DNA from: Patescibacteria group bacterium | GTDB taxonomy: Bacteria > Patescibacteriota > Minisyncoccia > JAHIHE01 > JAGLIN01 | Reading direction: 5' to 3' | Assembly: GCA_041670805.1 (NCBI GenBank) | Contig: JBAXYM010000002.1 | Span: 1,309 to 65,308, forward strand | DNA: 64,000 nt | In this document: positions 1-64,000 of the stretch, piece after piece | How the letters are laid out: each line of letters opens with the position of its first letter | Position numbering within the stretch: position 1 is the first letter of the stretch | Made by a program: the position numbers and the translations under genes | Notes under the pieces: generated by a model | The model's database searches: none | Seen by the model: the letters and a program-made list of their open reading frames with translations, nothing else | What the model was told of the DNA's origin: nothing

Positions 1-104
1 GCCACGATAATTTCATAATCAGTAAAACTCTGCCGCTTGATGCTTTCCAAAAGTTTAGGCAGATATTTTTCTTCGTTCTTGGTTGGGATAACTATTGACA
101 ACAT
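1..104 (-). CDS. Partial CDS: N-terminus of a family-2 (GT2) glycosyltransferase, continuing beyond the window start.
   Basis: Minus-strand translation from the ATG at 102-104 gives MLSIVIPTKNEEKYLPKLLESIKRQSFTDYEIIVA, a typical GT2 N-terminal pattern (hhIPTxNEE...EIIVVDD-like). Confidence 0.45.
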   Translation of the reverse strand, partial: MLSIVIPTKNEEKYLPKLLESIKRQSFTDYEIIV

Positions 105-142
105 ATGTTTGCATTTTCCAAATTAGTTTTAACAGTTATATT

Positions 143-1306
143 TTATTCTTCTTTTTTCTTCCGAATCAAATCCTTATATAGCGCAACTATTTTGTTCGCC
201 CAGGGAGCAATACAGAATTCCCGGGCGTTGATGCGCGCGCTTGCGGACATCTTGTTGCGAAGTTCGCCGTCCTCAATGAGCCTGACAGTATTGGCGGCAA
301 AATTATCCTCCGTGTTGTCCGTCAAGATCCCGTCTTGTCCGGACTTGATCATATCCTCAATCCCGCTGGCCTTTACCGCGACTACCGGCAGACCAGCCGC
401 CATCGCTTCCACCGCCACCAGCCCCTGCGTCTCCGTCAGCGAGGCGAAAACAAATATATCGCCGGCCTGATAATGCGCGATCATTCCTTCTTTGTCCAAC
501 AGCCCCGTAAAAATGACACAATCCTCCAACTGCAATTCCTTGACCAAAGCCTCGAGCTCGTCGCGAAAACTGCCCTCGCCGACAATCATCAGTTTCGCGT
601 CTTTCCGCGTCTTGCGGATGATTGCAAAAGCCCGCACCAGAAAATCGATGTTTTTTTCCGGCACCACCCTGCTGGCAGTAACAAGCAGCACCTCGTTTTC
701 TTTCACGCCGTATTTGCCGCGAAGCTCCGTCCGCCTGCCTGCGTCCTCGGCGAACTGATCGATATCAATGCCGCTCGGAATGACATAAACGGATTTTTTT
801 ATGCCGTCGTCAAAGAGTAACTGCTTGATGGCGCCGGAAGGAGCGATCACCGCATCGCACTTCCTGCAATTGCGATTGACTATGTAGCGAATGATTTTCT
901 GCGAAATCTTTTTGGGAATCAGCATTACGTAATGGTAATAATCCGTATACTTGATATGGTAAGTAAGCACGACCGGAATATTGAGCTTTCTGCCGAACTT
1001 GGTCGCCTCCCAGCCCAAAGAAAACGGCTGATGGCTATGAATGATATCAAGGCTCAAAGAGCGGACGACATCTTCCATTTTAGATAGCGGTGGCACTGGA
1101 ATGGCATAAAGAAAATCGTCATAGTTGAAACAAAACGATTTGTAGCGAAAAACATTTTTTTCTTTCTCCTCCCAATTGGGATAGCTGGGACAAAAGATGA
1201 AGACCTCATGCCCGGCTTCCTGAAGACCCTTGCTCAAGTTAATAACCGACGTTTCCATACCCCCTCTGGAAGGAGTATAGTAATTGATAAACATTCCGAT
1301 TCGCAT
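143..1306 (-). CDS. Glycosyltransferase, family 4 (GT-B fold, glycosyl transferase group 1).
   Basis: 387 aa ORF with a C-terminal E-x7-E-like GT4 motif (ASLTETQGLVAVEAMAAGLPVV) and an N-terminal GT4-type domain. Confidence 0.8.
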   Translation of the reverse strand: MRIGMFINYYTPSRGGMETSVINLSKGLQEAGHEVFIFCPSYPNWEEKEKNVFRYKSFCFNYDDFLYAIPVPPLSKMEDVVRSLSLDIIHSHQPFSLGWEATKFGRKLNIPVVLTYHIKYTDYYHYVMLIPKKISQKIIRYIVNRNCRKCDAVIAPSGAIKQLLFDDGIKKSVYVIPSGIDIDQFAEDAGRRTELRGKYGVKENEVLLVTASRVVPEKNIDFLVRAFAIIRKTRKDAKLMIVGEGSFRDELEALVKELQLEDCVIFTGLLDKEGMIAHYQAGDIFVFASLTETQGLVAVEAMAAGLPVVAVKASGIEDMIKSGQDGILTDNTEDNFAANTVRLIEDGELRNKMSASARINAREFCIAPWANKIVALYKDLIRKKKEE

Positions 1307-1325
1307 GGCCGTAAATGGTTACTGA

Positions 1326-1787
1326 TTATTTTATCTTGAAAATTCTTTTTGTCTCTTTTTCAAAGTGGCGCCAAAAATAATACCAAAGGGAAGAAAAATA
1401 AACAACATTTATGAAAAACAGCGAAATAAGTATAATGGCATCATAGCTGGCACGCACCCAATAATCGTTTTCCAATTTAAACCACATCCCGAATTCGTCG
1501 AAAGTAAGTCCCAGCCCGACACCGTAGAGAACGCCGATTTTCAGACGATTCTTCTCATTTTGAAAAACCAGCGCCAAAAATCCGGCGATGGCCATAATGC
1601 CGATTCCATAATTGAGATGATGGATGTGATAGCCTTTGATATACAAATAGGGATCTTCTATAATTCCAAAAGTCGCGGAAAGCACATAAAGCCTGGCGAT
1701 AATGAACGTAAAAAGAAAAGCGACCAGCACGACAAAACTGACTTTTTTCTTGTGTTTCTCAATAAGATTATCGTGGACTCTCCCCAT
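1326..1787 (-). CDS. Hypothetical integral membrane protein.
   Basis: 153 aa ORF with several hydrophobic segments and no recognisable motif. Confidence 0.45.
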   Translation of the reverse strand: MGRVHDNLIEKHKKKVSFVVLVAFLFTFIIARLYVLSATFGIIEDPYLYIKGYHIHHLNYGIGIMAIAGFLALVFQNEKNRLKIGVLYGVGLGLTFDEFGMWFKLENDYWVRASYDAIILISLFFINVVYFSSLWYYFWRHFEKETKRIFKIK

Positions 1788-1872
1788 TTTGCTTTTAAGA
1801 ATGAGATAAAATTAAAACAATACGCCACAAGTCCTTTGCCTGATGCAAGGACTTGTGGCAGACAGAAATAAA

Positions 1873-2244
1873 TTACTCCAGCGCTTCCATCCTAATCGCC
1901 TTCACTGGGCAGTCATTGGCGCAGATGCCGCAGCCCTTGCAGTAGTCAAGATCGATTTGATCAATGATGCTCTTTTTGCCGCCTTTTTCATCCGCGACTT
2001 CTTTGATTTTGATCGCCATCTCGGGACAATAGGCGGCGCAGCGCAAACACCCTACGCAATCGTTTTTTGAAAAGACCGGTTTTTGCGATTTCCAACCGCC
2101 GGTTTTCACTTCTTTGGAATTCCCCGCCTCGGTAATTTTGCCGCCGATTGAAATTTCTTTCGCTGTTTTAAGCTTCATATATGTAAAAGTTAATGTTTTA
2201 TCTAACCCCCGGCAAAAACAATCAGCGCCCTTCGACTTCTTCAT
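1873..2244 (-). CDS. porD: Pyruvate/2-oxoacid:ferredoxin oxidoreductase delta subunit (2x[4Fe-4S] ferredoxin-like).
   Basis: Two CxxCxxCxxxCP clusters (CVGCLRCAAYCP and CKGCGICANDCP). It overlaps porG by 23 nt in the typical porG-porD arrangement. Confidence 0.7.
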   Translation of the reverse strand: MKKSKGADCFCRGLDKTLTFTYMKLKTAKEISIGGKITEAGNSKEVKTGGWKSQKPVFSKNDCVGCLRCAAYCPEMAIKIKEVADEKGGKKSIIDQIDLDYCKGCGICANDCPVKAIRMEALE

Positions 2245-2797
2245 AACCTCTTTGCAAAGCTTCCAGATTTTTGTCTATCATTTCCCGGGTCATCTTGGCA
2301 CCGAATTTATTTTGCAGCTGATTCGCAACTTCTTTGTAGGGAATTTTTGAATAAAGCTTGGCGATAGCGCCGACTATTACCGTGTTGGGAAGATCTTTTC
2401 CCAAAAGCTCCTTGGCAATACCGCTGGCATCAAGAGTATATATTTTGCAATTTTTATTCGTGATATGGATGGCAATCTCTTTTTCGGATTTGGGCGTATT
2501 GACGAGCAAGATTCCGTCCTTCTCAATTCCGTCCGCAACGTCCACGCTCAATAAAAGAGAAGCGTCCATCACCACCGCCATATCCGGTCGCTCCACGTCG
2601 CCGTGCAACCGGATTTCTTGGTCGCTGAGCCTCACGAAAGTTTTCATCGGCGCGCCGGAACGCTCCGGACCGTATTCTGCAAAAGTCTGCGCAAACTTTC
2701 CATCCGCGATAAAAGCTTTGGCAATTACGATGCCCGCCGTCTTCGCGCCCTGCCCGCCCCGACTGTGAATCCGGATCTGATAAATATTTTCTATCAT
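2222..2797 (-). CDS. porG: Pyruvate/2-oxoacid:ferredoxin oxidoreductase gamma subunit.
   Basis: 191 aa with IHSRGGQGAKTAGIVIAKAF..EYGPERSGAP, the signature of the POR gamma family. Confidence 0.8.
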   Translation of the reverse strand: MIENIYQIRIHSRGGQGAKTAGIVIAKAFIADGKFAQTFAEYGPERSGAPMKTFVRLSDQEIRLHGDVERPDMAVVMDASLLLSVDVADGIEKDGILLVNTPKSEKEIAIHITNKNCKIYTLDASGIAKELLGKDLPNTVIVGAIAKLYSKIPYKEVANQLQNKFGAKMTREMIDKNLEALQRGYEEVEGR

Positions 2798-2862
2798 AAT
2801 TTTTATGTTATAAAATTATTTTTCTTTCTTGGAATTTATATGCCGAAATAATATCCAAAAAA

Positions 2863-4938
2863 TCACACAATAATTCTCACGTCCACCGCCTTGCATCCTT
2901 CGCCTTCCTTTTGCACTATCAGCGGATTTATATCCATCTCTTTGATTTCCGGGTGATGCACGACCAGGCTCGAAAGCCCCACCAAAGCATCAGCGAGCGC
3001 CTCAATGTCCATCTTGGGAAATTCCCGATACCCCGTGAGCGTCTTGAACGATTTTGTTTCCCGTATCATCTCCAGTGCCTCGTCCCGGTCAATGGGAGCG
3101 AAACGAAAAGCCACGTCTTTGACGACTTCCGTATAAACTCCGCCCAGACCGAACATCAGCATATGCCCGAAATTTCCCTCTTTTGTGACACCCAAAATTA
3201 TTTCCCGCCCGGCGACCATCGGCTGCAAAATCATTCCGTCAAGCTCATCTCCAAGCTTGCTTTTAATTCTATCAAAATATTCACAAACCTCCAAATCATT
3301 TTTGATATCAATCTTCACGCCTTCAACCTCCGTTTTGTGGCTGATTTTTTTGGAAAAAATTTTCATCGCCACCGGATAGCCTATCTCTTTCGCAATTCGC
3401 ACTGCCTCATCGCCGCTGTACGCGACTTTCGACTTTGCAACAGAAATGCCGTGATCCTGCAAAAGCTGAAGAGCTTCTATGAAATCAGGATTCTGCTTGA
3501 GCACGGCAGATTCATGTTCCTCCTGATTTGCCACCGCGCTCATCCGGCAGGAAGCCAAATATTCTCTCGCTTCCTCTTTGTTCTTTTCACATTCCCATAT
3601 TTTTCCCAAGGCATTGATTGCGGAAGAAAGATGGTTATAGGTCGCAAGCGAACTTTTCTTGAGCTTCGGAATCGTTTCCTGCATCAGCTCTCCACCGATA
3701 AAGCTCACCGTGATCGGCTTGTCCGTTCGCTTGGCGGCATCAATCAAAACCTTGGCGGTCTTCTCTATTTCAGTGCCTCTTTGCGGCGTAAGAATAAACA
3801 CGATGCCGTCGACATTTTTGTCTTCCAGCAAAACATCCAGCGCGATTTTAAACCTGTCTTCTTTGGCGTCCCCCATCACGTCCACCGGATTGTGAATGTT
3901 AGCTTCCGCCGGCAGATTCGCCTTTAGAATATCCGTTGTTTTTTTGGACAGCGACGCCAGCCGAAGTCCACACTCTTCAATCTCGTCCGTCGCAAGCACC
4001 CCCGGTCCGCCGGCGTTGGTGATAATCGCAATGCGATTGTTTTTCAGTCCCGGGTAACGCGAGAGAAAATTCGCCGCGCCGAAAAGCTCCTGCATATTTT
4101 TGACCCGCGTCGCTCCCGTCTGCGCAAACGCCACTTTCACCGCCGCGTCCGCACCGGCAAGCGCGCCCGTGTGAGACTGCATCGCTTTTTGCGAGGACTT
4201 GGAAACGCCAGGCTTGATGATGACCAGCGGCTTGACTTTCGCCAATTCCGCCGCCGCTTTCATAAATTTTTCGCCGTCCTTGATGCTCTCGAGATATGCC
4301 AGCACCGCCGTGGTTTCATCGTCATCTTTGAAATATTCCAGCAGTTCCGTTTCCGACACGACAGCCTTGTTGCCGATACTAACAAACCGCGAAAATCCCA
4401 CGCCGCTAGCATTGGCCCAGTCCAACATCGCCGAGCAGATAGCACCCGATTGAGAGATAAACCCCAAGCTTCCTTTGCGCGTCATACCGTTGGCAAAAGA
4501 TACGTTGAGCTTGTTGATAGAGTCCGCCAGTCCCAGACAGTTCGGACCGATAATTTCGATATCAAATTCCCGGGCAATCGCCTGCATCTCCGCCTCCAAC
4601 TTGGCGCCTTCCTTGCCGGTCTCTTTAAATCCCGCCGAGATGACAATGACATTGCCGATGCCTTTTTCTCCGCACTCTCGCAAAGCGGCGTTTACAAAAG
4701 GCGCCGGAATGACAATGACCGCCAAATCGACTTTCTCTTTTATTTCCAAAACCGACGGATAAGCCCTAAAGCCCAAGATTTTTTTGGCTTTCAAATTAAC
4801 GGGATAGATATTCCCTTTGTATTTTCCCTCAACAAGATTTTTCAAAATTCCGTAGCCGATTTTGCTTTTGTCCGCTGACGCGCCGATAATCGCCACCGAC
4901 TTCGGAGAAAAAAATTTTTCAAGTTTGGTTTGTGACAT
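2863..4938 (-). CDS. Acetyl-CoA synthetase (ADP-forming), fused alpha/beta (acetate--CoA ligase, NDP-forming).
   Basis: 691 aa with an N-terminal CoA-binding domain (VAIIGASADKSKIGY), succinyl-CoA-synthetase-like flavodoxin and ligase domains, and a C-terminal ATP-grasp region. Confidence 0.85.
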   Translation of the reverse strand: MSQTKLEKFFSPKSVAIIGASADKSKIGYGILKNLVEGKYKGNIYPVNLKAKKILGFRAYPSVLEIKEKVDLAVIVIPAPFVNAALRECGEKGIGNVIVISAGFKETGKEGAKLEAEMQAIAREFDIEIIGPNCLGLADSINKLNVSFANGMTRKGSLGFISQSGAICSAMLDWANASGVGFSRFVSIGNKAVVSETELLEYFKDDDETTAVLAYLESIKDGEKFMKAAAELAKVKPLVIIKPGVSKSSQKAMQSHTGALAGADAAVKVAFAQTGATRVKNMQELFGAANFLSRYPGLKNNRIAIITNAGGPGVLATDEIEECGLRLASLSKKTTDILKANLPAEANIHNPVDVMGDAKEDRFKIALDVLLEDKNVDGIVFILTPQRGTEIEKTAKVLIDAAKRTDKPITVSFIGGELMQETIPKLKKSSLATYNHLSSAINALGKIWECEKNKEEAREYLASCRMSAVANQEEHESAVLKQNPDFIEALQLLQDHGISVAKSKVAYSGDEAVRIAKEIGYPVAMKIFSKKISHKTEVEGVKIDIKNDLEVCEYFDRIKSKLGDELDGMILQPMVAGREIILGVTKEGNFGHMLMFGLGGVYTEVVKDVAFRFAPIDRDEALEMIRETKSFKTLTGYREFPKMDIEALADALVGLSSLVVHHPEIKEMDINPLIVQKEGEGCKAVDVRIIV

Positions 4939-5053
4939 ATATTATTTCATTAAATAAAAATCTAAAATGTTTTGGTCTCTAAGTGACGGATGCCTCTGAT
5001 ATACAAAACTTTTTCTCCTGAGAAAAACCGGCATTTTGTCATCCTCATAAGAA

Positions 5054-5251
5054 CCCTGACCCGTTTGCACTTTGAAATCGCTTATTTCAGCCAAATCAAA
5101 AGATAAAATCAATCTTTATTTGTCATTCCAGAATTTCGGTACTCCGAAATATCCGGAATCCCGTAGCTATGCAAAACAAGCATTGTATTTCATTTTTACC
5201 GGCTTGGTAACGGGATCCCGGATATTTGCTGCGCAAATTCCGGGATGACAA
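5054..5251. mobile_element. Family-B MITE-like element (A-less copy, right end truncated).
   Basis: Left TIR CCTGACCCGTTTGCACTTTGAA, then two internal hairpins: TCCGGAATTTCGGTACTCCGAAATATCCGGA and TCCCGGATATTTGCTGCGCAAATTCCGGGA. Confidence 0.7.
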
Positions 5252-5290
5252 GTTAGTGGATTTGATAAAATATTCTCATCTTAATAATCT

Positions 5291-6316
5291 TCACCCCTCC
5301 AGACTTACTTTTTTCACTTCAACCATTTCCAGTTTCTCCTCAATCTCCTCCCGCGACATGACCCCTCTTTCGGCGCCGTATTCCGTAACCTCGCCGCCGC
5401 CGTTGATAACACCGAATTTAAGCGCCGTTTCAAAATTTTCCGTAAGCATATATCCCGCAACCAAACCGGAACCGAAAGCGTCTCCCGCGCCGGTGGTATC
5501 CGTCTGCCGCATCGCGTAGGCGCCCGACTTGAAAATTTCTTCGCCCGCAAAAAAGCAAGCGCCTTTTTTGCCGTCAGTGATGACAACATTAGCCGCGCCC
5601 CAAGACTTGATCGTTTTTATCAATTTAACAATGTCATTGAAATCTTCGCCCGCCAATCCGGAAGAAGCGTCGCTCTTCGCAAGTTCAATCGCTTCGTCTT
5701 TATTGATAATCAAAAGATATGTGAATTTCATAAACTCAAGAAGTTTTTCCTTGCCGGATGAGATTTCCGTTTCGCCCGGATTCCATGCCAGCCTGATACC
5801 GCGGCTCTTCACAACCTCCCCTATCTTACGGAGATTATTTTCAAAATTGTCGCCCAAGGAAGTCAGGTAAATCCATTTGACGCCTTCAATTTCCTCCGGG
5901 TGAATTTCCAAACTGTTAGCCGCACCTTTGTGCGTAAAAATCACCCGCTCCTCCTCCCGGTCGACGGCGTTCAAAACGATAAAAGAAAAAGCGGAGCTCC
6001 GCGCTTCGTCAAGCTGCATCAAGTCGGTGGAAATACCGCGCTTTTGCAAATTTTCCAAAATCGATTTGCCGTTGCCGTCGTTGCCAACCCGTGAAATCAC
6101 CGCCGCGTTCAGCCCCAGCTTGGCAAAAGTCGCCGCTGCATTGCAAGCGCCGCCGCCGAAATTCATCCGCACTTCTTCGCTGCGAATTTTTGCGCCATAC
6201 TCGAAAGCCAGCAACCGCTGAGAAATCAAGTCCTCCGGCGTTTCAATCACTTTCCCCCGATCGGTCAAAAATGTTATGTCGCGAGTCGCCCCGCCAATCG
6301 TAATGATATCAAGCAT
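5291..6316 (-). CDS. PfkB-family carbohydrate kinase (ribokinase-like).
   Basis: DTTGAGDAFGSGLVAGY motif and IITIGGATRD N-terminus. The ORF track extends to 6439, but the conserved N-terminus begins at MLDIITIGG (start at 6316), which avoids overlap with the upstream gene. Confidence 0.75.
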   Translation of the reverse strand: MLDIITIGGATRDITFLTDRGKVIETPEDLISQRLLAFEYGAKIRSEEVRMNFGGGACNAAATFAKLGLNAAVISRVGNDGNGKSILENLQKRGISTDLMQLDEARSSAFSFIVLNAVDREEERVIFTHKGAANSLEIHPEEIEGVKWIYLTSLGDNFENNLRKIGEVVKSRGIRLAWNPGETEISSGKEKLLEFMKFTYLLIINKDEAIELAKSDASSGLAGEDFNDIVKLIKTIKSWGAANVVITDGKKGACFFAGEEIFKSGAYAMRQTDTTGAGDAFGSGLVAGYMLTENFETALKFGVINGGGEVTEYGAERGVMSREEIEEKLEMVEVKKVSLEG

Positions 6317-6413
6317 ATAGCTTCCGATTAATATTCTTGAATATATTATAGCAATTAAAAACGTTTTAATCCAATTATTATGAAAAATCAAAAAGCACCC
6401 GAAAAAATCGCCC

Positions 6414-7052
6414 TCAGCACATTGTATACCATTGTCCATCCAGAGGATCGGTGTACCCTATAAAAGCCAAGATGCTGTTGACTATCACCCATGCGGCAAG
6501 AACATAACCAAAGCCCATAAGCGCCGAACCCAGCACCGATTTGATTTTGACCATTACATCGGTCTCTCCGACGGCCGTCATGGCAATCAGCTGTCCAAGT
6601 ATGATTGCCAGCACCGTAACCACGCCGACTATTTTTATCAGATAATTCAGCACGAGCTGAAGCGTCAGAGGGATAGCGCAGAAATCGCACGCCTTGCATT
6701 CGTCCCACGACGTGTCCGGATCATTAAAATATTTTCCGCAAGGAATAAGCCCGCCCGAACCCGATATGTCGCTGCATTCTGTCGTTGCGGTAGCAGGAGC
6801 GTCGCCGGACTCGGGATAAAGCGGCGCAGGCTCGGATTCCGCAGGAACAACGGCGGCGGGAGTATCGCTATCCGTAGAGGATGCCGGGGTCTGGGCGGGA
6901 GTGTTGCTGTCCGTCGCAAAGGCGGTCGGAGTCGGACTAAATAAAAAAGAGTGCATTTCGTCGGAACGGATATTCGAAGCCGCGCCGTTTTGCAGACTTA
7001 AAAAACCGCACACGAGCACAAGCGCCAAAACCAACATTTTTTTCATATACAC
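6414..7052 (-). CDS. Secreted/membrane protein, possibly a TrbC/VirB2-like conjugative pilin.
   Basis: Signal peptide (MKKMLVLALVLVCGFLSLQ), Thr/Pro/Ser-rich low-complexity linker, Cys-rich stretch (CGKYFNDPDTSWDECKACDFC), then two long hydrophobic helices. This architecture resembles T4SS pilin subunits. Confidence 0.4.
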   Translation of the reverse strand: MYMKKMLVLALVLVCGFLSLQNGAASNIRSDEMHSFLFSPTPTAFATDSNTPAQTPASSTDSDTPAAVVPAESEPAPLYPESGDAPATATTECSDISGSGGLIPCGKYFNDPDTSWDECKACDFCAIPLTLQLVLNYLIKIVGVVTVLAIILGQLIAMTAVGETDVMVKIKSVLGSALMGFGYVLAAWVIVNSILAFIGYTDPLDGQWYTMC

Positions 7053-7160
7053 AACTTAACGTATAAATATTTGAAGCTTTTCCATATTTTAACGATAGGC
7101 GGTTCAGGCACAGACACTATTTCTCCCGAAATAAACTCCGGATTTTGCCATCCTCAATGT

Positions 7161-7238
7161 GGATCACATCAGAAATGATGTGAACAACGCAGGACAAAAC
7201 GTTTTCGCGCAGCATTCACACCATTTCTGGTGTGATCC
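7161..7238. repeat. Family-A palindromic element, copy 1.
   Basis: GGATCACATCAGAAATGATGTGAA...TTCACACCATTTCTGGTGTGATCC, a near-perfect 24-nt inverted-repeat pair around a ~30-nt AACGTT-centred core. Confidence 0.9.
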
Positions 7239-7388
7239 AAATACAAAATTGGTATTTGTTACAAAAACATGTTAATTGTACATAGGGAATCCTTACAGGA
7301 CAAAAGGAATAAATCAGTGCGGGAATTATAAAAAAATTATTTTATATAATCCAAACGCGTAAATCCCGATACGATAGATCCGCCCAAT

Positions 7389-8948
7389 CTATTTCTCTAT
7401 CAAACTTCCCAAGACCATCGCCTTGGGCTTCGGAACGTTCAACACGTCCAGGAGCGTTGGAGCGACATTTCCCAAGACTCCGTTTTTATTAAGCCTGCAA
7501 TTTTTCTTCGTCAGACCCTTTTTCACAATGATAAAAGGCACCGGATTTTTGCTGTGCATTGTGGAAATATTTCCCGTCTCGGGATCCAGCATCTCGTCCG
7601 CATTGCCGTGATCGGCGGTAATAATCGCCGCGCCGCCGCTTGCCAAAACTTCGCTCACTACTTTTTCCAAACACTTGTCCAGAAATTCCACCGCGCAGAT
7701 GGTGGCTTTCAAGTTCCCCGTGTGCCCCACCATATCGGCATTGGCATAATTGACCAATATAAAATCATATATGCTGTGTTCAATATTGGAGACGATAACA
7801 TCCGTAATGTCTCCCGCGGACATTTCCGGTTTTTGGTCGTAAGTAAATACGTTTTTGGAGATAATTCTCTCGCGATTCTCCGAAGCGATCGGCTCGCTGT
7901 GCCCGCCATTGATGAAATAAGTTACGTGCGGATATTTTTCCGCTTCGGCGATATAGAGCTGTTTGAATTTTTGCAATACTTTAGGCAAAGTATCCTCCAC
8001 CGCCTGCGAGGCGTAAGCTATCTGCACCGGCAAATCCTGCCCGAAATCAGTCAACGTACACATAAAAACATTGTGCAGAATATGCTTGCGATTCTCGTAG
8101 TCTCGCATCTCCGGCGCGATCAGCATCTTGGTCATCTGACGCGCGCGATCCCCGCGTAAATTAAAAAATATCACCGCATCGTTGTCCTTGATCGTAGCGA
8201 CCGGTCTTCCTTCTTTGTCTACGATAGTGGTCGGAATTATAAACTCGTCAGTGAGTCCGTGGTTGTATGCGTCCTTTATCACCTGCTCGGCGGAATTTCC
8301 TCTGGCGCCTTCGCCCAAAACCATGGCGTCATAAGCGCGCTGCAGTCTGTCCCAATGTTTGACTCGATCCATCGCATAATATCTCCCGCCGATGCTCGCA
8401 ACTTTTCCAACTCCGATTTCTTTGATTTTGTCATTAAGTGCCCGCAAAAACACCAAAGAACTCTTCTCAAAAGCATCGCGACCGTCGGTGAAAAGATGAA
8501 GATAAATTTCCTTGACCCCGCTGTCTTTCGCCATCCGCATCAGAGCAAAGAGATGTTCGGGATCGCTGTGGGGACTGTCCGAATCCGACAAAAGCCCCAT
8601 CATATGCAAATCGGTCTTTTGCGTGAGTGCATGATTGATAGTCCGGCGAATACGCGGATTTTCGAAAAATTTTCCCGACTGGATATCCTCGTTTATGATT
8701 TGCGAATCTTGTTTGATAATTCTGCCCGCTCCGATATTGACATGCCCGGCCTCGCTCCCACTCCGTTCGTTCTCGCTCAATCCGACCGCCAACCCGGTGG
8801 CGTTGAGCTGTGTGTAAGGATATTTGGCGACCAGACTGTCGAAAAAGGGCTTCTTGGCAAGCTCAATTGCATTGCCTTCCGATTTGGGAGCCACCCCCCA
8901 GCCGTCCAGGATAATCAGCATATTTGTAGGTTTTTTCAATTCGGTCAT
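7389..8948 (-). CDS. gpmI: 2,3-bisphosphoglycerate-independent phosphoglycerate mutase (iPGM), copy 1.
   Basis: 519 aa with LIILDGWG at the N-terminus, the catalytic-Ser motif SGSEAGHVNIGAGR, and a C-terminal metal-binding domain (ADHGN). Confidence 0.9.
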   Translation of the reverse strand: MTELKKPTNMLIILDGWGVAPKSEGNAIELAKKPFFDSLVAKYPYTQLNATGLAVGLSENERSGSEAGHVNIGAGRIIKQDSQIINEDIQSGKFFENPRIRRTINHALTQKTDLHMMGLLSDSDSPHSDPEHLFALMRMAKDSGVKEIYLHLFTDGRDAFEKSSLVFLRALNDKIKEIGVGKVASIGGRYYAMDRVKHWDRLQRAYDAMVLGEGARGNSAEQVIKDAYNHGLTDEFIIPTTIVDKEGRPVATIKDNDAVIFFNLRGDRARQMTKMLIAPEMRDYENRKHILHNVFMCTLTDFGQDLPVQIAYASQAVEDTLPKVLQKFKQLYIAEAEKYPHVTYFINGGHSEPIASENRERIISKNVFTYDQKPEMSAGDITDVIVSNIEHSIYDFILVNYANADMVGHTGNLKATICAVEFLDKCLEKVVSEVLASGGAAIITADHGNADEMLDPETGNISTMHSKNPVPFIIVKKGLTKKNCRLNKNGVLGNVAPTLLDVLNVPKPKAMVLGSLIEK

Positions 8949-9080
8949 AATTTTTTATTTTTATCTTAATCAAATTTTTATCTTATATTGATGCATTATA
9001 CTAAATCACTTTCAAATTTTGTACAATATGGAAATCTGCACTAAGCTCTACAGGGATTGTCTTCGAAGAATTTTGCATTC

Positions 9081-9159
9081 GGATCACACCGGAAATGGTG
9101 TGAAATGCTGCACGAGAACGTTTTGTCCTGCGTTGTTCACACCATTTCTGGTGTGATCC
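9081..9159. repeat. Family-A palindromic element, copy 2 (core inverted relative to copy 1).
   Basis: Same arms, flanked by the outer stem TTTTGCATTC|...|G.AAAT. Confidence 0.9.
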
Positions 9160-9183
9160 GTAAATTCAGAATACATTATTTTT

Positions 9184-9321
9184 TGTCATCTCGAAGGAGT
9201 ACTCGACTGAGAGATCTGGGAAATGCACGAAGCTGTGCCGATGTTATTTTCACAGTAAGATTATATTTGCATAGTATTGTTCCCGGATTTCTCAATCGGA
9301 GTACCTCATTTCGAAATGACA
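9184..9321. mobile_element. Family-C MITE (about 140 bp, imperfect ~40-bp TIRs).
   Basis: TGTCATCTCGAAGGAGTACTCGACTGAGAGATCTGGGAA ... TTCCCGGATTTCTCAATCGGAGTACCTCATTTCGAAATGACA. Confidence 0.8.
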
Positions 9322-9351
9322 GATATTGATTGTTTCTTTTAACAGGAGTGC

Positions 9352-9385
9352 CTTCTCGCAACGACAGGCTAAACGCGTAAGTCCT
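9352..9385. repeat. Short repeat CTTCTCGCAACGACAGGCTAAACGCGTAAGTCC adjacent to a family-C MITE. An inverted copy lies at the window end.
   Basis: Matches the reverse complement of 63961-64000 (CTTCTCGCAACGACAATCTAAACGCGTAAGTCCCAGAATC). Confidence 0.6.
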
Positions 9386-9387
9386 AA

Positions 9388-10653
9388 TTATAATTCTCTC
9401 TCAATCTCCATCAATCTGTTATATTTCGCCAGTCTCTCTCCGCGCGACAGCGAGCCGGATTTGATAAAATCCGCGCCTGAGGCTACCGCCAAATCGGCGA
9501 TAAAATCATCGCAAGTTTCTCCGCTGCGATGCGAGACGATTATTTTCCATCCCGAAGCCTGCGCCTTTTTAATGCACTCCGCCGTTTCCGTCAAACTTCC
9601 GATCTGATTTAATTTTATGATAATGGCATTGGCGGCATTTTTCTTCGCAGCCGCCTCAACTCTGGCAGGATTAGTTACAGTAAGATCGTCAGCCACAATG
9701 ATAAAATCTTTTTTAACCGCCGACAGTCTCTTTTTCATCTCTTTCCACCCGGAAAGATCATTCTCATTCAAACCGTCCTCAATGGAAAGAATCGGATATT
9801 TACCAATCCATTCCGAATAAAGCGCAATCAGCCGATTGGCGTCGAGGCAAGCATTGCCGGGATTGATAACATACTGATTCTCTTTGGGGAAATAGAAAGA
9901 ACTTGAAGCCGCATCCAGCGAAATAAAAACGTCCTTTCCCGCTTCGTACCCGGCCTGTTCGACGGCTTTCAGAATCGATTCAATCCCCTGCTCGATACTG
10001 TCCAATTTCGGCGCAAAACCGCCTTCATCCCCCACGCCCGTTGCGTATCCGCCGCCGGCAAGGATTTTTTTAAAACTGTGGAAAATCTCGCTCCCTGCGC
10101 GAATCCGATCTTTGCCGCTGGCAATCCCAAGCGGCACAATCATAAATTCCTGAATGGAAAGTCCGCTGTCGGCGTGCTTGCCGCCATTGAGAATATTAAA
10201 CATAGGCACCGGCAAACGAAACTTGTCCGCAAAGCCGTAAGTCTTGGCGAGATATTTGTAAAGCGGCTTGCCCTGCGAGGTCGCCGCGGCGCGAGCACAC
10301 GCCAAAGAAACACCCAGAATCGCATTCGCCCCCAGATTTGACTTGTTTTCCGTTCCGTCCAATTTGAGCATCAGCGCATCGATTTTTTGCTGCGATGTTA
10401 CGTTTTGTCCCGCCAGAATCGGAGCGATTTTCTTGTTCACATTCTCACAGGCCTGCAAAACACCGTTGCCGCCGTAGCGTTTTTCGTTACCATCGCGAAG
10501 TTCAAGAGCCTCAAACTCGCCCGTAGATGCGCCGGAAGCCACCGACGCTCTTGCCTTGACTTTGTTGTCCAGAGTTACCTCCACCTCCACTGTAGGATTG
10601 CCACGCGAATCAAGAATTTCCCGGGCAATTATTTTGGTTATTTTTACAGGCAT
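9388..10653 (-). CDS. eno: Enolase.
   Basis: 421 aa with the canonical enolase N-terminus (ITKIIAREILDSRGNPTVEVEV) and SHRSGETED-like motif (SHRSGETCD). Confidence 0.95.
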   Translation of the reverse strand: MPVKITKIIAREILDSRGNPTVEVEVTLDNKVKARASVASGASTGEFEALELRDGNEKRYGGNGVLQACENVNKKIAPILAGQNVTSQQKIDALMLKLDGTENKSNLGANAILGVSLACARAAATSQGKPLYKYLAKTYGFADKFRLPVPMFNILNGGKHADSGLSIQEFMIVPLGIASGKDRIRAGSEIFHSFKKILAGGGYATGVGDEGGFAPKLDSIEQGIESILKAVEQAGYEAGKDVFISLDAASSSFYFPKENQYVINPGNACLDANRLIALYSEWIGKYPILSIEDGLNENDLSGWKEMKKRLSAVKKDFIIVADDLTVTNPARVEAAAKKNAANAIIIKLNQIGSLTETAECIKKAQASGWKIIVSHRSGETCDDFIADLAVASGADFIKSGSLSRGERLAKYNRLMEIEREL

Positions 10654-10772
10654 ATATTTTAGCTATGATTGAAATTGATTAACAAAAAGAGTATTTTGGG
10701 ACCATGCGCGATATTATGACTCTCCGAACAGACAATCCCAACATATCTGTTGTATTTTGAATTGTAGATTAT

Positions 10773-10853
10773 GGATCTCATGGCAGAAATGGTGTGAACA
10801 ACGCAGGACAAAACGTTCTTGCATAATATTTCACACCATCTCTGGTGTGATCC
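10773..10853. repeat. Family-A element, copy 3, with a degenerate left arm and the conserved ~70-nt right extension (to about 10925).
   Basis: Right arm TTTCACACCATCTCTGGTGTGATCC, then GGATATAAAGCTGGATTT...CCATAAAACCATATATATG. Confidence 0.8.
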
Positions 10854-10931
10854 GGATATAAAGCTGGATTTATGAATGTTGGATTTTTAATATCTGCCAT
10901 AAAACCATATATATGACTATTTTGTTATAAA

Positions 10932-12089
10932 TCAGTTCAGTGCCTCAATTCCCGGAAGTTTTTTGCCCGAGAGGAACTCCAACATCGCGCCGCCGCCGGT
11001 GGAAACATGCGTCATCTTATCAAGATAGCCGAAATTGGCAAGTGCCAAAATCGTATCGCCGCCGCCGATTATCGTCTCAGCCGAAGATTCCGCCATCACC
11101 TTTGCTATTTCCCGAGTGCCTCGCGCGTACGCCTCTTCTTCAAAAAGCCCGACCGAACCGTTCCAAACGACAGTAGCGGAATTTTTTATAATCTCCGCGT
11201 ACTCCGCCAAACTTTTTTCGCCTATATCCAATATACGGAAATCCCCCACTTTTTCTGTCGCCAAATCAACATCTCTCTTGTCGGGATTGTCCGTCACTAC
11301 GTCAACGGGAATATAAATCTTGGGATTTTTCAGATCAATTTTCTTTGCCTCGTTGATATCCAAATCGTCCTTGACCGATTTTCCGATATCAACACCGTCG
11401 GCTTCCAGCAAAAAATTCGCAATCACGCCGCCAATCAAAATATTATCGAATTTATCAATAAGAAAATTGATAACCGGAAGCTTGGTCTCCGCTTTGAGTC
11501 CGCCCATAATGATCGTGGCCGGACGAGCGGGATTTTCTATGACTTTTGAAAGCACGCCGATCTCTTTTTCCAGTCCCAGCCCCGCATAAGCCGGCAAAAG
11601 ATGGGCAATCGCCTCCACGGAAGCATGCGCGCGATGTGCCGCGGAAAAGGCTTCATTGACATAAATATCGCCGAGAGCCGCCAGCTTTTTGGCAAACTCC
11701 ATATCATTTGCCTCCTCTTCGCTGTGAAAACGCAGATTTTCCAAAAGCACAATCTCGCCTTCCTGCATATCTTCCACGGCTTCCTCCGCCAATTCGCCCA
11801 CGCAATCGGGAGTCTTGATTACCGACAATTCCAGCATTTCAGAAAGCCGATCCTGCACCGGGCCCAAGCGAAATTTTTCGACTACCTGCCCGTCCGGTCT
11901 GCCCAAATGTGACATCAGAATTATTCTGGCATCATTTTCCAAAAGAAATTTGATAGTCGGCAGCGCAGCCGTGATGCGCCATGCCTCGTTCTCGTCCACT
12001 ACGCCGTCGTCCCCGAGCGGCACGTTGAAATCCACCCGCACCAAAACTCTTTTGCCCTTCAAATCTCCGGCTTCTTTTATGCTTTTCAT
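10932..12089 (-). CDS. pgk: Phosphoglycerate kinase.
   Basis: 385 aa with RVDFNVP, IILMSHLGRP and GGGD/GGGA motifs. Confidence 0.95.
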   Translation of the reverse strand: MKSIKEAGDLKGKRVLVRVDFNVPLGDDGVVDENEAWRITAALPTIKFLLENDARIILMSHLGRPDGQVVEKFRLGPVQDRLSEMLELSVIKTPDCVGELAEEAVEDMQEGEIVLLENLRFHSEEEANDMEFAKKLAALGDIYVNEAFSAAHRAHASVEAIAHLLPAYAGLGLEKEIGVLSKVIENPARPATIIMGGLKAETKLPVINFLIDKFDNILIGGVIANFLLEADGVDIGKSVKDDLDINEAKKIDLKNPKIYIPVDVVTDNPDKRDVDLATEKVGDFRILDIGEKSLAEYAEIIKNSATVVWNGSVGLFEEEAYARGTREIAKVMAESSAETIIGGGDTILALANFGYLDKMTHVSTGGGAMLEFLSGKKLPGIEALN

Positions 12090-12098
12090 AAGAAATTA

Positions 12099-12440
12099 TT
12101 ATTTAAAGAAATTATTACTTGCGTCGATAAATTCGATAAGATTGCCATCGATATCCCTGATAAAATTTTGTAATTTATCTTCCGAGAAATCAAAAACTTC
12201 CACACCTTTTTCTTTCAGTTTCTCAAGATACAGAGGAAGGTCATCTATTTCTACCGCAAAATGATAGAAAGTGCCGGGCACCGGCTCGCCTGAATTCTCG
12301 GTGATATGGAGATATTGGTCTCCTATTTTTATCCAGAGGTAATCATTCGATTCTTTCTTTTCAAAACCGAGAACTTCAGTATAAAATCTTTCGGACTCCC
12401 TTCTATCTTTGACGAGCAAAGTCACGTGATTTATTTTCAT
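12099..12440 (-). CDS. VOC (vicinal oxygen chelate)/glyoxalase-bleomycin resistance family protein.
   Basis: 113 aa with the INHVTLLVKD...FYTEVLGF pattern typical of glyoxalase I-like proteins. Confidence 0.65.
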   Translation of the reverse strand: MKINHVTLLVKDRRESERFYTEVLGFEKKESNDYLWIKIGDQYLHITENSGEPVPGTFYHFAVEIDDLPLYLEKLKEKGVEVFDFSEDKLQNFIRDIDGNLIEFIDASNNFFK

Positions 12441-12491
12441 AGCGTTTCTATTTTACCTAAAGCGATATAATTTTCTGCCATCCTAATGTAT

Positions 12492-12633
12492 TGTCATTCC
12501 GAAATGAGGTACTCCGATTGAGGAATCTGAGAATAGCAGAAAGTGCTTATGATGTTTTATTGTGGATATAATGTTTTTAAGAATCTTATTTATCTCTCAG
12601 ATCCCTCAGCCGAGTACGACTTTCGAGATGACA
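12492..12633. mobile_element. Family-C MITE, opposite orientation.
   Basis: TGTCATTCCGAAATGAGGTACTCCGATTGAGGAATCTGAGAA ... TTCTCAGATCCCTCAGCCGAGTACGACTTTCGAGATGACA. Confidence 0.8.
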
Positions 12634-12713
12634 GACCAAAAAGACTTCTATCATGTAAATATAAGATCAACTATCTTGGCACGTCCCCTCTCCGCTAAAA
12701 ATATTATTTGTAA

Positions 12714-13124
12714 TCAGTAAAATCTATTTTTCAAAAAATTATTTATGAATTTCGCGCTCGGGACGAACAAGGGCGAGGGAAGATTGTCCAAATCATACCA
12801 GTCCCATCTCTCAAATTTATCCCACTCCGCCACCTTCGCTTCTCCCGTAAACTTTTCGGCAACCAGCCCGACAGTGACATAGTGTTTCTCGTAAGCGACA
12901 TCGTTGGCCAAAGATACAACTTCAAAATCCGAACCGTCCAGATCGGTTTCTTCTTTCAGTTCTCTCCGCGCGCACTGTTCCAGTGTTTCTCCGAATTCAA
13001 GATGCCCGCCCGGAAGTGAAAAGGTACTCTCCCCGAGCTTGCTTTTCCTTTTTCCCAACAAAACTTTTCCTTCCAGGTTCAAGACCAGAACCCCGACTCC
13101 GACACGCACGATTTTATCTGGCAT
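12714..13124 (-). CDS. NUDIX hydrolase.
   Basis: Nudix box GGHLEFGETLEQCARRELKEETDL. Confidence 0.85.
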   Translation of the reverse strand: MPDKIVRVGVGVLVLNLEGKVLLGKRKSKLGESTFSLPGGHLEFGETLEQCARRELKEETDLDGSDFEVVSLANDVAYEKHYVTVGLVAEKFTGEAKVAEWDKFERWDWYDLDNLPSPLFVPSAKFINNFLKNRFY

Positions 13125-13157
13125 AGTTTTATTATTTACAGTTGAATTTTAAATTGT

Positions 13158-13219
13158 GGATCAACAACGCGGGACAGAACGTTATTGTGTAATACCTCAC
13201 ACCATTTCCGGCGTGGTCC
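13158..13219. repeat. Family-A element, copy 4 (left arm truncated).
   Basis: GGATCA|ACAACGCGGGACAGAACGTT...CTCACACCATTTCCGGCGTGGTCC. Confidence 0.7.
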
Positions 13220-13252
13220 GAATACAAAGATAAATTTCTGAGCCCCCAAGGT

Positions 13253-13702
13253 TTACCTCTCCAAAATCTCAAAATTGATTTCATCTCCATGCTCATCCTG
13301 CAAATCTCCCCAAACAAGAATCACTTCCAAATCCGGATATTTCTCTTTCAAGATCTCGCGCGATTTTTCCATATCCTCGACCTGCCGGAACTTCTCCTCT
13401 TCCTTGGACGCAAAGACGTTTTCCTTGGCATAAGCCCCGCAGTCGCTGTGATGAAAAATAACCACCCGACTGGCACGATGAAGATCCGTCGAAACACTTA
13501 CCTGCTGCAAAAAGAAATCTTTAATCTCATAACTGCCGTCCGCCAAGCTCTTGCTCGCACCCGCAAGCGAAATAACGTCAAAACCGCCCTCAAAAAGCCC
13601 GCTTTCGTCCACCCATTTCATCAGCTCGCCACGCAGGCGAAAGTCCATGCAGCGAATTAACAAATTTTTGCAATTGTGTGACATAAATTTTGAAATAGCC
13701 AA
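13253..13702 (-). CDS. Beta-class carbonic-anhydrase-like protein (short).
   Basis: CxDxR (CMDFRL) and HxxC (HSDCGA) zinc-ligand motifs at the spacing seen in beta-CAs. Only 149 aa. Confidence 0.45.
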   Translation of the reverse strand: MAISKFMSHNCKNLLIRCMDFRLRGELMKWVDESGLFEGGFDVISLAGASKSLADGSYEIKDFFLQQVSVSTDLHRASRVVIFHHSDCGAYAKENVFASKEEEKFRQVEDMEKSREILKEKYPDLEVILVWGDLQDEHGDEINFEILER

Positions 13703-13746
13703 TTAATAAAATTCCGATTGCATATTATTTTAACGAAAATCACCGA

Positions 13747-14787
13747 CTACCCGATTGAATCCGCCACCATCTTTGCCATATCCACCAAACGGCAGGAATA
13801 TCCGTATTCATTGTCATACCAAGCGCAAACTTTGACGAAATTGCCGTTTGCGTTGGTAAGAGGAAGGTCCACAATCGACGAGAGCGGATTGGCTTTGAAA
13901 TCGACGGAAACCAGCGGCTCGGAAGTCACACCCAAAATACCTTTCATCTCACCATTGGCGGCATCGGTAAAAAAATTGTTTAGCTCTTCAATCGAAGTGT
14001 CTCTTTTCAGAATTGCTACAAAATCCACAATGGAGACCACCGAGGTCGGCACGCGCATCGCAAAGCCGTCAAGCTTGCCTTGCAATTCCGGAATAGCCTT
14101 GGCCACCGCCTTGGCCGCATTAGTCGTGGTCGGAATGATGGAAACCGCCGCCGCGCGCGCGCGCCGAAAATCCTCGTGCGGCAAATCGAGAATCCGCTGG
14201 TCATTGGTGTAGCTATGCACCGTAGTCATAAAACCTTTTTCAACCCCGATTTTGTCGTTGAGAACTTTTACGACCGGTGTCAAGCAATTGGTGGTGCAAG
14301 AACCGTTGGAAACGATATTATGCTCCGACGGATTATAGTCGCCTTCATTGACACCCATAATCAAAATTGGAATGCCCTCGCCCTTGCCGGCGGCGCTGAT
14401 CACGACTTTCTTCGCGCCCGCCGCAAGATGCTTGCCCGCACCCGCGCTATCCAAGAAGAAGCCGGTGCATTCCAGCACCACGTCCACGCCCAAATCTCGC
14501 CAGGGAAGATTGACCGGATCTTTTTCCGCCAAAACGCGGATATTTTTGCCGTCCACGATTATATTCTCTTCGTCGAATCCGATTTCCTTGTCATAGACGC
14601 CGTAATTGGAATCATATTTCAAAAGATGAGCCAGAGTTTTGGTGTCGGTCAAATCATTGACCGCAACAATCTCCAAATCCGGATTATCAAAGGCGATGCG
14701 GAATGAAATCCTGCCGATACGCCCGAAACCATTGATCGCAATTTTTTTTGCCATACGGAAAAATTTAATATTTAAAACAACATCCAC
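13747..14787 (-). CDS. gap: Glyceraldehyde-3-phosphate dehydrogenase.
   Basis: INGFGRIGR NAD-binding motif and SCTTNCL active site. The ORF begins with GTG at 14787, and an internal ATG (MAKKIAING) at 14754 matches the conserved N-terminus better. Confidence 0.9.
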   Translation of the reverse strand: MDVVLNIKFFRMAKKIAINGFGRIGRISFRIAFDNPDLEIVAVNDLTDTKTLAHLLKYDSNYGVYDKEIGFDEENIIVDGKNIRVLAEKDPVNLPWRDLGVDVVLECTGFFLDSAGAGKHLAAGAKKVVISAAGKGEGIPILIMGVNEGDYNPSEHNIVSNGSCTTNCLTPVVKVLNDKIGVEKGFMTTVHSYTNDQRILDLPHEDFRRARAAAVSIIPTTTNAAKAVAKAIPELQGKLDGFAMRVPTSVVSIVDFVAILKRDTSIEELNNFFTDAANGEMKGILGVTSEPLVSVDFKANPLSSIVDLPLTNANGNFVKVCAWYDNEYGYSCRLVDMAKMVADSIG

Positions 14788-15031
14788 CCTTTATTCTAAA
14801 TTTTATTATACTCCATTTTTTTCAAAAAACCTAGAGGGAGTCTGCCTGACCCACCCACGCTTTGAGTCGCTTTTTTTAGCCAAATCAAAAGGTAAGATTA
14901 ATCTTTATCTGTCATTTATCTGTCATTCCGAAATTTCGGTACCCCGAAATATCCGGAATCCCGCAACTATACAAGGCAAGTATTGTGTTTCATTTTTATG
15001 AAAGCATTTTGCATTATGGATTCTAGATTTC

Positions 15032-15110
15032 GGATCACACCAGAAATGGCGTGAACCATGCAGGACAAAACGTTCTTGCGCAATATACCGCACCATTTCT
15101 GGTGTGGTCC
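15032..15110. repeat. Family-A element, copy 5 (nested in the family-B composite).
   Basis: Full arms. Confidence 0.9.
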
Positions 15111-15150
15111 GGATGCAAAAAGGCATTTTGGATTCTGGATTTCGGATTTC

Positions 15151-15230
15151 GGATCACACCAGAGATAGTGTGAACCACGCGGGATAAAACCGTTCTTGCG
15201 TAGCATTTCACACCATTTCTGGTGTGGTCC
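15151..15230. repeat. Family-A element, copy 6 (tandem with copy 5 inside the same family-B element).
   Basis: Full arms. Confidence 0.9.
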
Positions 15231-15417
15231 GAATACAAAGCCGGGACAGTTTTTTAGAAAGCAATAGAAAGGCGTCGGGAAGTGCAGGTGGATCAGGGAA
15301 TTCTGCCGATTGCCAATATTTTTATCTAGTCGAGACACAACAAAAAAACGACCATTACGAAAGATCACGCCTACTCCCCACAACAATCTTTTTTCCAACT
15401 TCACGCTTCGCCATCGG

Positions 15418-16344
15418 CTAGTCATCAAACCTGAAGCTGGCAAGCATTTCTTTGTCATAGCCCGTCCCTTCGCCGGAAGACAGTATATCGTTCTTAGGAA
15501 GATATAGATACACGAGTTTATCTTTGGAAGGATTATATAAGATGTACGACACTTGGTCCGCCGCGCAAGCAATTTCTTTACCCAAACTGCTTTTTTCTCC
15601 CGTATTTTTGATTTCCAGCCGATAAACCCCCTCTTGATTAGGCCATGCCTCCTTTTTCACTAAAGTACATCCCTGACCAAAAACGCGTTCTATAAAAAGG
15701 TTAAGCCCTTCCGTGCTGCCAATCGTTACCATACGCAACGAAACCCCCGCAAACGGATTGCCTAAAAGCGGTATGTTACTGTTTACGTCCTCTCTACCTA
15801 ATATTTCTCGCTTCACGAGGGATAAAGTGTAGATTTTTTTTCTGCAATCAAACACTCCATCACCGTCAGTATCGGAAAGGTTGGGATCTCCCGTATCGGT
15901 AGTATCATCCTCCTCGAAGGTGATATTTCCCGAATTATTTGCAGTCTGCGTCGTATCGGAAGTGTCTTTGTCAAAATAATATTCCGGCACGATGAACACA
16001 GCGCTTGTGTATTCATCCTCAAGTATCACGACAGAAGCCTCGAATTTCGTGCTTTTGCAATTGTCGACACCCAAAACCTTTTTCGGCACATTCAGCGAAA
16101 ATCCCAAATCTTTATTCTTGTAAATTTTCCAAGACGCCGGCTCTGCAATGTTATCCAGATTACCATTGAGCACATCCGCCGAAGGAGCAAAACTGCTATC
16201 GTCCGGATTCGTATTTTCCTCCTGCGAAAGAGTCTGCCCATCGGAAAAATTTTGCGCACTCTTCCATTGCCACAGCGAATAAATCGCCGCCGCAAAAAGC
16301 GCAAAAGCGATAGCAAACATCAGTAGCCTTTTTATTTTCCCCAT
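15418..16344 (-). CDS. Secreted hypothetical protein with a DxDxDG calcium-binding-like motif.
   Basis: Signal peptide/TM (LLMFAIAFALFAAAIY), a DTDGDGVFDC motif and low-complexity Asp/Thr-rich regions. Confidence 0.5.
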   Translation of the reverse strand: MGKIKRLLMFAIAFALFAAAIYSLWQWKSAQNFSDGQTLSQEENTNPDDSSFAPSADVLNGNLDNIAEPASWKIYKNKDLGFSLNVPKKVLGVDNCKSTKFEASVVILEDEYTSAVFIVPEYYFDKDTSDTTQTANNSGNITFEEDDTTDTGDPNLSDTDGDGVFDCRKKIYTLSLVKREILGREDVNSNIPLLGNPFAGVSLRMVTIGSTEGLNLFIERVFGQGCTLVKKEAWPNQEGVYRLEIKNTGEKSSLGKEIACAADQVSYILYNPSKDKLVYLYLPKNDILSSGEGTGYDKEMLASFRFDD

Positions 16345-16588
16345 AGTTTGAATTACGGATTAAAGGTAAAATTAAAAAACAACCGCGCTGTTCTTATATG
16401 TTTTATTATAACGTTATTTTTTGCAGACACAATTTCTTTCCCCGTCAACTCTCTCCATTAAAATATAGAATTCGTGATTCATCAAACTGTAGCTTTCTCG
16501 AAGACAGTCCCTAAAGAGCTTGGCGCAGATTTCCATATTGTGCCGAATTTGAAAGTGATTCAGTATTCAAAAATCCGGTTTTGCATTC

Positions 16589-16667
16589 GGATCACACCAG
16601 AAATGGCGTGAACTACTGCACAAGAACGTTCTGTCCTGCGTTGTTCACACCATTTCTGGTGTGATCC
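16589..16667. repeat. Family-A element, copy 7.
   Basis: Full arms with TTTTGCATTC|...|GAAAAATGCA outer stem. Confidence 0.9.
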
Positions 16668-16768
16668 GAAAAATGCATCGGCCAGATATTCAAGATAAAA
16701 AACATTATTTTGTAATAATAAAACAAATCTCATAGCATTTATAAACGCAAGCCGGCATATTATTACCC

Positions 16769-17557
16769 TCACTTCGCAAATTTCTCCACAATCCCCACGA
16801 ATTCCCGCGGCACCAGAGACGCACCGCCGACTAAGAGTCCGCGCAGTCCGGTCTTGTCCACCAGATCAAAGCAATTCCGGCTGGACACGCTGCCGCCATA
16901 AAGGATGGGCGTACTCTCAACGATTTCGCGACCGTATAATTTGCTGATGATTTTCTTAATCAAAAGTCCGACACTCATAATATCGTCCGTCAGAGGCGTC
17001 GTCCCGGAACCGACAACTCCGGAGCTGATGGCCCAAACCGGTTCATAAGCAACCAAGAGCTTACCGCGCACGAGATCCTCGGAAATGCCCAAAAGCGCCT
17101 GTTCAAGCTGACTGACAATAATTTCGCCGGTGTCCCCCCTTTGTTTCTCCTCCGCAGTCTCGCCCACGCACAGTATCGGCCGCAGTCCCCCGGCGAGGCA
17201 CGCTTTCATTTTCAGATTTACCATCTCGTCCGTCTCACCGAGATACTTTCTTCTTTCCGAGTGTCCGACGATCGCATATTTGACGCCGACTTTGCGAAGC
17301 ATCTCGGCGGAGATTTCTCCCGTATAAGTGCCGCGGGTTTCCCAGAAAAGATTCTGCGCGCCCAGTTTTATTTCGCCGTCGGAATCAAAATCGGACAGAA
17401 AAATATAGGGCATGCAGACAACCACCTCCACTTTGCCGCTGCGCATCTTGTAGACGTCATTTTCCATCTCGTCAAAAATCGTTTCCGCGTCACCCAAGGA
17501 CAGCGGGTTCATTTTCCAGTTGCCCACGATATAAATTTTTTCTTTTTCCGAAGTCAT
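16769..17557 (-). CDS. tpiA: Triosephosphate isomerase.
   Basis: AIVGHSERR, YEPVWAI and GGASL motifs. Confidence 0.9.
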   Translation of the reverse strand: MTSEKEKIYIVGNWKMNPLSLGDAETIFDEMENDVYKMRSGKVEVVVCMPYIFLSDFDSDGEIKLGAQNLFWETRGTYTGEISAEMLRKVGVKYAIVGHSERRKYLGETDEMVNLKMKACLAGGLRPILCVGETAEEKQRGDTGEIIVSQLEQALLGISEDLVRGKLLVAYEPVWAISSGVVGSGTTPLTDDIMSVGLLIKKIISKLYGREIVESTPILYGGSVSSRNCFDLVDKTGLRGLLVGGASLVPREFVGIVEKFAK

Positions 17558-17654
17558 TGCGTTGATTTTATGATTTACACCTTAAAAAGTGAAACGATAA
17601 GAATATTTTTCAGTGCTCTGCATTTTGCATTCTGCATTCTGCATTCCGCATTCG

Positions 17655-17733
17655 GGACCACACCAGAGATGGTGTGAACCACGCAGTACAGAACGTTCTT
17701 GCGCAGCATTCCACACCGTTTCCGGTGCGATCC
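17655..17733. repeat. Family-A element, copy 8.
   Basis: GGACCACACCAGAGATGGTGTGAA...CCACACCGTTTCCGGTGCGATCC. Confidence 0.85.
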
Positions 17734-17761
17734 AAACTCACAAAGGCCCGTTGCATCGCAT

Positions 17762-19021
17762 TTATAAATTCCTCCTTAGTTTCTCCGCCTTAGCAACCCG
17801 CTCCACTGCGATCGCGTAGGCGGCGAGCCGCAAGCTGCAATCCGACGTACAGCATTTTTTGTTCCAAACCTCGTCAAAAGCATCCTCGATAATCGCCTTG
17901 AGCCGGGAAATATTTTCGTTCTCGCTCCAATAGAAATTCTGCAAATTCTGCACCCATTCAAAATAGCTCACGATTACGCCGCCGGCATTTGCCAGAATAT
18001 CCGGCACTACCGTCACGCCTTTTTTCTCGAGTATCCGATCGGCTTCCGGCGTCACCGGACCGTTGGCAAGCTCTACGATAAGTTTCGCTTTGATCCTGTC
18101 TGCATTTTTTTCCGTAATGACATTTTCGAGCGCGGCGGGCATCAGCACGTCCACATCAAGCTCCAGCAGTTCTTCGTTGGTAATTTTTCGCGTATGCGGA
18201 TACCCTACCACGCTGCCAGTCGCTTCCTTGTATTTCAAAACCTCCTTGGCATTCAAAGTTTTTTCTTCTTCATCGTCTTCCAAAACAATTCCACCCTTGG
18301 AATCGGACACAGCCACCACATTGTATCCCAAGGCGCACAAAATATCCGCGGCAAAATACCCCACGTTGCCAAAGCCTTGGATGGCGATTTTAATTTGTTC
18401 GGAATCAAGCTCCAGTTTCTCCGCAATCTTTTCAAAAACGTAAACTCCGCCCTGCGAAGTGGAAAATTTCCGCCCCCGCGTGCCTCCGACCTCAATCGGC
18501 TTGCCCGTCACTACGCCGGGGACGTTGTAACCGCGCAATCGGCTGAATTCGTCCATCATCCACGCCATAATCCGCGGATCCGTATTGACATCCGGCGCGG
18601 GAATATCTTTCTCGGGACCGATAAAATCCCGCAACGCCTGCACATATCCGCGCGACAGCCTCTCCAACTCTCCTTGCGATAGTTTTCCAACGTCCACAAT
18701 CACGCCGCCTTTGCCGCCACCGTAAGGAATGCCCACCACTGAACATTTCCAAGTCATCCACGCTGACAGCGCTTTCACTTCGGACAAATTGACGTCGGGA
18801 TGAAAACGAATCCCGCCTTTGAAGGGACCGAGCGCGTCGTTGTATTGGGAACGATAGCCTTTGAAAATTTCGATTTTCCCCGAGTCCATCTTTACCGGAA
18901 TATTGACTGTCATAATTCTTTTCGGATGTTTCAGAATTTCCAAAATGGACTCATCAATATCGATGATTTTGGAAACATTCTCCAGTTGCTTTAAGGCATT
19001 TTTAAAAGCGTCGTCTTTCAT
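17762..19021 (-). CDS. gdhA: Glutamate dehydrogenase (NAD(P)+).
   Basis: KGGIRFHPDV and GGGKGG motifs, 419 aa. Confidence 0.9.
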   Translation of the reverse strand: MKDDAFKNALKQLENVSKIIDIDESILEILKHPKRIMTVNIPVKMDSGKIEIFKGYRSQYNDALGPFKGGIRFHPDVNLSEVKALSAWMTWKCSVVGIPYGGGKGGVIVDVGKLSQGELERLSRGYVQALRDFIGPEKDIPAPDVNTDPRIMAWMMDEFSRLRGYNVPGVVTGKPIEVGGTRGRKFSTSQGGVYVFEKIAEKLELDSEQIKIAIQGFGNVGYFAADILCALGYNVVAVSDSKGGIVLEDDEEEKTLNAKEVLKYKEATGSVVGYPHTRKITNEELLELDVDVLMPAALENVITEKNADRIKAKLIVELANGPVTPEADRILEKKGVTVVPDILANAGGVIVSYFEWVQNLQNFYWSENENISRLKAIIEDAFDEVWNKKCCTSDCSLRLAAYAIAVERVAKAEKLRRNL

Positions 19022-19075
19022 ATTTTCTGAATTTAGATTGGATTAAATTGATCCTGTTATATTTTTGAACTATGG

Positions 19076-19155
19076 ATTCACGCCAGAAATGGCATGAAAT
19101 GCTACAAAAGAACGTTTTACCCTGCATTGTTCACACCATCTCTGGTGTGATCCGA
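19076..19155. repeat. Family-A element, copy 9.
   Basis: GGATTCACGCCAGAAATGGCATGAA...TTCACACCATCTCTGGTGTGATCC. Confidence 0.85.
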
Positions 19156-19245
19156 ATACAAAAAACGAAATTCTCATTCTTGTTATCAGTATTTAAACAC
19201 GCGTTCAGCCGTCATTAAATTGGTTTTGAATACCCGCTCCGGCAA

Positions 19246-20208
19246 CTACTTGGCTTTCAAAAAATTATATACGCTGCCGACACTGATCATTCCTTCCGCA
19301 CTCGCCGAGAGAACCTGCCGGATGCCGTTGGAACCGCTACTCACATCTCCCGCAGCGTAAAGTCCCGCGACATTCGTGGCGCAAGCCGCATCCACCATAA
19401 TATGCCCCGAAGCGTCAATGTCCACCCCCAGATCTTTCAAAAGCACACCGTTCGGAATCATCCCGATTTCCACAAAAATTCCGTCGAGCGGAAGTTCTTC
19501 GCTGCCTGCGTATTCCTTGTCCAGGATGATTTTTTCAACTTTCTTGTCGCCTTTTATCTCTTTGATATTAAACCCCGCAAGAATCTCAATTTTCGGATTC
19601 GATTTCGCCCTTTCCAGCATTATCGGTTCCGCCCGAAAATTATCACTGCGATGAATGAGATAAACCTTGCTCGCATGCTCGGAAAGCATCAGCGCCGCCA
19701 TCACCGCCGAGTTGCCACCGCCCGCCACCGCCACCATTTTCATTTTGAAAAACGCCGCGTCGCAGATCGCGCAATAGCTCACGCCGCGCCCCAAAAATTC
19801 TTCCTCGCCCGGAATGCCCAGCCTTTTTTCTTTGGTACCCGAGCAAATAATCACGGTTCGCGCTTCCAAAGTCTTATTCTGCGAAGTCTTAATTTTGAAA
19901 ATTTCCCCTTCTTTTTCAATGGCGACCATATCTTCCGGCAAAATCTCTCCTCCCAAACTCTTGGCTTGCTCGTAAAATTTATTGAGCAAATCAAACCCGC
20001 CGATGGATTTTTCACCCGGCCAATTCTCGATAAGATGCGCTTTACCCAAGGCACTGCCGCACATATCCCCCAACACCAAATGGTTTATCTTATATCGGGA
20101 AGCGTAGATGGAAGCGGTAAGTCCCGCCGGTCCCGCGCCCACTATTATCAAATCGTACATATTTTTCACTTTTACTTTTAAGCGCAAAGGAGGAACGCCT
20201 TTGGACAA
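19246..20208 (-). CDS. trxB: Thioredoxin-disulfide reductase.
   Basis: FAD GxGxxG (IIVGAGPAG), redox-active CAIC motif and NADPH site (VAVAGGGNSA). The true start is probably MYDLIIVG at about 20160. Confidence 0.9.
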   Translation of the reverse strand: MSKGVPPLRLKVKVKNMYDLIIVGAGPAGLTASIYASRYKINHLVLGDMCGSALGKAHLIENWPGEKSIGGFDLLNKFYEQAKSLGGEILPEDMVAIEKEGEIFKIKTSQNKTLEARTVIICSGTKEKRLGIPGEEEFLGRGVSYCAICDAAFFKMKMVAVAGGGNSAVMAALMLSEHASKVYLIHRSDNFRAEPIMLERAKSNPKIEILAGFNIKEIKGDKKVEKIILDKEYAGSEELPLDGIFVEIGMIPNGVLLKDLGVDIDASGHIMVDAACATNVAGLYAAGDVSSGSNGIRQVLSASAEGMISVGSVYNFLKAK

Positions 20209-20270
20209 ACAAGCGTCGCAAAAGGTTATTCCTCCTTAAAGACCATAGTCCGCGATAAATATCCTCTATT

Positions 20271-20391
20271 TGTCATTCCGGAATTTCGGTATCCTGAAAT
20301 ATCCGGAATCCCTGTGTTGTATGACTGAACAGACGTTACATATCTTCGTAAAGGGATCCCGGATATCCCCCTCCGGGGATTCCGGGATAAC
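20271..20391. repeat. Family-B core fragment (hairpin pair) between trxB and the ferredoxin gene.
   Basis: TGTCATTCCGGAATTTCGGTATCCTGAAATATCCGGAATCCC...GGATCCCGGATATCCCCCTCCGGGGATTCCGGGATAACAC. Confidence 0.65.
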
Positions 20392-20415
20392 ACGAAAAGA
20401 GAGGATGGTCAAAAC

Positions 20416-20607
20416 CTATTCTTCCGTTACTTTGATCGCTCCTACCGGACAACTGTTTGCCGCCACTTCCACGTCGCCGCTCGCTCCGTTTGCATCAATC
20501 ACTTCCGACTTGCCGTCGTTACCCAAAGAAAAAACCTTCGGACACAGGTTGGCGCAAGCGCCGCATCCGATACAAAGTTCCTGGTCCACTGTTACTTTTT
20601 TTGCCAT
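20416..20607 (-). CDS. Ferredoxin, single [4Fe-4S] cluster type.
   Basis: 63 aa with CIGCGACANLCP and a distal CP (ANSCPVGAI) as the fourth ligand. Confidence 0.75.
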   Translation of the reverse strand: MAKKVTVDQELCIGCGACANLCPKVFSLGNDGKSEVIDANGASGDVEVAANSCPVGAIKVTEE

Positions 20608-20616
20608 AAATTTATT

Positions 20617-21012
20617 TTATTTACCAATTAAATCCTTAATTTTTTCCACCAACGCTTCTCTGGGCTGCAGCCCGGTCATCTCATCAACCACTTCTCCTTT
20701 CTTGAAAAATTTAAGCGCGGGAATGCTCAAAATCTCATACTTACCGGCAATGTTCGGGTTATCATCGACATTCACTTTGCGCACTGTGATTTTCCCTGCG
20801 AATTCTTTCGCCGTCTCTTCCAAAATCGGTCCCATCATTTTACACGGACCGCACCAAGGAGCCCAAAAATCCACCAGCACGACACCGTCATTTTGCAGAA
20901 CTTCCTTGTCGAAACTCTCTTCGTTTATATCCATTTCCATACGTTTTTGCCTTTCTTCAAGATTAGGGTTAAAATTCTCCATCCGATGATCCTTTTCCGC
21001 TTTTGTTAACAA
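20617..21012 (-). CDS. trxA: Thioredoxin.
   Basis: WAPWCGPCK active site. The start is probably downstream of the ORF-track start (about 20940). Confidence 0.85.
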   Translation of the reverse strand: MLTKAEKDHRMENFNPNLEERQKRMEMDINEESFDKEVLQNDGVVLVDFWAPWCGPCKMMGPILEETAKEFAGKITVRKVNVDDNPNIAGKYEILSIPALKFFKKGEVVDEMTGLQPREALVEKIKDLIGK

Positions 21013-21112
21013 TATAAAGGACGGATAATTTAGTTGAACCGAAATCCATACTTAATTTGATTAAATTATGCTATAATCCATATAAGCTAATAATATAATA
21101 TTTGAGAAAAAG

Positions 21113-22177
21113 ATGCAAACAAAAAAGAAAGTCGTGATTGTAGGCGGCGGACCGGCGGGACTAAGCGCGGCATCGGAGCTTGCGCGAAACGAAAATTTCG
21201 AGGTCACCGTTCTGGAAAAGAACCCTAAACCGAGCTACAAAGTCTGCGGCGGAGGCGTTCACCCCGATTTCTTCAAAACTCTTGTTTCGCCGGATATTAT
21301 GGACCGCGAATTCGAAATGCTCCTTCTTAAGACGCCGAAGAGCCGCTTCCCTTTGAGCTACGGCAAAAAAGTTTTTATGGGTACTTTGAGTCGCAAGAAG
21401 CTCAACGAGAGACTGACGGAAAAGGCGCAAGCCGCGGGAGCGCAAGTCCTTTTCGGCAAAACCGTGAAAGAGATCGGAAAAGACAAGCTCATTACTTTCA
21501 ACGGCGAGGAATTTCCTTTTGACTATTTAATCGGCGCTGACGGAGCCACTTCCGCGGTGCGCAAAAGCCTGGGGCTGCCGACCGAAGAATTCATAATCGC
21601 TTACCAATATATGATTCCGGGTGATTATAAAGATATTGAGATAGAGGTCGACTTCAAAAAATTCGGGCTCACCTACAGCTGGATATTTCCGCAAAAAGGC
21701 GTCATCTCCGTCGGTACCGGATACGCCGCAAAAGACGAGAAAACCCCGGAAGAGATCAAAAAGCTGCGCGAAAATTTTGACGCGTGGTGCAAAGAACGCT
21801 TCTCTCTGGAAGGCGCCCGCTTCGAAGGCTTCACCATCAATTACGATTATCGCGGCTTCGAATTCGGCAATGTCTATCTCTGCGGAGACGCGGGCGGTTT
21901 CTCCTCCGGGCTTACCGGCGAAGGAATAAAACCGGCCGTTCGCTCCGGCATTGATGTGGCGCGCAGAATACAGGATCCGAATTACAGATGCGTCAACATC
22001 GAAAATTGCTTGGCTATCAAAAAGAGAGAGGACGGCATCTTGCGACTGCTCCTCAGCCGCCCCTGGGGCAGATTTCTCACTCCCGTCGCTTCCGCTTTAT
22101 TTGATTCCAACCGGATCAAAAAGGCACTGATCAAATTCGTTGACGTATGCACAAAAACGGAAAAAACCGACTCGTAA
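21113..22177 (+). CDS. FAD-dependent oxidoreductase, geranylgeranyl reductase family.
   Basis: VVIVGGGPAGLSAA dinucleotide-binding motif and KVCGGGV motif typical of GGR-family flavoproteins. Confidence 0.6.
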   Translation: MQTKKKVVIVGGGPAGLSAASELARNENFEVTVLEKNPKPSYKVCGGGVHPDFFKTLVSPDIMDREFEMLLLKTPKSRFPLSYGKKVFMGTLSRKKLNERLTEKAQAAGAQVLFGKTVKEIGKDKLITFNGEEFPFDYLIGADGATSAVRKSLGLPTEEFIIAYQYMIPGDYKDIEIEVDFKKFGLTYSWIFPQKGVISVGTGYAAKDEKTPEEIKKLRENFDAWCKERFSLEGARFEGFTINYDYRGFEFGNVYLCGDAGGFSSGLTGEGIKPAVRSGIDVARRIQDPNYRCVNIENCLAIKKREDGILRLLLSRPWGRFLTPVASALFDSNRIKKALIKFVDVCTKTEKTDS

Positions 22178-22190
22178 AGTCGGTTTTTGC
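22161..22190 (+). terminator. Rho-independent terminator; the stop codon of the upstream oxidoreductase lies in its loop.
   Basis: AAAAACCGACT-cgtaa-AGTCGGTTTTT hairpin followed by a T-run. Confidence 0.6.
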
Positions 22191-22325
22191 TTAGTTCAAA
22201 AAATAAATGTTTCCATATCTTGCGGAAATGGATTATTATCCGTCTCGTTGTGAAAAGAAATATTTTAACGAGATATGTTTGATAATAATCATCTGTCATT
22301 GATAGAGATTTGATCTTGACGCATT

Positions 22326-22404
22326 CGGATCACACCAGAGATAGTGTGGAATGCTACATAAAAACGTTTTGTCCTGCGTTGTTCACATCATTTCTGATGT
22401 GATC
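22326..22404. repeat. Family-A element, copy 10.
   Basis: Full arms (right arm is the CTGATGTGATCC variant). Confidence 0.9.
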
Positions 22405-22414
22405 CAAACCCTTT

Positions 22415-23323
22415 TTACCCTTCAAAAAGATCCGTACTTAAATATCTTTCTCCCGAATCCGCCAAGAGTGTCACGATTCTTTTTCCCCTGCCCAATTCCT
22501 TGGCCTTGCGCACCGCCGTATACATAGCCGCGCCGGAGCTCATTCCTGAGAGAATTCCTTCCTCGCGCGCCAGTCTTCGGGAAAATTCGTGAGTGAGAGG
22601 GATTTCCTCGGGAGAAAGTTCTATCATCTCATCGAAATATTCAGCGGAGTAAATTTTGGATCCGTTTTCTTCTCTGGGATTTCTAAGTCCCTGAATGGAA
22701 GTCCCCAGTTCCGGCGTGACGCCTACGATCTTTATATCCGGATTGCGCGCTTTTAGTTTCTTCGAAATGCCGATGCCCGTCCCCGCCGTGCCTACCGCAA
22801 TGACCACCATATCGATTTTTCCGTCCGTGTCCCGCCAAATTTCTTCGGCCGTAGTCTCAAAGTGCGACAAGATGTTGATCTCACTGCCGAACTGGTTAAG
22901 GGGAATGTATTTTTCCGGTTCTTTCGCAACCATTTCATCCTTGAGGGTGATTGCCCCGCCCGTGCCCTTGTTGCCGGGAGACAAAATCAGTTGCGCGCCA
23001 TATGCCTTGATAATTTTTCTCCGTTCGATACTCACGGATTCAGGCATTACAATCGCAATTTTATAGCCTTTCACCGCGCCAATCATAGCCAATCCGATTC
23101 CCGTATTCCCTGAAGTGGCTTCGATAATGATTTTATCCTCAATATCCGGATGATTCTTCTTGGCATCTTCAACAAGATAGAGCGCCAGCCGATCTTTCAC
23201 AGACCCGCCGATATTCATCTTCTCCAACTTAACCAAAATCTCTGCGTCTTCCGATCCGACCATTTTATTAATTCGAGCCATCGGCGTGTTTCCGATAAGA
23301 TTCAAGATACTGTCATAAATCAT
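22415..23323 (-). CDS. cysK: Cysteine synthase (O-acetylserine sulfhydrylase).
   Basis: PLP-lysine motif (GGSVKDRLA), glycine-rich GTGGT loop, 302 aa. Confidence 0.85.
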   Translation of the reverse strand: MIYDSILNLIGNTPMARINKMVGSEDAEILVKLEKMNIGGSVKDRLALYLVEDAKKNHPDIEDKIIIEATSGNTGIGLAMIGAVKGYKIAIVMPESVSIERRKIIKAYGAQLILSPGNKGTGGAITLKDEMVAKEPEKYIPLNQFGSEINILSHFETTAEEIWRDTDGKIDMVVIAVGTAGTGIGISKKLKARNPDIKIVGVTPELGTSIQGLRNPREENGSKIYSAEYFDEMIELSPEEIPLTHEFSRRLAREEGILSGMSSGAAMYTAVRKAKELGRGKRIVTLLADSGERYLSTDLFEG

Positions 23324-23534
23324 GAAAAGTGATAATTAAAAAATAATAAAAAAATCGTCCGAAAGGTCGATTTATTGCTATGCGAACAAAAAAACCAACC
23401 TGTCTTGAAATAACGTCATACCGAGACAGAAACCTTACAACAACAGATAAGCTGATTTTTCATATGAAATATAACAATCATAAGCTTGAAAAAATAATAG
23501 CACTCTTGGCTCTATTGTCAACAATTAAGACGGA

Positions 23535-23666
23535 CTGACCCACCTGCACTTTAAATTACTTATTTTTTTGCTTTCTAAAGGCTGTCATCCCGGAATTTGC
23601 GCAGCAAATATCCGGGATCCCGTTGCTAAGCCGGTAGAAATAAAATACAATACTTGCCTTGCTCCG
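23535..23666. repeat. Family-B fragment (inverted orientation) joined to A copy 11.
   Basis: CTGACCCACCTGCACTTT...GCTTTCTAAAGGCTGTCATCCCGGAATTTGCGCAGCAAATATCCGGGATCCCG. Confidence 0.65.
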
Positions 23667-23683
23667 TTATTATCCTGAATTAT

Positions 23684-23762
23684 GGATCACACCAAAAATG
23701 GTGTGAACGATGCAGGACAAAACGTTTTTTGCGTAGCATTCACACCATTTCTGGTGTGATCC
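23684..23762. repeat. Family-A element, copy 11 (adjacent to a family-B fragment).
   Basis: Full arms. Confidence 0.9.
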
Positions 23763-23962
23763 ACAAATGCAGTCTGAACATTGCCGGTGTTTTCTAAGAC
23801 AGTAAGAACAGTCCTTTTGATTCCGTAAGAACTGTCCTTTCCCCCTGTATTATTCCGGTAAGCAATCCGACTTTTACTCAGACACAAAGCTTTTTCTCCT
23901 GAAATAAAACACGCTTTTTGTCATCCTCGTAAGGATCCCTTAAGCCACTTAATAACCCGGCC

Positions 23963-26188
23963 TTAATCATCAAACCTAATCACTTCTCCCGGCTTGATTT
24001 CTTTCGCTTCTTTTTTGGTTTCGCCTGCGGGAATGTTCTGCGTATCAATAATAGGGCTTTCCCTCTTCGGAATCGCAACCGGTTTTGCGATCCGGGGTTT
24101 CGGCAAAATAATTTCTTGTTTTTTGACAGCGGCAACGAAAACCTCCTCAATTTCGTTTATCCGCGTCACCTCGGGAGCAGACGGCTCGGAGACAATGGGA
24201 ATGGCAGGCGTTATTTTTTCATCCGTCCGCATTTCTTGAGGAACGGCATTTGCAGTTTCGCGACTTGCAATTTGTTTCCTCCGCCCCTCCGCCGCCAGCC
24301 GCTTCCGCTCGTAAAATTCAATCATTTTTTGCGGGTCGTAAGAAAATTTTTTCTGTTCGATTTTGGGCGCTACAGCCTCCGCACTTTCCTTCTTCAAAAC
24401 ATCAATGGGCTGTGTTTTCTTCTCCGCAACGGTTTCTCCGCTCTCCATCCGGACAGGTTCCTCTTTTGGCATCGCCCCTGGCACGACTTCCAGTGTCTGA
24501 GGATGAATCGAAGCAGGCGGAACAGAAGGAGCGACAACGGGCGCACTCTCCATTATCGGCGTAACAATTGAAGACTGGGATGGTGGCACTTCCGTTTCTT
24601 TCTGCAAAACCGGAGCCGCCGCCTCAACGGGCGCGGCAGGCTGCTGAACGATTTGAGGTTGTGAAAACTTCGCGCTCTCCGTCGGCTGCTGGCGGGCTTT
24701 CAAAAGACAATCCTTGCAGTATGTCGCACGCGCCGGATCCGGCTGAAAAGGAACTTTTATCGCCGTACCGCAAGTCGCGCAAACGGCATCCCACATCTCG
24801 CGATTATCCGTTTTTTCTTTTTTCTCTCCCGGCGCGGAAGGCTCGTTTCGCAATTCACCGCTCTCCTCGTCTTTGACATATCCCGACCAGCGCGCGACTT
24901 TGTCCTCCACTTCCTCTCTTTTCTTGGTGTAGCGCTCGCGCGATACTCGAATAATTTTTTCCGGATCGCTCTTTTCCGTAATTTCAATCGGCGGCAATGA
25001 AGTGGCGCTGAAAGCGTCGCCGGACACGCCATCGATCATCAGCTTCAAGTACATATCATATTTAGCCAAATTGACCAAATCATTCATCATAAAAATCGGC
25101 TCGAATTCCTTTTCCAAAAATTCCGCATCCGTGGCTCCCACCCGAAAACTGACAATGGTTCCGACATTGCCGAAGATGGCATCACTCACCGTCTCTTCCA
25201 ATTGACCGATATATTGGTGCGCCACGATCAGATCCAGACGATACTTGCGCGCCTCGGACAAAATTCCCGCGAAAGATTCCGTGGCGAAATTTTGGAACTC
25301 ATCGACGTAGAGATAAAAATCCTGACGCTCCTCTTCCGGCGTATCCACGCGCCCCATCGCCGCCAACTGGATCTTGGTGATAATCATCGCCCCCAGCAAG
25401 GCGCTGTAATCTTCCCCGATTCTTCCCTTGGAAAGATTAACGATAAGAATTTTGCGATTGTCCATTATATCGCGCATATCGATGGAAGAATGCGGCTGCG
25501 AAACGATGTTACGCACCAAGGAGCTCGACAAAAACTGCCCGACCTTGTTCTGAATCGGAGAAATCGCTTCAACCGTAAATTGTTTGGAATACTTCGTAAA
25601 TTCGTCCGTCCAGAAAGTCTTCACCACAGGATCGGAAATCTTGCTCACCACTTTCTTGCGATAATCGTCATCGATAAGCAGGCGCGGCACTCCCAAAAGA
25701 GTGCTGTCCGGATATTCCAAGAGCGCCAAAATCGTATTTCGCAAAAGATACTCCAGCCGAGGACCCCAAGAATCCGCCCAAATTTTCTTGAAAACTCCGA
25801 TGAGCCCCGAGGCGATGAGATGGCGATATTTTGGATCAACGTGCTCCATCACATTAAAAGCAATCGGATAATCTATATCCGCCGGATTGAAATATATGAC
25901 GTCGTTGACTCGGGACGGAGGAATAAAATTCAGAACCTCCTCCGCCAGATCTCCGTGCGGATCAACTACCGCCAGCCCCTGTCCGCTTTGAATATCGGAG
26001 ATGATCATATTCTCCAAAAGGGTGGTCTTGCCCATACCGGTCTTTCCAATTACATACATATGCCGGCGACGATCCTCCCGCTTGATGCCGAAGACATGTT
26101 CCTGTCCGCGAAAATTGGTCTTGCCGAAATAGGTAATATCGTTCTTTTCCATAATTTTGTTTATTTGAATATATCCCTCCATTGTCAC
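23963..26188 (-). CDS. VirD4/TraD/TrwB-family type IV coupling-protein-like ATPase, with no N-terminal TM, plus a C-terminal Zn-ribbon and a Pro/Ala-rich tail.
   Basis: Walker A in T4CP context (YVIGKTGMGKTTLL...GLAVVDPHGDL), Walker B (LYVDEFQNF) and the conserved VAHQYIGQL motif. The C-terminus has CATCG...CKDC and a low-complexity region. Confidence 0.55.
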   Translation of the reverse strand: MTMEGYIQINKIMEKNDITYFGKTNFRGQEHVFGIKREDRRRHMYVIGKTGMGKTTLLENMIISDIQSGQGLAVVDPHGDLAEEVLNFIPPSRVNDVIYFNPADIDYPIAFNVMEHVDPKYRHLIASGLIGVFKKIWADSWGPRLEYLLRNTILALLEYPDSTLLGVPRLLIDDDYRKKVVSKISDPVVKTFWTDEFTKYSKQFTVEAISPIQNKVGQFLSSSLVRNIVSQPHSSIDMRDIMDNRKILIVNLSKGRIGEDYSALLGAMIITKIQLAAMGRVDTPEEERQDFYLYVDEFQNFATESFAGILSEARKYRLDLIVAHQYIGQLEETVSDAIFGNVGTIVSFRVGATDAEFLEKEFEPIFMMNDLVNLAKYDMYLKLMIDGVSGDAFSATSLPPIEITEKSDPEKIIRVSRERYTKKREEVEDKVARWSGYVKDEESGELRNEPSAPGEKKEKTDNREMWDAVCATCGTAIKVPFQPDPARATYCKDCLLKARQQPTESAKFSQPQIVQQPAAPVEAAAPVLQKETEVPPSQSSIVTPIMESAPVVAPSVPPASIHPQTLEVVPGAMPKEEPVRMESGETVAEKKTQPIDVLKKESAEAVAPKIEQKKFSYDPQKMIEFYERKRLAAEGRRKQIASRETANAVPQEMRTDEKITPAIPIVSEPSAPEVTRINEIEEVFVAAVKKQEIILPKPRIAKPVAIPKRESPIIDTQNIPAGETKKEAKEIKPGEVIRFDD

Positions 26189-26263
26189 TGCAAACTCTCA
26201 ATCGCACAGCATCCTGAGGTCGAAGGATCTTGAGCTAAAATTCGCCCAGTTTTGTGTTCTTTC

Positions 26264-26821
26264 CTAGCTTCCATCAGCGGTTGCATCCCGATAACAGCCG
26301 GGGCAAACCCATGCATTATTACCACCACCACATCCGGAACCATAAGGACTGCCGAGAGTGGTCGCAGACGAAGCTCCATTGGATCCGACACAATAAAATT
26401 TTTGCGCCCCCGGCAACCAAACCAATATGGTAAATTTGGGGTAAGGCGCGCCCGCCGTATATGCAAAAACACGATATCCACTTGAAGATCCTATATTATT
26501 TACGATGCTTTTACATGCAACTCTAACACTTGCAGGATTAGAGGTGGAGCCGAATTGTGCATCACAAACCTGATTAGCAGTCCCCGCCCAATCAAAGAAA
26601 TAATATGCTGAATAATCCTGCGATGCGGTAGCGTCTATCTGCGCCGCTTTCATTATGGAATCTGCCGACTGCATTATCGCCGCATCCTTCGCTTTCAACC
26701 GCGCCCCATTTAGCGAAGTCATCGCAATAGTAGACAACACGCCGATAATGGAAATCACCACAAGAAGCTCAATGAGAGTAAAACCGTTTCTTGAATACCT
26801 TAAATATTGTTTTCTCTTCAT
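26264..26821 (-). CDS. Type IV pilin / pseudopilin (prepilin-type N-terminal cleavage/methylation domain).
   Basis: N-terminus RNGFTLIELLVVISIIGVL (class III signal peptide with the conserved Glu at +5). Confidence 0.8.
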   Translation of the reverse strand: MKRKQYLRYSRNGFTLIELLVVISIIGVLSTIAMTSLNGARLKAKDAAIMQSADSIMKAAQIDATASQDYSAYYFFDWAGTANQVCDAQFGSTSNPASVRVACKSIVNNIGSSSGYRVFAYTAGAPYPKFTILVWLPGAQKFYCVGSNGASSATTLGSPYGSGCGGGNNAWVCPGCYRDATADGS

Positions 26822-26896
26822 CTTTAATCTCTTATAAATTAATCTTTATCGGCACCGTTTGCACATTAAAAAACGCATCAACCGCAGACTAATATG

Positions 26897-28165
26897 TCAT
26901 ATTGGCAAAGTTGCCGGCGGCTTGCCTTTTTTGGCTTCCACTTTCGGCACCAGCGAGCCTCTGACTTCTTTGGTTGGAAAGTGATAGAGAGTCGCCAACT
27001 CGTCCGAAGTCATTATATAGCTTTTGAAATCCAAAGTTCTGTCCTTGTATTTCCGCAGTATCGCTCTTTTTTTTACTTTCTTTCTCGCGTCGGGAAAGAA
27101 ATAATAGGCGCTGGTTTTCGTTCTTGCGTCCGGTCGGATGCTATTCATCAGATCACTCCCAAACTGCGTAAAATACGCAAAGAACTGCGCGTTGGCTTTT
27201 GCTTTATTAAAAGCGCTCCTTTTTGCGGCATAAATATAGCGGATGTCGGTTTCAAACCCCGGTCTTTTCAGTTTTTCATCAATGGCATCAATAACCGCCC
27301 TTTCTCCCGAAGACAAGTGTAGCATCATACTCGGCAGATCATTGCTCTTTTTCTCCGCCGGCGCAGTTTCGCCCGTACTGAAAAAACCGGAGATCCCTTT
27401 CACCGCGCTGCTTAGCATCTCCGACCAAAATCCCGGTTTGGGTTCCGGCACCGCTCTTCCCGCTAATTTCAAAACTGTGTTTTGGGCGCTTTTCTTCCAC
27501 TCCTCGCTGGTAGGTCGCACCAGAATCTGAATCCAAAACTGTTCTCCCGGCCCCAGAGCGTTAACACCCTCCACGATGACACTCAGAGGATCAATAAACT
27601 CTCCCGAGGCGATATCTTCGAACTCCTTGTATGTCCGAATAGGATACGCATTGTCTTTGCTCAGTTTCATATCCGTCCCCCAAATATCATAGTCTTCATT
27701 GGGAATGTCGTCGGGAATGCTGGTGACGTATTCTTCCGCCTCTTGGATTTCCGCATCGGGATATTGCGCGTAAATATGAGATTTGACGAAAGGCAGATCT
27801 CCATCCATCACGCGGATATAAAAATGCACGTCACCCTCAAAGCTGACGATTTCAAAACTGAACCAAGACTCAACCACACCGTCGATATAGGTATCATAAA
27901 GAGTATCTATCGCGGCATCAAGACCGCTCGACAGCGCCGTAAAAAATTCCTCCATCGTCTTTGGTCTGATTTCCACTCCGGAAGGAACTTTGATTTCCAG
28001 AAGATGCCATTTTATATTTCTGATGTTTTTTTCCTGCACATAAACCGTCCAAAAATAATGGAACATCGGCCACATTACAAAAAAAGAAAAAAACCACCAA
28101 TATTCAAGGTAAACGCGGAGCGCCCCCTTGATGGATTCGTAGATGATAACGGAAAAACTTATCAT
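26897..28165 (-). CDS. Hypothetical membrane-anchored protein of unknown function, in the pilin/T4CP operon.
   Basis: 422 aa with an N-terminal hydrophobic region (WWFFSFFVMWPMFHYFWTV) and no recognisable catalytic motif. Short intergenic gaps to its neighbours (19 and 75 nt). Confidence 0.5.
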   Translation of the reverse strand: MISFSVIIYESIKGALRVYLEYWWFFSFFVMWPMFHYFWTVYVQEKNIRNIKWHLLEIKVPSGVEIRPKTMEEFFTALSSGLDAAIDTLYDTYIDGVVESWFSFEIVSFEGDVHFYIRVMDGDLPFVKSHIYAQYPDAEIQEAEEYVTSIPDDIPNEDYDIWGTDMKLSKDNAYPIRTYKEFEDIASGEFIDPLSVIVEGVNALGPGEQFWIQILVRPTSEEWKKSAQNTVLKLAGRAVPEPKPGFWSEMLSSAVKGISGFFSTGETAPAEKKSNDLPSMMLHLSSGERAVIDAIDEKLKRPGFETDIRYIYAAKRSAFNKAKANAQFFAYFTQFGSDLMNSIRPDARTKTSAYYFFPDARKKVKKRAILRKYKDRTLDFKSYIMTSDELATLYHFPTKEVRGSLVPKVEAKKGKPPATLPI

Positions 28166-28184
28166 ATTTTGTTTTATGCCTAAA

Positions 28185-29327
28185 TTATTTCAGGCGATAG
28201 ACTTTGTTGGGGAGTTTCTCAAAATTTTTCTTGTTCTGCAAGTTGAGAATGATCGTGTTTCTCTTGACCTGCCTTCTTCCCATAACTTCTTTGACGATTT
28301 CCTCCTGATCCATTGTCCCGCCCTTTTCTCTCATTACTTCCATTATAACATCAAGTACCACTCCAGGTCTATATCCCCATTCTTTGAGAGCGTAAATTCC
28401 GCGTCCGATCAGCACAAACCGTCCGTCCTTGATAACCTCATTGTGAACGGTCTGATTGTTGGTCTGCTTCTTGCTTGTCCAAAAGCTGTTGATTCTTTCG
28501 GTAATATCCGTAAAATGCAACGGCTTGTCTTCCCGCTTGAGCGCGAGATATGCCTTGTCCTTGACGCTCTTGGGATTGATGTGCGGCCATTTGTGATGCC
28601 CCCACTGTCCGAGAATATTTTCCAGCACCAATTTGTTTACATCCAAATAAGAACGGATCGACTCGTGAGAAAATTCATTGACCCCTTCCTTCTTCACGCT
28701 CTTTTGCGCCAGCACCACCAGATCGTCAAAGCTCAGACTCTTCTTGGTTTCCCGAAAATAATCTTCCAAAATCTCCAAAGTCTTTTCAAAAAGTTCCACG
28801 CCGCTTACTTCGTAGAAATAGAATTTTTTGTGGCTCGGGCTCTCTTTGGATTTTTTGATCGAATCGTCCAAATCCAAAAGCAAAACCACAATCTGCTTGT
28901 TCAGATCCTTGTCACCTTCCGCAAAAAGATTTTTAACTAATTTGTCTTCCCCCACCAATCCACCGCTTTCCTCGATGATTTTCTTCACATAATCAAAGAC
29001 TCTCTCCAAATCATATTTCCCGACGCTCGCCTTGAGCTTGGCAACCGATTCCGTTTCAATCTGTCTCACTCTCTCGCGCGTAATGTCGTAGTCCTTGCCG
29101 ATACTGTCCAGCGTCTGCGCGCCCTCTCCGTTCAGATTGTATCTTTTAATGATTATATTGCGTTGTCTGTCGTTCAATATTTTGAGCATTTCAAAAACCA
29201 GTTTGTTAAGGTCGACGTTTAAATCGCCTCTTTCTTCTAATTTCTTGTTCATATTATTTGTATAAGTTAACCCAATCTGCAAAAAATAGCACTGCCATAA
29301 TATATCACGATTAAAAAGGCGTGTCAA
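28185..29327 (-). CDS. DNA-binding protein combining a sigma-70 region-4-like HTH with a C-terminal HARE-HTH domain.
   Basis: LNDRQRNIIIKRYNLNGEGAQTLDSIGKDYDITRERVRQIETESVAKLK resembles sigma-70 region 4. The C-terminal DGRFVLIGRGIYALKEWGY resembles the HARE-HTH of the RNAP delta subunit (DGRF..L....WGLR.WY). The likely start is MNKKLEE at about 29250. Confidence 0.5.
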   Translation of the reverse strand: MTRLFNRDILWQCYFLQIGLTYTNNMNKKLEERGDLNVDLNKLVFEMLKILNDRQRNIIIKRYNLNGEGAQTLDSIGKDYDITRERVRQIETESVAKLKASVGKYDLERVFDYVKKIIEESGGLVGEDKLVKNLFAEGDKDLNKQIVVLLLDLDDSIKKSKESPSHKKFYFYEVSGVELFEKTLEILEDYFRETKKSLSFDDLVVLAQKSVKKEGVNEFSHESIRSYLDVNKLVLENILGQWGHHKWPHINPKSVKDKAYLALKREDKPLHFTDITERINSFWTSKKQTNNQTVHNEVIKDGRFVLIGRGIYALKEWGYRPGVVLDVIMEVMREKGGTMDQEEIVKEVMGRRQVKRNTIILNLQNKKNFEKLPNKVYRLK

Positions 29328-29361
29328 GATCTTGGGCTGAACATTTGTTATTATTTGTATC

Positions 29362-29500
29362 TGTCATTCCGGAATTTCGTTTCGTCGAAATATCCGGAAT
29401 CCCCGTGCCATACAAGACCAATCCTCGACTTGTTGTCTCTCGCCACCGACTTTGTCATCCCGAAAGGCGTACTCGCTTGATAAATCCGAGAAATATGCAA
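29362..29500. repeat. Family-B hairpin fragment plus a family-C-like TIR fragment, upstream of the pilin/T4CP operon.
   Basis: TGTCATTCCGGAATTTCGTTTCGTCGAAATATCCGGAATCCCCG, then TTTGTCATCCCGAAAGGCGTACTCGCTTGATAAATCCGAGAAATATGC. Confidence 0.55.
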
Positions 29501-29578
29501 GACTCTGTCAAGCTGGATCTTGAACCCCCCGTATCAAGCTGCCTAAACACCATTCCCGATATAAACCTCCATTTTTTT

Positions 29579-29810
29579 GCGGGAGCAGGTTTAAACCTGC
29601 TCCCTATGATTTTATTTCAAGACCGGCGATGTTTGTTTCTAACTGCCCATGCTGCTTTGTTACGATTAAATCAATAATAAAACATTCCGAAGCTTAAAAC
29701 CCTATGGAGCGGGTAAATACCCGCTCCCGCAAATACGGACACAAAAAAACAGCGGACCCGAAAATCCGCTATTTTTATCCTATACGCGGGAGCAGGTTTG
29801 AACCTGCTCC
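29579..29810. repeat. Cluster of three short family-G perfect-palindrome hairpins (GCGGGAGCAGGTTTAAACCTGCTCCC and variants).
   Basis: 29579-29604 GCGGGAGCAGGTTTAAACCTGCTCCC; 29706-29727 GGAGCGGGTAAATACCCGCTCC; 29786-29810 GCGGGAGCAGGTTTGAACCTGCTCC. Spacings of about 127 and 80 nt. Confidence 0.8.
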
Positions 29811-29897
29811 TTAATAAACACCTTCAAACTTTCACTTGAAGGCTTTTCCAAAACCGCAAAGGTTTGTGGGCTTGAAAAAAGTTAAGAAAAGAGTATT

Positions 29898-30284
29898 TTA
29901 CTCTTTTCTTTTTGGTTTTATAAGCATTTGGTCTATTCCCCAAAGATAGACCATCATTACCGATGCGCCAAGGACGGAGACAACTTTCCCGAGAAAAGGC
30001 ATCGACATGACCGCAACGATTTGTATTACCGTTGCTAATGTGAAAATCAAAGTCACATTCCACGCTACCTCTTTTCTGATGTTAGCTCTTTTTTCTTTTT
30101 CGAAGAGAAGCATGTCCATCAGGCAAAGAACGCTTTCAAGAAGTGCTGTCAGAATTATCGAATTTAGGATAATCCTGTTCACGATAATAATTTCTACCTC
30201 AAGCATGTAACCGGCCATATATAACAAGGCCGCAACACAAAAAACAAAAGCTACAAATTTTGGGATTCTTTTTATCATTGTCAT
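29898..30284 (-). CDS. Hypothetical small membrane protein (3-4 TM).
   Basis: 128 aa, hydrophobic throughout. Confidence 0.4.
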   Translation of the reverse strand: MTMIKRIPKFVAFVFCVAALLYMAGYMLEVEIIIVNRIILNSIILTALLESVLCLMDMLLFEKEKRANIRKEVAWNVTLIFTLATVIQIVAVMSMPFLGKVVSVLGASVMMVYLWGIDQMLIKPKRKE

Positions 30285-30357
30285 ATAGATTTCTCCTTCC
30301 TCGGGTCATCTACTTTTCTAAATTTTACAACCCAAGATTAGCCTTACTGCAAAAACA

Positions 30358-30420
30358 CCGTCTCTGCAGCGACTAAATTATAATTAAGCCGTTGCAGAGC
30401 GCCTTTTGTTTTTATTATTT
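30358..30420 (+). terminator. Possible intrinsic terminator or insulator hairpin upstream of the atp operon.
   Basis: CTCTGCAGCG...CGTTGCAGAG stem with an ~18-nt loop, followed by TTTTGTTTTTATTATTTTTTT. Confidence 0.3.
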
Positions 30421-30570
30421 TTTTCAAAGAACCCTCTTCATAATCCGGAGAGGACAGCAAAGGCGATTTTATGTTTCTGACAGATAAGTAGGAACTGTAA
30501 TATAATTTATGTCCTGTCCGATCAGATTCTCTCTCCTTTGCAATTCTCGCCGGTTTATATCATAAGAACG

Positions 30571-30679
30571 CGGAGTAGCATGGCTTTAGCCTGCGCTGCT
30601 ATCCAATGCGGACAGAGCAAACGTATGCGATGCATCTCTTGGCTTGGGACAACCGCGCAGGCTAAAGTCATGCTACTCC
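30571..30679. repeat. Family-D GC-rich palindromic element, copy 1 (in the atp leader).
   Basis: GGAGTAGCATGGCTTTAGCCTGCGC...(variable ~45 nt)...GCGCAGGCTAAAGTCATGCTACTCC, with an inner stem TCCAATGCG/...TTGGGACA. Confidence 0.85.
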
Positions 30680-30776
30680 ATTGCCATAACAATAAAGAAT
30701 GCGGCACTATTTTTCATTTATGACTCGTCAGCATAGCATGGTATTCGTTATCTGTCAAGTATTTTTCTCGCAACCC

Positions 30777-30805
30777 TTGACTTCTTGCTAAAAATCAACT
30801 AGAAT
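30777..30805 (+). promoter_or_regulatory. Sigma-70-type promoter for the atp operon.
   Basis: TTGACT - 17 nt - TAGAAT, about 40 nt upstream of the atpB start. Confidence 0.55.
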
Positions 30806-30845
30806 GGGTCTGTTGTCATTAAGTAAGTAAAGTAAAACGGAAGAA

Positions 30846-31589
30846 ATGGAAATTTCCATCGCGGCAGAAACAGTCACTCATATATTGGGAATACCGGTTA
30901 CGAATTCCCTGCTGGCTTCGCTGCTCACCACGGTAGTGCTGGTAACCATAAGCTATTTTGCCACCAAAAATCTAAAGGAAGTCCCGAAAGGCATTCAAAA
31001 TATCATAGAGTACGCAGTCGAAAGTCTTTACAATATGATTCAGGACGTGACAAGAGACAAGAAAAAGACTTACAAGTTCTTTCCTTTCGTAGCCACGATT
31101 TTTTTGTTTGTGATGACTTCCAACTGGATGGGGCTTTTGCCGGGATTTTCCACGATAGGCGTCAAAGAAGAAACGGCGGGCGGACACGAGATTGTGGTCG
31201 GATTTTTCCGATCCGCCAACAGCGATCTCAATTCCACCATAGCGCTGGCGGTCGTTTCGGTGCTGTCAATCCAGATTATGGGAATTGCGATGTTAGGCTT
31301 TGCGAAATATGGCAAAAAGTTTATCAACTTGAGCTCCCCTATCGCTTTTTTCATCGGCATTCTGGAAATTATCAGCGAGGTTGCCAAGATGATTTCTTTT
31401 TCGTTCAGGCTTTTCGGAAATATATTCGCCGGCGAGGTTTTGCTTACCGTTATAATGACTATCGCGCCTTTCATTGCGCCGGTGCCGTTTTTCGCGCTGG
31501 AACTCTTCGTGGGAGCGATTCAGGCTTTGGTGTTCGCGATGCTCCTGCTCGTCTTTATGAATACGGCGACGATGTCGGAAGAGCACTAA
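30846..31589 (+). CDS. atpB: F0F1 ATP synthase subunit a.
   Basis: 247 aa polytopic protein with the conserved Arg in the penultimate helix (SFSFRLFGNIFAGE). Confidence 0.9.
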   Translation: MEISIAAETVTHILGIPVTNSLLASLLTTVVLVTISYFATKNLKEVPKGIQNIIEYAVESLYNMIQDVTRDKKKTYKFFPFVATIFLFVMTSNWMGLLPGFSTIGVKEETAGGHEIVVGFFRSANSDLNSTIALAVVSVLSIQIMGIAMLGFAKYGKKFINLSSPIAFFIGILEIISEVAKMISFSFRLFGNIFAGEVLLTVIMTIAPFIAPVPFFALELFVGAIQALVFAMLLLVFMNTATMSEEH

Positions 31590-31650
31590 ATCAAAAAACT
31601 AATAGATTTATATATAGTTTAAGTTAATTAATTTTATCAAAAGAAAAAAT

Positions 31651-31884
31651 ATGGAACTAACGAAAGAATCACTGCAGATCATTTTCGCGTCAGCAACAAT
31701 CGTCATCGGTGCTATCGCTCCGGCAATGGCTATTGGAAAAATCGGTACCGCCGGATTGGAAGCAATCGGACGCAACCCGGAAGCGGCCGGAGATGTAAAA
31801 GGAACTATGATCTTGGCAGTAGCTTTTGCGGAAGCAATCGCTATCTATGCTTTGGTGGTAGCTCTTATCATCAAGTTTGTATAA
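31651..31884 (+). CDS. atpE: F0F1 ATP synthase subunit c.
   Basis: 77-aa hairpin proteolipid with GAIAPAMAIGKIGTAG and the conserved carboxylate helix (AFAEAIAIYALVVALII). Confidence 0.9.
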   Translation: MELTKESLQIIFASATIVIGAIAPAMAIGKIGTAGLEAIGRNPEAAGDVKGTMILAVAFAEAIAIYALVVALIIKFV

Positions 31885-31984
31885 TAAACCGGGGCTTGTC
31901 CCCCTTTTATGTTAGAACATATATTTATGTTCTAAATAAGCGACAAACCGTTATTAATGAGCGAAGCGGAAATCTAATTGATGT

Positions 31985-32095
31985 CGTCCCGGAATTTGCG
32001 CAGCAAATATCCGGGATCCCCGACATGTAAGATAAAACTTTATTGGCTTAGTAGCGGGATTCCGGATATTTCGCAGTAGCGAAATTCCGGAATGA
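31985..32095. repeat. Family-B hairpin pair inside the atpE-atpF spacer.
   Basis: TGTCGTCCCGGAATTTGCGCAGCAAATATCCGGGATCCCC...GGGATTCCGGATATTTCGCAGTAGCGAAATTCCGGAATGACA. Confidence 0.7.
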
Positions 32096-32152
32096 CACCT
32101 TTTTTGTCGCTGATTCGGAATATAAAAATTAATAATTTAAAAGATAAAGACT

Positions 32153-32653
32153 ATGGCATCGGAGATATTTAGCAAGCTGGGAATCAACGGGGCTCTTTTG
32201 ATTTCGCAAATTGTCAATTTCGTTCTTCTTATAATTCTTCTCAAAAAATACGCCTACGGTCCGGTTTTGAAGATACTCAACGACCGCGCGGAGAAAATCG
32301 AGAGGAGCCTCAAGGAAGCGAAAAAAATCGAAGAGGAGCTCAAGAACACCGAAGAAACCAAAGTGGCGGAGATAAGAAAAGCTAAGGAAGAAGCGGCGGA
32401 AATCGTCAAGAAGTCCTACGACGTTGCGCAGGCAAATGCCGAGAAAGCCATCGACGAAACTCGCAAGAAGACGCAGGAAATCGTTGCCAAGGCGAAGGAA
32501 GAAATTCAAGACGAAAAAGAAAAATCCGTAAAAGAAGCCGAGAAAGAAATCGCCGACTTGGCCATCCAAATTGCGGAGAAAATCATCCGCAAAAACTTGG
32601 ACGGCGCCGTCGAGAAAAAGCTGGCGGAAGAGACTTTGTCCAAGATAAAATAG
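32153..32653 (+). CDS. atpF: F0F1 ATP synthase subunit b.
   Basis: N-terminal TM followed by a long charged helix (EKIERSLKEAKKIEEEL...). Confidence 0.8.
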   Translation: MASEIFSKLGINGALLISQIVNFVLLIILLKKYAYGPVLKILNDRAEKIERSLKEAKKIEEELKNTEETKVAEIRKAKEEAAEIVKKSYDVAQANAEKAIDETRKKTQEIVAKAKEEIQDEKEKSVKEAEKEIADLAIQIAEKIIRKNLDGAVEKKLAEETLSKIK

Positions 32654-32659
32654 AAACTT

Positions 32660-33046
32660 ATGAAGATAACACCCAAACAATACGCCATCAGCCTCTTTGA
32701 GATTACCAGAGGCGCGAGCAAAGAAGAATCATCCGAGCTGATAAAAAGTTTCGTAGACCTCCTGCGCTTCAATAACAATCTTTCCATGGAGAAAAAAATT
32801 ATTGAAGAGTATCAAACTTACTGCCGCAAGCAAAAAGGAATTTCCAAGGTGAAAATCAGCAGCGGGGAAAAGCTGAGCCCGGAAATCGTGAGCGACATCG
32901 TTAACCGCTTCGCCGGACAGGTGGAACTCGAAGAGGAAGTGGATCCGGATCTCATCGGCGGCATCGCGGTCGTAATCAACGACGACACGCTGATTGATGG
33001 CAGCATCAGGAAAAAGCTGGCGGATATGAAGCAGACCATAAGTTAG
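32660..33046 (+). CDS. atpH: F0F1 ATP synthase subunit delta (OSCP), short form.
   Basis: C-terminal [22 protein letters not shown] matches the delta C-terminal domain. Only 128 aa. Confidence 0.65.
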
Positions 33047-33075
33047 ATTTAAATATTTATAAAATAAAAGAATAT

Positions 33076-34608
33076 ATGAACAGCTATATCATAGAAAATC
33101 TCAAGAAGCAGATCGCCGGAGCCAAGACGGAATCCCAAGTGGAAAAAGTCGGCAAGGTCATCAAAATCGGAGACGGGGTCGCCACTCTGAACGGCATCAG
33201 CGAAGTTATGAGCGGCGAGCTTTTGGAATTTTCAAACGGCGTTGCCGGCGTGGCACTGAACTTGGAAGAAGACGGGGTCGGTGTTATGATTATGGGAGAT
33301 TACAAGAAAATCAAGGAAGGCGACGTGGCGAAAAGCACCGGCAGGATTTTGGAAGTACCGGTGGGAGAGGCTATGGTAGGACGGGTAGTGAACGCTCTCG
33401 GGGAACCGATAGACGGGCTGGGAGAGATCAAGACGGATAAATTTTATCCGGTGGAAAAGATTGCGCCGCGCGTTATCACCAGAAAATCCGTAGACACTCC
33501 GCTTCAAACCGGAATCAAGGCCATCGATTCGATGATACCGATCGGGAAAGGACAGCGTGAACTCATTATCGGTGACCGCCAGATCGGAAAAACCGCCATC
33601 GCTATCGACACGATTATCAATCAAAAGGGCAAGGACGTGACCTGTATCTATGTCGCTATCGGACAGAAAGAATCCAAGATTGCCAAAATCGTCACCAAGC
33701 TCAAGGAGGCGGGCGCGATGGAACATACCATCATCGTGCTGGCAGGCGCTTCCGACTCGGCGGCTATGTCATACATCGCTCCTTACGCCGGATGCGCGAT
33801 GGGAGAATATTTTATGGACAAAGGCAAGGACGCACTTATCATTTACGACGATCTCACCAAACACGCGCAAGCTTACCGCCAGATATCGCTGATTCTCAGA
33901 AGACCGCCGGGACGCGAAGCTTACCCGGGAGATGTTTTCTATCTTCACTCAAGACTCTTGGAGCGCGCCGCCAAGCTGGATGAAAAATACGGAGGCGGAT
34001 CATTGACCGCGCTGCCTATCATCGAGACGCAGGCGGGAGACGTGAGTGCCTACATTCCGACCAACGTAATTTCCATTACGGACGGGCAAATCTTTTTGGA
34101 AACCGACCTCTTCTATCAAGGCATCAGACCGGCTATCAACCCGGGCATCTCGGTGTCTCGCGTCGGTTCCGCCGCCCAGACCAAAGCGATGAAGAAAGTC
34201 GCAGGCAAACTGCGATTGGAGTTGGCGCAATTCCGTGAAATGGCCGCTTTCGCACAATTTTCCTCCGATCTCGATAAAGAAACCAAAAGCAAGATCGACA
34301 GAGGAATGCGACTTACGGAAGTGCTCAAGCAAGACCAATACTCCCCTCTCTCCATTTCCCAGCAAGTAACAATAGTCTTCGCAACCATCAACGGTTTCTT
34401 GAACGAAGTAAAAGTGGAAGACGTGCGAAAATTCGAGGCGGAACTCCTGACATACGTCGGCGAGCAAAAGGCTGAAATTTTTGAAAATATCGAGAAAGAA
34501 CAAACCATTTCCGAAGACACCGACAAGATGCTGCGCGAAACTATCGAGGATTTCAAAAATTCTTTCTTGGACCAAAATGCACCGGAGAAACCGGAAGAGA
34601 AAAAGTAA
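33076..34608 (+). CDS. atpA: F0F1 ATP synthase subunit alpha.
   Basis: [14 protein letters not shown]-loop, 510 aa. Confidence 0.95.
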
Positions 34609-34611
34609 ATC

Positions 34612-34652
34612 TTTGTCATCCTGAGCGGAGCGGAGCGCAGTCGAAGGATCCC
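34612..34652. repeat. Family-E short element in the atpA-atpG spacer.
   Basis: TTTGTCATCCTGAGCGGAGCGGAGCGCAGTCGAAGGATCCC. Confidence 0.7.
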
Positions 34653-34777
34653 TTCACTATCGCCCAAACCCATAATGGCATCGTAGTTCTACCGAGTAAT
34701 AGAAACTTCTCCTAACGTCGGACAAAAAAGTCTGCGTATTAAAACCATAAACAGACCCCAAGCAATAAGTTAATTCT

Positions 34778-35680
34778 ATGCAATCGACCCGAATTATAAA
34801 AAGACAAATCCAGTCTACCAAAAACATCGCCAAGATCACCAAAGCGATGCAGATGGTTTCGGCTGCCAAAATGAGGAAAAGCCAAACGGCGGCGCTTATC
34901 GCCCGACCTTATGCGGAAGCGGCGCTCAAACTTCTGGGCAACGTCAGCAATTCCTTGGAATCGCAAAAGGACTATCCCCTCACCCATAAGCGCGAAGTCA
35001 AAAAGCTTTGCCTCATGGTCATCACTTCCGACAAAGGGTTGTGCGGAGGACTTAACAGCTCGGTGCTCAAAGAAGCGAATAGAATCATTGCGGAAAATCA
35101 AGATAAAGAAATCTGCCTGGTCACTATCGGCAAGAAAGCGGAAAAATTCTTCCGCGGCAAGCAGAACATCGTCGCCATTTTTGACGGCATCGGCGATACA
35201 GTGGAATTGATGGAAACTTTGCCCATCTCGCGCCTTCTGATGAAAGATTTTTTGGCGGAAGATTACGACAAGGTCATTGCCGTCTACACCAACTTTGTTT
35301 CTACACTCAAGCAGACCGTGGAAACAAGGGCATTGCTCCCTATCAGCCAAAAGAGCATCAAGAAAACGATTGATGAACTGGGAGAAGACGAAATCGGACG
35401 TACGAAGAAAATGAAAGACGCGACGGAATATGTTTTCGAGCCGTCGCCGGAAGAAGTCCTCAAAAAACTTCTGCCGAATCTGGTAGAGACGCAAGTTTTC
35501 CACATAGTTTTGGAATCCAATGCCTCCGAGCACAGCGCGCGTATGGTGGCAATGAAAAACTCCACCGACAGCGCGCGGGATTTGCTGGAAGATCTCCAAC
35601 TTTATTACAACAGCGCGAGACAAGGGAAGATTACGCAAGAAATGACAGAAATTGCAGCAGGAGTTGCGGCGCAAGAATAA
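34778..35680 (+). CDS. atpG: F0F1 ATP synthase subunit gamma.
   Basis: N-terminal IKRQIQSTKNIAKITKAMQMVSAAKMRK and a C-terminal conserved helix. Confidence 0.9.
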   Translation: MQSTRIIKRQIQSTKNIAKITKAMQMVSAAKMRKSQTAALIARPYAEAALKLLGNVSNSLESQKDYPLTHKREVKKLCLMVITSDKGLCGGLNSSVLKEANRIIAENQDKEICLVTIGKKAEKFFRGKQNIVAIFDGIGDTVELMETLPISRLLMKDFLAEDYDKVIAVYTNFVSTLKQTVETRALLPISQKSIKKTIDELGEDEIGRTKKMKDATEYVFEPSPEEVLKKLLPNLVETQVFHIVLESNASEHSARMVAMKNSTDSARDLLEDLQLYYNSARQGKITQEMTEIAAGVAAQE

Positions 35681-35756
35681 AATTAGGATATTTGTCTTTC
35701 TGTGGGGTTCCTCTTCCTCATAATAGGGGAATCCGATCAGGGAAATAAACCGCTAT

Positions 35757-35887
35757 TGTCATCTCGAAGGAGTACTCGACTGAGAGATCTGGGAATTGCA
35801 CGCAAACTGGAAAGGTTCAATATGAAGACTTAAACTTTTCGCCATTCCGTACATTCCCCAGATTTCTCAATCGGAGTACCTCATTTC
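35757..35887. mobile_element. Family-C MITE inside the atpG-atpD spacer.
   Basis: Same TIRs as 9184-9321 (TGTCATCTCGAAGGAGTACTCGACTGAGAGATCTGGGAA ... CCAGATTTCTCAATCGGAGTACCTCATTTCGAAATGACA). Confidence 0.8.
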
Positions 35888-36187
35888 GAAATGACAAATA
35901 GAAATTTGATTTCAATAAAGCACGTTAAAAATTTAGAGATTGAGTTTTGGAATAAAAAAGGAGGTGATAAAAATCACAGGCGAGCACATAAAAGAAACAA
36001 GGGAAGATTTAAAATTCAGGAGATTCTATTATAAAGACCTAGCTCTCCACAACGGAAAAACTGTTTTGGAAAAGCTAGAATATTTAATCAGATATTTTTT
36101 AAGTTTTTTCTAAAAAATCTTCCCCAACTTTTTTTCCAAAACCCAATTTCTAAATTAAAATTTTACACATACATTAAACACTTATAG

Positions 36188-37573
<1,386 letters not shown>

Positions 37574-37635
37574 TTTGGAACCTGCCTCTGTCGTTTGCGA
37601 GGAACAATGACGAATATAGAGTTTAAAATAAAATT

Positions 37636-38058
37636 ATGAAAATAGATTTACAAGTAGTCACTCCGGAAAAAATCGCCTTTGAGGGAGAAATCGATCAAAT
37701 CTCGCTTCCGACCAAGAATGGACAGATTACCATACTGCCCAAACATATTTCTTTGGTGAGCACCGTTAAGAGCGGCGAGCTCGTTATCAAAAACGGCGAA
37801 GAAGAAATCTTGATGGCGGTTTATGGCGGCTTTGTGGAAGTACGAAAAAATCAAGTACGGGTTATGACCGATGTCGCGGAAAGGGTGGATGAGATTGACG
37901 AAGAAAAAGCACAGAGGGCTCGCGACGAGGCGCAAAGAAAACTCCAAGAAAAAGACCGGATGGACGATGTTGACTTCGCCGACGCGGTAAGGCAACTGGA
38001 AAAATCTTTGGCTCTGCTGAAAGCCGTCAAGAACATAAAGCGAAGAGGGATAAAATAA
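37636..38058 (+). CDS. atpC: F0F1 ATP synthase subunit epsilon.
   Basis: 140 aa with an N-terminal beta-sandwich and a C-terminal helical hairpin. It follows atpD in the operon. Confidence 0.85.
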   Translation: MKIDLQVVTPEKIAFEGEIDQISLPTKNGQITILPKHISLVSTVKSGELVIKNGEEEILMAVYGGFVEVRKNQVRVMTDVAERVDEIDEEKAQRARDEAQRKLQEKDRMDDVDFADAVRQLEKSLALLKAVKNIKRRGIK

Positions 38059-38067
38059 GTTTTTAAG

Positions 38068-38967
38068 ATGAATCCAAAAACGGCGATTGTTTACGCAAGC
38101 GCGAAATTCAGAGAAAAAGGCATAACTTCCGCACCACTGGATGCGGAAGTTTTGCTATTGGAAGCGATTAACGGAGGCGAAAAAAACAGAAGCTGGCTGT
38201 ATCTTAATTTCGAAAAATATATTTTATCACGAGAAGAAGAAAAAACATTCAGAAGTTTCATCCGGCGCCGGGAAAGATATGAGCCGGTCGCCTACATCAT
38301 CCGCAAGAAAGAATTCTGTGGCTTCGATTTCTTCGTCGACAAGAATGTTTTAATCCCCCGCCCGGAAACTGAAATCATCGTGAGGGAAGTTTTGGACATT
38401 ATCAAAAATGCCGAGACGCCTCTCACACTGATCGATATCGGCACCGGCTCGGGATGCATTCCTGTCAGCATTCTCAAATCTTCCGACACTGACAAATCGT
38501 CTTCCAAAATAAGGAAAGTCTACGCCAACGATATTTCAGAAAAAGCTCTGGATATCGCAAAGATAAATGCCAAGAAGCACAGGGTATCTTCCCGAATGAC
38601 TTTTTTGAAATGCGATCTGGAAATCGCGCTGGAAAAAATCAAAGATTGCAAGAACTTGATCCTGACTGCCAACCTGCCCTACATCACTCCGGAAGATTAT
38701 GAAAAACTCAATGCGAACGTTAAAAATTTCGAGCCCAAAATCGCCCTGACAACGAAAGACAAAGGTCTCTACCACATTGCGCGACTTATCAAAAAATTCG
38801 GCGCCTTGAGTGCGAATATGAGTTCCTATCACATTTTCCTGGAAGCGGACCCGAAACAGATGAGAGGTATTGAAATTTTTACCAAGACAAATCTTCCAGA
38901 CGCAAACGTGGAAACAATCAAAGATTTGCGAGGCAAAAAAAGAGTGGCAAAGCTTTGGAAAAGATAA
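38068..38967 (+). CDS. prmC: HemK/PrmC-family protein-(glutamine-N5) methyltransferase.
   Basis: SAM-binding motif (LIDIGTGSGCI) and NxPY-type substrate motif (TANLPYI). Confidence 0.65.
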   Translation: MNPKTAIVYASAKFREKGITSAPLDAEVLLLEAINGGEKNRSWLYLNFEKYILSREEEKTFRSFIRRRERYEPVAYIIRKKEFCGFDFFVDKNVLIPRPETEIIVREVLDIIKNAETPLTLIDIGTGSGCIPVSILKSSDTDKSSSKIRKVYANDISEKALDIAKINAKKHRVSSRMTFLKCDLEIALEKIKDCKNLILTANLPYITPEDYEKLNANVKNFEPKIALTTKDKGLYHIARLIKKFGALSANMSSYHIFLEADPKQMRGIEIFTKTNLPDANVETIKDLRGKKRVAKLWKR

Positions 38968-39020
38968 AAGTGCATAAATTATACGATACAAAATTCACAG
39001 ATCATATGCACTTTGCATGT

Positions 39021-39099
39021 GGACCACACCAGAAATGGTGTGAACTGCTGCATAAAAACGTCCTGTCCTGCGTTGTTCACACCATTTCCGGTGTGGTCC
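39021..39099. repeat. Family-A element, copy 12.
   Basis: GGACCACACCAGAAATGGTGTGAA...TTCACACCATTTCCGGTGTGGTCC. Confidence 0.9.
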
Positions 39100-39130
39100 G
39101 CAAACGTCCAACTCCGATTATTTCTGCCCT

Positions 39131-39175
39131 AAAATAAAACCAGCCGCTACGAGAGCGGTTGGTTTTATTTTTGAA
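39131..39175. terminator. Bidirectional rho-independent terminator between the prmC (+) and histone-like (-) genes.
   Basis: AAAACCAGCCGCT-acgag-AGCGGTTGGTTTT with an A-run upstream and a T-run downstream. Confidence 0.6.
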
Positions 39176-39192
39176 AGTTTTGTCCGGAAAAA

Positions 39193-39393
39193 TTACTTTT
39201 TCTTTGCAGCGACTTTCTTTTTTGCAGCCGGTTTCTTAGCAGCAACCTTCTTCACGGTCTTCTTCACGGCTTTCTTGACTGCAGGCTTCTTAGCAGCTAC
39301 CTTTTTCTTCGGAGCGGCTTTCTTTACAACTTTCTTGGCAGCTACTTTCTTCTTCGGAGCAGCTTTCTTGACTGTTGTCTTTTTTGTTACCAT
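39193..39393 (-). CDS. Histone H1-like lysine/alanine-rich DNA-binding protein.
   Basis: 66 aa made of AAKK/KKAA/PKKK repeats (Hc1/AlgP/BpH1-like composition). Confidence 0.55.
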   Translation of the reverse strand: MVTKKTTVKKAAPKKKVAAKKVVKKAAPKKKVAAKKPAVKKAVKKTVKKVAAKKPAAKKKVAAKKK

Positions 39394-39600
39394 TTAAAAC
39401 ACCTCCTTTCTGTCTTTTTATTTCTTTAAGATAAAATTATCTTGAATGTTTTTACAAAAATGCAAAATGAAAATCAAATACAATTTAATTATACAACAAA
39501 AAAAATAACTTACAATATTTTGTCAAGACTTTCCATTATGAAAATATTATTTTTTATTTTTTTAAAAATTTTTGGAAAATATTTTTTGAAAAGAAAGAAT

Positions 39601-39679
39601 GGATCACACCAGAGATGGTGTGAACAACGCAGGCCGGAATATTCTTGTATGGCAGTTCGCATTATTTCTGATGTGATCC
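39601..39679. repeat. Family-A element, copy 13, with right extension to about 39765.
   Basis: Full arms, followed by GAATGCAAAGCTGGATTTCTGATT...GCTATAAAAACATATAT. Confidence 0.9.
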
Positions 39680-39952
39680 GAATGCAAAGCTGGATTTCTG
39701 ATTTCTAATTAATACGAATTTTGGTGTTTGCTATAAAAACATATATTGCGTATGAGTCCAAAGAATATCGAACGCGATCAACTTTAAAAACATATTACCA
39801 AAATAAATTCCGCGCCGCGAAAATGTTTGGTTCTCTCATTTTTGGCTAAAACTTGCCATTTCTTGCCATTATGATAAACTCTAATCAAGAGAAAATACGA
39901 TTTTTTAGATATCTAAAATCATAAATTTTAAAAGGAAAGGAGGTGTTTTAAA

Positions 39953-40618
39953 GTGCCCGAAGAAGAAATCGAGTTATCAGCCTCCGAAGAAAAAGGATGG
40001 CTGGGAAAAATCAAGGACAGTGTTTATCAAAATTGGCAAACCATACTGGTCGCCCTTATCGTCCTGATAGTGGGAATCAGCGCCTACAACTACAACGAAA
40101 AGACAGGAGCCAATCCTGCCGGAAATGTAAATCAAGAGCAGCAAGGAGCAAAGACCGACGCAGCCGCGACGACGGAGAACAAAGAGGAAACCGCCGAAGC
40201 AAAAGATCAGGCAGCGGCCGCAACCGATAATACGGAGCAACAGACTCAAGAGACGGCTACTCAGACCGACAGCAATGTTGCGCAGCAAACTCAAGAAACA
40301 AAAATCGAAGAAACAAAGACAAATACAGTGGAAAGCAACGGCGAGGGTTATAAAGTCGTGGCAGAAAAAGGAGATGGCATCACGCATCTGGCGAGAAAGG
40401 CCCTCGCACAATATCTGTCAGAAAATAACGACAGCGAAATAACCGCTCTTCACAAGATATACATTGAAGACTATTTGCAAAATGGGATAGGAAATCAAGT
40501 AATTGAAATAGGTCATGCTGAAACCATTTCAAAAGCTTCTATTCAAGAAGCGGTTGCCGCTTCGAAAAAGCTTTCTCAAAACTCGCTGGACAATCTAAAA
40601 AAATACTCAGCAGAGTAA
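39953..40618 (+). CDS. Hypothetical membrane-anchored protein with an acidic low-complexity linker and a possible LysM-like C-terminal region.
   Basis: GTG start with a strong SD (AAAGGAGGTG, 7-nt spacer), a single TM (ILVALIVLIVGISAY), a TQET-repeat region and a C-terminal YKVVAEKGDGITHLARKAL. Confidence 0.5.
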   Translation: MPEEEIELSASEEKGWLGKIKDSVYQNWQTILVALIVLIVGISAYNYNEKTGANPAGNVNQEQQGAKTDAAATTENKEETAEAKDQAAAATDNTEQQTQETATQTDSNVAQQTQETKIEETKTNTVESNGEGYKVVAEKGDGITHLARKALAQYLSENNDSEITALHKIYIEDYLQNGIGNQVIEIGHAETISKASIQEAVAASKKLSQNSLDNLKKYSAE

Positions 40619-40667
40619 AAATATACGCTCCGGAATAAAACGCATTTAGATATCAAAACGCATTAAC

Positions 40668-40698
40668 AAAACCCCGATAGATTCGGAGTTTTGTTTTG
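40668..40698 (+). terminator. Rho-independent terminator after the 39953-40618 gene.
   Basis: AAAACCCCGA-tagat-TCGGAGTTTT followed by GTTTTG. Confidence 0.5.
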
Positions 40699-40748
40699 TA
40701 TTCAACTGTGCGGAGTAGCAAATTGTTTTTTTTGCATTTTGGATTCTC

Positions 40749-40826
40749 GGATCACACCAGAGATGGTGTGAATGCCACATAAAAACGTTCTATCCTGCAT
40801 GGTTCACACCATTTCTGGTGTGATCC
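40749..40826. repeat. Family-A element, copy 14.
   Basis: Full arms. Confidence 0.9.
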
Positions 40827-40891
40827 ATACTGCAAAATACAACATATAAAAAATAAAATACGACAAATTTTTTGATAAACCAAAAGAAAAA

Positions 40892-41146
40892 CGGAGTAGC
40901 AGGTGGAGTAGCATGGCTTCAGCCTGCGCCGCTGTCCAATGCAAAAAAGAACAAACGCATATACGTTCGTTCCATCAGCTTGGAACAACCGCGCAGGCTA
41001 AAGCCATGCTACTCCGAGAATTATTCCGTTTTAACATAAACAAAAGACGCGATAAATCGCGTCTCTACAAAGATACGGAAGGTTATTCCCGCATTGGACA
41101 GCAGCGCAGGCTGAAGCCTGCTACTCCGTTTGTCATGCTACTCCAC
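40892..41146. repeat. Family-D element, copy 2 (one full unit plus a partial second unit).
   Basis: GGAGTAGCAGGTGGAGTAGCATGGCTTCAGCCTGCGCC...CGCGCAGGCTAAAGCCATGCTACTCC, then ...GCATTGGACAGCAGCGCAGGCTGAAGCCTGCTACTCC. Confidence 0.85.
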
Positions 41147-41165
41147 ACCCGACTCTCTGTTTTTA

Positions 41166-42533
41166 TCACCCGTTCAATTCTTTCTCATACAAATCCGCAT
41201 AATACATTACCTTGTCCGGATAGAACTTAAATCTCTGCCAGTTGTTGCCTGCAAGATATCTTCCCGCCGCCTCGTACTCGGCGTTATAATTGGCGGAAGA
41301 AACGCCGTTTACCTGCGAGAGTTTGATTGCCATCGCCGCAATCGCATCGGTCAGATTCCAAGGATCAGCCGGAGTGTGTCCGGTCAGCGCCGAAACCTGC
41401 CCGCGGTAAGATATCCAAGTGGTTGGCATCATCTGAGCCGGACCCATCGCCCCTCCCCAGCCGGAATAATTTTTGGGCTTCTTGCTTACCGGCATGGCGT
41501 TGGGATCGTATCCCAACTCCTGCGCGATTGCCTCAAAGATCGGTCGCTGACCGGGATTCATATCCACGGAATAAGTTCCTCCGCCTATATTAGTCCCCAA
41601 TCCGGATTCCACCCGAAGAACACCAAGCAGAAAGGCCGGTCGCACCCCCGTTGCCTCGCCCACATATTTGGCGGCTGAAATCGCATCGTCAAATTGGATA
41701 TTTTGCCCCAAACTCTGCAAGTCCCGCAGCTCCGCCCGAAGAGACGGCAACAAGCTGCGATTTGCGGCGACCAGCGCCCGATATTTTTCTTCTTCGCCGT
41801 TGGTAGCTTCCAAAATCTCGTTTTTCTGCGCTTTCAAATTTTCCAGCGCCGCGTTCTGTTCGTAGCGCATACTTATCAGTCCCTCATAGGTCTGCTGTGT
41901 TTCCTCCAGCTCTTTAGTGCGCTTGTCCAGTACTTCCCTCTCCTGCTTGAGCGCAACAACCGCGCTTAAGACTTTGTCCTGCGCCGCTTCCAGCGCGTTA
42001 ATCTCATTAAAAAAGTCCGAGATGTTTTCCCTGGTTACCAAGATTTCCAGAAAAGAATCGTCCTGATGAGTGTAGAGTTCCTGCAAAAAACTCTTGAGAG
42101 CTTCCCTGTTCTTTTCAATCTTTACCCTGTCTTCCTCAATTTGGTTCTGGGATCCCTCCATTTCTATCTCCGCCTTTTCGATGTTGAGCTTGGTTTCCCG
42201 AATCTCCAGCTGATTTTGCGATATGTTGTCGTCAAAAATCTCAATCTCGTTTTCCAGCGTATTTCCCTCCATACGTTTCGCCTTGCTATCCGCCTGATAT
42301 TTGGCGATATCGTCCTGTATCTTTTTTATTTCCTCAAGCTTTCGATTGACAAGCTCCTGATTTGGAGCCGCCGCGGTCGTCGACGAAGCTGCAATCGATG
42401 CGCCGCCCTCCTCGGCAAAAGATACTACCTTCAGAAAAGGCAACAGAAAAAAACCGAGCAACAGAAAACCGCACAGCCACCCGGCTCTGCGGTTTCTTTT
42501 GTGCACGAAAGATTTTTTATGAACAGAATCCAT
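41166..42533 (-). CDS. Membrane-anchored coiled-coil protein with a C-terminal lytic murein transglycosylase (SLT_2/MltB-like) domain.
   Basis: N-terminal TM, about 230 aa of heptad-rich coiled coil, then VESGLG...GAMGPAQMMPTTW (MltB-family catalytic Glu and GAMGxxQFMPxTW motif). Confidence 0.55.
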   Translation of the reverse strand: MDSVHKKSFVHKRNRRAGWLCGFLLLGFFLLPFLKVVSFAEEGGASIAASSTTAAAPNQELVNRKLEEIKKIQDDIAKYQADSKAKRMEGNTLENEIEIFDDNISQNQLEIRETKLNIEKAEIEMEGSQNQIEEDRVKIEKNREALKSFLQELYTHQDDSFLEILVTRENISDFFNEINALEAAQDKVLSAVVALKQEREVLDKRTKELEETQQTYEGLISMRYEQNAALENLKAQKNEILEATNGEEEKYRALVAANRSLLPSLRAELRDLQSLGQNIQFDDAISAAKYVGEATGVRPAFLLGVLRVESGLGTNIGGGTYSVDMNPGQRPIFEAIAQELGYDPNAMPVSKKPKNYSGWGGAMGPAQMMPTTWISYRGQVSALTGHTPADPWNLTDAIAAMAIKLSQVNGVSSANYNAEYEAAGRYLAGNNWQRFKFYPDKVMYYADLYEKELNG

Positions 42534-42566
42534 ATTTGTTTTCTCTCCTAAAAATTATTCTGATTT

Positions 42567-43241
42567 TTATTTTTTCTCCGCTTTCTTGTCCGCAACCGGA
42601 GCTTCTTTTTCTTCCTTTACGGCGCCTTCCACTTTACCGACGTTCTCTTCCGGCTTTTCTTCCAGATCCTCCATCTCCGCGTCACTGCGTTGAGGAACGA
42701 CACTTACGATCACGTTTTCCTCTTCATCAAGAACCTCGATGGTTCCCGGCAGCGCCAAATCTTTTACCCTGATCATATCGTCAAGCTTCTCAAGCTTGCC
42801 CAAATCGATTTCAACTTCCTGAATAAGATCTTTCGGCAGACATTTGATTTCCAGCACATCCATACCTTTTACCAGCACTCCGCCTTCGTTCTTCACCGCC
42901 GGTGATTCACCGATGAAAGTGATGTCCACATTTACGATCAATTTCTCGCTCATCTTAATCTTGTGAAGATCGAAATGGGTGATTGAGCCGTTAATTGGAT
43001 CTACCTGATAGTCCTTGATGACTACATTTCCGATTTCCTTGTCGCCTATCTTCAAGTCAATCAAAGTGCTTTCTCCCGCCTCGTCCAAAGTATTTAAGAA
43101 TTCTTTCCTGCCTACTTTTACCGAGACGCTCTCGAAACCGTGTCCATAAACCACGCCGGGAATAAAACCTTCCGCCAAAATATTCTTTGCTCTTGTTTCT
43201 TCCGCATTTCTACTTTCCGCGGAGATTACTATCTTGTTCAT
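42567..43241 (-). CDS. rplY: Ribosomal protein L25 / general stress protein Ctc.
   Basis: RNAEETRAKNILAEGFIPGVVYGHG N-terminus and a C-terminal acidic/lysine-rich tail. Confidence 0.85.
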   Translation of the reverse strand: MNKIVISAESRNAEETRAKNILAEGFIPGVVYGHGFESVSVKVGRKEFLNTLDEAGESTLIDLKIGDKEIGNVVIKDYQVDPINGSITHFDLHKIKMSEKLIVNVDITFIGESPAVKNEGGVLVKGMDVLEIKCLPKDLIQEVEIDLGKLEKLDDMIRVKDLALPGTIEVLDEEENVIVSVVPQRSDAEMEDLEEKPEENVGKVEGAVKEEKEAPVADKKAEKK

Positions 43242-43257
43242 AATTATATATTATTTC

Positions 43258-43641
43258 TTAATTATCTTTCAAAAATTTGTACATTTCCAACACGTCGTCG
43301 CAACTGATGATGTTATTGCCGTTTATCTTTCCAAGGTCTTCCTCGGTGATATCCGTAGGAATGCTGATGGAGGTCACGCCCATCGGTCCTGCCATAAGGA
43401 GCATAACTACCGAGCTTTTGCAGCGACTGCAGCTTAAATATATGGACAAAGACCCGTCATTTTTGTTTATGACTTTTATGTCGTCTTTTTTGTAATTTGC
43501 GCTGCACATCGGGCATTTGGTCATTATTTGCAAATTGGGAACGGGATTGGACTTGGATTTTGACATGGCTGTAGAGTTAGGTAAATCAATGTTCTTTTTC
43601 GTTTCCGGCTTGAAAAAGCCATTTTTTGTGTCAGAACACAC
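43258..43641 (-). CDS. Hypothetical small Zn-ribbon protein.
   Basis: CPMC...(24 aa)...CSRC motif. The start may be the internal MSKSKSNP. Confidence 0.4.
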   Translation of the reverse strand: MCSDTKNGFFKPETKKNIDLPNSTAMSKSKSNPVPNLQIMTKCPMCSANYKKDDIKVINKNDGSLSIYLSCSRCKSSVVMLLMAGPMGVTSISIPTDITEEDLGKINGNNIISCDDVLEMYKFLKDN

Positions 43642-43728
43642 AATGACATAATTTATATTATAGCATCAGGAGCTCCCTGTCAAGCAAGAAAATCCGATCG
43701 GGAAACGGGGAAAAACAGAGAGTTGACG

Positions 43729-43860
43729 CGGAGTAGCAGGCTTTAGCCTGCACGATTGTCCAATGCGGAAAACAAACGTATGCGAAAGTTTTTGCGGCTT
43801 GGGACAGCGGCGCAGGCTAAAGCCTGCTACTCCAACCTGCCACTCCGCCATGCCACCTCG
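43729..43860. repeat. Family-D element, copy 3.
   Basis: GGAGTAGCAGGCTTTAGCCTGCACG...GGCGCAGGCTAAAGCCTGCTACTCC. Confidence 0.85.
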
Positions 43861-44002
43861 ACCTGCTGCTTTTATCCTGCGAAATAATATGTATTGACTG
43901 TTTTTATTAGCCATAGTACAATGAAGACTTGCGAATGAGGAGACGGACATTTTAAAATATTTTTATTTTGTCCGCTATGCAAAAGTAGAAATAAAAACAG
44001 AA

Positions 44003-45400
44003 TTACAAAACCGGGAGGGAACGCCCCGTGTTTTTGTTTTGGAGACTTTGCGCATTTAATACCGACGCTCCCTGCTCGCGCAAAAGCCCTCGCGCTATTT
44101 CCCGATCATCCCACGGGATTTTTTTGTCGCCAAAAATCATAAACTGCTCGCACCCTTTGCCGGTAATAACCACCAGGTCGTCCGGTCGCGCCGAATCGAA
44201 AGCTTTGCGCATCGCTTCCTTGCGGTCGCTGATGCGAAAAAGATTTTTATCAAGCGTCTTGTTTTTGATGCCGGACATTACCTGGTCGATGATATCTTCC
44301 ACGTCCTCGCTGTAAGGAACCTCATTGGTCACAATCACAATATCGGCAAATTCCGCCGCCAGCTCTCCGCCGCGCGCGCGATAAGTTTTGTCCCTGTCAC
44401 CGGTGCCGCCCAGTACCGCAATTATCCTGCCTTTGACGCGGGGTCGAAGTACGCCATAAACTTTTTGCAGAGACTCGGGAGAATGGGCATAGTCCACGAC
44501 CACCTCAAAATTTTGCCCTTCGTCTATCTTCTCCAGCCGACCGGGAATATTTCCCACGACTGCCAGATTTTTCACAATGTCCGCCATGGCAACGCCCTCG
44601 ACCCGACACGCCAGAATCGCCCCCAAAGCATTGTAAACGTTGAACTCGCCTATCAGCGGCAAGGCAATCGCACATTTCTCTCCGCCAAACAAGAAGTCAA
44701 AAGACGATCCGAATTCCTCGATTTTAACATTTTCCGCGCGCGCCAAGTTTATGCCGCCGGGTTGCGAAATATTCCAGAGAGTAAAAGCAATCTTCTCAAA
44801 AGCGCCCGGCAAGGTCAGCATCTCGTGCGTATTGGGTTCGTCATAATTGACGATAACGCTCTTTGTCTTTTTTCCCACCAGACCGTAATGGGAACTTTTG
44901 TAATTCTCAAAAGTCTTGTGATAGTCCAGGTGGTCGCTAGTAAGATTGGTAATGACAACCGTCTGAAAATCAATTCCCCAATAACGCGACTGAACCATTC
45001 CGTGCGATGACGCTTCCAAAATCGCATACTCGCAATCCGCCTCCACGGCCTTTTTGAGAAAACTCTGCACGTATGCCGGCGAGGGCGTTGTCAGTTTGAC
45101 ATTATTGAGCCATTTCTTTTCGCCGATTTGAAAATTGGCGGTGGAAAGCATCGCAACCTTGTGGCCGCTGCCCTCGAGAATGCGCGCAATCATATTGGTC
45201 GTGGTGGTTTTGCCCTTGGTGCCGGCAACGGCGATTATTTTCAGCTTCCGCGCCGGAAAACCGTATCTGCAGTTCGCGTAGACAACCCGGACTTTGTGAA
45301 TGAAAAGGATCAAAGAGTAAGGCACGATTTTCCTAAAAATATTTTTGATTTCGTACAGCATAATTTTATTCTTTCCGCTTATCTTTTTTAATAAATGCAT
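44003..45400 (-). CDS. Mur ligase family protein (MurE-like).
   Basis: IAVAGTKGKTTTT P-loop and a C-terminal DYAHSPESL motif (MurE-type DYAHTP). The N-terminal domain is short, so the exact Mur family is uncertain. The start is probably at MLYEI (about 45361), leaving a 4-nt gap to the upstream gene. Confidence 0.6.
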   Translation of the reverse strand: MHLLKKISGKNKIMLYEIKNIFRKIVPYSLILFIHKVRVVYANCRYGFPARKLKIIAVAGTKGKTTTTNMIARILEGSGHKVAMLSTANFQIGEKKWLNNVKLTTPSPAYVQSFLKKAVEADCEYAILEASSHGMVQSRYWGIDFQTVVITNLTSDHLDYHKTFENYKSSHYGLVGKKTKSVIVNYDEPNTHEMLTLPGAFEKIAFTLWNISQPGGINLARAENVKIEEFGSSFDFLFGGEKCAIALPLIGEFNVYNALGAILACRVEGVAMADIVKNLAVVGNIPGRLEKIDEGQNFEVVVDYAHSPESLQKVYGVLRPRVKGRIIAVLGGTGDRDKTYRARGGELAAEFADIVIVTNEVPYSEDVEDIIDQVMSGIKNKTLDKNLFRISDRKEAMRKAFDSARPDDLVVITGKGCEQFMIFGDKKIPWDDREIARGLLREQGASVLNAQSLQNKNTGRSLPVL

Positions 45401-48053
45401 ATTTGATGACTTCTATCATAACCACCGTCAAGAGACCCGCAGCGGCAACGACCCCCCAGTCGCCAAGGCTCAGCGCCTTCGTTTTCAAAATATTCTGAAA
45501 GAACGGAACATAAATCGCAATCAGCTGGAAAGCCAAAGCCAGAACGAGCGCCGCGATGAGATACGGATTGGAAAACGGATTTTGCCTGAATACCGAGCGG
45601 CGCAACGAACGAAGACTGAACACGTAAATCAGGGAGTCGACAGCCAAGAGGGAGAACACGACAGAGCCTGCCCTGCGCAAATCGCCGGTTGCGGCGTTAA
45701 TGTATTCGAAAATCGGGAGCGCGACGATTCCAGACGCTATGCTGATTGCGGCTACAAGCGTTTTCATTTCCGCATTAAGCAGCGGCTCGTTCTTCTTCCG
45801 AGGTTTTTGCCGCATTACACCCTCCTCCTCAGGCTCCTGTGTCAAAGCGATATTCGGCAAGCCGTCGGTAACCAAATTTATCCACAATATCTGAGCCGCG
45901 GTGAGCGGCATCGGCAACCCTGCCAAGAGGCTGCCTCCCACAATTACGACTTCGCTGAAACTATCCGAAATGAGATACAAAATAACTTTCCTGATGTTGT
46001 CGAAAATGGATCTCCCCTGCCGAATTGCCATTATGACAGTCTTGAAATTATCGTCAAGCAGCACGAGGTTGGCGGTCTCTTTGGCGACTTCAGTGCCGCT
46101 GCCAAGCGCGATGCCAATGTCGGCCTTTTTAAGAGCCGGCGCGTCATTCACTCCGTCTCCCGTCATTGCCACCACCTCGCCGCGTGCTTGCCAGGCCTCC
46201 ACGATGCGCAGTTTGTGCCGCGGGGAAACGCGGGCGTAGACTTTTATCTTCGACACTATATTATTGAAATCCCCGGTGCTCATTCGATCCAGCTCGACCC
46301 CTTCGAGAATATTTTCTTTCTCCACTCGCATTCCCAGTTCGTTGGCAATCGCTTTTGCCGTCAGAGAATTGTCCCCCGTAATCATTATCGTCCGGATGCC
46401 GGCCTCTTTGGCCGTATCCAGCATATTTTTGGCTTCCTCCCGAAGAGGATCTTTGAGAGCGATCAGACCCACCAGAACCAGATTATTTACAACGTCTTCC
46501 TCGTTGCTCTCCTTGAAAAGCGGAATTATCCGCTTGTCCGTTTTCTTAAATGCCACGCCCAGCACTCTCAGACCTTCCCGGCTCATATCCTCCTGCTTCT
46601 GCCGCATACGGCGCAGGTCGTCCTCGTTCATCTCCCTTGCTTTCCCTCTGACAAAAATATGCCGAGAGCGATTGATGATTTCTTCCGCGGCGCCTTTGAC
46701 ATAAATGACATATTCTTCGCCTTCTTTGTTGAGCGTCGCCATCAATTTCCGATCCGAGCTGAAAGGAATCTCATTGATCCGCGCCGATTCTTTATTGAGA
46801 CTTTCCGGATCAAACCCCGCACAAAGCCCCGCCCACAGAAAAGCTTTCTCCGTATATTCTCCGTGAATAATCCAATCCTCCAATTTCGCCGCAGGATTTT
46901 CCACCACCGCGTCATTGCAAATCATACCGATTTTGAGCGCAGTTACACGCTCCCTCTCCTCCTCGCTTTCTTCCCGTTTGTTATTCCGGCAATTGTTATT
47001 TATCGTAAAGAAAGAATCCAGCGTGACGATATGGTCAACCTGCATCGTGCCTTTGGTCAAAGTCCCCGTTTTGTCGGTGCAGATAATGCTCACGCTCCCC
47101 AGAGTTTCCGCCGCCACCAGCTTGCGCACCAGCGAGCCGCTTTTGAGTATTCGCTGCATCCCCACTGCCAGAATAATAGTCACCGCTACCAGCACCCCTT
47201 CCGGAATGGCAGCGACCGCCATAGCCACGGCAGTCGTGAAAATGTCCAGAAACGGAACGGAACGGTACAGCCCTATCGCCATCACGATAACCAAAATCAT
47301 AAAAGTAATTTTGCCGAAAGACCGGCTGAATTTTGTAAGCTCAATCTGCAAAGGAGTATCGGCATCCTCGGTCCTGTCCAAAAGATCGGCTATCTGTCCG
47401 AATTTGGTATCAAGAGCAATACCGGTGATAACCGCCAGCCCGCGCCCTTTCACAACGGACGACCCCATATATACCATATTTTTCTTGCTCTCCCCCTCGC
47501 CTTCCTGATCAAGCCCTTTCACAATCTTCTTGACCGGCACCGACTCTCCCGTCAAAACCGCCTCGTCTATTTCCATCTCATAATTTTCCAGCAACCGCCC
47601 ATCGGCCGGCACCCGCCCGCCGGACTTGAGTACGACGATATCCCCCAAAGTGACATCCGCCGTGTCAATTTCTTTTTCAATGCCATCGCGAATGACATAA
47701 GTCTTGTGCGCCACGACGCCGCTGAGTGCCGCAAGCGCCGTTTCCGCTTTGACCTCTTGGATAAATCCCACAACCGTGTTCAGAAAAACCGCAAACAGTA
47801 TTACGCAGACATCGATATAATCGCCGAGCAGGAAAGAAACCAATGCCGCCGCAAACAGCACATACACCATCGGGCTTTTGAACTGCGACAGCGCTATGCC
47901 CCAATAAGTAAACCTTTTCTTCTCGGGCAGCTTGTTTCGCCCGTATTTGACAATCCTCTTCTGCGCCTCTTTTTCCGAAAGCCCGGTTTTGGAAGTCTTA
48001 AGGGTCTTAAGAGTCTCCTGCACGCCCAGACCATGCCAATTCTTACTTTGCAT
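45366..48053 (-). CDS. Cation-transporting P-type ATPase (P2-type, Ca2+/Mg2+-like).
   Basis: CTDKTGTLT phosphorylation site, MITGDN, GDGVNDAPAL, and ten predicted TM segments. Confidence 0.9.
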   Translation of the reverse strand: MQSKNWHGLGVQETLKTLKTSKTGLSEKEAQKRIVKYGRNKLPEKKRFTYWGIALSQFKSPMVYVLFAAALVSFLLGDYIDVCVILFAVFLNTVVGFIQEVKAETALAALSGVVAHKTYVIRDGIEKEIDTADVTLGDIVVLKSGGRVPADGRLLENYEMEIDEAVLTGESVPVKKIVKGLDQEGEGESKKNMVYMGSSVVKGRGLAVITGIALDTKFGQIADLLDRTEDADTPLQIELTKFSRSFGKITFMILVIVMAIGLYRSVPFLDIFTTAVAMAVAAIPEGVLVAVTIILAVGMQRILKSGSLVRKLVAAETLGSVSIICTDKTGTLTKGTMQVDHIVTLDSFFTINNNCRNNKREESEEERERVTALKIGMICNDAVVENPAAKLEDWIIHGEYTEKAFLWAGLCAGFDPESLNKESARINEIPFSSDRKLMATLNKEGEEYVIYVKGAAEEIINRSRHIFVRGKAREMNEDDLRRMRQKQEDMSREGLRVLGVAFKKTDKRIIPLFKESNEEDVVNNLVLVGLIALKDPLREEAKNMLDTAKEAGIRTIMITGDNSLTAKAIANELGMRVEKENILEGVELDRMSTGDFNNIVSKIKVYARVSPRHKLRIVEAWQARGEVVAMTGDGVNDAPALKKADIGIALGSGTEVAKETANLVLLDDNFKTVIMAIRQGRSIFDNIRKVILYLISDSFSEVVIVGGSLLAGLPMPLTAAQILWINLVTDGLPNIALTQEPEEEGVMRQKPRKKNEPLLNAEMKTLVAAISIASGIVALPIFEYINAATGDLRRAGSVVFSLLAVDSLIYVFSLRSLRRSVFRQNPFSNPYLIAALVLALAFQLIAIYVPFFQNILKTKALSLGDWGVVAAAGLLTVVMIEVIKYAFIKKDKRKE

Positions 48054-48118
48054 TTTTATTTTTTAGCTTATGTCTATTCATTATAAGATAAAAAACGATA
48101 ATTGTGAAATGAAAAAAC

Positions 48119-48286
48119 GCGGAGCACGCAACCCGCGCGAAGTAGCATGGCGGAGTGGCAGGTGGAGTAGCGGGTGGAGTAGCATGGCTTTAGCCTGCGC
48201 GGTTGTCCCAAGTCGCAAAAACTTTCATATACATTCGTTCTCTCCGTATTGGACAGCGGCGCAGGCTAAAGCCGTGCTACTCCGCG
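48119..48286. repeat. Family-D element, copy 4 (left arm reiterated).
   Basis: AGTAGCATGGCGGAGTGGCAGGTGGAGTAGCGGGTGGAGTAGCATGGCTTTAGCCTGCGCGGTTGTCCCAAG...GGACAGCGGCGCAGGCTAAAGCCGTGCTACTCC. Confidence 0.85.
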
Positions 48287-49086
48287 GATGGTTTATTCAA
48301 TAAAACTTTATAAAAAATAAACAGCGGAATGCCGCAAAGCAGCACCCATTGCGTCAAGGTCAAACCGTAAAAACGCGCATCGCAAAAAGTCAAGTCGTCG
48401 CATCGCAAAAAGTCGGCGCCAAAACGAAAAATCGCATATGACGCGATAAAAGCCAAAAAAATATGTCCGTCGCGTTTCCGTTTTGATTTCAATTCGTATA
48501 TCACGCCCGATAAAAATATCAGAAACAATATTTCGTACGAAGCAACCGGATGTCGCAGCGTGCCGTCTGCAAATTCCATTCCCCACGGCAGCGTCGTGAT
48601 TTTGCCGATATGATCACCAATCAAAAAACAACCGAGGCGCACGAAAATGAGCGCGACGACAAAACCGGGGGTCAAAATATCAAACACTTTTTTAAAATCC
48701 CGCTTTTTGTTTTTCAAATAAAGCAGGCTCAAAACTCCGGTCAGCGCCACACCGCCCGCGAGCGAAAAACCGCCATGCACGCCGGTCAAAACGGCGACGC
48801 TTTTTTCCGGACTTGAAAGAAAATAAAAAATACGCCCGCCCACAATCATTCCCGCCAATGAAATAATCATCACGTCCCAGACTGTTTCATCCGCAAGGCG
48901 GGCCTTGCGCGCTTCCTTCAAAGAAATCGCAAGTGCCGCAACAAAACCGAGGGCGACAAAAAGCCCCCATACTTGCAAGGTGAGCGCGCCCAGGTTTATT
49001 TCAGTAAAAGAAAAATACGAAAGCATTTTTATAAAAACAACGGATAACGCGGAGTAGCATGGCTTTAGCCTGCGCGGTTGTCCCAA
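48277..49086 (-). CDS. lgt: Prolipoprotein diacylglyceryl transferase.
   Basis: RLGCFLIGDHIGKITTLPWGMEF matches the Lgt signature (RxGNFxNGELxG...LPWG). The first ~20 codons of the ORF overlap a family-D repeat; the true start is probably MLSYFSF at about 49026. Confidence 0.7.
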   Translation of the reverse strand: MGQPRRLKPCYSALSVVFIKMLSYFSFTEINLGALTLQVWGLFVALGFVAALAISLKEARKARLADETVWDVMIISLAGMIVGGRIFYFLSSPEKSVAVLTGVHGGFSLAGGVALTGVLSLLYLKNKKRDFKKVFDILTPGFVVALIFVRLGCFLIGDHIGKITTLPWGMEFADGTLRHPVASYEILFLIFLSGVIYELKSKRKRDGHIFLAFIASYAIFRFGADFLRCDDLTFCDARFYGLTLTQWVLLCGIPLFIFYKVLLNKPSAE

Positions 49087-49170
49087 GCAAAGAAAACGAT
49101 TGAATATGTTTGTTCTTCCCGCATTGGACAGCGGCGCAGGCTGAAGCCTGCTACTCCGCCATGCTACTCC
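49050..49170. repeat. Family-D element, copy 5 (overlaps the ORF-track N-terminus of lgt).
   Basis: GGAGTAGCATGGCTTTAGCCTGCGCGGTTGTCCCAAGC...GCATTGGACAGCGGCGCAGGCTGAAGCCTGCTACTCC. Confidence 0.85.
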
Positions 49171-50405
49171 GTCCGTAAAACTTTTTTCTTAAATTTCGCA
49201 CCTCTCAATTTTCGATGATACCCTATCGCAAAGCGGTGTGACTCGTCGCGGACTTTCTTTATCAACTCTACGTCGGGAAAAATAAAACTTTTGGGACCGG
49301 AGAAAAAAAGTTTTTCACCCTTGCGGTCGGGTCCCTTGGCGATACCCACGATGGGAATTTCCAGACCCAGTTTTTTCAAGATAGTCTTGGCGACATTGGT
49401 CTGCGTGAGGCCGCCGTCCATCACGATAACATCCGGCGCCCGCCAATCGTGATGATTGCCGAATCTCCTTTCCAAAACCTCATACATCATCGCTGGATCA
49501 TTGGCACCCTCGACGGTTTTGATTTTAAATTTGCGATACTCGTCTTTGTCCGGCCGTCCGCGGCGAAAAACCACCATCGAACCCACAGCATCCTCGCCGC
49601 CGATGTTGGAAATGTCATAACCTTCAATCCTTTCGAACGTGCCGGCGTTGTCTTCCAAAAGCAGATCCTCTTTACGCAGAAACGCCGTGTCGCGAATATG
49701 CCGGAGCGCAAACAGTTGGTCGCGGATTTCCGCCGCTTTCTCGAATTCATTTTTGCGCGCCGCACTTTGCATCTCTTTTTCCAGCTTCTTGATGATCCCA
49801 GATTTTTTGCCTTCCAAAAAAGATCTGATATAAGAGATTATTTTTGCATAGTCCTCCTGCGAAATGTCGCCCGTTTTTCCCGAATTGTAGCCCTTGATAT
49901 AGTATTGGCGATAAAGGCCGGATGTCGCGCTCGACTCGCCGCGGCGGCAGAAAATCTTGACCAGAAAATCGATTACTTTTCCGGCATCATACTTGCTGGT
50001 ATACGGACCGAAAATGTGTTTGGCTTTTTTCTTTTTTTCGTCAGTCGCACGCACGATGAGCACGCGCGGATATTTTTCATCGGTGATGATGATATTCACG
50101 AAATATTTGTCGTCCTTGAGCTTGATGTTGTAATAAGGTTTATGAAGGTTGATGAGATTGGCTTCCAAAATCAGCGCCTCCATCGCGCTGTCGGTAGTGC
50201 GAAAATCTATGCCCTTGATGCTCTCAACCAGTTTTTCCGTCTTGGCATTCAAAGCGCGATTAAAATACGAGCCCACTCGTTTTTTGAGAGAAGTCGCTTT
50301 GCCGATATAGATAATTTCCTCTTCTCCGTCTTTCATAATATACACCCCGGGAGAATCCGGAAATCCCCTTACCGCCTCTTTTATTTTTACATCATATAGC
50401 GCCAT
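49164..50405 (-). CDS. uvrC: UvrC-like excinuclease (GIY-YIG plus RNase-H-like endonuclease domain), C-terminally short.
   Basis: N-terminal GIY-YIG (GVYIMKDGEEEIIYIGKATSLKKRVGSYF) and the RNase-H-like domain (IEGYDISNIGG...VMDGG). At 413 aa it lacks the C-terminal (HhH)2 region. Confidence 0.6.
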   Translation of the reverse strand: MALYDVKIKEAVRGFPDSPGVYIMKDGEEEIIYIGKATSLKKRVGSYFNRALNAKTEKLVESIKGIDFRTTDSAMEALILEANLINLHKPYYNIKLKDDKYFVNIIITDEKYPRVLIVRATDEKKKKAKHIFGPYTSKYDAGKVIDFLVKIFCRRGESSATSGLYRQYYIKGYNSGKTGDISQEDYAKIISYIRSFLEGKKSGIIKKLEKEMQSAARKNEFEKAAEIRDQLFALRHIRDTAFLRKEDLLLEDNAGTFERIEGYDISNIGGEDAVGSMVVFRRGRPDKDEYRKFKIKTVEGANDPAMMYEVLERRFGNHHDWRAPDVIVMDGGLTQTNVAKTILKKLGLEIPIVGIAKGPDRKGEKLFFSGPKSFIFPDVELIKKVRDESHRFAIGYHRKLRGAKFKKKVLRTE

Positions 50406-50510
50406 ATGCGAAAATTAATTTGGATTGATTTATCGCGTACTTCAAACCGGATGTGCACTCAAGTCCAATAAAGAAACGGGATATGTATTCAAAATACATA
50501 TCCGATCCCA

Positions 50511-51083
50511 TTATCTCACAATCTTATCCACAATCCCATATTTCTTCGCTTCCTCCGCGTCCATATAGAAATCACGATCGGAATCTTGCTCAATCTTGGA
50601 AAGCGGCTGGCCGGTATTCTTTGCCAAAATTTTGTTAAGATTCGCCTTGACGCGCAAAATTTGGCGCGCGGAAATTTCGATGTCGCTCGCTTGTCCTTCG
50701 GCGCCGCCCATCACCTGGTGAATCATAATCTCCGCATTGGGAAGTACAAGCCGCTTGCCTTTCGCCCCGCTGGAGAGCAGCAGAGACGCCGCCGATGCCG
50801 CCATACCCACGCATACGGTGGACACGTCGGCTTTGATGTAATTCATTGTGTCATAAATCGCCAGCGCGGAAGAGACCACTCCGCCCGGAGAATTGATATA
50901 AAGACTGATGTCGGTTTTCTTGTCCTGCTTGTCCAGAAAAAGAAGCTGCGCAATGATATTGTTTGCCACGGCGTCGTTGATCGGACCGCCCAGCATAATG
51001 ATGCGGTCTTTCAAAAGACGCGAGTAAATGTCATAAGCCCTTTCTCCATCGCTGGACTTTTCGATAACTGTTGGAATTAACAT
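50511..51083 (-). CDS. clpP: ATP-dependent Clp protease proteolytic subunit.
   Basis: Ser-His-Asp triad context ([17 protein letters not shown]) and the INSPGG motif. Confidence 0.9.
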
Positions 51084-51371
51084 ATATTTTATAGTTAATG
51101 ATTATGGGTTAATTATAATGTTTTTTGTGGTTTTTGCAAAGGATACATATGTTGTTTGTCACTGCGACTAACATTATGCGGGAGCGGGTATTCACCCGCT
51201 CCTTTTTAGTTCGATTTCAAAGATAAACAAAATCTATTTCCAAAATTGTTATCCGCCTGCGGTAAAATCAATTGTAATAAACGTATAATCTCCCGCGAAT
51301 AGCTTCCTTTTTTGGTTATCGTAAAGGGATTGCCACGTCGGAGTACCTCCTCGCAATGAACAGGTAAGACA

Positions 51372-51404
51372 ACGAAAAAAGCAAAAATGAATTTGCTTTT
51401 CTCT
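51372..51404 (-). terminator. Rho-independent terminator downstream of tig.
   Basis: On the minus strand, AAAAGCAAA-ttcattt-TTGCTTTT followed by TTCG. Confidence 0.5.
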
Positions 51405-51427
51405 CAATATTTCGTCAAACAATAAAC

Positions 51428-52711
51428 TTAGTTTTTTTCCGCCAAATCCTTCAAAAATTTCACCACTTTTACACGCAGCAAATCTCCTGCGATATAATCG
51501 CGGAAACGAACCATATCAATCTTGCCTCGGATTTCTTCCGCGTTCGGATAATATTTCAAAGTCTCGTCCACTTTCTCGGTAATTTCATTTTCCTCCGCTT
51601 TGATATTCTCGCGCAGAGCAACCTCGCGTACCGCCAAATGCTCTTTCACTTTTTTCTCCGCCAGAGGCTTCCATTCTTCGCGAATGCTTTCCACGGTAGC
51701 GTTGGCATTTTTCAAGTACTCGTCAAAATCCATTCCCGCCTGGCTGATATTACCCTTGAATTCCGCAACCATATTGGTAACCTCGGAATCAATCAAAACA
51801 TCAGGGATATCCGCTTCCATATCTTTCACCACTTGATCGATAAGTTCGTGCTCCAACTCGTGATCGGCGTGCGCATCTTCTTCCGCTTCCATGCTTTTGC
51901 GAATATTCGACTTGAGTTCCGCCAAGTCCTTGATCTGACCGAAACTCCGGGCAAATTCATCGTTGATTTCCGGCTTTTCGACTTTTTGCACCAAATCCAT
52001 TGTCACTTTGAAATTGGCCACCTTGCCGGCCAAGCCTTCCTTGTAATCATCCGGAAATTTAAGCTCAAACTCTTTGATGTCATCCTTCTTCATCCCGACC
52101 AGCCGGTCTTCAAAACCGGGAATAAATTTATTTTCCCCGATAATCAAAGGATGATTCTTGCTCTCCCCGCCCTCGATTTTCACACCGCCGACGCGCACCT
52201 CAAAATCAATCTCCGCCCGATCGTCTTTCGCCGCCGGCTCGTCTTTGGTGATATAAGCCGCGCGCCTGTTCTGCAGACTTGCGAGCTCCTTGTCGATTTG
52301 TTCCTCCTCGATTTTTTTCACCTCTTTCTTGCCGGTAACTTTTTTGTAGTCGCCCAGCTTTACCGCCGGCATTACCGAGATTGTCATCTTGTATTCAAAA
52401 TCATTCCCCGGCGCCATCTTGGTAATTTCCGCGCGCGGCTGACCCAGAGGAATCATTTCCGGTGAGGCTTTCAGAATTTCCAGATAGGTTCTTTCGATAG
52501 CCATATGCGTCGCCTCTTCGTAGATCTTCGCCTCGCCGACTTTCCGCTTCACAACGTCCTTGGGCGCTTTGCCTTTGCGAAATCCGTCCAGTTCCACGTT
52601 TTTGGCAATATCTTCGGTCGCTTTCTCGACATATTTTTGCATCTCTTCGTTTGAAATCTTAACCGAAATTTCTTTCTGCGATTTTTCCAAATCCTTGATC
52701 GTATTTTCCAT
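51428..52711 (-). CDS. tig: Trigger factor.
   Basis: GFRKGKAPK ribosome-binding signature and an FKBP-type PPIase domain (IPGFEDRLVGMKKDD). Confidence 0.9.
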   Translation of the reverse strand: MENTIKDLEKSQKEISVKISNEEMQKYVEKATEDIAKNVELDGFRKGKAPKDVVKRKVGEAKIYEEATHMAIERTYLEILKASPEMIPLGQPRAEITKMAPGNDFEYKMTISVMPAVKLGDYKKVTGKKEVKKIEEEQIDKELASLQNRRAAYITKDEPAAKDDRAEIDFEVRVGGVKIEGGESKNHPLIIGENKFIPGFEDRLVGMKKDDIKEFELKFPDDYKEGLAGKVANFKVTMDLVQKVEKPEINDEFARSFGQIKDLAELKSNIRKSMEAEEDAHADHELEHELIDQVVKDMEADIPDVLIDSEVTNMVAEFKGNISQAGMDFDEYLKNANATVESIREEWKPLAEKKVKEHLAVREVALRENIKAEENEITEKVDETLKYYPNAEEIRGKIDMVRFRDYIAGDLLRVKVVKFLKDLAEKN

Positions 52712-52736
52712 AATTTTCTCTATTAATTTGTCATTC

Positions 52737-52776
52737 TGAACGCAGCGATAGCGGAGTGAAGAATCCCGTTATCATA
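52737..52776. repeat. Family-E element, forward copy upstream of tig.
   Basis: TTGTCATTCTGAACGCAGCGATAGCGGAGTGAAGAATCCC. Confidence 0.7.
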
Positions 52777-52839
52777 CGGACAAAACTTTATATAAGGTTG
52801 TATTAATTATAGTAACCGGAGCTAGCTCATTCTTTTCGC

Positions 52840-52983
52840 GAGAACAGGTTTAAACCTGTTATCAATAGTTCTGTTTCAAAATAAAATAATATGATTGGGC
52901 AAAAAGATATCCGGCACTTTTTATCCGTTCAACATTTTTCTTCTTGAAATCAAACCCCGGAGAGCAGGTTTAAACCTGCTCCC
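52840..52983. repeat. Pair of family-G hairpins between tig and ppaC, with a related copy at 51181-51203.
   Basis: GAGAACAGGTTTAAACCTGTT and GGAGAGCAGGTTTAAACCTGCTCCC; also GGAGCGGGTATTCACCCGCTCC at 51181. Confidence 0.75.
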
Positions 52984-53001
52984 GCAGCCTATGTCTATAC
53001 G

Positions 53002-53934
53002 TCACTTCGTAAAATAGCTCACCAGCGGCGGCACCATTTGCTTCTTGCGAGAAACCACGCCTTTCAAAAACGCCATATCGCCTTTCGTTTCAACCCCGAA
53101 CACCGTTTTCACAAGACCGCTTTCCGGCTCTCCTATAATGTAGCAATAGGAATTGTTTTTAAGAATGTCCACCACTCCGAACAATATATAGTCCAACTTC
53201 TCGTTTACTTTTTTTACCTGCAACAGGCTCATAATTTTAGCGGCGCTTGAGTTAACGCTCTCCGGGTTGGTGGTCTCCCATACGCCGATGCCGACTTTCT
53301 TCCCGCCCATTTCATATTCTTTATAGTCGCTTTCCACCACCCTGCTCAAGGAAATCCCCTTCAAACTGGACTTAGCCGCAAAAAGGTCAGCGGTAAATTT
53401 TTTGACATCTACCTTGGCAATTTGCGCGAGCTCTTTCAGAAACGCCTTATCCTCCGCCGTAGTTATGGGCGAAGTCAGATTCAAAGTGTCGGAAACTATT
53501 CCCGCCATTGCCAGCGTCGCAGTTTTTTTGTCTGCTTTGACGCCTTTTTCTTTCAAAATTTTATAGACCAAAGAGCAAACGCAGCCGATATTTTCCGCCC
53601 GCACATAAATCGCCTTCGAACTTTTAAGCCCGCCCAAATTGTGATGATCGATAATTCCCACCAGATTGTCTTCGGTCAAACCTTCGATAATCTGCCCCGG
53701 CTCGGTCGTGTCCACCAAAACCACGTTCTCGGTCGTGATTTTCTTGATAGGCTTCGGTTTGGATTCTTTGACCAGATCCAAAATATACTTGGTCTCATTG
53801 TTCACATCCCCCGCAATCCTGCTTTCCACTTCAAAGCCCAAGATTTTCTTGGAAAATTTGGAAACCAAAATCGCCGATAAAACAGAATCAGTATCAGGGT
53901 TCTTGTGCCCCACAACAATAGTTTTCGTTGCCAT
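53002..53934 (-). CDS. ppaC: Manganese-dependent inorganic pyrophosphatase (family II, DHH).
   Basis: VGHKNPDTDS, IIDHHN, and a C-terminal LKGVVSRKKQMVP that is near-identical to the B. subtilis PpaC C-terminal motif. Confidence 0.85.
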   Translation of the reverse strand: MATKTIVVGHKNPDTDSVLSAILVSKFSKKILGFEVESRIAGDVNNETKYILDLVKESKPKPIKKITTENVVLVDTTEPGQIIEGLTEDNLVGIIDHHNLGGLKSSKAIYVRAENIGCVCSLVYKILKEKGVKADKKTATLAMAGIVSDTLNLTSPITTAEDKAFLKELAQIAKVDVKKFTADLFAAKSSLKGISLSRVVESDYKEYEMGGKKVGIGVWETTNPESVNSSAAKIMSLLQVKKVNEKLDYILFGVVDILKNNSYCYIIGEPESGLVKTVFGVETKGDMAFLKGVVSRKKQMVPPLVSYFTK

Positions 53935-54003
53935 TTTTATCTATTAATAAATTATGGATTAAGTTTACCAAACGCCACACACCCACCAGCACACTATATT
54001 ACG

Positions 54004-54033
54004 CGTCATCCTGAGGTACTTCGAAGGATCCCG
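54004..54033. repeat. Family-E-like short copy.
   Basis: CGTCATCCTGAGGTACTTCGAAGGATCCCG; similar pieces occur at 23918-23939 and 26197-26220. Confidence 0.55.
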
Positions 54034-54102
54034 CCACTATGCCAATTAATTATACAACAATACGATTGTCCTATTATAATGTTTATCCGCATGGCAAAGA
54101 GA

Positions 54103-54137
54103 TTCTTCACTTCGCTCCGCTACGTTCAGAATGACAG
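54103..54137. repeat. Family-E element, inverted copy downstream of nusA. With 52737-52776 it brackets ppaC.
   Basis: ATTCTTCACTTCGCTCCGCTACGTTCAGAATGACAG, the reverse complement of the 52737 copy. Confidence 0.7.
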
Positions 54138-54151
54138 AAATAAGTAAATTA

Positions 54152-55318
54152 TTACACCTCCGTCTCCGCTTCCTCTTCCGCTTCCTCAACCGCCTGCACC
54201 GCTTCTTTCTTCTTCTCCACCACATCTATTTTCCATCCGGTCAGCTTGGTTGCCAAACGGACGTTCTGTCCCTGCTTGCCGATGGCGAGCGAGAGCTGAT
54301 CTTCGGCGACAAATGCCGTCGCCAATTTCTTTCCGTCGTCCAAAATAATGCTGGCGACTTTTGCCGGTGAAAGCGCGTGCTGAATATATTTTTTCGCATC
54401 GTCATTCCATTCAATAATGTCGATTTTCTCTCCGCCCAATTCATTGATAATGGTCTGGATGCGCGCGCCCCTTTGCCCCACGCACGATCCCACCGGATCA
54501 ATCCCCTCCTCGTTGGAAGCCACCGACACTTTGCTTCTGGACCCGGCTTCCCGGGCAACGCCTTTGATCTCCACCGTCGCGGCGTAGATTTCCGGCACTT
54601 CCAATTCGAAAAGCTTCTTTACAATTTCTTCGCTGGTTCGAGACAAGACAAGATTTGCCTCTTTGGTTTCCTGAGAAACTTTGGAAATATACACCTTGAG
54701 CCGCTGCCCCACCTGATATCTCTCGCCGTTAATCTGCTCCGCCGGATAGAGAATTCCCACCGCTTTCCCGACGTCAATCAAAACATTCCTGCCCTCAACG
54801 CGCTGCACGGTGCCATTCACGACTTCGCCTTCCTTGTCTTTGAATTCCTCAAACACCGCCTCTTTTTCCGCCTCGCGAATTTTCTGAATCATAACCTGCT
54901 TGGCAGTCTGCGCGGCAATGCGGCCGAAATCGCTGTGCGGCGGCAACTCGATGCGGACCTCGTCGCCCAGTTTGGCGTTCTTGTCGATTTTTTCCGCGTC
55001 CTCCAATGTAATATTTTTCTCCGGATTGAATTTCTTCTTCGGCTCTCCGTCGTCTTCGCCAATCTCTTCAGTTTCCCCTTCATCATATTCTTCATCGTCT
55101 TCATCACCGGTCATCTCCGCCACCACTTTGACCTGAAAAGCCCTGACATCGCCAGTCTCTTCGTCGAAATGAGTTTCGATCACCTGCCCCTTTTCCCCGT
55201 AATCTTTTTTGTAAGCCGCCGCGATCGCCGCCTCCACAATTTCCATCGCTTTCCTTTTGGGAATCCCCTTCTCCTCGCAAATCTGGTTGATTGCCAACGC
55301 GAATTGTTTTTGTTCCAT
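54152..55318 (-). CDS. nusA: Transcription termination/antitermination factor NusA.
   Basis: N-terminal domain, S1 domain and two KH domains (GQRGARIQTI, GKQGQNVRLATKLTGWKIDV). It also has an unusual acidic insertion (DEDDEEYDEGETEEIGEDDGE). Confidence 0.9.
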   Translation of the reverse strand: MEQKQFALAINQICEEKGIPKRKAMEIVEAAIAAAYKKDYGEKGQVIETHFDEETGDVRAFQVKVVAEMTGDEDDEEYDEGETEEIGEDDGEPKKKFNPEKNITLEDAEKIDKNAKLGDEVRIELPPHSDFGRIAAQTAKQVMIQKIREAEKEAVFEEFKDKEGEVVNGTVQRVEGRNVLIDVGKAVGILYPAEQINGERYQVGQRLKVYISKVSQETKEANLVLSRTSEEIVKKLFELEVPEIYAATVEIKGVAREAGSRSKVSVASNEEGIDPVGSCVGQRGARIQTIINELGGEKIDIIEWNDDAKKYIQHALSPAKVASIILDDGKKLATAFVAEDQLSLAIGKQGQNVRLATKLTGWKIDVVEKKKEAVQAVEEAEEEAETEV

Positions 55319-55372
55319 GATTTTTAGTTACTTTTTTCTAAATTACGCATTATTGTTCTCTCATTCTTTAAT

Positions 55373-55561
55373 CTGTCGAGTACGACTTTCGCAATACCCG
55401 TTATAAAGAAGCAGTTAATATTTGTCATTTCGAAATGAGGTACTCCGATTGAGAAATCTAGGAACAATACTATGCAAATATAATCTTACTGTAAAAACAA
55501 TACCGACAAAGTCTTCGTGCATTTCTCAGATCTCTCAGTCGAGTACTCCTTCGAGATGACA
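55373..55561. mobile_element. Family-C MITE plus an adjacent TIR fragment, upstream of nusA.
   Basis: CTGTCGAGTACGACTTTCGCAATACC fragment, then a full copy: TGTCATTTCGAAATGAGGTACTCCGATTGAGAAATCTAGGAA ... TCAGATCTCTCAGTCGAGTACTCCTTCGAGATGACA. Confidence 0.75.
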
Positions 55562-55744
55562 AATAGGATTGGTCAAGTTCCGGTATCGGGATTGCCGCGT
55601 CGCCCGGAGTACCGGCTCCTCGCAATTCGAGAGTACTGCCTTTGATTTAAAAAAAACCAATCCGCCGGAAGGTTTTCTCAGAATCAGTCTAAAACTAATA
55701 ACATTATAGCAGATTGATTTTCGGTGTCAAATTGCACCTTGACC

Positions 55745-56170
55745 CACTTGAACTTTGAATCACTTTTTTTGCCGAATTGAAAGGTAAAAAACAATCTTTT
55801 TTGTCATTCCGGAATTTCGGTACTCCGAAATATCCGGAATCCCGTAGCTATGCAAGGCAAGTATTGTATTTCATTTATATGAGAGTATCTTGCATTATGC
55901 ATTATGGACCACACCAGAAATGGTGTGAACCACGCGGGACAAAACGTTCTTGCATAATATTTCACACCATTTCTGGTGTGGTCCAAATGCAAAGCTGGAT
56001 CTCTGATTGATACAGATTTTGATGTCTGTTATAAAACCATATATTTGCGCATAACCCATTTTTATCGGCTTGGTAACGGGATCCCGGATATTTGCTACGC
56101 AAATTCCGGGATAACATCTCTTTAGAAAGCTATAGATAAGCGTCGGGAAGTGCAGGTGAAGTAGAATATG
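55745..56170. mobile_element. Family-B composite element with a nested extended family-A element (the best-preserved full copy).
   Basis: Left TIR CTTGACCCACTTGAACTTTGAA, both internal hairpins present, and a right end CTTTAGAAAGCTATAGATAAGCGTCGGGAAGTGCAGGTGAA. Confidence 0.75.
55906..55984. repeat. Family-A element, copy 15 (nested in a family-B element, with left and right extensions about 55882-56064).
   Basis: Full arms. The insertion is bounded by CATTTATA|...|TCGGCTTGG, whereas the A-less family-B copy at about 5180 reads CATTTTTAC|CGGCTTGG. Confidence 0.9.
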
Positions 56171-56250
56171 AGAATAATTGACAGATAAACGAAAATCATA
56201 TATTTTGTATTATACAAAATAAAAAAAGCTGACAAAAAAGGAGGAATTAC

Positions 56251-56619
56251 ATGAATGCCGAAAACAAAATTCCTATTGGCAGTTCAATCGTTCTGCTAGT
56301 TATCGGAGCAATAGCAGCTCTGATAAACGAAATAACGCTGGACGATGTCACACCGGCGATAACTGTCGTCGCTTTTATAGGGTGCTGTTGTCAATTAACA
56401 AAATTCGCTACATTTGGCAGGGCATCAAAAACGGAAAAGGTAATAGCGGGAGGTCTTGGATGCTGTGCAATTGTCGCTATATATGAGATTGTAACAATTC
56501 TCAATATAGAAATATTAAGTGAGAGCCTGATGAAACACATTGGAATCATATTTATATTCTTAAATGTTTCTTCTATATTATTCAATCTATCAAAAATGAT
56601 AGAAGGAACATCGCAATAA
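56251..56619 (+). CDS. Hypothetical small membrane protein.
   Basis: Strong SD (AAAAAAGGAGG, 6-nt spacer) before the ATG. 122 aa with 3-4 hydrophobic helices. Confidence 0.45.
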   Translation: MNAENKIPIGSSIVLLVIGAIAALINEITLDDVTPAITVVAFIGCCCQLTKFATFGRASKTEKVIAGGLGCCAIVAIYEIVTILNIEILSESLMKHIGIIFIFLNVSSILFNLSKMIEGTSQ

Positions 56620-56643
56620 ATTTTTCAAGCACATTTTATCTTC

Positions 56644-57936
56644 TCATAAATTACGCTTTTCCTTTCTCAGAATACTCATATTCTGAGGCTTTTTATTTAT
56701 CCCAATAAATACCTCTCGCCCCTGCCCGCCGTGCGCCGACTCCAATTTTTCCAAAGTCTTATCGTCATAAATCGCTCGGATCTTGCAAAAAAAGTTTTCG
56801 CCTCGGGGCTGCAAAACTTGAATTTTATCTCCGCGAAAAAGCGCGTTATGGACGCGGATTTTTACACGGCAAGGACAGCCCTTTGGATGCGGTAAGGACT
56901 GTCCTTCTGCCCATCCTTCGGCGCTCACGACTTCGCCCACGAATTCATATTTTTCTTCGAGATGAGAGAAATTTGTTTCCTGTCCGCTTTCTTTGCACTC
57001 GCCAAAAAGAAATCCGGTCGTATATCCGCGATTCACTATTTCCGTCAGCTCTTTTTTGATCTTGCGGATTTTTTGTTTTCTGCTCTTGTCGCCCGGCTTG
57101 ATATCCAGCGCGGTGCGATAAGACTTCACCGCCTGCGCGAGATAGGAGACGCTTTTTGCCCGACCCTCGATCTTGAAAGAAGTTATCCCCGCATCTTTTA
57201 GCTCATCCAAATATTCCACCAGACACAAATCCTTGGAATTGAGCAGATAAGATCCGAAATTATCCTGCTCGACCGGAATATATTCCCCCGGTTTCTTTTC
57301 TTCAACCAGCGCGTAGCCGAAGCGGCAATTTTGCGCGCAATCACCCAAATTGGAACTCCGCCCCGTCTGCCAAGCGCTTAGAAAACAGCGGCCGGAATAC
57401 GCCATACACATCGCGCCGTGGACGAAATATTCCAGCTCCATCGCCGGCACCGCCTCGTGAATCTCGCGGATTTCTTCCAGAGAAAGCTCCCGCGCCAGAA
57501 TAACCCTGGTCGCGCCGTATTTTTTCCAAAACTTGACCGCCTCCGCATTGGTCGTGTTGGCCTGAGTCGAAACATGTATCGGCACCTTGGGATAGACTTT
57601 TCTAATCGTTTCCATTACGCCGATGTCCGAAACGATAAACGCATCCGGCAGACAGTTTTTATAAATCTTCAGATGCTTTTTCAGTTCAACCAAATGACGA
57701 TTATGCGCAAAGATATTCGCCGTCAAATAGATTTTCTTTTTCTTTTTATGTACAAAATCTATCGCCTCCAAAATATTCTCGTCGTCAAATCCGCGAATTC
57801 TCGACCGCAGCGAAAAATCCGGCACGCCCGCATAGACCGCATCCGCCCCGAACTCCAACGCGTACTTTATTTTTTCCAAATTTCCCGCCGGAGCGAGAAG
57901 CTCAAATTGTTTATTATTTTTTTTGGCTGTTTTCAT
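56644..57936 (-). CDS. U32-family peptidase (collagenase-like / YhbU-YegQ-type).
   Basis: ELLAPAGNLE N-terminus and U32 signature (E..VHGAMCMAYSGRCFLS). Confidence 0.85.
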   Translation of the reverse strand: MKTAKKNNKQFELLAPAGNLEKIKYALEFGADAVYAGVPDFSLRSRIRGFDDENILEAIDFVHKKKKKIYLTANIFAHNRHLVELKKHLKIYKNCLPDAFIVSDIGVMETIRKVYPKVPIHVSTQANTTNAEAVKFWKKYGATRVILARELSLEEIREIHEAVPAMELEYFVHGAMCMAYSGRCFLSAWQTGRSSNLGDCAQNCRFGYALVEEKKPGEYIPVEQDNFGSYLLNSKDLCLVEYLDELKDAGITSFKIEGRAKSVSYLAQAVKSYRTALDIKPGDKSRKQKIRKIKKELTEIVNRGYTTGFLFGECKESGQETNFSHLEEKYEFVGEVVSAEGWAEGQSLPHPKGCPCRVKIRVHNALFRGDKIQVLQPRGENFFCKIRAIYDDKTLEKLESAHGGQGREVFIGINKKPQNMSILRKEKRNL

Positions 57937-58064
57937 AGAATGAAGTTCATTAACAGTTTATTTTATTAAAATTGCACCGCAGAAACAAGCGAAGTGACTT
58001 TCCTTTGCTTTTGCTCAAAAATATATTATCATTAAATACAGTTAAAGGCTAATTTCAAAAGGAA

Positions 58065-59429
58065 ATGAAAGAAGATACGAATTACGATGCAATTGTCGCG
58101 GGAGCCGGCATCAGCGGACTCTTGACCGCTCTGGCGCTCAGCAAGGAAGGCAAGAGAGTTTTGGTCATAGAAAAAAGCGACGTGCTGGGGGGAAACTGCC
58201 GCACCTATGAAGTCGACGGCTATCATATCGATACCGGACCGCACGCCATTACCGGGCTGGACGACGGACCTCTGCAAATTTTGATGGACAAATACTTCGA
58301 CAGGCAGCCGAAGTTTGTGCCGATTGGCAATTACTATGTCCGCGACGGAAAGGATTTCCAAGAGATACCGTTTACAGTCGTACAATTGGCAAATTTCAGT
58401 ATACTTTCCAAAATCGACCGCATGCGTTTCCTTGCGATATTGATTGACGGCATCGCATCCTCGTCAAATTCGATTACAAAACACAGATTGCAGACAAATG
58501 TGTATGATTTTATAAAAAGCTACGGTTTTTCAACCAAGGCATTGCATTATATGGATGCTCTCGCCTATTTCCTGAGCGGCAAGTCCATGCAAGAAACCCC
58601 TGCATGGAGAATGCTCGGCGGATACGGCGGTCTCGACGAAAAAAAAGGGCAATCGATTAAAAGCAAAAGGCCCGCGGAAAGAATCAAGAAATTTTTTGTA
58701 AATGATTTTAAAACTCACGGTTATCCCATGGGAGGCCTTCAAGCGATCACGGATGCGCTTCTCGAGTCTATGCCGAAAGACAAGGTCGCTTTTCGAAAAA
58801 ACGAAGAGGTCAAAGAAATCATCACCGATCGGGGCCGCGTCACGGGGGTCAAAACCGATAAAGGCAGCTACGCTTCCGACCTCGTCATTTATTCCGGATT
58901 TACAAAAGACCTGCCCAAAATTGTAAAAGGTCTGGAAAATTCCTACAAAGCGAATTTGGATAAAATAGAACAGTCTCACAGTATGGTTTTGTGGCTTGGG
59001 CTTAAAGAAAAAATGCCGGAATTCTCTTACGTCGGCTCGGAGGTGTATTTCAATACGAACACACCCTACTGGGCAATCCCGATTACCAACTATGATCCCG
59101 GTATGGCTCCGAAAGGCAAACAGCTGATCGGTTTTATGGCGGCATTCATAGAGGACAGCGAACAAAAACAATTGCAAAAACTTCGTGGCGTAATTTACAA
59201 GGCCATCCCCGAGATAAAATCCAAAATAGAATTCGAGCACGTCCAAGTGACCATTCCTGAAAAAGCCGCTATCACTGTCAACGGAAGATTTCCTTCACCC
59301 AAATCTCCCATCGACGGACTTTACCTGGTAGGTACCGACACCGACACCCGTTCCATGGGCGTGACCCGCGCCTCTTACTCGGTCTCGGAAGCGCTAAAAT
59401 TTATGAGAGAAGACGGCGTTTTGAAATAA
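58065..59429 (+). CDS. FAD/NAD(P)-dependent oxidoreductase, phytoene-desaturase/amine-oxidase-like family.
   Basis: YDAIVAGAGISGLLTALALSKEGKRVLVIEKSDVLGGN dinucleotide-binding fold. Confidence 0.6.
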   Translation: MKEDTNYDAIVAGAGISGLLTALALSKEGKRVLVIEKSDVLGGNCRTYEVDGYHIDTGPHAITGLDDGPLQILMDKYFDRQPKFVPIGNYYVRDGKDFQEIPFTVVQLANFSILSKIDRMRFLAILIDGIASSSNSITKHRLQTNVYDFIKSYGFSTKALHYMDALAYFLSGKSMQETPAWRMLGGYGGLDEKKGQSIKSKRPAERIKKFFVNDFKTHGYPMGGLQAITDALLESMPKDKVAFRKNEEVKEIITDRGRVTGVKTDKGSYASDLVIYSGFTKDLPKIVKGLENSYKANLDKIEQSHSMVLWLGLKEKMPEFSYVGSEVYFNTNTPYWAIPITNYDPGMAPKGKQLIGFMAAFIEDSEQKQLQKLRGVIYKAIPEIKSKIEFEHVQVTIPEKAAITVNGRFPSPKSPIDGLYLVGTDTDTRSMGVTRASYSVSEALKFMREDGVLK

Positions 59430-59440
59430 AATGTTTATCA

Positions 59441-59469
59441 AAAAAACAGACACAGGTTCTGTTTTTTTG
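59441..59469. terminator. Bidirectional terminator hairpin between the convergent genes.
   Basis: AAAAAACAGA-cacaggt-TCTGTTTTTT. Confidence 0.45.
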
Positions 59470-59487
59470 TTTACCCGAGCAGCATTC

Positions 59488-59563
59488 GGACCACACCAGA
59501 AATGGTGTGAAATGCCGGATGGAACGTTCTTGTGCGGCATTCACACCATTTCTGGTGTGGTCC
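59488..59563. repeat. Family-A element, copy 16.
   Basis: Full arms. Confidence 0.9.
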
Positions 59564-59570
59564 GAAATCA

Positions 59571-60119
59571 TTACTCGAACATCTCTTTCAATTCCAAAAA
59601 CCTCCCAAACGACTCCTCTCCGTATCCCCTGAATTCCTCCTCAATCGTTTCCAGAGTGTCTTTCTTCCCCGGTGTTTTGCTGCTGAATTTATCGGCGTAG
59701 CAAATAATCTTTTCCTCCAAAGAAACCGGCAGAAAATCTTCGTGCGGCAAATTCCAACCATTGGCGATAATATCCTCTTTGGCAAGCCCCGAACCGGTAT
59801 GCCGTTTGGCGATAAACGATTCTTTTTCCAAACCTTCTCTTGCCAAAATCTCCGCGCCGATAATGCCGTGTCGAATATAGTTTTTCAGATCGGGCACGCC
59901 CCTCTTTTGAAAATCCTCGTCCGCGAAAAATTCCAGTGCGCCGATGTCGTGCAAAATAGATCCGGAAATTATCAGATCAAAATCTACCTTGTCGTACAGC
60001 TTTTTTCGATTCACGATTTCTATGCTTTTTGCGAGCACCTCCAGACTGTGGCGAAGCACGATCTCAAAGGCCTTCTCCGAGGTCGAATATTTTTTCAAAA
60101 TTTCAAAATTTTTATTCAT
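59571..60119 (-). CDS. HD-domain (HDIG) phosphohydrolase.
   Basis: H...HD motif (ILHDIGALE) with downstream His and Asp residues. Confidence 0.65.
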   Translation of the reverse strand: MNKNFEILKKYSTSEKAFEIVLRHSLEVLAKSIEIVNRKKLYDKVDFDLIISGSILHDIGALEFFADEDFQKRGVPDLKNYIRHGIIGAEILAREGLEKESFIAKRHTGSGLAKEDIIANGWNLPHEDFLPVSLEEKIICYADKFSSKTPGKKDTLETIEEEFRGYGEESFGRFLELKEMFE

Positions 60120-60142
60120 AAATTGTTTATAACCGGCTTAAA

Positions 60143-60151
60143 TGATATAAT
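60143..60151 (+). promoter_or_regulatory. Extended -10 promoter element (TGaTATAAT) upstream of the second gpmI.
   Basis: TGATATAAT about 40 nt upstream of the ATG. Confidence 0.4.
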
Positions 60152-60189
60152 CATATTAGCAATTTAAGCTCTAAGTGTAAATAATCAAA

Positions 60190-61758
60190 ATGCAAAAAGT
60201 AATTCTCGTCATATTGGACGGCTGGGGCATAAGCAGGGAGGTGGCGGGAAACGCCATCAGGAACGCCCGAACTCCCAATATGGATATGCTGATGTCGTAT
60301 TTTCCCAATACCGTTTTGCAGGCCTCGGGAATCTCCGTCGGGCTGCCTTGGGGCACGATGGGAAATTCCGAAGTCGGACACCTCACTATCGGCAGCGGAA
60401 AAGTGGTGTATCAGAGCCTGCCACGCGTGACCATTTCCATTCAAGACGGCTCTTTTTTCGAGAAAGAGGCGTTGCTGCAAAGTATAAAACACGCCCAAGA
60501 AAACAATTCCTGCATTCACCTCCTCGGACTGTTGAGCGCGGGCAGCGTCCACAGCCACATCAACCACCTTTACGCGCTCTTAAAGCTCTTGAAGATGAAA
60601 AATTTTCCCGCCGAAAAAGTGCTGATACACGTTTTTACTGACGGCAGAGATGTCGACCTTCACTCGGGAATAGATTACATCGCCGAGCTGGAAAAAAATA
60701 TCAAGACGGAGGGCTTCCCGGGAAGGATCGCCAGTGTGATGGGAAGATATTACGCGATGGATCGCAATGAGAATTGGGACCGAACGGCGAAGGCTTACGC
60801 TTGCATGGCAAAGGGCGAGGGTAAACAGGCGGATACGGCGCGCGCGGCGATACTGGAATCTTACGATCGAGAAAAAAGCGACGAATTCGTCGAACCGGTA
60901 ATCATCAAAGACGCAACGGGAAAAGTCAGCACTGTCGGATACGGAGACTCGGTTATACTTTTCAATATCCGCGAAGACCGCGCCCGGCAAATCACCAAAG
61001 CGTTTGTCCTTGACGATTTCAATCATTTTGCAAGGGGAGAAAAAATAGAGGGACTGAATTTTACCACAATGATAGAATATGAAAAAGATTTGCCCGTAAA
61101 TGTGGTTTTTCCTCCCGAGAAAGTAGAAGCGCCTCTGGGCAAAATGTTAAGCGTAGCGGGAGTAAAACAACTCCGAATTGCGGAAACGGAAAAATATGCC
61201 CACGTCACTTACTTCTTCAACGGCGGCGAAGAGAAGCCTTACCCCGGAGAATTTCGAATGCTCGTCCCTTCTCCCAATGTCGAAAGCTACGACCAGACGC
61301 CTCGAATGAGCGCCGAAGAAGTAACCAATAATGTCATCGGGGCGATAGAAGGAAAAGAATACGGTTTTATTTTGGTAAATTTCGCCAACCCCGATATGGT
61401 CGGGCACACGGGAAATATCAAAGCGGCAATAGAAGCGATAGAATTTGTGGATGGATGCGTCGGAAGTATTTATAAGAAAGCCGCAGAAAATGATACAGTG
61501 CTAATTGTAACCGCCGATCACGGCAACGCGGAGGAAATGATCAACACCCGCACCGGCGAAATACTCACCGAACACACCACCAATCCCGTACCTTTCATTT
61601 TGGCAGACCCCCGCCGTCGATTTGAATATCCGCAAAAGCTCGGGCAGAGCAAAGACATAAACGGAATATTGAGTGACATCGCCCCCACGATTTTGGATAT
61701 TATGGAAATCCCCGAACCGAAAGATATGACGGGAACGAGTTTGTTGAGAAGTATGTAA
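60190..61758 (+). CDS. gpmI: 2,3-bisphosphoglycerate-independent phosphoglycerate mutase (iPGM), copy 2 (divergent paralog).
   Basis: VILVILDGWG, GNSEVGHLTIGSGK catalytic Ser, HVFTDGRD, ADHGN. Confidence 0.85.
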   Translation: MQKVILVILDGWGISREVAGNAIRNARTPNMDMLMSYFPNTVLQASGISVGLPWGTMGNSEVGHLTIGSGKVVYQSLPRVTISIQDGSFFEKEALLQSIKHAQENNSCIHLLGLLSAGSVHSHINHLYALLKLLKMKNFPAEKVLIHVFTDGRDVDLHSGIDYIAELEKNIKTEGFPGRIASVMGRYYAMDRNENWDRTAKAYACMAKGEGKQADTARAAILESYDREKSDEFVEPVIIKDATGKVSTVGYGDSVILFNIREDRARQITKAFVLDDFNHFARGEKIEGLNFTTMIEYEKDLPVNVVFPPEKVEAPLGKMLSVAGVKQLRIAETEKYAHVTYFFNGGEEKPYPGEFRMLVPSPNVESYDQTPRMSAEEVTNNVIGAIEGKEYGFILVNFANPDMVGHTGNIKAAIEAIEFVDGCVGSIYKKAAENDTVLIVTADHGNAEEMINTRTGEILTEHTTNPVPFILADPRRRFEYPQKLGQSKDINGILSDIAPTILDIMEIPEPKDMTGTSLLRSM

Positions 61759-61809
61759 AACTTTCCCAGTGTTTTGAATTATGGAAGATATGGCATCCGT
61801 TCCCTTACA

Positions 61810-62040
61810 TGTCCCGGAATTTGCGCAACAGAAAGCCAGCATTTGCATCCGGACCACACCAGAAATGGTGTGAAATATTACGCAAGAACGTTTTGTCCTG
61901 CGTGGTTCACACCATTTCTGATGTGGTCCATAAATCCATAATGCAAAATACACTCGTAAAAATGAAATACAACACTTGTCTTGCACGGCTACGGGATTCC
62001 GGATATTTCGGAGTACCGAAATTCCGGAATGACAGATAAT
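61810..62040. repeat. Family-B half-elements flanking A copy 17.
   Basis: Left ATGTCCCGGAATTTGCGCAACAGAAAG; right GGGATTCCGGATATTTCGGAGTACCGAAATTCCGGAATGACAGATAAT. Confidence 0.65.
61851..61929. repeat. Family-A element, copy 17 (nested between family-B half-elements).
   Basis: Full arms. Confidence 0.9.
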
Positions 62041-62129
62041 TGATTTTATTTTTTAATTTGGCTAAAAGCAGCGATTCAAAATGCAGATGGGTCAGGGATT
62101 TTTCGACAAAAAAATAACCGCCAGTCCGG

Positions 62130-62819
62130 TTATTTTTTTGCTTCTTTATCGCGCCAGTCCTTAATTTTCCGATGGTGTCCGCTTAAGAGTATCTCGGGCA
62201 CTTCCCATTTGACTCCCCGCTTGGGAGAAAAAACTTCCGGCTTGGTGAACTGCGGATACTCCAAATATCCCTCACTGGAAAAAGATTCCTCCACGATTGA
62301 CTCCTCGTTGCCCAAAACCCCGGGCAGAAGTCGCACAACCGAATCCACAACCGCCATCGCCGGAATTTCCCCGCCGGTCAAAACATAATCGCCGATAGAA
62401 ACTTCTTCATCCACCAGATATTTTGCCACGCGCTCATCCACGCCTTCATATCTGCCGCAAATGAGGACGACTCTTTCAAGCTTGGCATAATCCCGTGCTT
62501 TTGCCTGAACATATCGTTCCCCTTTGGCGGAGAAAAGCACTATCTTGGTTTTTGATTTTTTGCTTTTTCGCCAACATGGCAAATTATTTTTCCCCACAAC
62601 AGAAACCAGCGCTTTGTAAATCGGCTCCAACTTGAGCACCATCCCCGCGCCGCCGCCATAAGGAGTATCATCCACGGTCAAATGTTTGTCCTCCGTAAAA
62701 TCGCGCAAATTATGCACCACGACTTCGACAGCCCCCTGCTTTTGCGCGCGCGCGACAATACTCTCGCCAAAATACGAATCAAAGATTTCCGGAAAGATGG
62801 TTATGATATCGAAACGCAT
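62130..62819 (-). CDS. trmD: tRNA (guanine37-N1)-methyltransferase.
   Basis: [12 protein letters not shown]-terminus and a SPOUT-knot C-terminal region ([20 protein letters not shown]). Confidence 0.9.
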
Positions 62820-63052
62820 AAAAATAATTGATAATTAATAATTGAAAACCTGTAACTGATCGCCCACCCCGAAAGACACTGCCAAAAAGATTCCGTCCCG
62901 CATCAGAACTCCGGATTCGCCATGCGAAGTTTATCGGTCCATATATGCAAGCGGTAACATAATCCCAACCGTATGTATCCAATCAAAACCCACATATCCG
63001 AAACAAGGTCATATGCAATATATTGTATTACAACAAACACCGACTTTGCATT

Positions 63053-63131
63053 CGGACCACACCAGAAATGGTGTGAAATACTGCGCAAGAACGTCTTATC
63101 CTGCGTGGTTCACACCATTTCTGGTGCGATC
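63053..63131. repeat. Family-A element, copy 18.
   Basis: Full arms with TTTGCATTC|...|CATAATTCAAAATAC flanks. Confidence 0.9.
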
Positions 63132-63267
63132 CCATAATTCAAAATACACCGGATATGTCAGAGATCGTTTATCGGATCAGAACCCATAAATTACGTATAA
63201 TCCAAAATATTCAAAACTTTATCTCAAACATTCAAAATTTCTTTTCTTGTGCGATAGAACCTCGGCA

Positions 63268-63897
63268 TTAAAACAAACTGCCTTGTTTAAAAAGCTTCTT
63301 CTCTTCTTTTACCGCCGCCGGAATGTCTATGATTTTCTTTTCCCTGAGCGCGAAAAAACATCTGGCGCAGGCACTTGTGTCCACCAGCGCATCATGCGCA
63401 TCCTCGAAATCTTTGCCGAAAAGCTTAATATGCAACTCGGAAAGTCTGGGCCATTTGTACCCGCCGCTGGTGGAAGATATGGCACAAAAATCTACCGACG
63501 CAAGCATGGTGCAAAGACGCTCAGTCTGAAAAAGCCCGTTTTCCATCTCGCCGCGCAAAAACTCCGCTCCCATAATTTTTTCATCAAAGCTCATATTGTG
63601 CGCCACCAACAAGTCCGCCTCGCTGATCTTTTTGGAAAATTCCTCCAGCACGAAACGCAAATCTTCGCCCTCGGTCAGAGCCCGCTCGTTGGTTATGCCG
63701 TGAACCTTTGCGGATTCGAGCGGTATCACAAACCCCTCGGGCTTGACGATATGCGCGCCCTCGTCCAGTTTATCGCCGCTTTCGTCATACAAAATCCATG
63801 CCAGCTGCACCAGGCGCGGCCAGTTGTTCAACTGCGTAACCGGCGCGTTCCAATCGCGTGGCAATCCCGTAGTTTCCGTATCAAAAAATAGATACAT
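63268..63897 (-). CDS. DnaQ-like 3'-5' exonuclease (DEDDh).
   Basis: Exo I FFDTETTG, Exo II (HNMSFD) and Exo III (HDALVDTSA). Confidence 0.8.
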   Translation of the reverse strand: MYLFFDTETTGLPRDWNAPVTQLNNWPRLVQLAWILYDESGDKLDEGAHIVKPEGFVIPLESAKVHGITNERALTEGEDLRFVLEEFSKKISEADLLVAHNMSFDEKIMGAEFLRGEMENGLFQTERLCTMLASVDFCAISSTSGGYKWPRLSELHIKLFGKDFEDAHDALVDTSACARCFFALREKKIIDIPAAVKEEKKLFKQGSLF

Positions 63898-63960
63898 AGA
63901 GATTCAATAATTTATTACTTTTCCATTATAGGATAAATTCGGCAAAAATGGAAATCTAAT

Positions 63961-64000
63961 GATTCTGGGACTTACGCGTTTAGATTGTCGTTGCGAGAAG
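63961..64000. repeat. Inverted copy of the 9352 repeat, truncated by the window edge.
   Basis: GATTCTGGGACTTACGCGTTTAGATTGTCGTTGCGAGAAG. Confidence 0.6.

Follow-up and report, generated by a model that had tools for sequence, protein, structure and literature searches.

A sigma-70 region 4 domain and four winged helices, one of them HARE-HTH, in a conserved CPR/Patescibacteria protein encoded in an operon with a T4CP-like ATPase

Contacts between sigma70 and the −35 element or the DNA backbone are made by residues R554, R562, T572, L573, R584, E585, R586, R588 and Q589, and the HARE-HTH domain of the RNA polymerase (RNAP) delta subunit is a module that binds RNAP and not DNA. The accessory DNA-binding proteins TrwA (R388), TraM (F) and PcfF (pCF10), small or medium in size, link DNA to conjugative coupling proteins and are encoded beside an ATPase of the T4CP family; all three have ribbon–helix–helix (RHH) folds, act at oriT together with a relaxase, and are carried on plasmids. 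The CPR/Patescibacteria have tiny genomes, apparently one sigma factor and very few regulators. Aravind and Iyer are said to have described in 2012 (Cell Cycle 11:119) proteins in which HARE-HTH is joined to sigma-like modules, with features of both RNAP alpha and sigma. Here we describe a protein encoded in a 64,000-nt stretch of DNA from a Patescibacteria group bacterium (the window, meaning the whole stretch analysed) in which sigma-70 region 4 (hereafter sigma4) and HARE-HTH occur together; unlike the proteins reported there, it has no alpha-CTD or HhH domain detectable in a Pfam search of the protein. The initial annotation had called it an unusual fusion of these two domains. Both domains are indeed present, but the AlphaFold model shows five folded modules where two had been proposed, and the fusion stands out only against model organisms, since it characterizes a large conserved CPR/Patescibacteria family.

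The ORF as originally called in the window runs from 28185 to 29327 on the minus strand (380 aa), and its TTG at 29327 had been taken as the 5′ boundary of the gene. This boundary is wrong because position 29327 opens the TTGACA −35 hexamer of the promoter from which the gene itself is transcribed. Translation starts instead with the ATG at 29252, and homologues of 349–358 aa open at the matching Met. As the upstream TTG belongs to the promoter of the same gene, the corrected CDS, 29252..28185 (−), has 355 aa plus the stop codon. The features of the gene and its product (aa numbered from the corrected start) are:

28185..29252, minus strand: CDS of the sigma4 plus four-winged-helix protein (homologues of 349–358 aa with an equivalent starting Met)
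29299..29327, minus strand: sigma70-type operon promoter (−35 TTGACA at 29327–29322, 17-nt spacer, TG-n-TATATT)
29025..29210, minus strand: sigma-70 region 4 (4.1+4.2), aa 15–76, recognition helix ITRERVRQIE (PF04545, PDB profile, Foldseek)
28812..29006, minus strand: winged helix 1 (WH1), aa 83–147, acidic (AF2 secondary structure and pLDDT)
28593..28808, minus strand: winged helix 2 (WH2), aa 149–220 (AF2; Foldseek matches to tandem winged-helix arrays)
28383..28565, minus strand: winged helix 3 (WH3), the HARE-HTH, aa 230–290, basic, motif QTVHNEVIKDGRFVLIGRGIYALKEWGY (PF05066, TIGR04567)
28188..28358, minus strand: winged helix 4 (WH4), aa 299–355, basic (AF2)

The gene has its own strong sigma70-type promoter and is the first of its operon. 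This promoter gives an 11/12 match with TG in a promoter scan (the sequence was also read directly), its extended −10 element ending at 29299, and is kept in five loci, down to 53% protein identity. An equivalent promoter (at least 10/12) lies upstream of the gene at 70 of 88 loci as against 7 of 267 random windows, and 44 of the 70 strong promoters at family loci use TTGACA. As CPR promoters at these loci use this hexamer, a cognate site for a −35-reading domain therefore exists, the gene's own promoter included. A second TTGAC in the same orientation is found near the gene's own −35 in 12 of 50 family promoters, compared with 3 of 44 for other genes (Fisher p=0.027), although it should be noted that these are small numbers from phylogenetically non-independent loci, and the enrichment is only suggestive. 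In an anchored logo built from 54 promoters only a normal −35 and an extended −10 stand out, and no sequence suited to serve as a dedicated winged-helix operator emerged from this set.

The proposed sigma-70 region 4 is confirmed. Pfam places Sigma70_r4 (PF04545) at aa 48–99 of the 380-aa ORF (E=8e-13; 48.1 bits, cutoff 24.1). A profile of the family finds region 4 in the solved SigA, RpoD and RpoS chains (E=3e-19 to 1e-13), aligning without gaps to residues 537–608 of Escherichia coli sigma70. This is a primary-type sigma4: the whole of 4.1+4.2 is homologous to that of RpoD, SigA and RpoS (E about 1e-19), and in Foldseek the domain superimposes on SigA region 4 with an rmsd of 1–2 Å over about 60 residues at 37% identity. 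The recognition helix, TRERVRQIE, almost matches TRERIRQIE of sigma70 letter for letter, and all the −35-contact residues are retained: their equivalents R29, R37, T47, L48, R59, E60, R61, R63 and Q64 are invariant in 40 family members. Across 85 aligned sequences conservation reaches 95% or more at R37, T47, L48, G52, T58, R59, E60, R61, R63, Q64 and I65, R29 being the one contact equivalent below that level. Unlike in sigma-70 region 4, neither the activator-contact positions K593 and R596 (E68 and A71 here) nor the C-terminal flap-contact helix is conserved.

The protein is not a conventional sigma factor. Regions 2 and 3 are absent, as had been argued at the outset when the protein was set apart from such factors, and winged helices make up the rest of the chain. 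Unlike in group 1 and 2 sigma-70 proteins, region 4 here lacks regions 1.2, 2 and 3 and is N-terminal to a winged-helix array; only 14 residues precede it. That the protein might nevertheless be a true alternative sigma factor that has diverged, a reading embodied in the PROKKA label ‘RpoS’ and encouraged by the strong region 4 match, is barely conceivable: neither Pfam, with Sigma70_r2 (PF04542) and r3, nor NCBIfam detects region 2 or 3 even at E≤1, the C-terminal region 4 part is all that aligns of the NCBIfam RpoS, RpoD and RpoH models, with no sign of a full divergent sigma (r2+r4), and the other 280 residues form four winged helices with β-strands in place of a helical sigma2/sigma3. We regard this candidate as effectively refuted by the missing regions and the winged-helix fold.

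In the AlphaFold model (pLDDT 89, pTM 0.75) sigma4 is followed by four tandem winged helices, of which the HARE-HTH, with an H-S-H-H-S-S topology, is the third. Its assignment, also made initially, holds above the curated cutoffs: aa 254–317 of the 380-aa ORF match PF05066 (E=2.1e-9, 38.1 bits against 25.9) and pass TIGR04567, the model of the RNAP delta N-terminal domain (47.1 bits against 42). The best PDB sequence match of the domain is delta of Staphylococcus aureus in an RNAP complex (8x6g_E, E=0.079). The protein shares this domain with Firmicute delta (RpoE) but is a CPR protein of twice the length, in which HARE-HTH is internal and not N-terminal, and in place of the acidic disordered C-terminal tail of delta it ends in a folded, basic fourth winged helix (pLDDT 90–95, net charge +5). 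Conservation in the 85-sequence alignment is highest for HARE-HTH (0.66), followed by WH4 (0.57), and weak for WH1 (0.36) and WH2 (0.33). The conserved modules are the basic ones, sigma4, HARE and WH4, with family median net charges of +4, +4 and +5 (WH1, −3), and no variation at the HARE recognition-helix residues H270, N271 and E272 is seen over a radiation that runs very deep. These properties bear on the idea of a general RNAP-associated factor, a CPR-specific essential accessory subunit with sigma4 placed on the β-flap and/or the −35 element and HARE-HTH on β′ as in delta. Both conserved end modules are homologous to modules that bind RNAP, the TIGR04567 match and the S. aureus delta match point the same way, and the invariant HARE residues suggest an equally conserved partner. 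Set against this, docking on the flap does not need strictly conserved DNA-contact residues, the acidic tail by which delta function is defined has no counterpart here, and there is no obvious reason for an RNAP subunit to stay linked to a T4CP-like operon. We think this explanation unlikely.

The family spans the CPR/Patescibacteria with 936 clusters at 50% identity (counted as representatives at E≤1e-30), and full-length homology and a shared architecture place the window protein in it. The best 120 matches have 331–392 aa and are 36–86% identical; PF04545 is found in all of these and PF05066 in most, the strongest PF05066 score noted in the family being 59.9 bits (P0112), and saccharibacterial members are about 35–39% identical to the window protein. 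The sole long outlier, P0271, was rejected as an informative domain fusion as it arises by read-through from the SecF gene upstream. NCBI has already named the family ‘sigma factor-like HTH DNA-binding protein’, and members are annotated automatically by NCBI, UniProt, PROKKA and JGI, but inconsistently. The labels currently in use, RpoS, RNAP delta subunit or hypothetical, are mislabels, which matters for annotation. In the window a search for a second sigma4 gene (rpoD) found none.

Experimental information is available for the counterpart in Southlakia epibionticum ML1, the only CPR species in which essentiality was tested. This is SEML1_0294, to which PROKKA gave the label ‘RpoS’ (Wang et al., 2023, PMC10633639) and which we call an ortholog on architecture and synteny and not from sequence. 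Like the window protein, it is of similar length (349 aa), carries PF04545 (27–72) and PF05066 (225–283), is parsed by DPAM into a tri-helical domain and winged domains, and is encoded directly upstream of a DUF8128/T4CP gene. It differs in that DUF8128 and the ATPase, separate genes in the window, are there fused in a protein of 921 aa (SEML1_0293), and in its flanks (topA and dprA upstream, GNAT and Cas9 downstream). SEML1_0294 is a member of the core, Patescibacteria-enriched families (PMC10633639), and in the published Tn-seq it is essential at all time points whereas the adjacent motor gene SEML1_0293 is non-essential (PMC10633639 Tables S1/S2). Essentiality and core status would suit an accessory subunit of RNAP. 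The only sigma annotations in this organism are RpoD and SEML1_0294 (PMC10633639 Tables S1/S2), and RpoD has regions 1.2, 2, 3 and 4. The flap site is therefore normally occupied, which argues against the RNAP-associated factor, and a split sigma, in which the protein would lend region 4 to an RpoD without one, was rejected on the same ground. Replacement of FtsK by the T4CP-like ATPase was likewise rejected, since S. epibionticum has a canonical, essential FtsK.

No tRNAs or Rfam matches were found in the window. Three genes on the same strand lie downstream:

26897..28165, minus strand: DUF8128 (PF26449) membrane protein (Pfam in homologous loci; AF2 pLDDT 74; Foldseek)
26264..26821, minus strand: type IV pilin-like gene with N_methyl motif (Pfam and NCBIfam)
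23963..26188, minus strand: T4CP/TraD/TrwB-like P-loop ATPase (TrwB_AAD_bind, T4SS-DNA_transf, TraG-D_C, zf_Tbcl_2; NCBIfam), exact start codon uncertain

The DUF8128 gene begins 19 nt past the stop codon of the sigma4/winged-helix gene. Its product begins with two long helices that form a hairpin, interpreted as transmembrane, and continues into a fold like that of the VirB4 N-terminal domain, and the top 13 Foldseek hits of the model are all TrwK/VirB4 (E=2e-5 to 4e-4). The ATPase, 54–83% identical across the CPR, has a CxxC-x17-CxxC zinc finger, a long low-complexity tail and no predicted transmembrane helices; its closest PDB sequences are DotL and TrwB. Homologues and their neighbours show a CPR-wide association: DUF8128 adjoins the sigma4/winged-helix gene in 76 of 81 loci and the ATPase lies downstream in 56 of 72, a linkage that spans Parcubacteria, Saccharibacteria, Kerfeldbacteria, Doudnabacteria and others. 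The window keeps this family gene order with the pilin inserted. Thus the gene does head an operon with a T4CP-like ATPase, as first proposed, but the pilin falls outside the conserved unit: relatives at 82%, 75% and 69% identity have no pilin between DUF8128 and the ATPase, nor does any other locus, and the gene is a recent local, lineage-specific insertion. As a functional partner (the ‘pilin/T4CP operon’) it was rejected for that reason. DUF8128 and the ATPase form one protein in Saccharibacteria and in PHROG 5156, and from these fusions the downstream genes form a unit. At a few loci (L052, L059 and L081) the sigma4/winged-helix gene is kept without motor genes nearby.

This gene order bears directly on a second explanation, that the protein is the DNA-recruiting subunit or adaptor of the motor, handing DNA to, or activating, a membrane-anchored hexameric DUF8128/T4CP-like ATPase. 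By analogy with TrwA, TraM and PcfF and their coupling proteins, the three genes might then make up one DNA-translocation machine. The extreme conservation of gene order, the DUF8128–ATPase fusions (SEML1_0293 among them), the T4CP-like and VirB4-N-like character of the partners, and the presence of non-basic WH1 and WH2 modules that could serve in protein binding all favour an adaptor, as does the report that Patescibacteria hold thousands of T4CP homologues unlinked to virB4 or relaxases, for which exaptation was suggested (PMC12102498). The analogy with the plasmid proteins is one of function only, as the window protein, with sigma4 and winged helices, has no homology or fold similarity to RHH-type accessory proteins (AF2, Foldseek) and no relaxase neighbours at the loci examined; relaxases are rare in Patescibacteria (PMC12102498). 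T4SS genes are missing from the neighbourhood too, and the locus belongs to the core chromosome. Since the ortholog is essential and the motor gene is not, an adaptor role cannot be the sole function, and the lineages that retain the gene without adjacent motor genes also count against it. On balance we consider the adaptor rather unlikely.

The same neighbourhood might instead be seen as a module for anti-phage defence or of a mobile element, in which HARE-HTH would sense modified DNA and the ATPase would be HerA/mad8-like. Restriction, BREX and Dnd systems often contain HARE-HTH (PMC12839542, PMC10853773), the ATPase matches PADLOC mad8 (E=1e-16), sigma4 matches MzaA, and a PHROG 5156 match is also seen. 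These PADLOC and PHROG matches are at domain level only. The cassette occupies a fixed core-chromosome site among secA/secDF, pgk, mnmA, yceG and leuS and is near-universal in the CPR, the ATPase is well conserved, the ortholog is essential, no integrase or relaxase lies near the cassette, and 2.9 million viral contigs yielded a single relative. A defence module is therefore most improbable, and a phage or defence origin was rejected.

The two roles suggested in the initial annotation, a specialised regulator or a DNA-binding structural component, are the two leading hypotheses. Our preference, tentative and put at a little below an even chance, is for a stand-alone protein that would bind TTGACA boxes as regulator or partner of the motor operon and is not a sigma factor. 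We infer its DNA specificity, regulatory action and targets as follows: sigma4 would bind TTGACA-type (−35-like) DNA exactly as sigma70 does, the basic HARE–WH4 pair may bind additional DNA, and the protein would occupy promoters, its own first, as regulator of the motor operon, its reach being probably wider in CPR genomes with one sigma factor. Essentiality of the ortholog would follow from such wider reach or from toxicity of the de-repressed operon, and the loci that keep the gene without motor genes nearby are consistent with a role extending beyond the motor.

Several considerations run counter to the regulator. A TTGACA site of 6 bp offers low specificity, superphylum-wide synteny is more typical of interacting subunits than of regulator–target pairs, essentiality of the ortholog could have other causes, and the HARE-HTH of delta binds RNAP rather than DNA.

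The genomes concerned are tiny, with apparently one sigma factor and few regulators, and for this reason a strong case can be made that a core, CPR-enriched protein, essential in S. epibionticum and with a head perfectly formed to read the −35 box, is a candidate central player in transcription or DNA handling. It is possible, if doubtful, that the protein is a hitherto unrecognised, CPR-specific essential component of basal gene expression or DNA handling, a free-standing reader of the −35 box. This could take two forms, neither of which we would lean towards: an accessory RNAP subunit making sigma4-like and delta-like contacts, or a coupler. The coupler, which we view with similar reserve, would physically tie promoter-like DNA to the membrane-anchored VirB4-N/T4CP-type motor. 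If true, either version would be a new class of DNA–protein machine, universal in a superphylum that accounts for much of bacterial diversity. The genetic tractability of S. epibionticum opens these hypotheses to direct testing. The cassette, sigma4/winged-helix protein followed by VirB4-N-like anchor and ATPase, also gives a concrete context to the thousands of ‘orphan’ T4CP homologues of Patescibacteria, whose function the T4SS survey left open and which can now be placed in a three-gene unit.

The minus-strand ORF at 28185–29327 of the window is real, but the start assigned to it in the initial annotation was wrong, as 29327 is the first base of the TTGACA hexamer of a near-consensus promoter (29327–29299, minus strand; TTGACA-17 nt-TG-n-TATATT), which the supposed TTG codon opens. 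The true start is ATG 29252, giving a predicted product of 355 aa (the sigma4/HARE protein), in agreement with homologues of 349–358 aa. The promoter is base-for-base the same even in relatives with as little as 53% protein identity, and an own promoter scoring at least 10/12 lies ahead of the gene at 70/88 homologous loci, against 7/267 random windows. A second TTGACA lies roughly 190 nt upstream of the −35 hexamer, within an unusually long intergenic region that contains several terminator-like hairpins (e.g. 29581–29604 and 29820–29843) and has no Rfam match. The features of this region are:

23963–26188, minus strand: T4CP-like ATPase, 741 aa
26264–26821, minus strand: type IV pilin-like gene (N_methyl motif), between the DUF8128 and ATPase genes
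26897–28165, minus strand: DUF8128 (PF26449), AF2 model with matches to the VirB4/TrwK N-terminal region
28185–29252, minus strand: sigma4/HARE gene
29328–29897: intergenic region, about 570 nt
29898–30284, minus strand: predicted membrane protein, 128 aa, no Pfam match
30846–38058, plus strand: complete F-type ATP synthase operon (atpB, E, F, H, A, G, D, C)

Two Pfam domains score above their gathering thresholds in the ORF, Sigma70_r4 (E=8e-13; 48.1 bits, threshold 24.1) and HARE-HTH (E=2.1e-9; 38.1 bits, threshold 25.9), and the HARE segment also passes TIGR04567, the N-terminal model of RNAP delta (47.1 bits against 42). A profile of 40 family members matched region 4 of solved SigA, RpoD and RpoS chains (E=3e-19 to 1e-13; residues 537–608 of Escherichia coli sigma70), and Foldseek placed the sigma4 domain on SigA region 4 at 1–2 Å rmsd with about 37% identity. 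The NCBIfam models RpoS, RpoD, RpoH and MzaA align to the ORF through their C-terminal region 4 only, and regions 2 and 3 gave no match even at E≤1, so that a true sigma factor is effectively excluded. The initial annotation had recognized an N-terminal region 4 helix–turn–helix and a HARE-HTH in the absence of regions 2 and 3, and its observation stands, as neither a full divergent sigma factor nor a lack of HARE-HTH likeness was found. The AlphaFold prediction that it had proposed, made with AlphaFold2 from a 40-sequence alignment, gave a confident model (mean pLDDT 89.2, pTM 0.75) of sigma4 followed by four tandem winged helices:

aa 15–76: sigma4
aa 83–147: winged helix 1 (WH1)
aa 149–220: winged helix 2 (WH2)
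aa 230–290: winged helix 3 (WH3), the HARE-HTH
aa 299–355: winged helix 4 (WH4)

Foldseek matches beyond sigma4 were to tandem winged-helix arrays (UFL1/DDRGK1, Dcc1 and Rpc5). In a family alignment of 85 sequences the conserved modules are sigma4, HARE and WH4 (mean top-residue frequency 0.55, 0.66 and 0.57), all three of them basic (median net charge +4, +4 and +5), and WH1 and WH2 are variable (0.36 and 0.33) and acidic to neutral. That this is a DNA-binding protein of sigma4 plus four winged helices, belonging to a CPR-wide family, we regard as secure. As both end modules are homologous to sigma4 and delta, the protein might be an RNAP accessory factor combining the contacts of each, and the essentiality of an ortholog (see below) would suit such a role; unlike delta, however, the family has no acidic tail in the 85-sequence alignment, RpoD has a region 4 of its own and the gene is linked to a motor operon, making this unlikely.

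The fusion, described initially as unusual, is real but no one-off: an exhaustive profile search returned 936 clusters at 50% identity (E≤1e-30), nearly all matching end to end, and GTDB species representatives gave at least 600 matches, those listed including Parcubacteria, Saccharibacteria, Moranbacteria, Nealsonbacteria, Yanofskybacteria, Kerfeldbacteria, Doudnabacteria, Peregrinibacteria and others. The best 120 database matches are all of 331–392 aa, PF04545 is recorded for all 120 and PF05066 for most, and every organism-named match among them is from Patescibacteria. Labels vary from ‘sigma factor-like helix-turn-helix DNA-binding protein’ (NCBI) to, for some, ‘RNAP delta subunit’ (JGI). 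Only one viral relative was found among 2.9 million viral contigs. One 10-kb contig (JBLHGD010000034.1) carrying the family protein and then DUF8128, as in CPR loci, is labelled ‘Candidatus Azotimanducaceae’, which we take to be a gammaproteobacterial family, and is probably a mis-binned CPR contig. A 659-aa SecF::sigma4/HARE fusion in the database (P0271) can most likely be put down to read-through or faulty gene calling, since many loci have secF immediately ahead of the gene.

The family profile fixes a constant offset from sigma70 537–608 (sigma70 numbering = sigma4/HARE numbering + 525), and against the sigma70 sequence the alignment is gapless over regions 4.1 and 4.2. Contacts of sigma70 to the −35 hexamer and backbone are known from genetics and the Taq sigmaA–DNA structure; they are R554, R562, T572, L573, R584, E585, R586, R588 and Q589. 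The equivalents (R29, R37, T47, L48, R59, E60, R61, R63 and Q64) are invariant in 40/40 aligned family members, and in the larger alignment of 85 sequences each of them but R29 reaches at least 95% conservation. The positions equivalent to the activator contacts K593 and R596 of sigma70 are not conserved. As these contact residues are kept and TTGACA is in use at CPR promoters of the loci analysed, the simplest inference is that the sigma4 domain reads TTGACA-type DNA.

DUF8128 is next on the same strand at 76/81 informative loci and is followed by a T4CP-like ATPase with a CxxC zinc finger at 56/72; 45/84 loci have SecD/SecF ahead of the gene in the same orientation. Housekeeping genes (secA, pgk, mnmA, yceG and leuS) make up the rest of the recurrent neighbours, so the three-gene cassette belongs to the core chromosome rather than to a mobile element, and a defence or mobile module is so improbable as to be effectively excluded. 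The gene does head an operon with a T4CP-like ATPase downstream, as annotated initially, but the pilin included there is a recent insertion, being absent at this position from relatives with 82%, 75% and 69% identity. In L086, a close relative, the corresponding place holds just an ORF of 60 aa; L088 carries three pilin genes farther downstream. The divergent ATP synthase/cassette layout is common to close relatives (L086–L089), and an ORF of 102–134 aa occupies the position of the 128-aa membrane protein in close relatives. The 64-kb window has no tRNA genes and no Rfam matches at gathering threshold; GC skew is negative over most of it and the majority of its genes are on the minus strand.

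In the DUF8128 model (pLDDT 74) two long helices form an N-terminal hairpin, read as a putative transmembrane anchor, and the model's sole significant PDB matches are 13 TrwK/VirB4 chains (E=2e-5 to 4e-4), over their N-terminal region and at a modest TM-score of 0.33–0.37. PF26449 has no published function. The ATPase (about 610–700 aa in relatives against 741 aa here) has no predicted transmembrane segment; its core is 54–83% identical to the window copy across CPR classes, which is unusually high, and among solved structures the coupling proteins DotL and TrwB are closest to it in sequence. A zinc finger (CxxC-x17-CxxC, aa 463–499) precedes a ~240-aa tail in which P, A, E, K and Q abound. 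At the saccharibacterial locus L045 (9130–11856) DUF8128 and ATPase form a single 908-aa ORF, tblastn matches to the two share one reading frame at L043, L051, L056 and L057, suggesting the same fusion there, and PHROG 5156 is one profile covering both. The two look like one membrane-anchored motor of VirB4/T4CP type; no sigma-like or HTH partner is mentioned in PMC12102498.

In Southlakia epibionticum ML1 (PMC10633639 Tables S1/S2) the ortholog SEML1_0294 (349 aa, PROKKA label ‘RpoS’; PF04545 at 27–72, PF05066 at 225–283; DPAM parse of a tri-helical and three winged domains) lies directly upstream of SEML1_0293 (921 aa, T4CP domain at 402–719), which parallels the 908-aa ORF of L045. The family of SEML1_0294 is flagged in those tables as core and Patescibacteria-enriched. 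SEML1_0294 was called essential at 3/3 time points (24 insertions in the input, 1–2 after selection) and SEML1_0293 was called non-essential, yet its reads drop from 5817 to 2940 to 1372 (same tables); the canonical four-region RpoD and canonical FtsK of this genome are both essential (PMC10633639). The text of PMC10633639 nowhere discusses SEML1_0294, nor does the paper defining CPR-enriched families discuss this one. Superphylum-wide synteny with the motor genes would be expected of a DNA-recruiting subunit of the motor, but this asymmetry in essentiality makes such a subunit rather doubtful.

We tentatively favour a stand-alone regulator binding −35 boxes, because the DNA-contact residues are invariant, the gene is the first behind a perfect −35, it is occasionally found without motor genes and further TTGAC copies in the same orientation are weakly enriched close to its promoter (12/50 versus 3/44, p=0.027). 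Counting against this, no further conserved operator was found at these promoters. The loci that keep the gene, with DUF8128/ATPase not detected in 3–8 kb of downstream sequence, are labelled Peregrinibacteria (L052, with about 2.3 kb downstream lacking long ORFs), Peribacteria (L059) and only ‘Patescibacteria group’ (L081). Such a regulator would sit on the promoter of its own gene and regulate the motor operon, its reach would probably extend further, and essentiality could be explained by that wider reach directly or by toxic de-repression.

The architecture is already in public databases under inconsistent names and links of HARE-HTH to sigma-like proteins were reportedly noted in 2012, so that the window gene adds a member to a family already known but uncharacterized. 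The searchable literature yielded no description of the three-gene cassette and its conservation, the likeness of DUF8128 to VirB4-N, the invariant −35-reading head or the family's link to a gene that is essential in a tractable CPR organism, and together these four make a focused, testable hypothesis.

Follow-up and report, generated by a model that had tools for sequence, protein, structure and literature searches.

Introduction

Pneumococcal BOX elements are modular, with an internal module (boxB) that varies in number between end modules. The BIMEs of E. coli are mosaic repeats (PMC2817692), and REPINs are REP doublets mobilised by RAYT tyrosine transposases (PMC3337134). Bacterial MITEs such as Nezha and Chunjie are small, non-coding foldback elements with terminal inverted repeats and flanking direct repeats, and their orthologous sites are found empty or filled between close relatives (PMC3184786). 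Palindromic repeats can themselves be targets, as IS1397, ISKpn1, IS621 and ISPpu9 insert into REP palindromes (PMC1525189; PMC3184786).

Here we describe two repeat families, A (with its full-length form, A-long) and B, in a 64-kb stretch of DNA from a Patescibacteria group bacterium, which we call the window. Like Nezha and Chunjie, A-long and B are small, non-coding and foldback, with inverted ends, direct repeats and empty and filled sites. Unlike them, two MITE families are nested here, the composite has been amplified and the host is a CPR bacterium; MITEs of the Nezha/Chunjie type also have an insertion sequence with matching ends (e.g. ISNpu3), whereas none was found for A-long or B in the sequence sampled. 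As with the four insertion sequences in REPs, mobile A lies repeatedly inside a resident intergenic palindromic repeat, B; however, those elements are autonomous and their transposase chooses the REP, whereas here the guest is a MITE, and copying of the composite, not new targeting, accounts for most occurrences. B resembles BOX elements and BIMEs in being modular, with 0, 1 or 2 copies of an internal module between conserved, partly inverted ends, but here the internal module, A, is a transposon in its own right, carrying ends and a duplication of its own, and is far commoner outside the composite. The layout of a REPIN (PMC3337134) is shared by the A core and by the hairpin pair H/H' of B; the A core has the two inverted REP-type hairpins with a spacer, in the form of two hairpin arms with 6-bp stems. 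Unlike REPINs, A-long and B have terminal inverted repeats and duplications of 8-10 bp. Pfam annotation of the genes in the window lists no RAYT (Y1 HUH) gene, and none was seen in the sample.

CPR bacteria (Patescibacteria) have streamlined genomes of about 1 Mb, in which mobile DNA is usually said to be scarce. In such a genome, the locus documents transposons that were recently active, became nested and formed a composite, and our literature search on MITEs in CPR or Patescibacteria returned no relevant paper. Nesting of MITEs followed by amplification of the composite is a mechanism familiar from other organisms, and the interest of the case comes mainly from its host.

Materials and methods

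A 20-nt A-arm probe was used against metagenome contigs and returned 102 loci (L122-L223; 702 kb, mostly non-redundant), 101 of them from contigs named for one landfill series (Ga0172377, Ga0172378 and Ga0172381). Together with the window, these landfill-metagenome loci make up a sample of 766 kb, over which nhmmer gave 229 matches to A, about 90 to the left arm of B and about 54 to its right arm; E-values of 1e-30 to 1e-45 for A and B copies indicate that these are not chance matches. A scan of a genome collection with a 16-nt hairpin pattern yielded mostly chance matches and was useful for L018, L095 and L089 and for H-like hairpins.

Results

The window corresponds, in reverse complement, to part of an ENA metagenome contig of 155 kb. 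Its genes are housekeeping genes (nusA, trigger factor, clpP, glycolysis, F-type ATPase and type IV pilin), and the Pfam matches of the genes called in four loci tiling it include no transposase family. Repeats within the window occupy 8.7% of the 64 kb and are intergenic throughout except for two iPGM paralogues, that is, two genes for cofactor-independent phosphoglycerate mutase (7389-8948, minus strand; 60190-61758, plus strand). All A and B copies in the window sit between genes, and the density of A is about 0.3 copies per kb. The host is a Candidatus Paceibacterota bacterium, as the homologues of its NusA at 85-90% identity are named Candidatus Paceibacterota or Pacebacteria, and for so small a genome it is unusually rich in repeats. 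Both families were absent from the syntenic loci of four related species (L224-L231; NusA 85-90% identical), so A and B are lineage-specific expansions; the intergenic DNA of these loci is too diverged for mapping exact empty sites.

B is an imperfect foldback of about 270 nt whose left-arm and right-arm profiles cross-match on opposite strands. The original prediction, whose quoted sequences were all found where it had placed them, gave B terminal inverted repeats and two internal hairpins. Inverted ends do exist in the family consensus (CCTGACCCACCTGCACTT...AAGTGCAGGTGGGTCAGG), but they are degenerate at 55737-56164, and the right end is missing from the copy at 5051. The hairpins H and H' are likewise present, and they are inverted copies of each other within the one foldback. 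Since the whole of B folds back with H and H' inverted, the site occupied by A is the centre of symmetry of B.

The copy at 55737-56164 (plus strand) is the only one in the window that has every part of B. It is a composite, B::A, of a foldback MITE and an A-long remnant at its centre, and thus the nesting of A in B predicted at 55745-56170 holds with slightly shifted limits. Its parts, all on the plus strand, are a degenerate left terminal inverted repeat at 55737-55755 (CCTTGACCCACTTGAACTT; family consensus CCTGACCCACCTGCACTT), the hairpin unit H of the left arm at 55802-55845 (TGTCATTCCGGAATTTCGGTACTCCGAAATATCCGGAATCCCG), the A-long remnant, the proximal part of the right arm with H' at 56066-56116, and the right end at 56117-56164 with its own degenerate terminal repeat (AAGTGCAGGTGAAGTAG). 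Folded as single-stranded DNA, the composite reaches -83 kcal/mol (z = -10.7), and an A-free B (L166:1061-1305) reaches -59 kcal/mol (z = -10.1).

The other copies in the window are less complete. The copy at 5051-5259 (plus strand) has an empty centre, in which ATTTTTAC at 5192-5199 is followed by CGGCTTGG, and lacks the right end. At 14842-15296 (plus strand) the two tandem A cores predicted at 14844-15300 were confirmed at the canonical site (15012-15129 and 15131-15247), with the left junction of other filled copies (CATTTTTAT followed by GAAAGC); H' is deleted there, a right junction of type R4. Two B fragments, near 23535 and 61810, had also been said to abut A. The second stands, as 61837-62099 (minus strand) carries a left arm with A at the canonical site, a right junction inside H' (type R3) and no right end. 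The first does not: at 23534-23780 (minus strand) a right arm with an empty canonical site (23534-23641, reading CCGG followed by TAGAAATAAAATAC) is followed by a truncated left arm, which an A core at 23671-23780 abuts at a different position and in the other orientation, so this copy gives no support to a single defined site.

Duplications at the ends of B are 10 bp long in L166:1061-1305, where TGTAAGGATC stands on either side, and about 8-9 bp long in L140, those of other copies being degenerate; overall, the two clearest copies point to 9-10 bp. The flanks of several B copies have the motif GYAAGRAnC in common. B-like elements with the same architecture and a different, A-free centre occur in other CPR MAGs, at L095 and L018 (Paceibacterota STD2_77) and at L089 (labelled Saccharibacteria).

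The H unit is a member of a very widespread hairpin type. Hairpins in the H/H' frame (GTCATTCCGGAATTTC...GAAATATCCGGAATCCC or GGGATCCCGGATATTT...AAATTCCGGGATGAC) are multi-copy repeats in unrelated phyla, at L099, L054, L031, L108 and L067 (Cyclobacteriaceae MAG OZ245848.1) and further at L073 (Alteromonas oceani), L033, L053 and L083. Within the landfill strains, H' was gained or lost as a precise 30-nt unit with ATCCCG repeats at its bounds (L168:4139-4168 versus L195:4807).

Self-comparison and profile searches located 18 A copies in the window, five of which touch B. These copies represent the core of a longer MITE of about 200-245 nt, A-long, which has the A palindrome in its middle. A-long was found by searching for the motif GGGTCATACAC and its complement, and its inverted ends (GGGTCATACGCAATATAT...ATATATTGCGTATGACCC) are paired in 14 copies; a stand-alone copy of 198 nt with both terminal repeats lies at 63006-63203 (minus strand). 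The target-site duplication of A-long is 8 bp: at least six of the eight flanking bases are identical in 8 of the 14 two-ended copies, against 0-2 copies in eight offset controls, and stand-alone examples include ATGCTTGA/ATGCTTGG, ATTTATTC/GTTTATTC and CTTTTTAG/ATTTTTAG. The suggestion that A is or was mobile is thus borne out by the full-length form, which has its own terminal inverted repeats and duplication. About 80% of A copies in the sample are core-only, without recognisable A-long ends, and the ends of these cores are blurred by a variable GGATTTY/GCATTAT microsatellite.

The remnant inside the composite (55881-56057, plus strand; 177 nt) has lost the left terminal module and kept the core palindrome and the right module. 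Its core occupies 55905-55985 (plus strand), with two 25-nt arms (55905-55929 and 55961-55985) that are 100% complementary around a 31-nt loop, and the right terminal inverted repeat reads CCATATATTTGCGCATAACCC at 56037-56057 (plus strand; family consensus ATATATTGCGTATGACCC). The 5' flanks of A cores often carry a variable microsatellite of 7-8-nt units (GCATTAT, GGATTTY); two GCATTAT units are present at 55890-55904 of the window, and three in the 97%-identical strain L135 (4612 region).

Each arm of the A core in the window is also a mini-hairpin, CACACC-N6-GGTGTG, which across the 229 copies of the window and L122-L223 becomes CACNCC-N6-GGNGTG with a 6-bp stem. Within arms, double compensatory changes at stem position 4 (A-T to G-C or T-A) account for 64 cells against 88 single changes, whereas between the arms of the palindrome we counted 1 double against 213 single changes. 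Selection on short hairpins or dyad sites could cause this covariation, as could quasi-palindrome correction, and many of the cells may be traceable to a few founder events.

The core of the stand-alone copy L156:7145 is flipped between its inverted arms, and the number of tandem A copies differs between strains (L123/L134 and L173/L180). One A-long copy differs between the L204 and L149 strains by a deletion of about 75 nt that removes the right module, which shows how truncated forms of A-long originate.

The filled and empty sites of B can be compared within the window, as had been proposed for 5054-5251 and 55745-56170. The empty copy at 5051-5259 reads GTATTTCATTTTTAC followed by CGGCTTGGTAACGGG, and the filled copy at 55737-56164 reads GTATTTCATTTATAT, 177 nt, ATTTTTAT and then CGGCTTGGTAACGGG. 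The insert at 55881-56057 is flanked on the left by ATTTATAT (55873-55880, plus strand) and on the right by ATTTTTAT (56058-56065, plus strand), where the empty copy has a single ATTTTTAC followed by CGGCTTGG. A target-site duplication, which had been suggested as a check of this junction, is therefore present as an 8-bp pair identical at 7 of 8 bases, and the two states differ by exactly one A element plus one copy of ATTTTTAY. These limits were assigned to the duplication because the end signature of A-long is also seen inside other B copies.

The junction recurs across the sample. Past GTATTTCATTTTTAC, the right arm follows at once in 19 B copies (empty) and A in the same orientation in 25 (filled), a ratio biased towards filled since the loci were fetched with an A-arm probe, i.e. 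picked for containing A, and counted over rows that include orthologous duplicates (window/L135, window/L169, L142/L196 and L149/L211). Among the remaining rows, one continues into A in the opposite orientation and three into other sequence. A longer left module is present in seven or eight filled copies and starts at the junction or at most two bases from it with GGGTCATACAC or a close variant. The left terminus of A-long in B thus appears as ATTTTTAC followed by GGGTCATACAC or by GGGTCATAC (L155, L139), and in degenerate form as AGATCATACAC, GAGTCATACAC and GAGTCATACGC (L175, L187 and L199). The right terminus appears as GTATGACCT, ATTTTTAC and CGGCTT in L168, whose orthologue L195 has an identical flank, and as CATAACCC, ATTTTTAT and CGGCTT in the window and L135. 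Both termini and both copies of the duplication never occur together in one B copy, and the picture is pieced together from left-intact and right-intact copies.

Promoter-like sites lie on both sides of the composite. A predicted promoter with a full sigma-70-like consensus (12/12) is located just outside the left end of B and faces nusA (55703-55730, minus strand), and a promoter-like site 13 nt beyond the right end faces a 122-aa ORF (56178-56206, plus strand). More generally, an outward-facing TTGACW box, resembling a -35 element, was found 7-13 nt past 11 of 46 B termini, where about 0.16 were expected (in L125, L136, L142, L202, L213 and others), and the copy at L213:1770-2088, like the B::A copy of the window, sits between two divergent promoter-like sites. 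Because the spacers are unrelated in sequence, the association would reflect either site choice or survivorship.

Co-occurring strains differ in several MITE-like families. A third family of palindromes, C (GGAGTAGCATGGCTTTAGCCTGCGC...GCGCAGGCTAAAGCCATGCTACTCC; 115-126 nt), occurs in the window at 30554-30685, 40887-41030, 41082-41128, 43768-43847, 48158-48289 and 49033-49171, and is present or absent between strains at L187:10033-10147 versus L123:4180 and at L166:6507-6632 versus L138:186. In 15 copies C follows A directly, in 4 it precedes A, and a conserved linker (ACAATTTGCCAAAC) joins the two. Small hairpins of a family termed S (TGTCATCCTCGTAAGGATCCC) lie inside a longer conserved repeat, with 40 copies in the sampled loci and one at 23919-23939 of the window; their stem has three covarying variants (ATCCT/AGGAT, ATTCT/AGAAT and ATCTT/AAGAT). 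B lies in or beside S at L166:1061, L178, L200 and L204:5128, and the left half of S precedes window position 5056. Copies of another repeat family (TTGTCATCTCGAAGGAGTACTCGACTGAGAGATCTGGGAA...) were seen at 9182-9346, 35756-35900 and 55397-55563 of the window, and one of them shares the region upstream of nusA with the B::A element. Short GC-rich hairpins (GCGGGAGCAGGTTTAAACCTGCTCCC) at four places in the window (29567-29620, 29774-29827, 51166-51219 and 52826-52879) could be terminators or another REP-like family.

Discussion

A-long and B are probably two families of non-autonomous DNA transposons, MITEs as Delihas uses the term in a review (PMC3184786). Both have terminal inverted repeats, paired in 14 copies in the case of A-long, and target-site duplications of fixed length (8 bp for A-long, 9-10 bp in the clearest copies of B). 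They are small (200-430 nt), non-coding, multi-copy and mainly intergenic, and orthologous presence and absence is seen for the B::A composite (L204 versus L149) and for family C. The different lengths of the duplications suggest that A-long and B use different enzymes, and a DDE-type transposase would presumably act on them in trans.

The partner that the original prediction proposed to look for, an intact insertion sequence with matching ends, was not found in the 766 kb. No matching pair of ends encloses an ORF-only interval of at least 600 nt in this sample; four pairs at least 600 nt apart (1.1-5.1 kb) all enclose A or B copies and were therefore taken as ends of separate elements. Ten ORFs representing the largest paralogous ORF families carried no transposase domain when scanned, and they include ABC transporters, glycosyltransferases, a MacB/FtsX permease, FemAB, a penicillin-binding protein, a BipA-type GTPase and one ORF without a Pfam match. 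In viral contigs, the A-long end was unmatched and the 17-mer of the B end had three matches, none of them scored by the A or B-arm profiles; the one that we read in detail (L233) has no transposase next to the match.

The candidate families named in the original prediction, IS630 and IS200/IS605, are a poor fit. IS630 duplicates TA, and members of IS200/IS605 have neither inverted ends nor a duplication, carry subterminal hairpins and insert 3' of a short specific motif. A MITE derived from IS630/Tc1-mariner was rejected since the duplications are 8 bp in A-long and 9-10 bp in B instead of TA, and an IS200/IS605 origin for A-long or B was rejected on the inverted ends and the duplications. 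Duplications of 8 bp are made by ISL3, IS6, IS66, IS256 and IS1595. A known RNA family was also considered and rejected, as nothing in Rfam matched at gathering thresholds; a lax E-value gave far-sub-threshold hits alone, comprising four miRNA-precursor models on the A hairpin, RAGATH-4 and a snoRNA model.

As to how A came to lie in so many B copies, we consider it probable that A-long inserted into B once or a few times and that the composite of nested MITEs then spread as a unit. A-long would have entered the AT-rich 8-mer ATTTTTAC at the symmetry centre of B and duplicated it, and the resulting composite, still equipped with the ends of B, would have kept transposing as a unit that carried A along as a passenger. 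During this spread, terminal modules of A-long and parts of the right arm of B would have been lost by deletion between short homologies of the GGAT type. The window copy at 55737-56164 would be one such derivative, with the left module of A-long gone and the right end and both copies of the duplication intact.

The main competitor is that A-long or A enters the same 8-mer at the centre of B again and again in independent events, as the original prediction implied with a strong target preference for B. We regard such repeated targeting as distinctly unlikely. It would account for a junction identical in 25 filled copies and for the resemblance of ATTTTTAC to other A-long duplications (AATTTTAC and (C/A)TTTTTAG), and several IS families are known to insert into palindromic repeats already resident in a genome (PMC1525189), but it sits badly with the orientation of A in B, which is 25:1, and the single opposite case could be a flip of the core between inverted arms of the kind seen in stand-alone L156:7145. 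Independent insertions are also at odds with secondary junctions that recur at unrelated loci. The left junction TTTTTAC followed by GAGTGTATTTTG is found, with small variations, in most filled copies, and the junctions on the right side belong to four types (R1 in 4 rows, R2 in 7, R3 in 8 and R4 in 6), which lie at GGAT-type microhomologies and each recur at several unrelated loci.

Clustering and strain comparison speak against repeated targeting as well. For 31 of 42 B-embedded A copies the nearest neighbour is embedded too, where the base rate is about 22%, and 32 of 43 left arms of filled and empty B copies group with their own class (permutation p ~0.005). The whole unit of left arm, A and right end is present at L204:5123-5461 and missing from the orthologous site of L149, with flanks 96% identical and a degenerate duplication around the L204 copy; strain pairs with A present and absent inside an otherwise shared B were not seen in the sampled loci. 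Finally, about 80% of A copies in the 766 kb lie outside B. The shared deletion junctions, the clustering of arms and the L204/L149 polymorphism together argue that A-long inserted once or a few times and that the composite then spread, so that B copies contain A so often mostly because they inherited it with the composite. Insertion into B was thus the right kind of explanation and the strong preference was an overstatement, while the alternative offered beside it, a composite in which A and B evolve together, is the main reason for the many A-filled copies.

We find it harder still to see the structure as a mosaic repeat built by recombination, with A as a variable-number module whose 0, 1 and 2 states arise by unequal exchange or slippage. 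Tandem A number does vary between strains (L123/L134 and L173/L180), the 30-nt H' hairpin is itself an indel (L195/L168) and A adjoins family C downstream in 15 copies and upstream in 4, all of which would suit a mosaic; yet it would not explain why stand-alone A-long has inverted ends and an 8-bp duplication of its own, why these same ends and duplication are found at the junction in B, or why B-like elements elsewhere are without A. The evidence supports an A-less ancestral state of B. That A-containing B is ancestral and A-less copies such as 5051-5259 are deletions is hardly credible, even though deletions at short homologies are common in these elements and exact excision between the 8-bp repeats would restore an empty site, given the A-less B-like elements at three loci of other CPR genomes, the 19 empty copies with one precise junction, the independent existence of A-long with its own ends and duplications, and the clustering of filled and empty B arms by class.

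A separate matter from insertion number is what the mobilising system recognises. It is conceivable, if unlikely, that the A and B repeats are not plain DDE-type MITEs and are part of a system whose recognition signal is symmetry or hairpins in DNA. The insertion point of A-long is the centre of the foldback of B, that of B is in or beside the small S hairpin or at 7-13 bp from TTGACW boxes that face outward, and the short hairpins of A and S keep pairing through compensatory changes. If so, a mobilising enzyme guided by structure or dyad sites could be at work in Patescibacteria; another possibility is that the host uses these hairpins as promoter-proximal or terminator-like signals. Targeting of palindrome apices as a general rule is weakened by the flank motif of B, GYAAGRAnC, which could explain the choice of site without structure.

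Two further indels between strains were noted, a 146-nt element with inverted ends (TACCGAATTAACTT...AAGTTAATTTGGTA; L192:1356-1501 versus L177:288) and a 66-nt insert (L159:1559-1624 versus L223:9033). The repeats appear to fragment MAGs of the host lineage, and short-read assemblies that break exactly at repeat junctions matter for MAG quality in such lineages. Two other short-read assemblies of the same strain lose their alignment inside the B::A element: position 1 of L002 corresponds to window position 55876, placing the contig end about five bases before the start of the A insert, and position 67 of L003 corresponds to 55994, where the match stops in the A core after 66 non-matching terminal bases.
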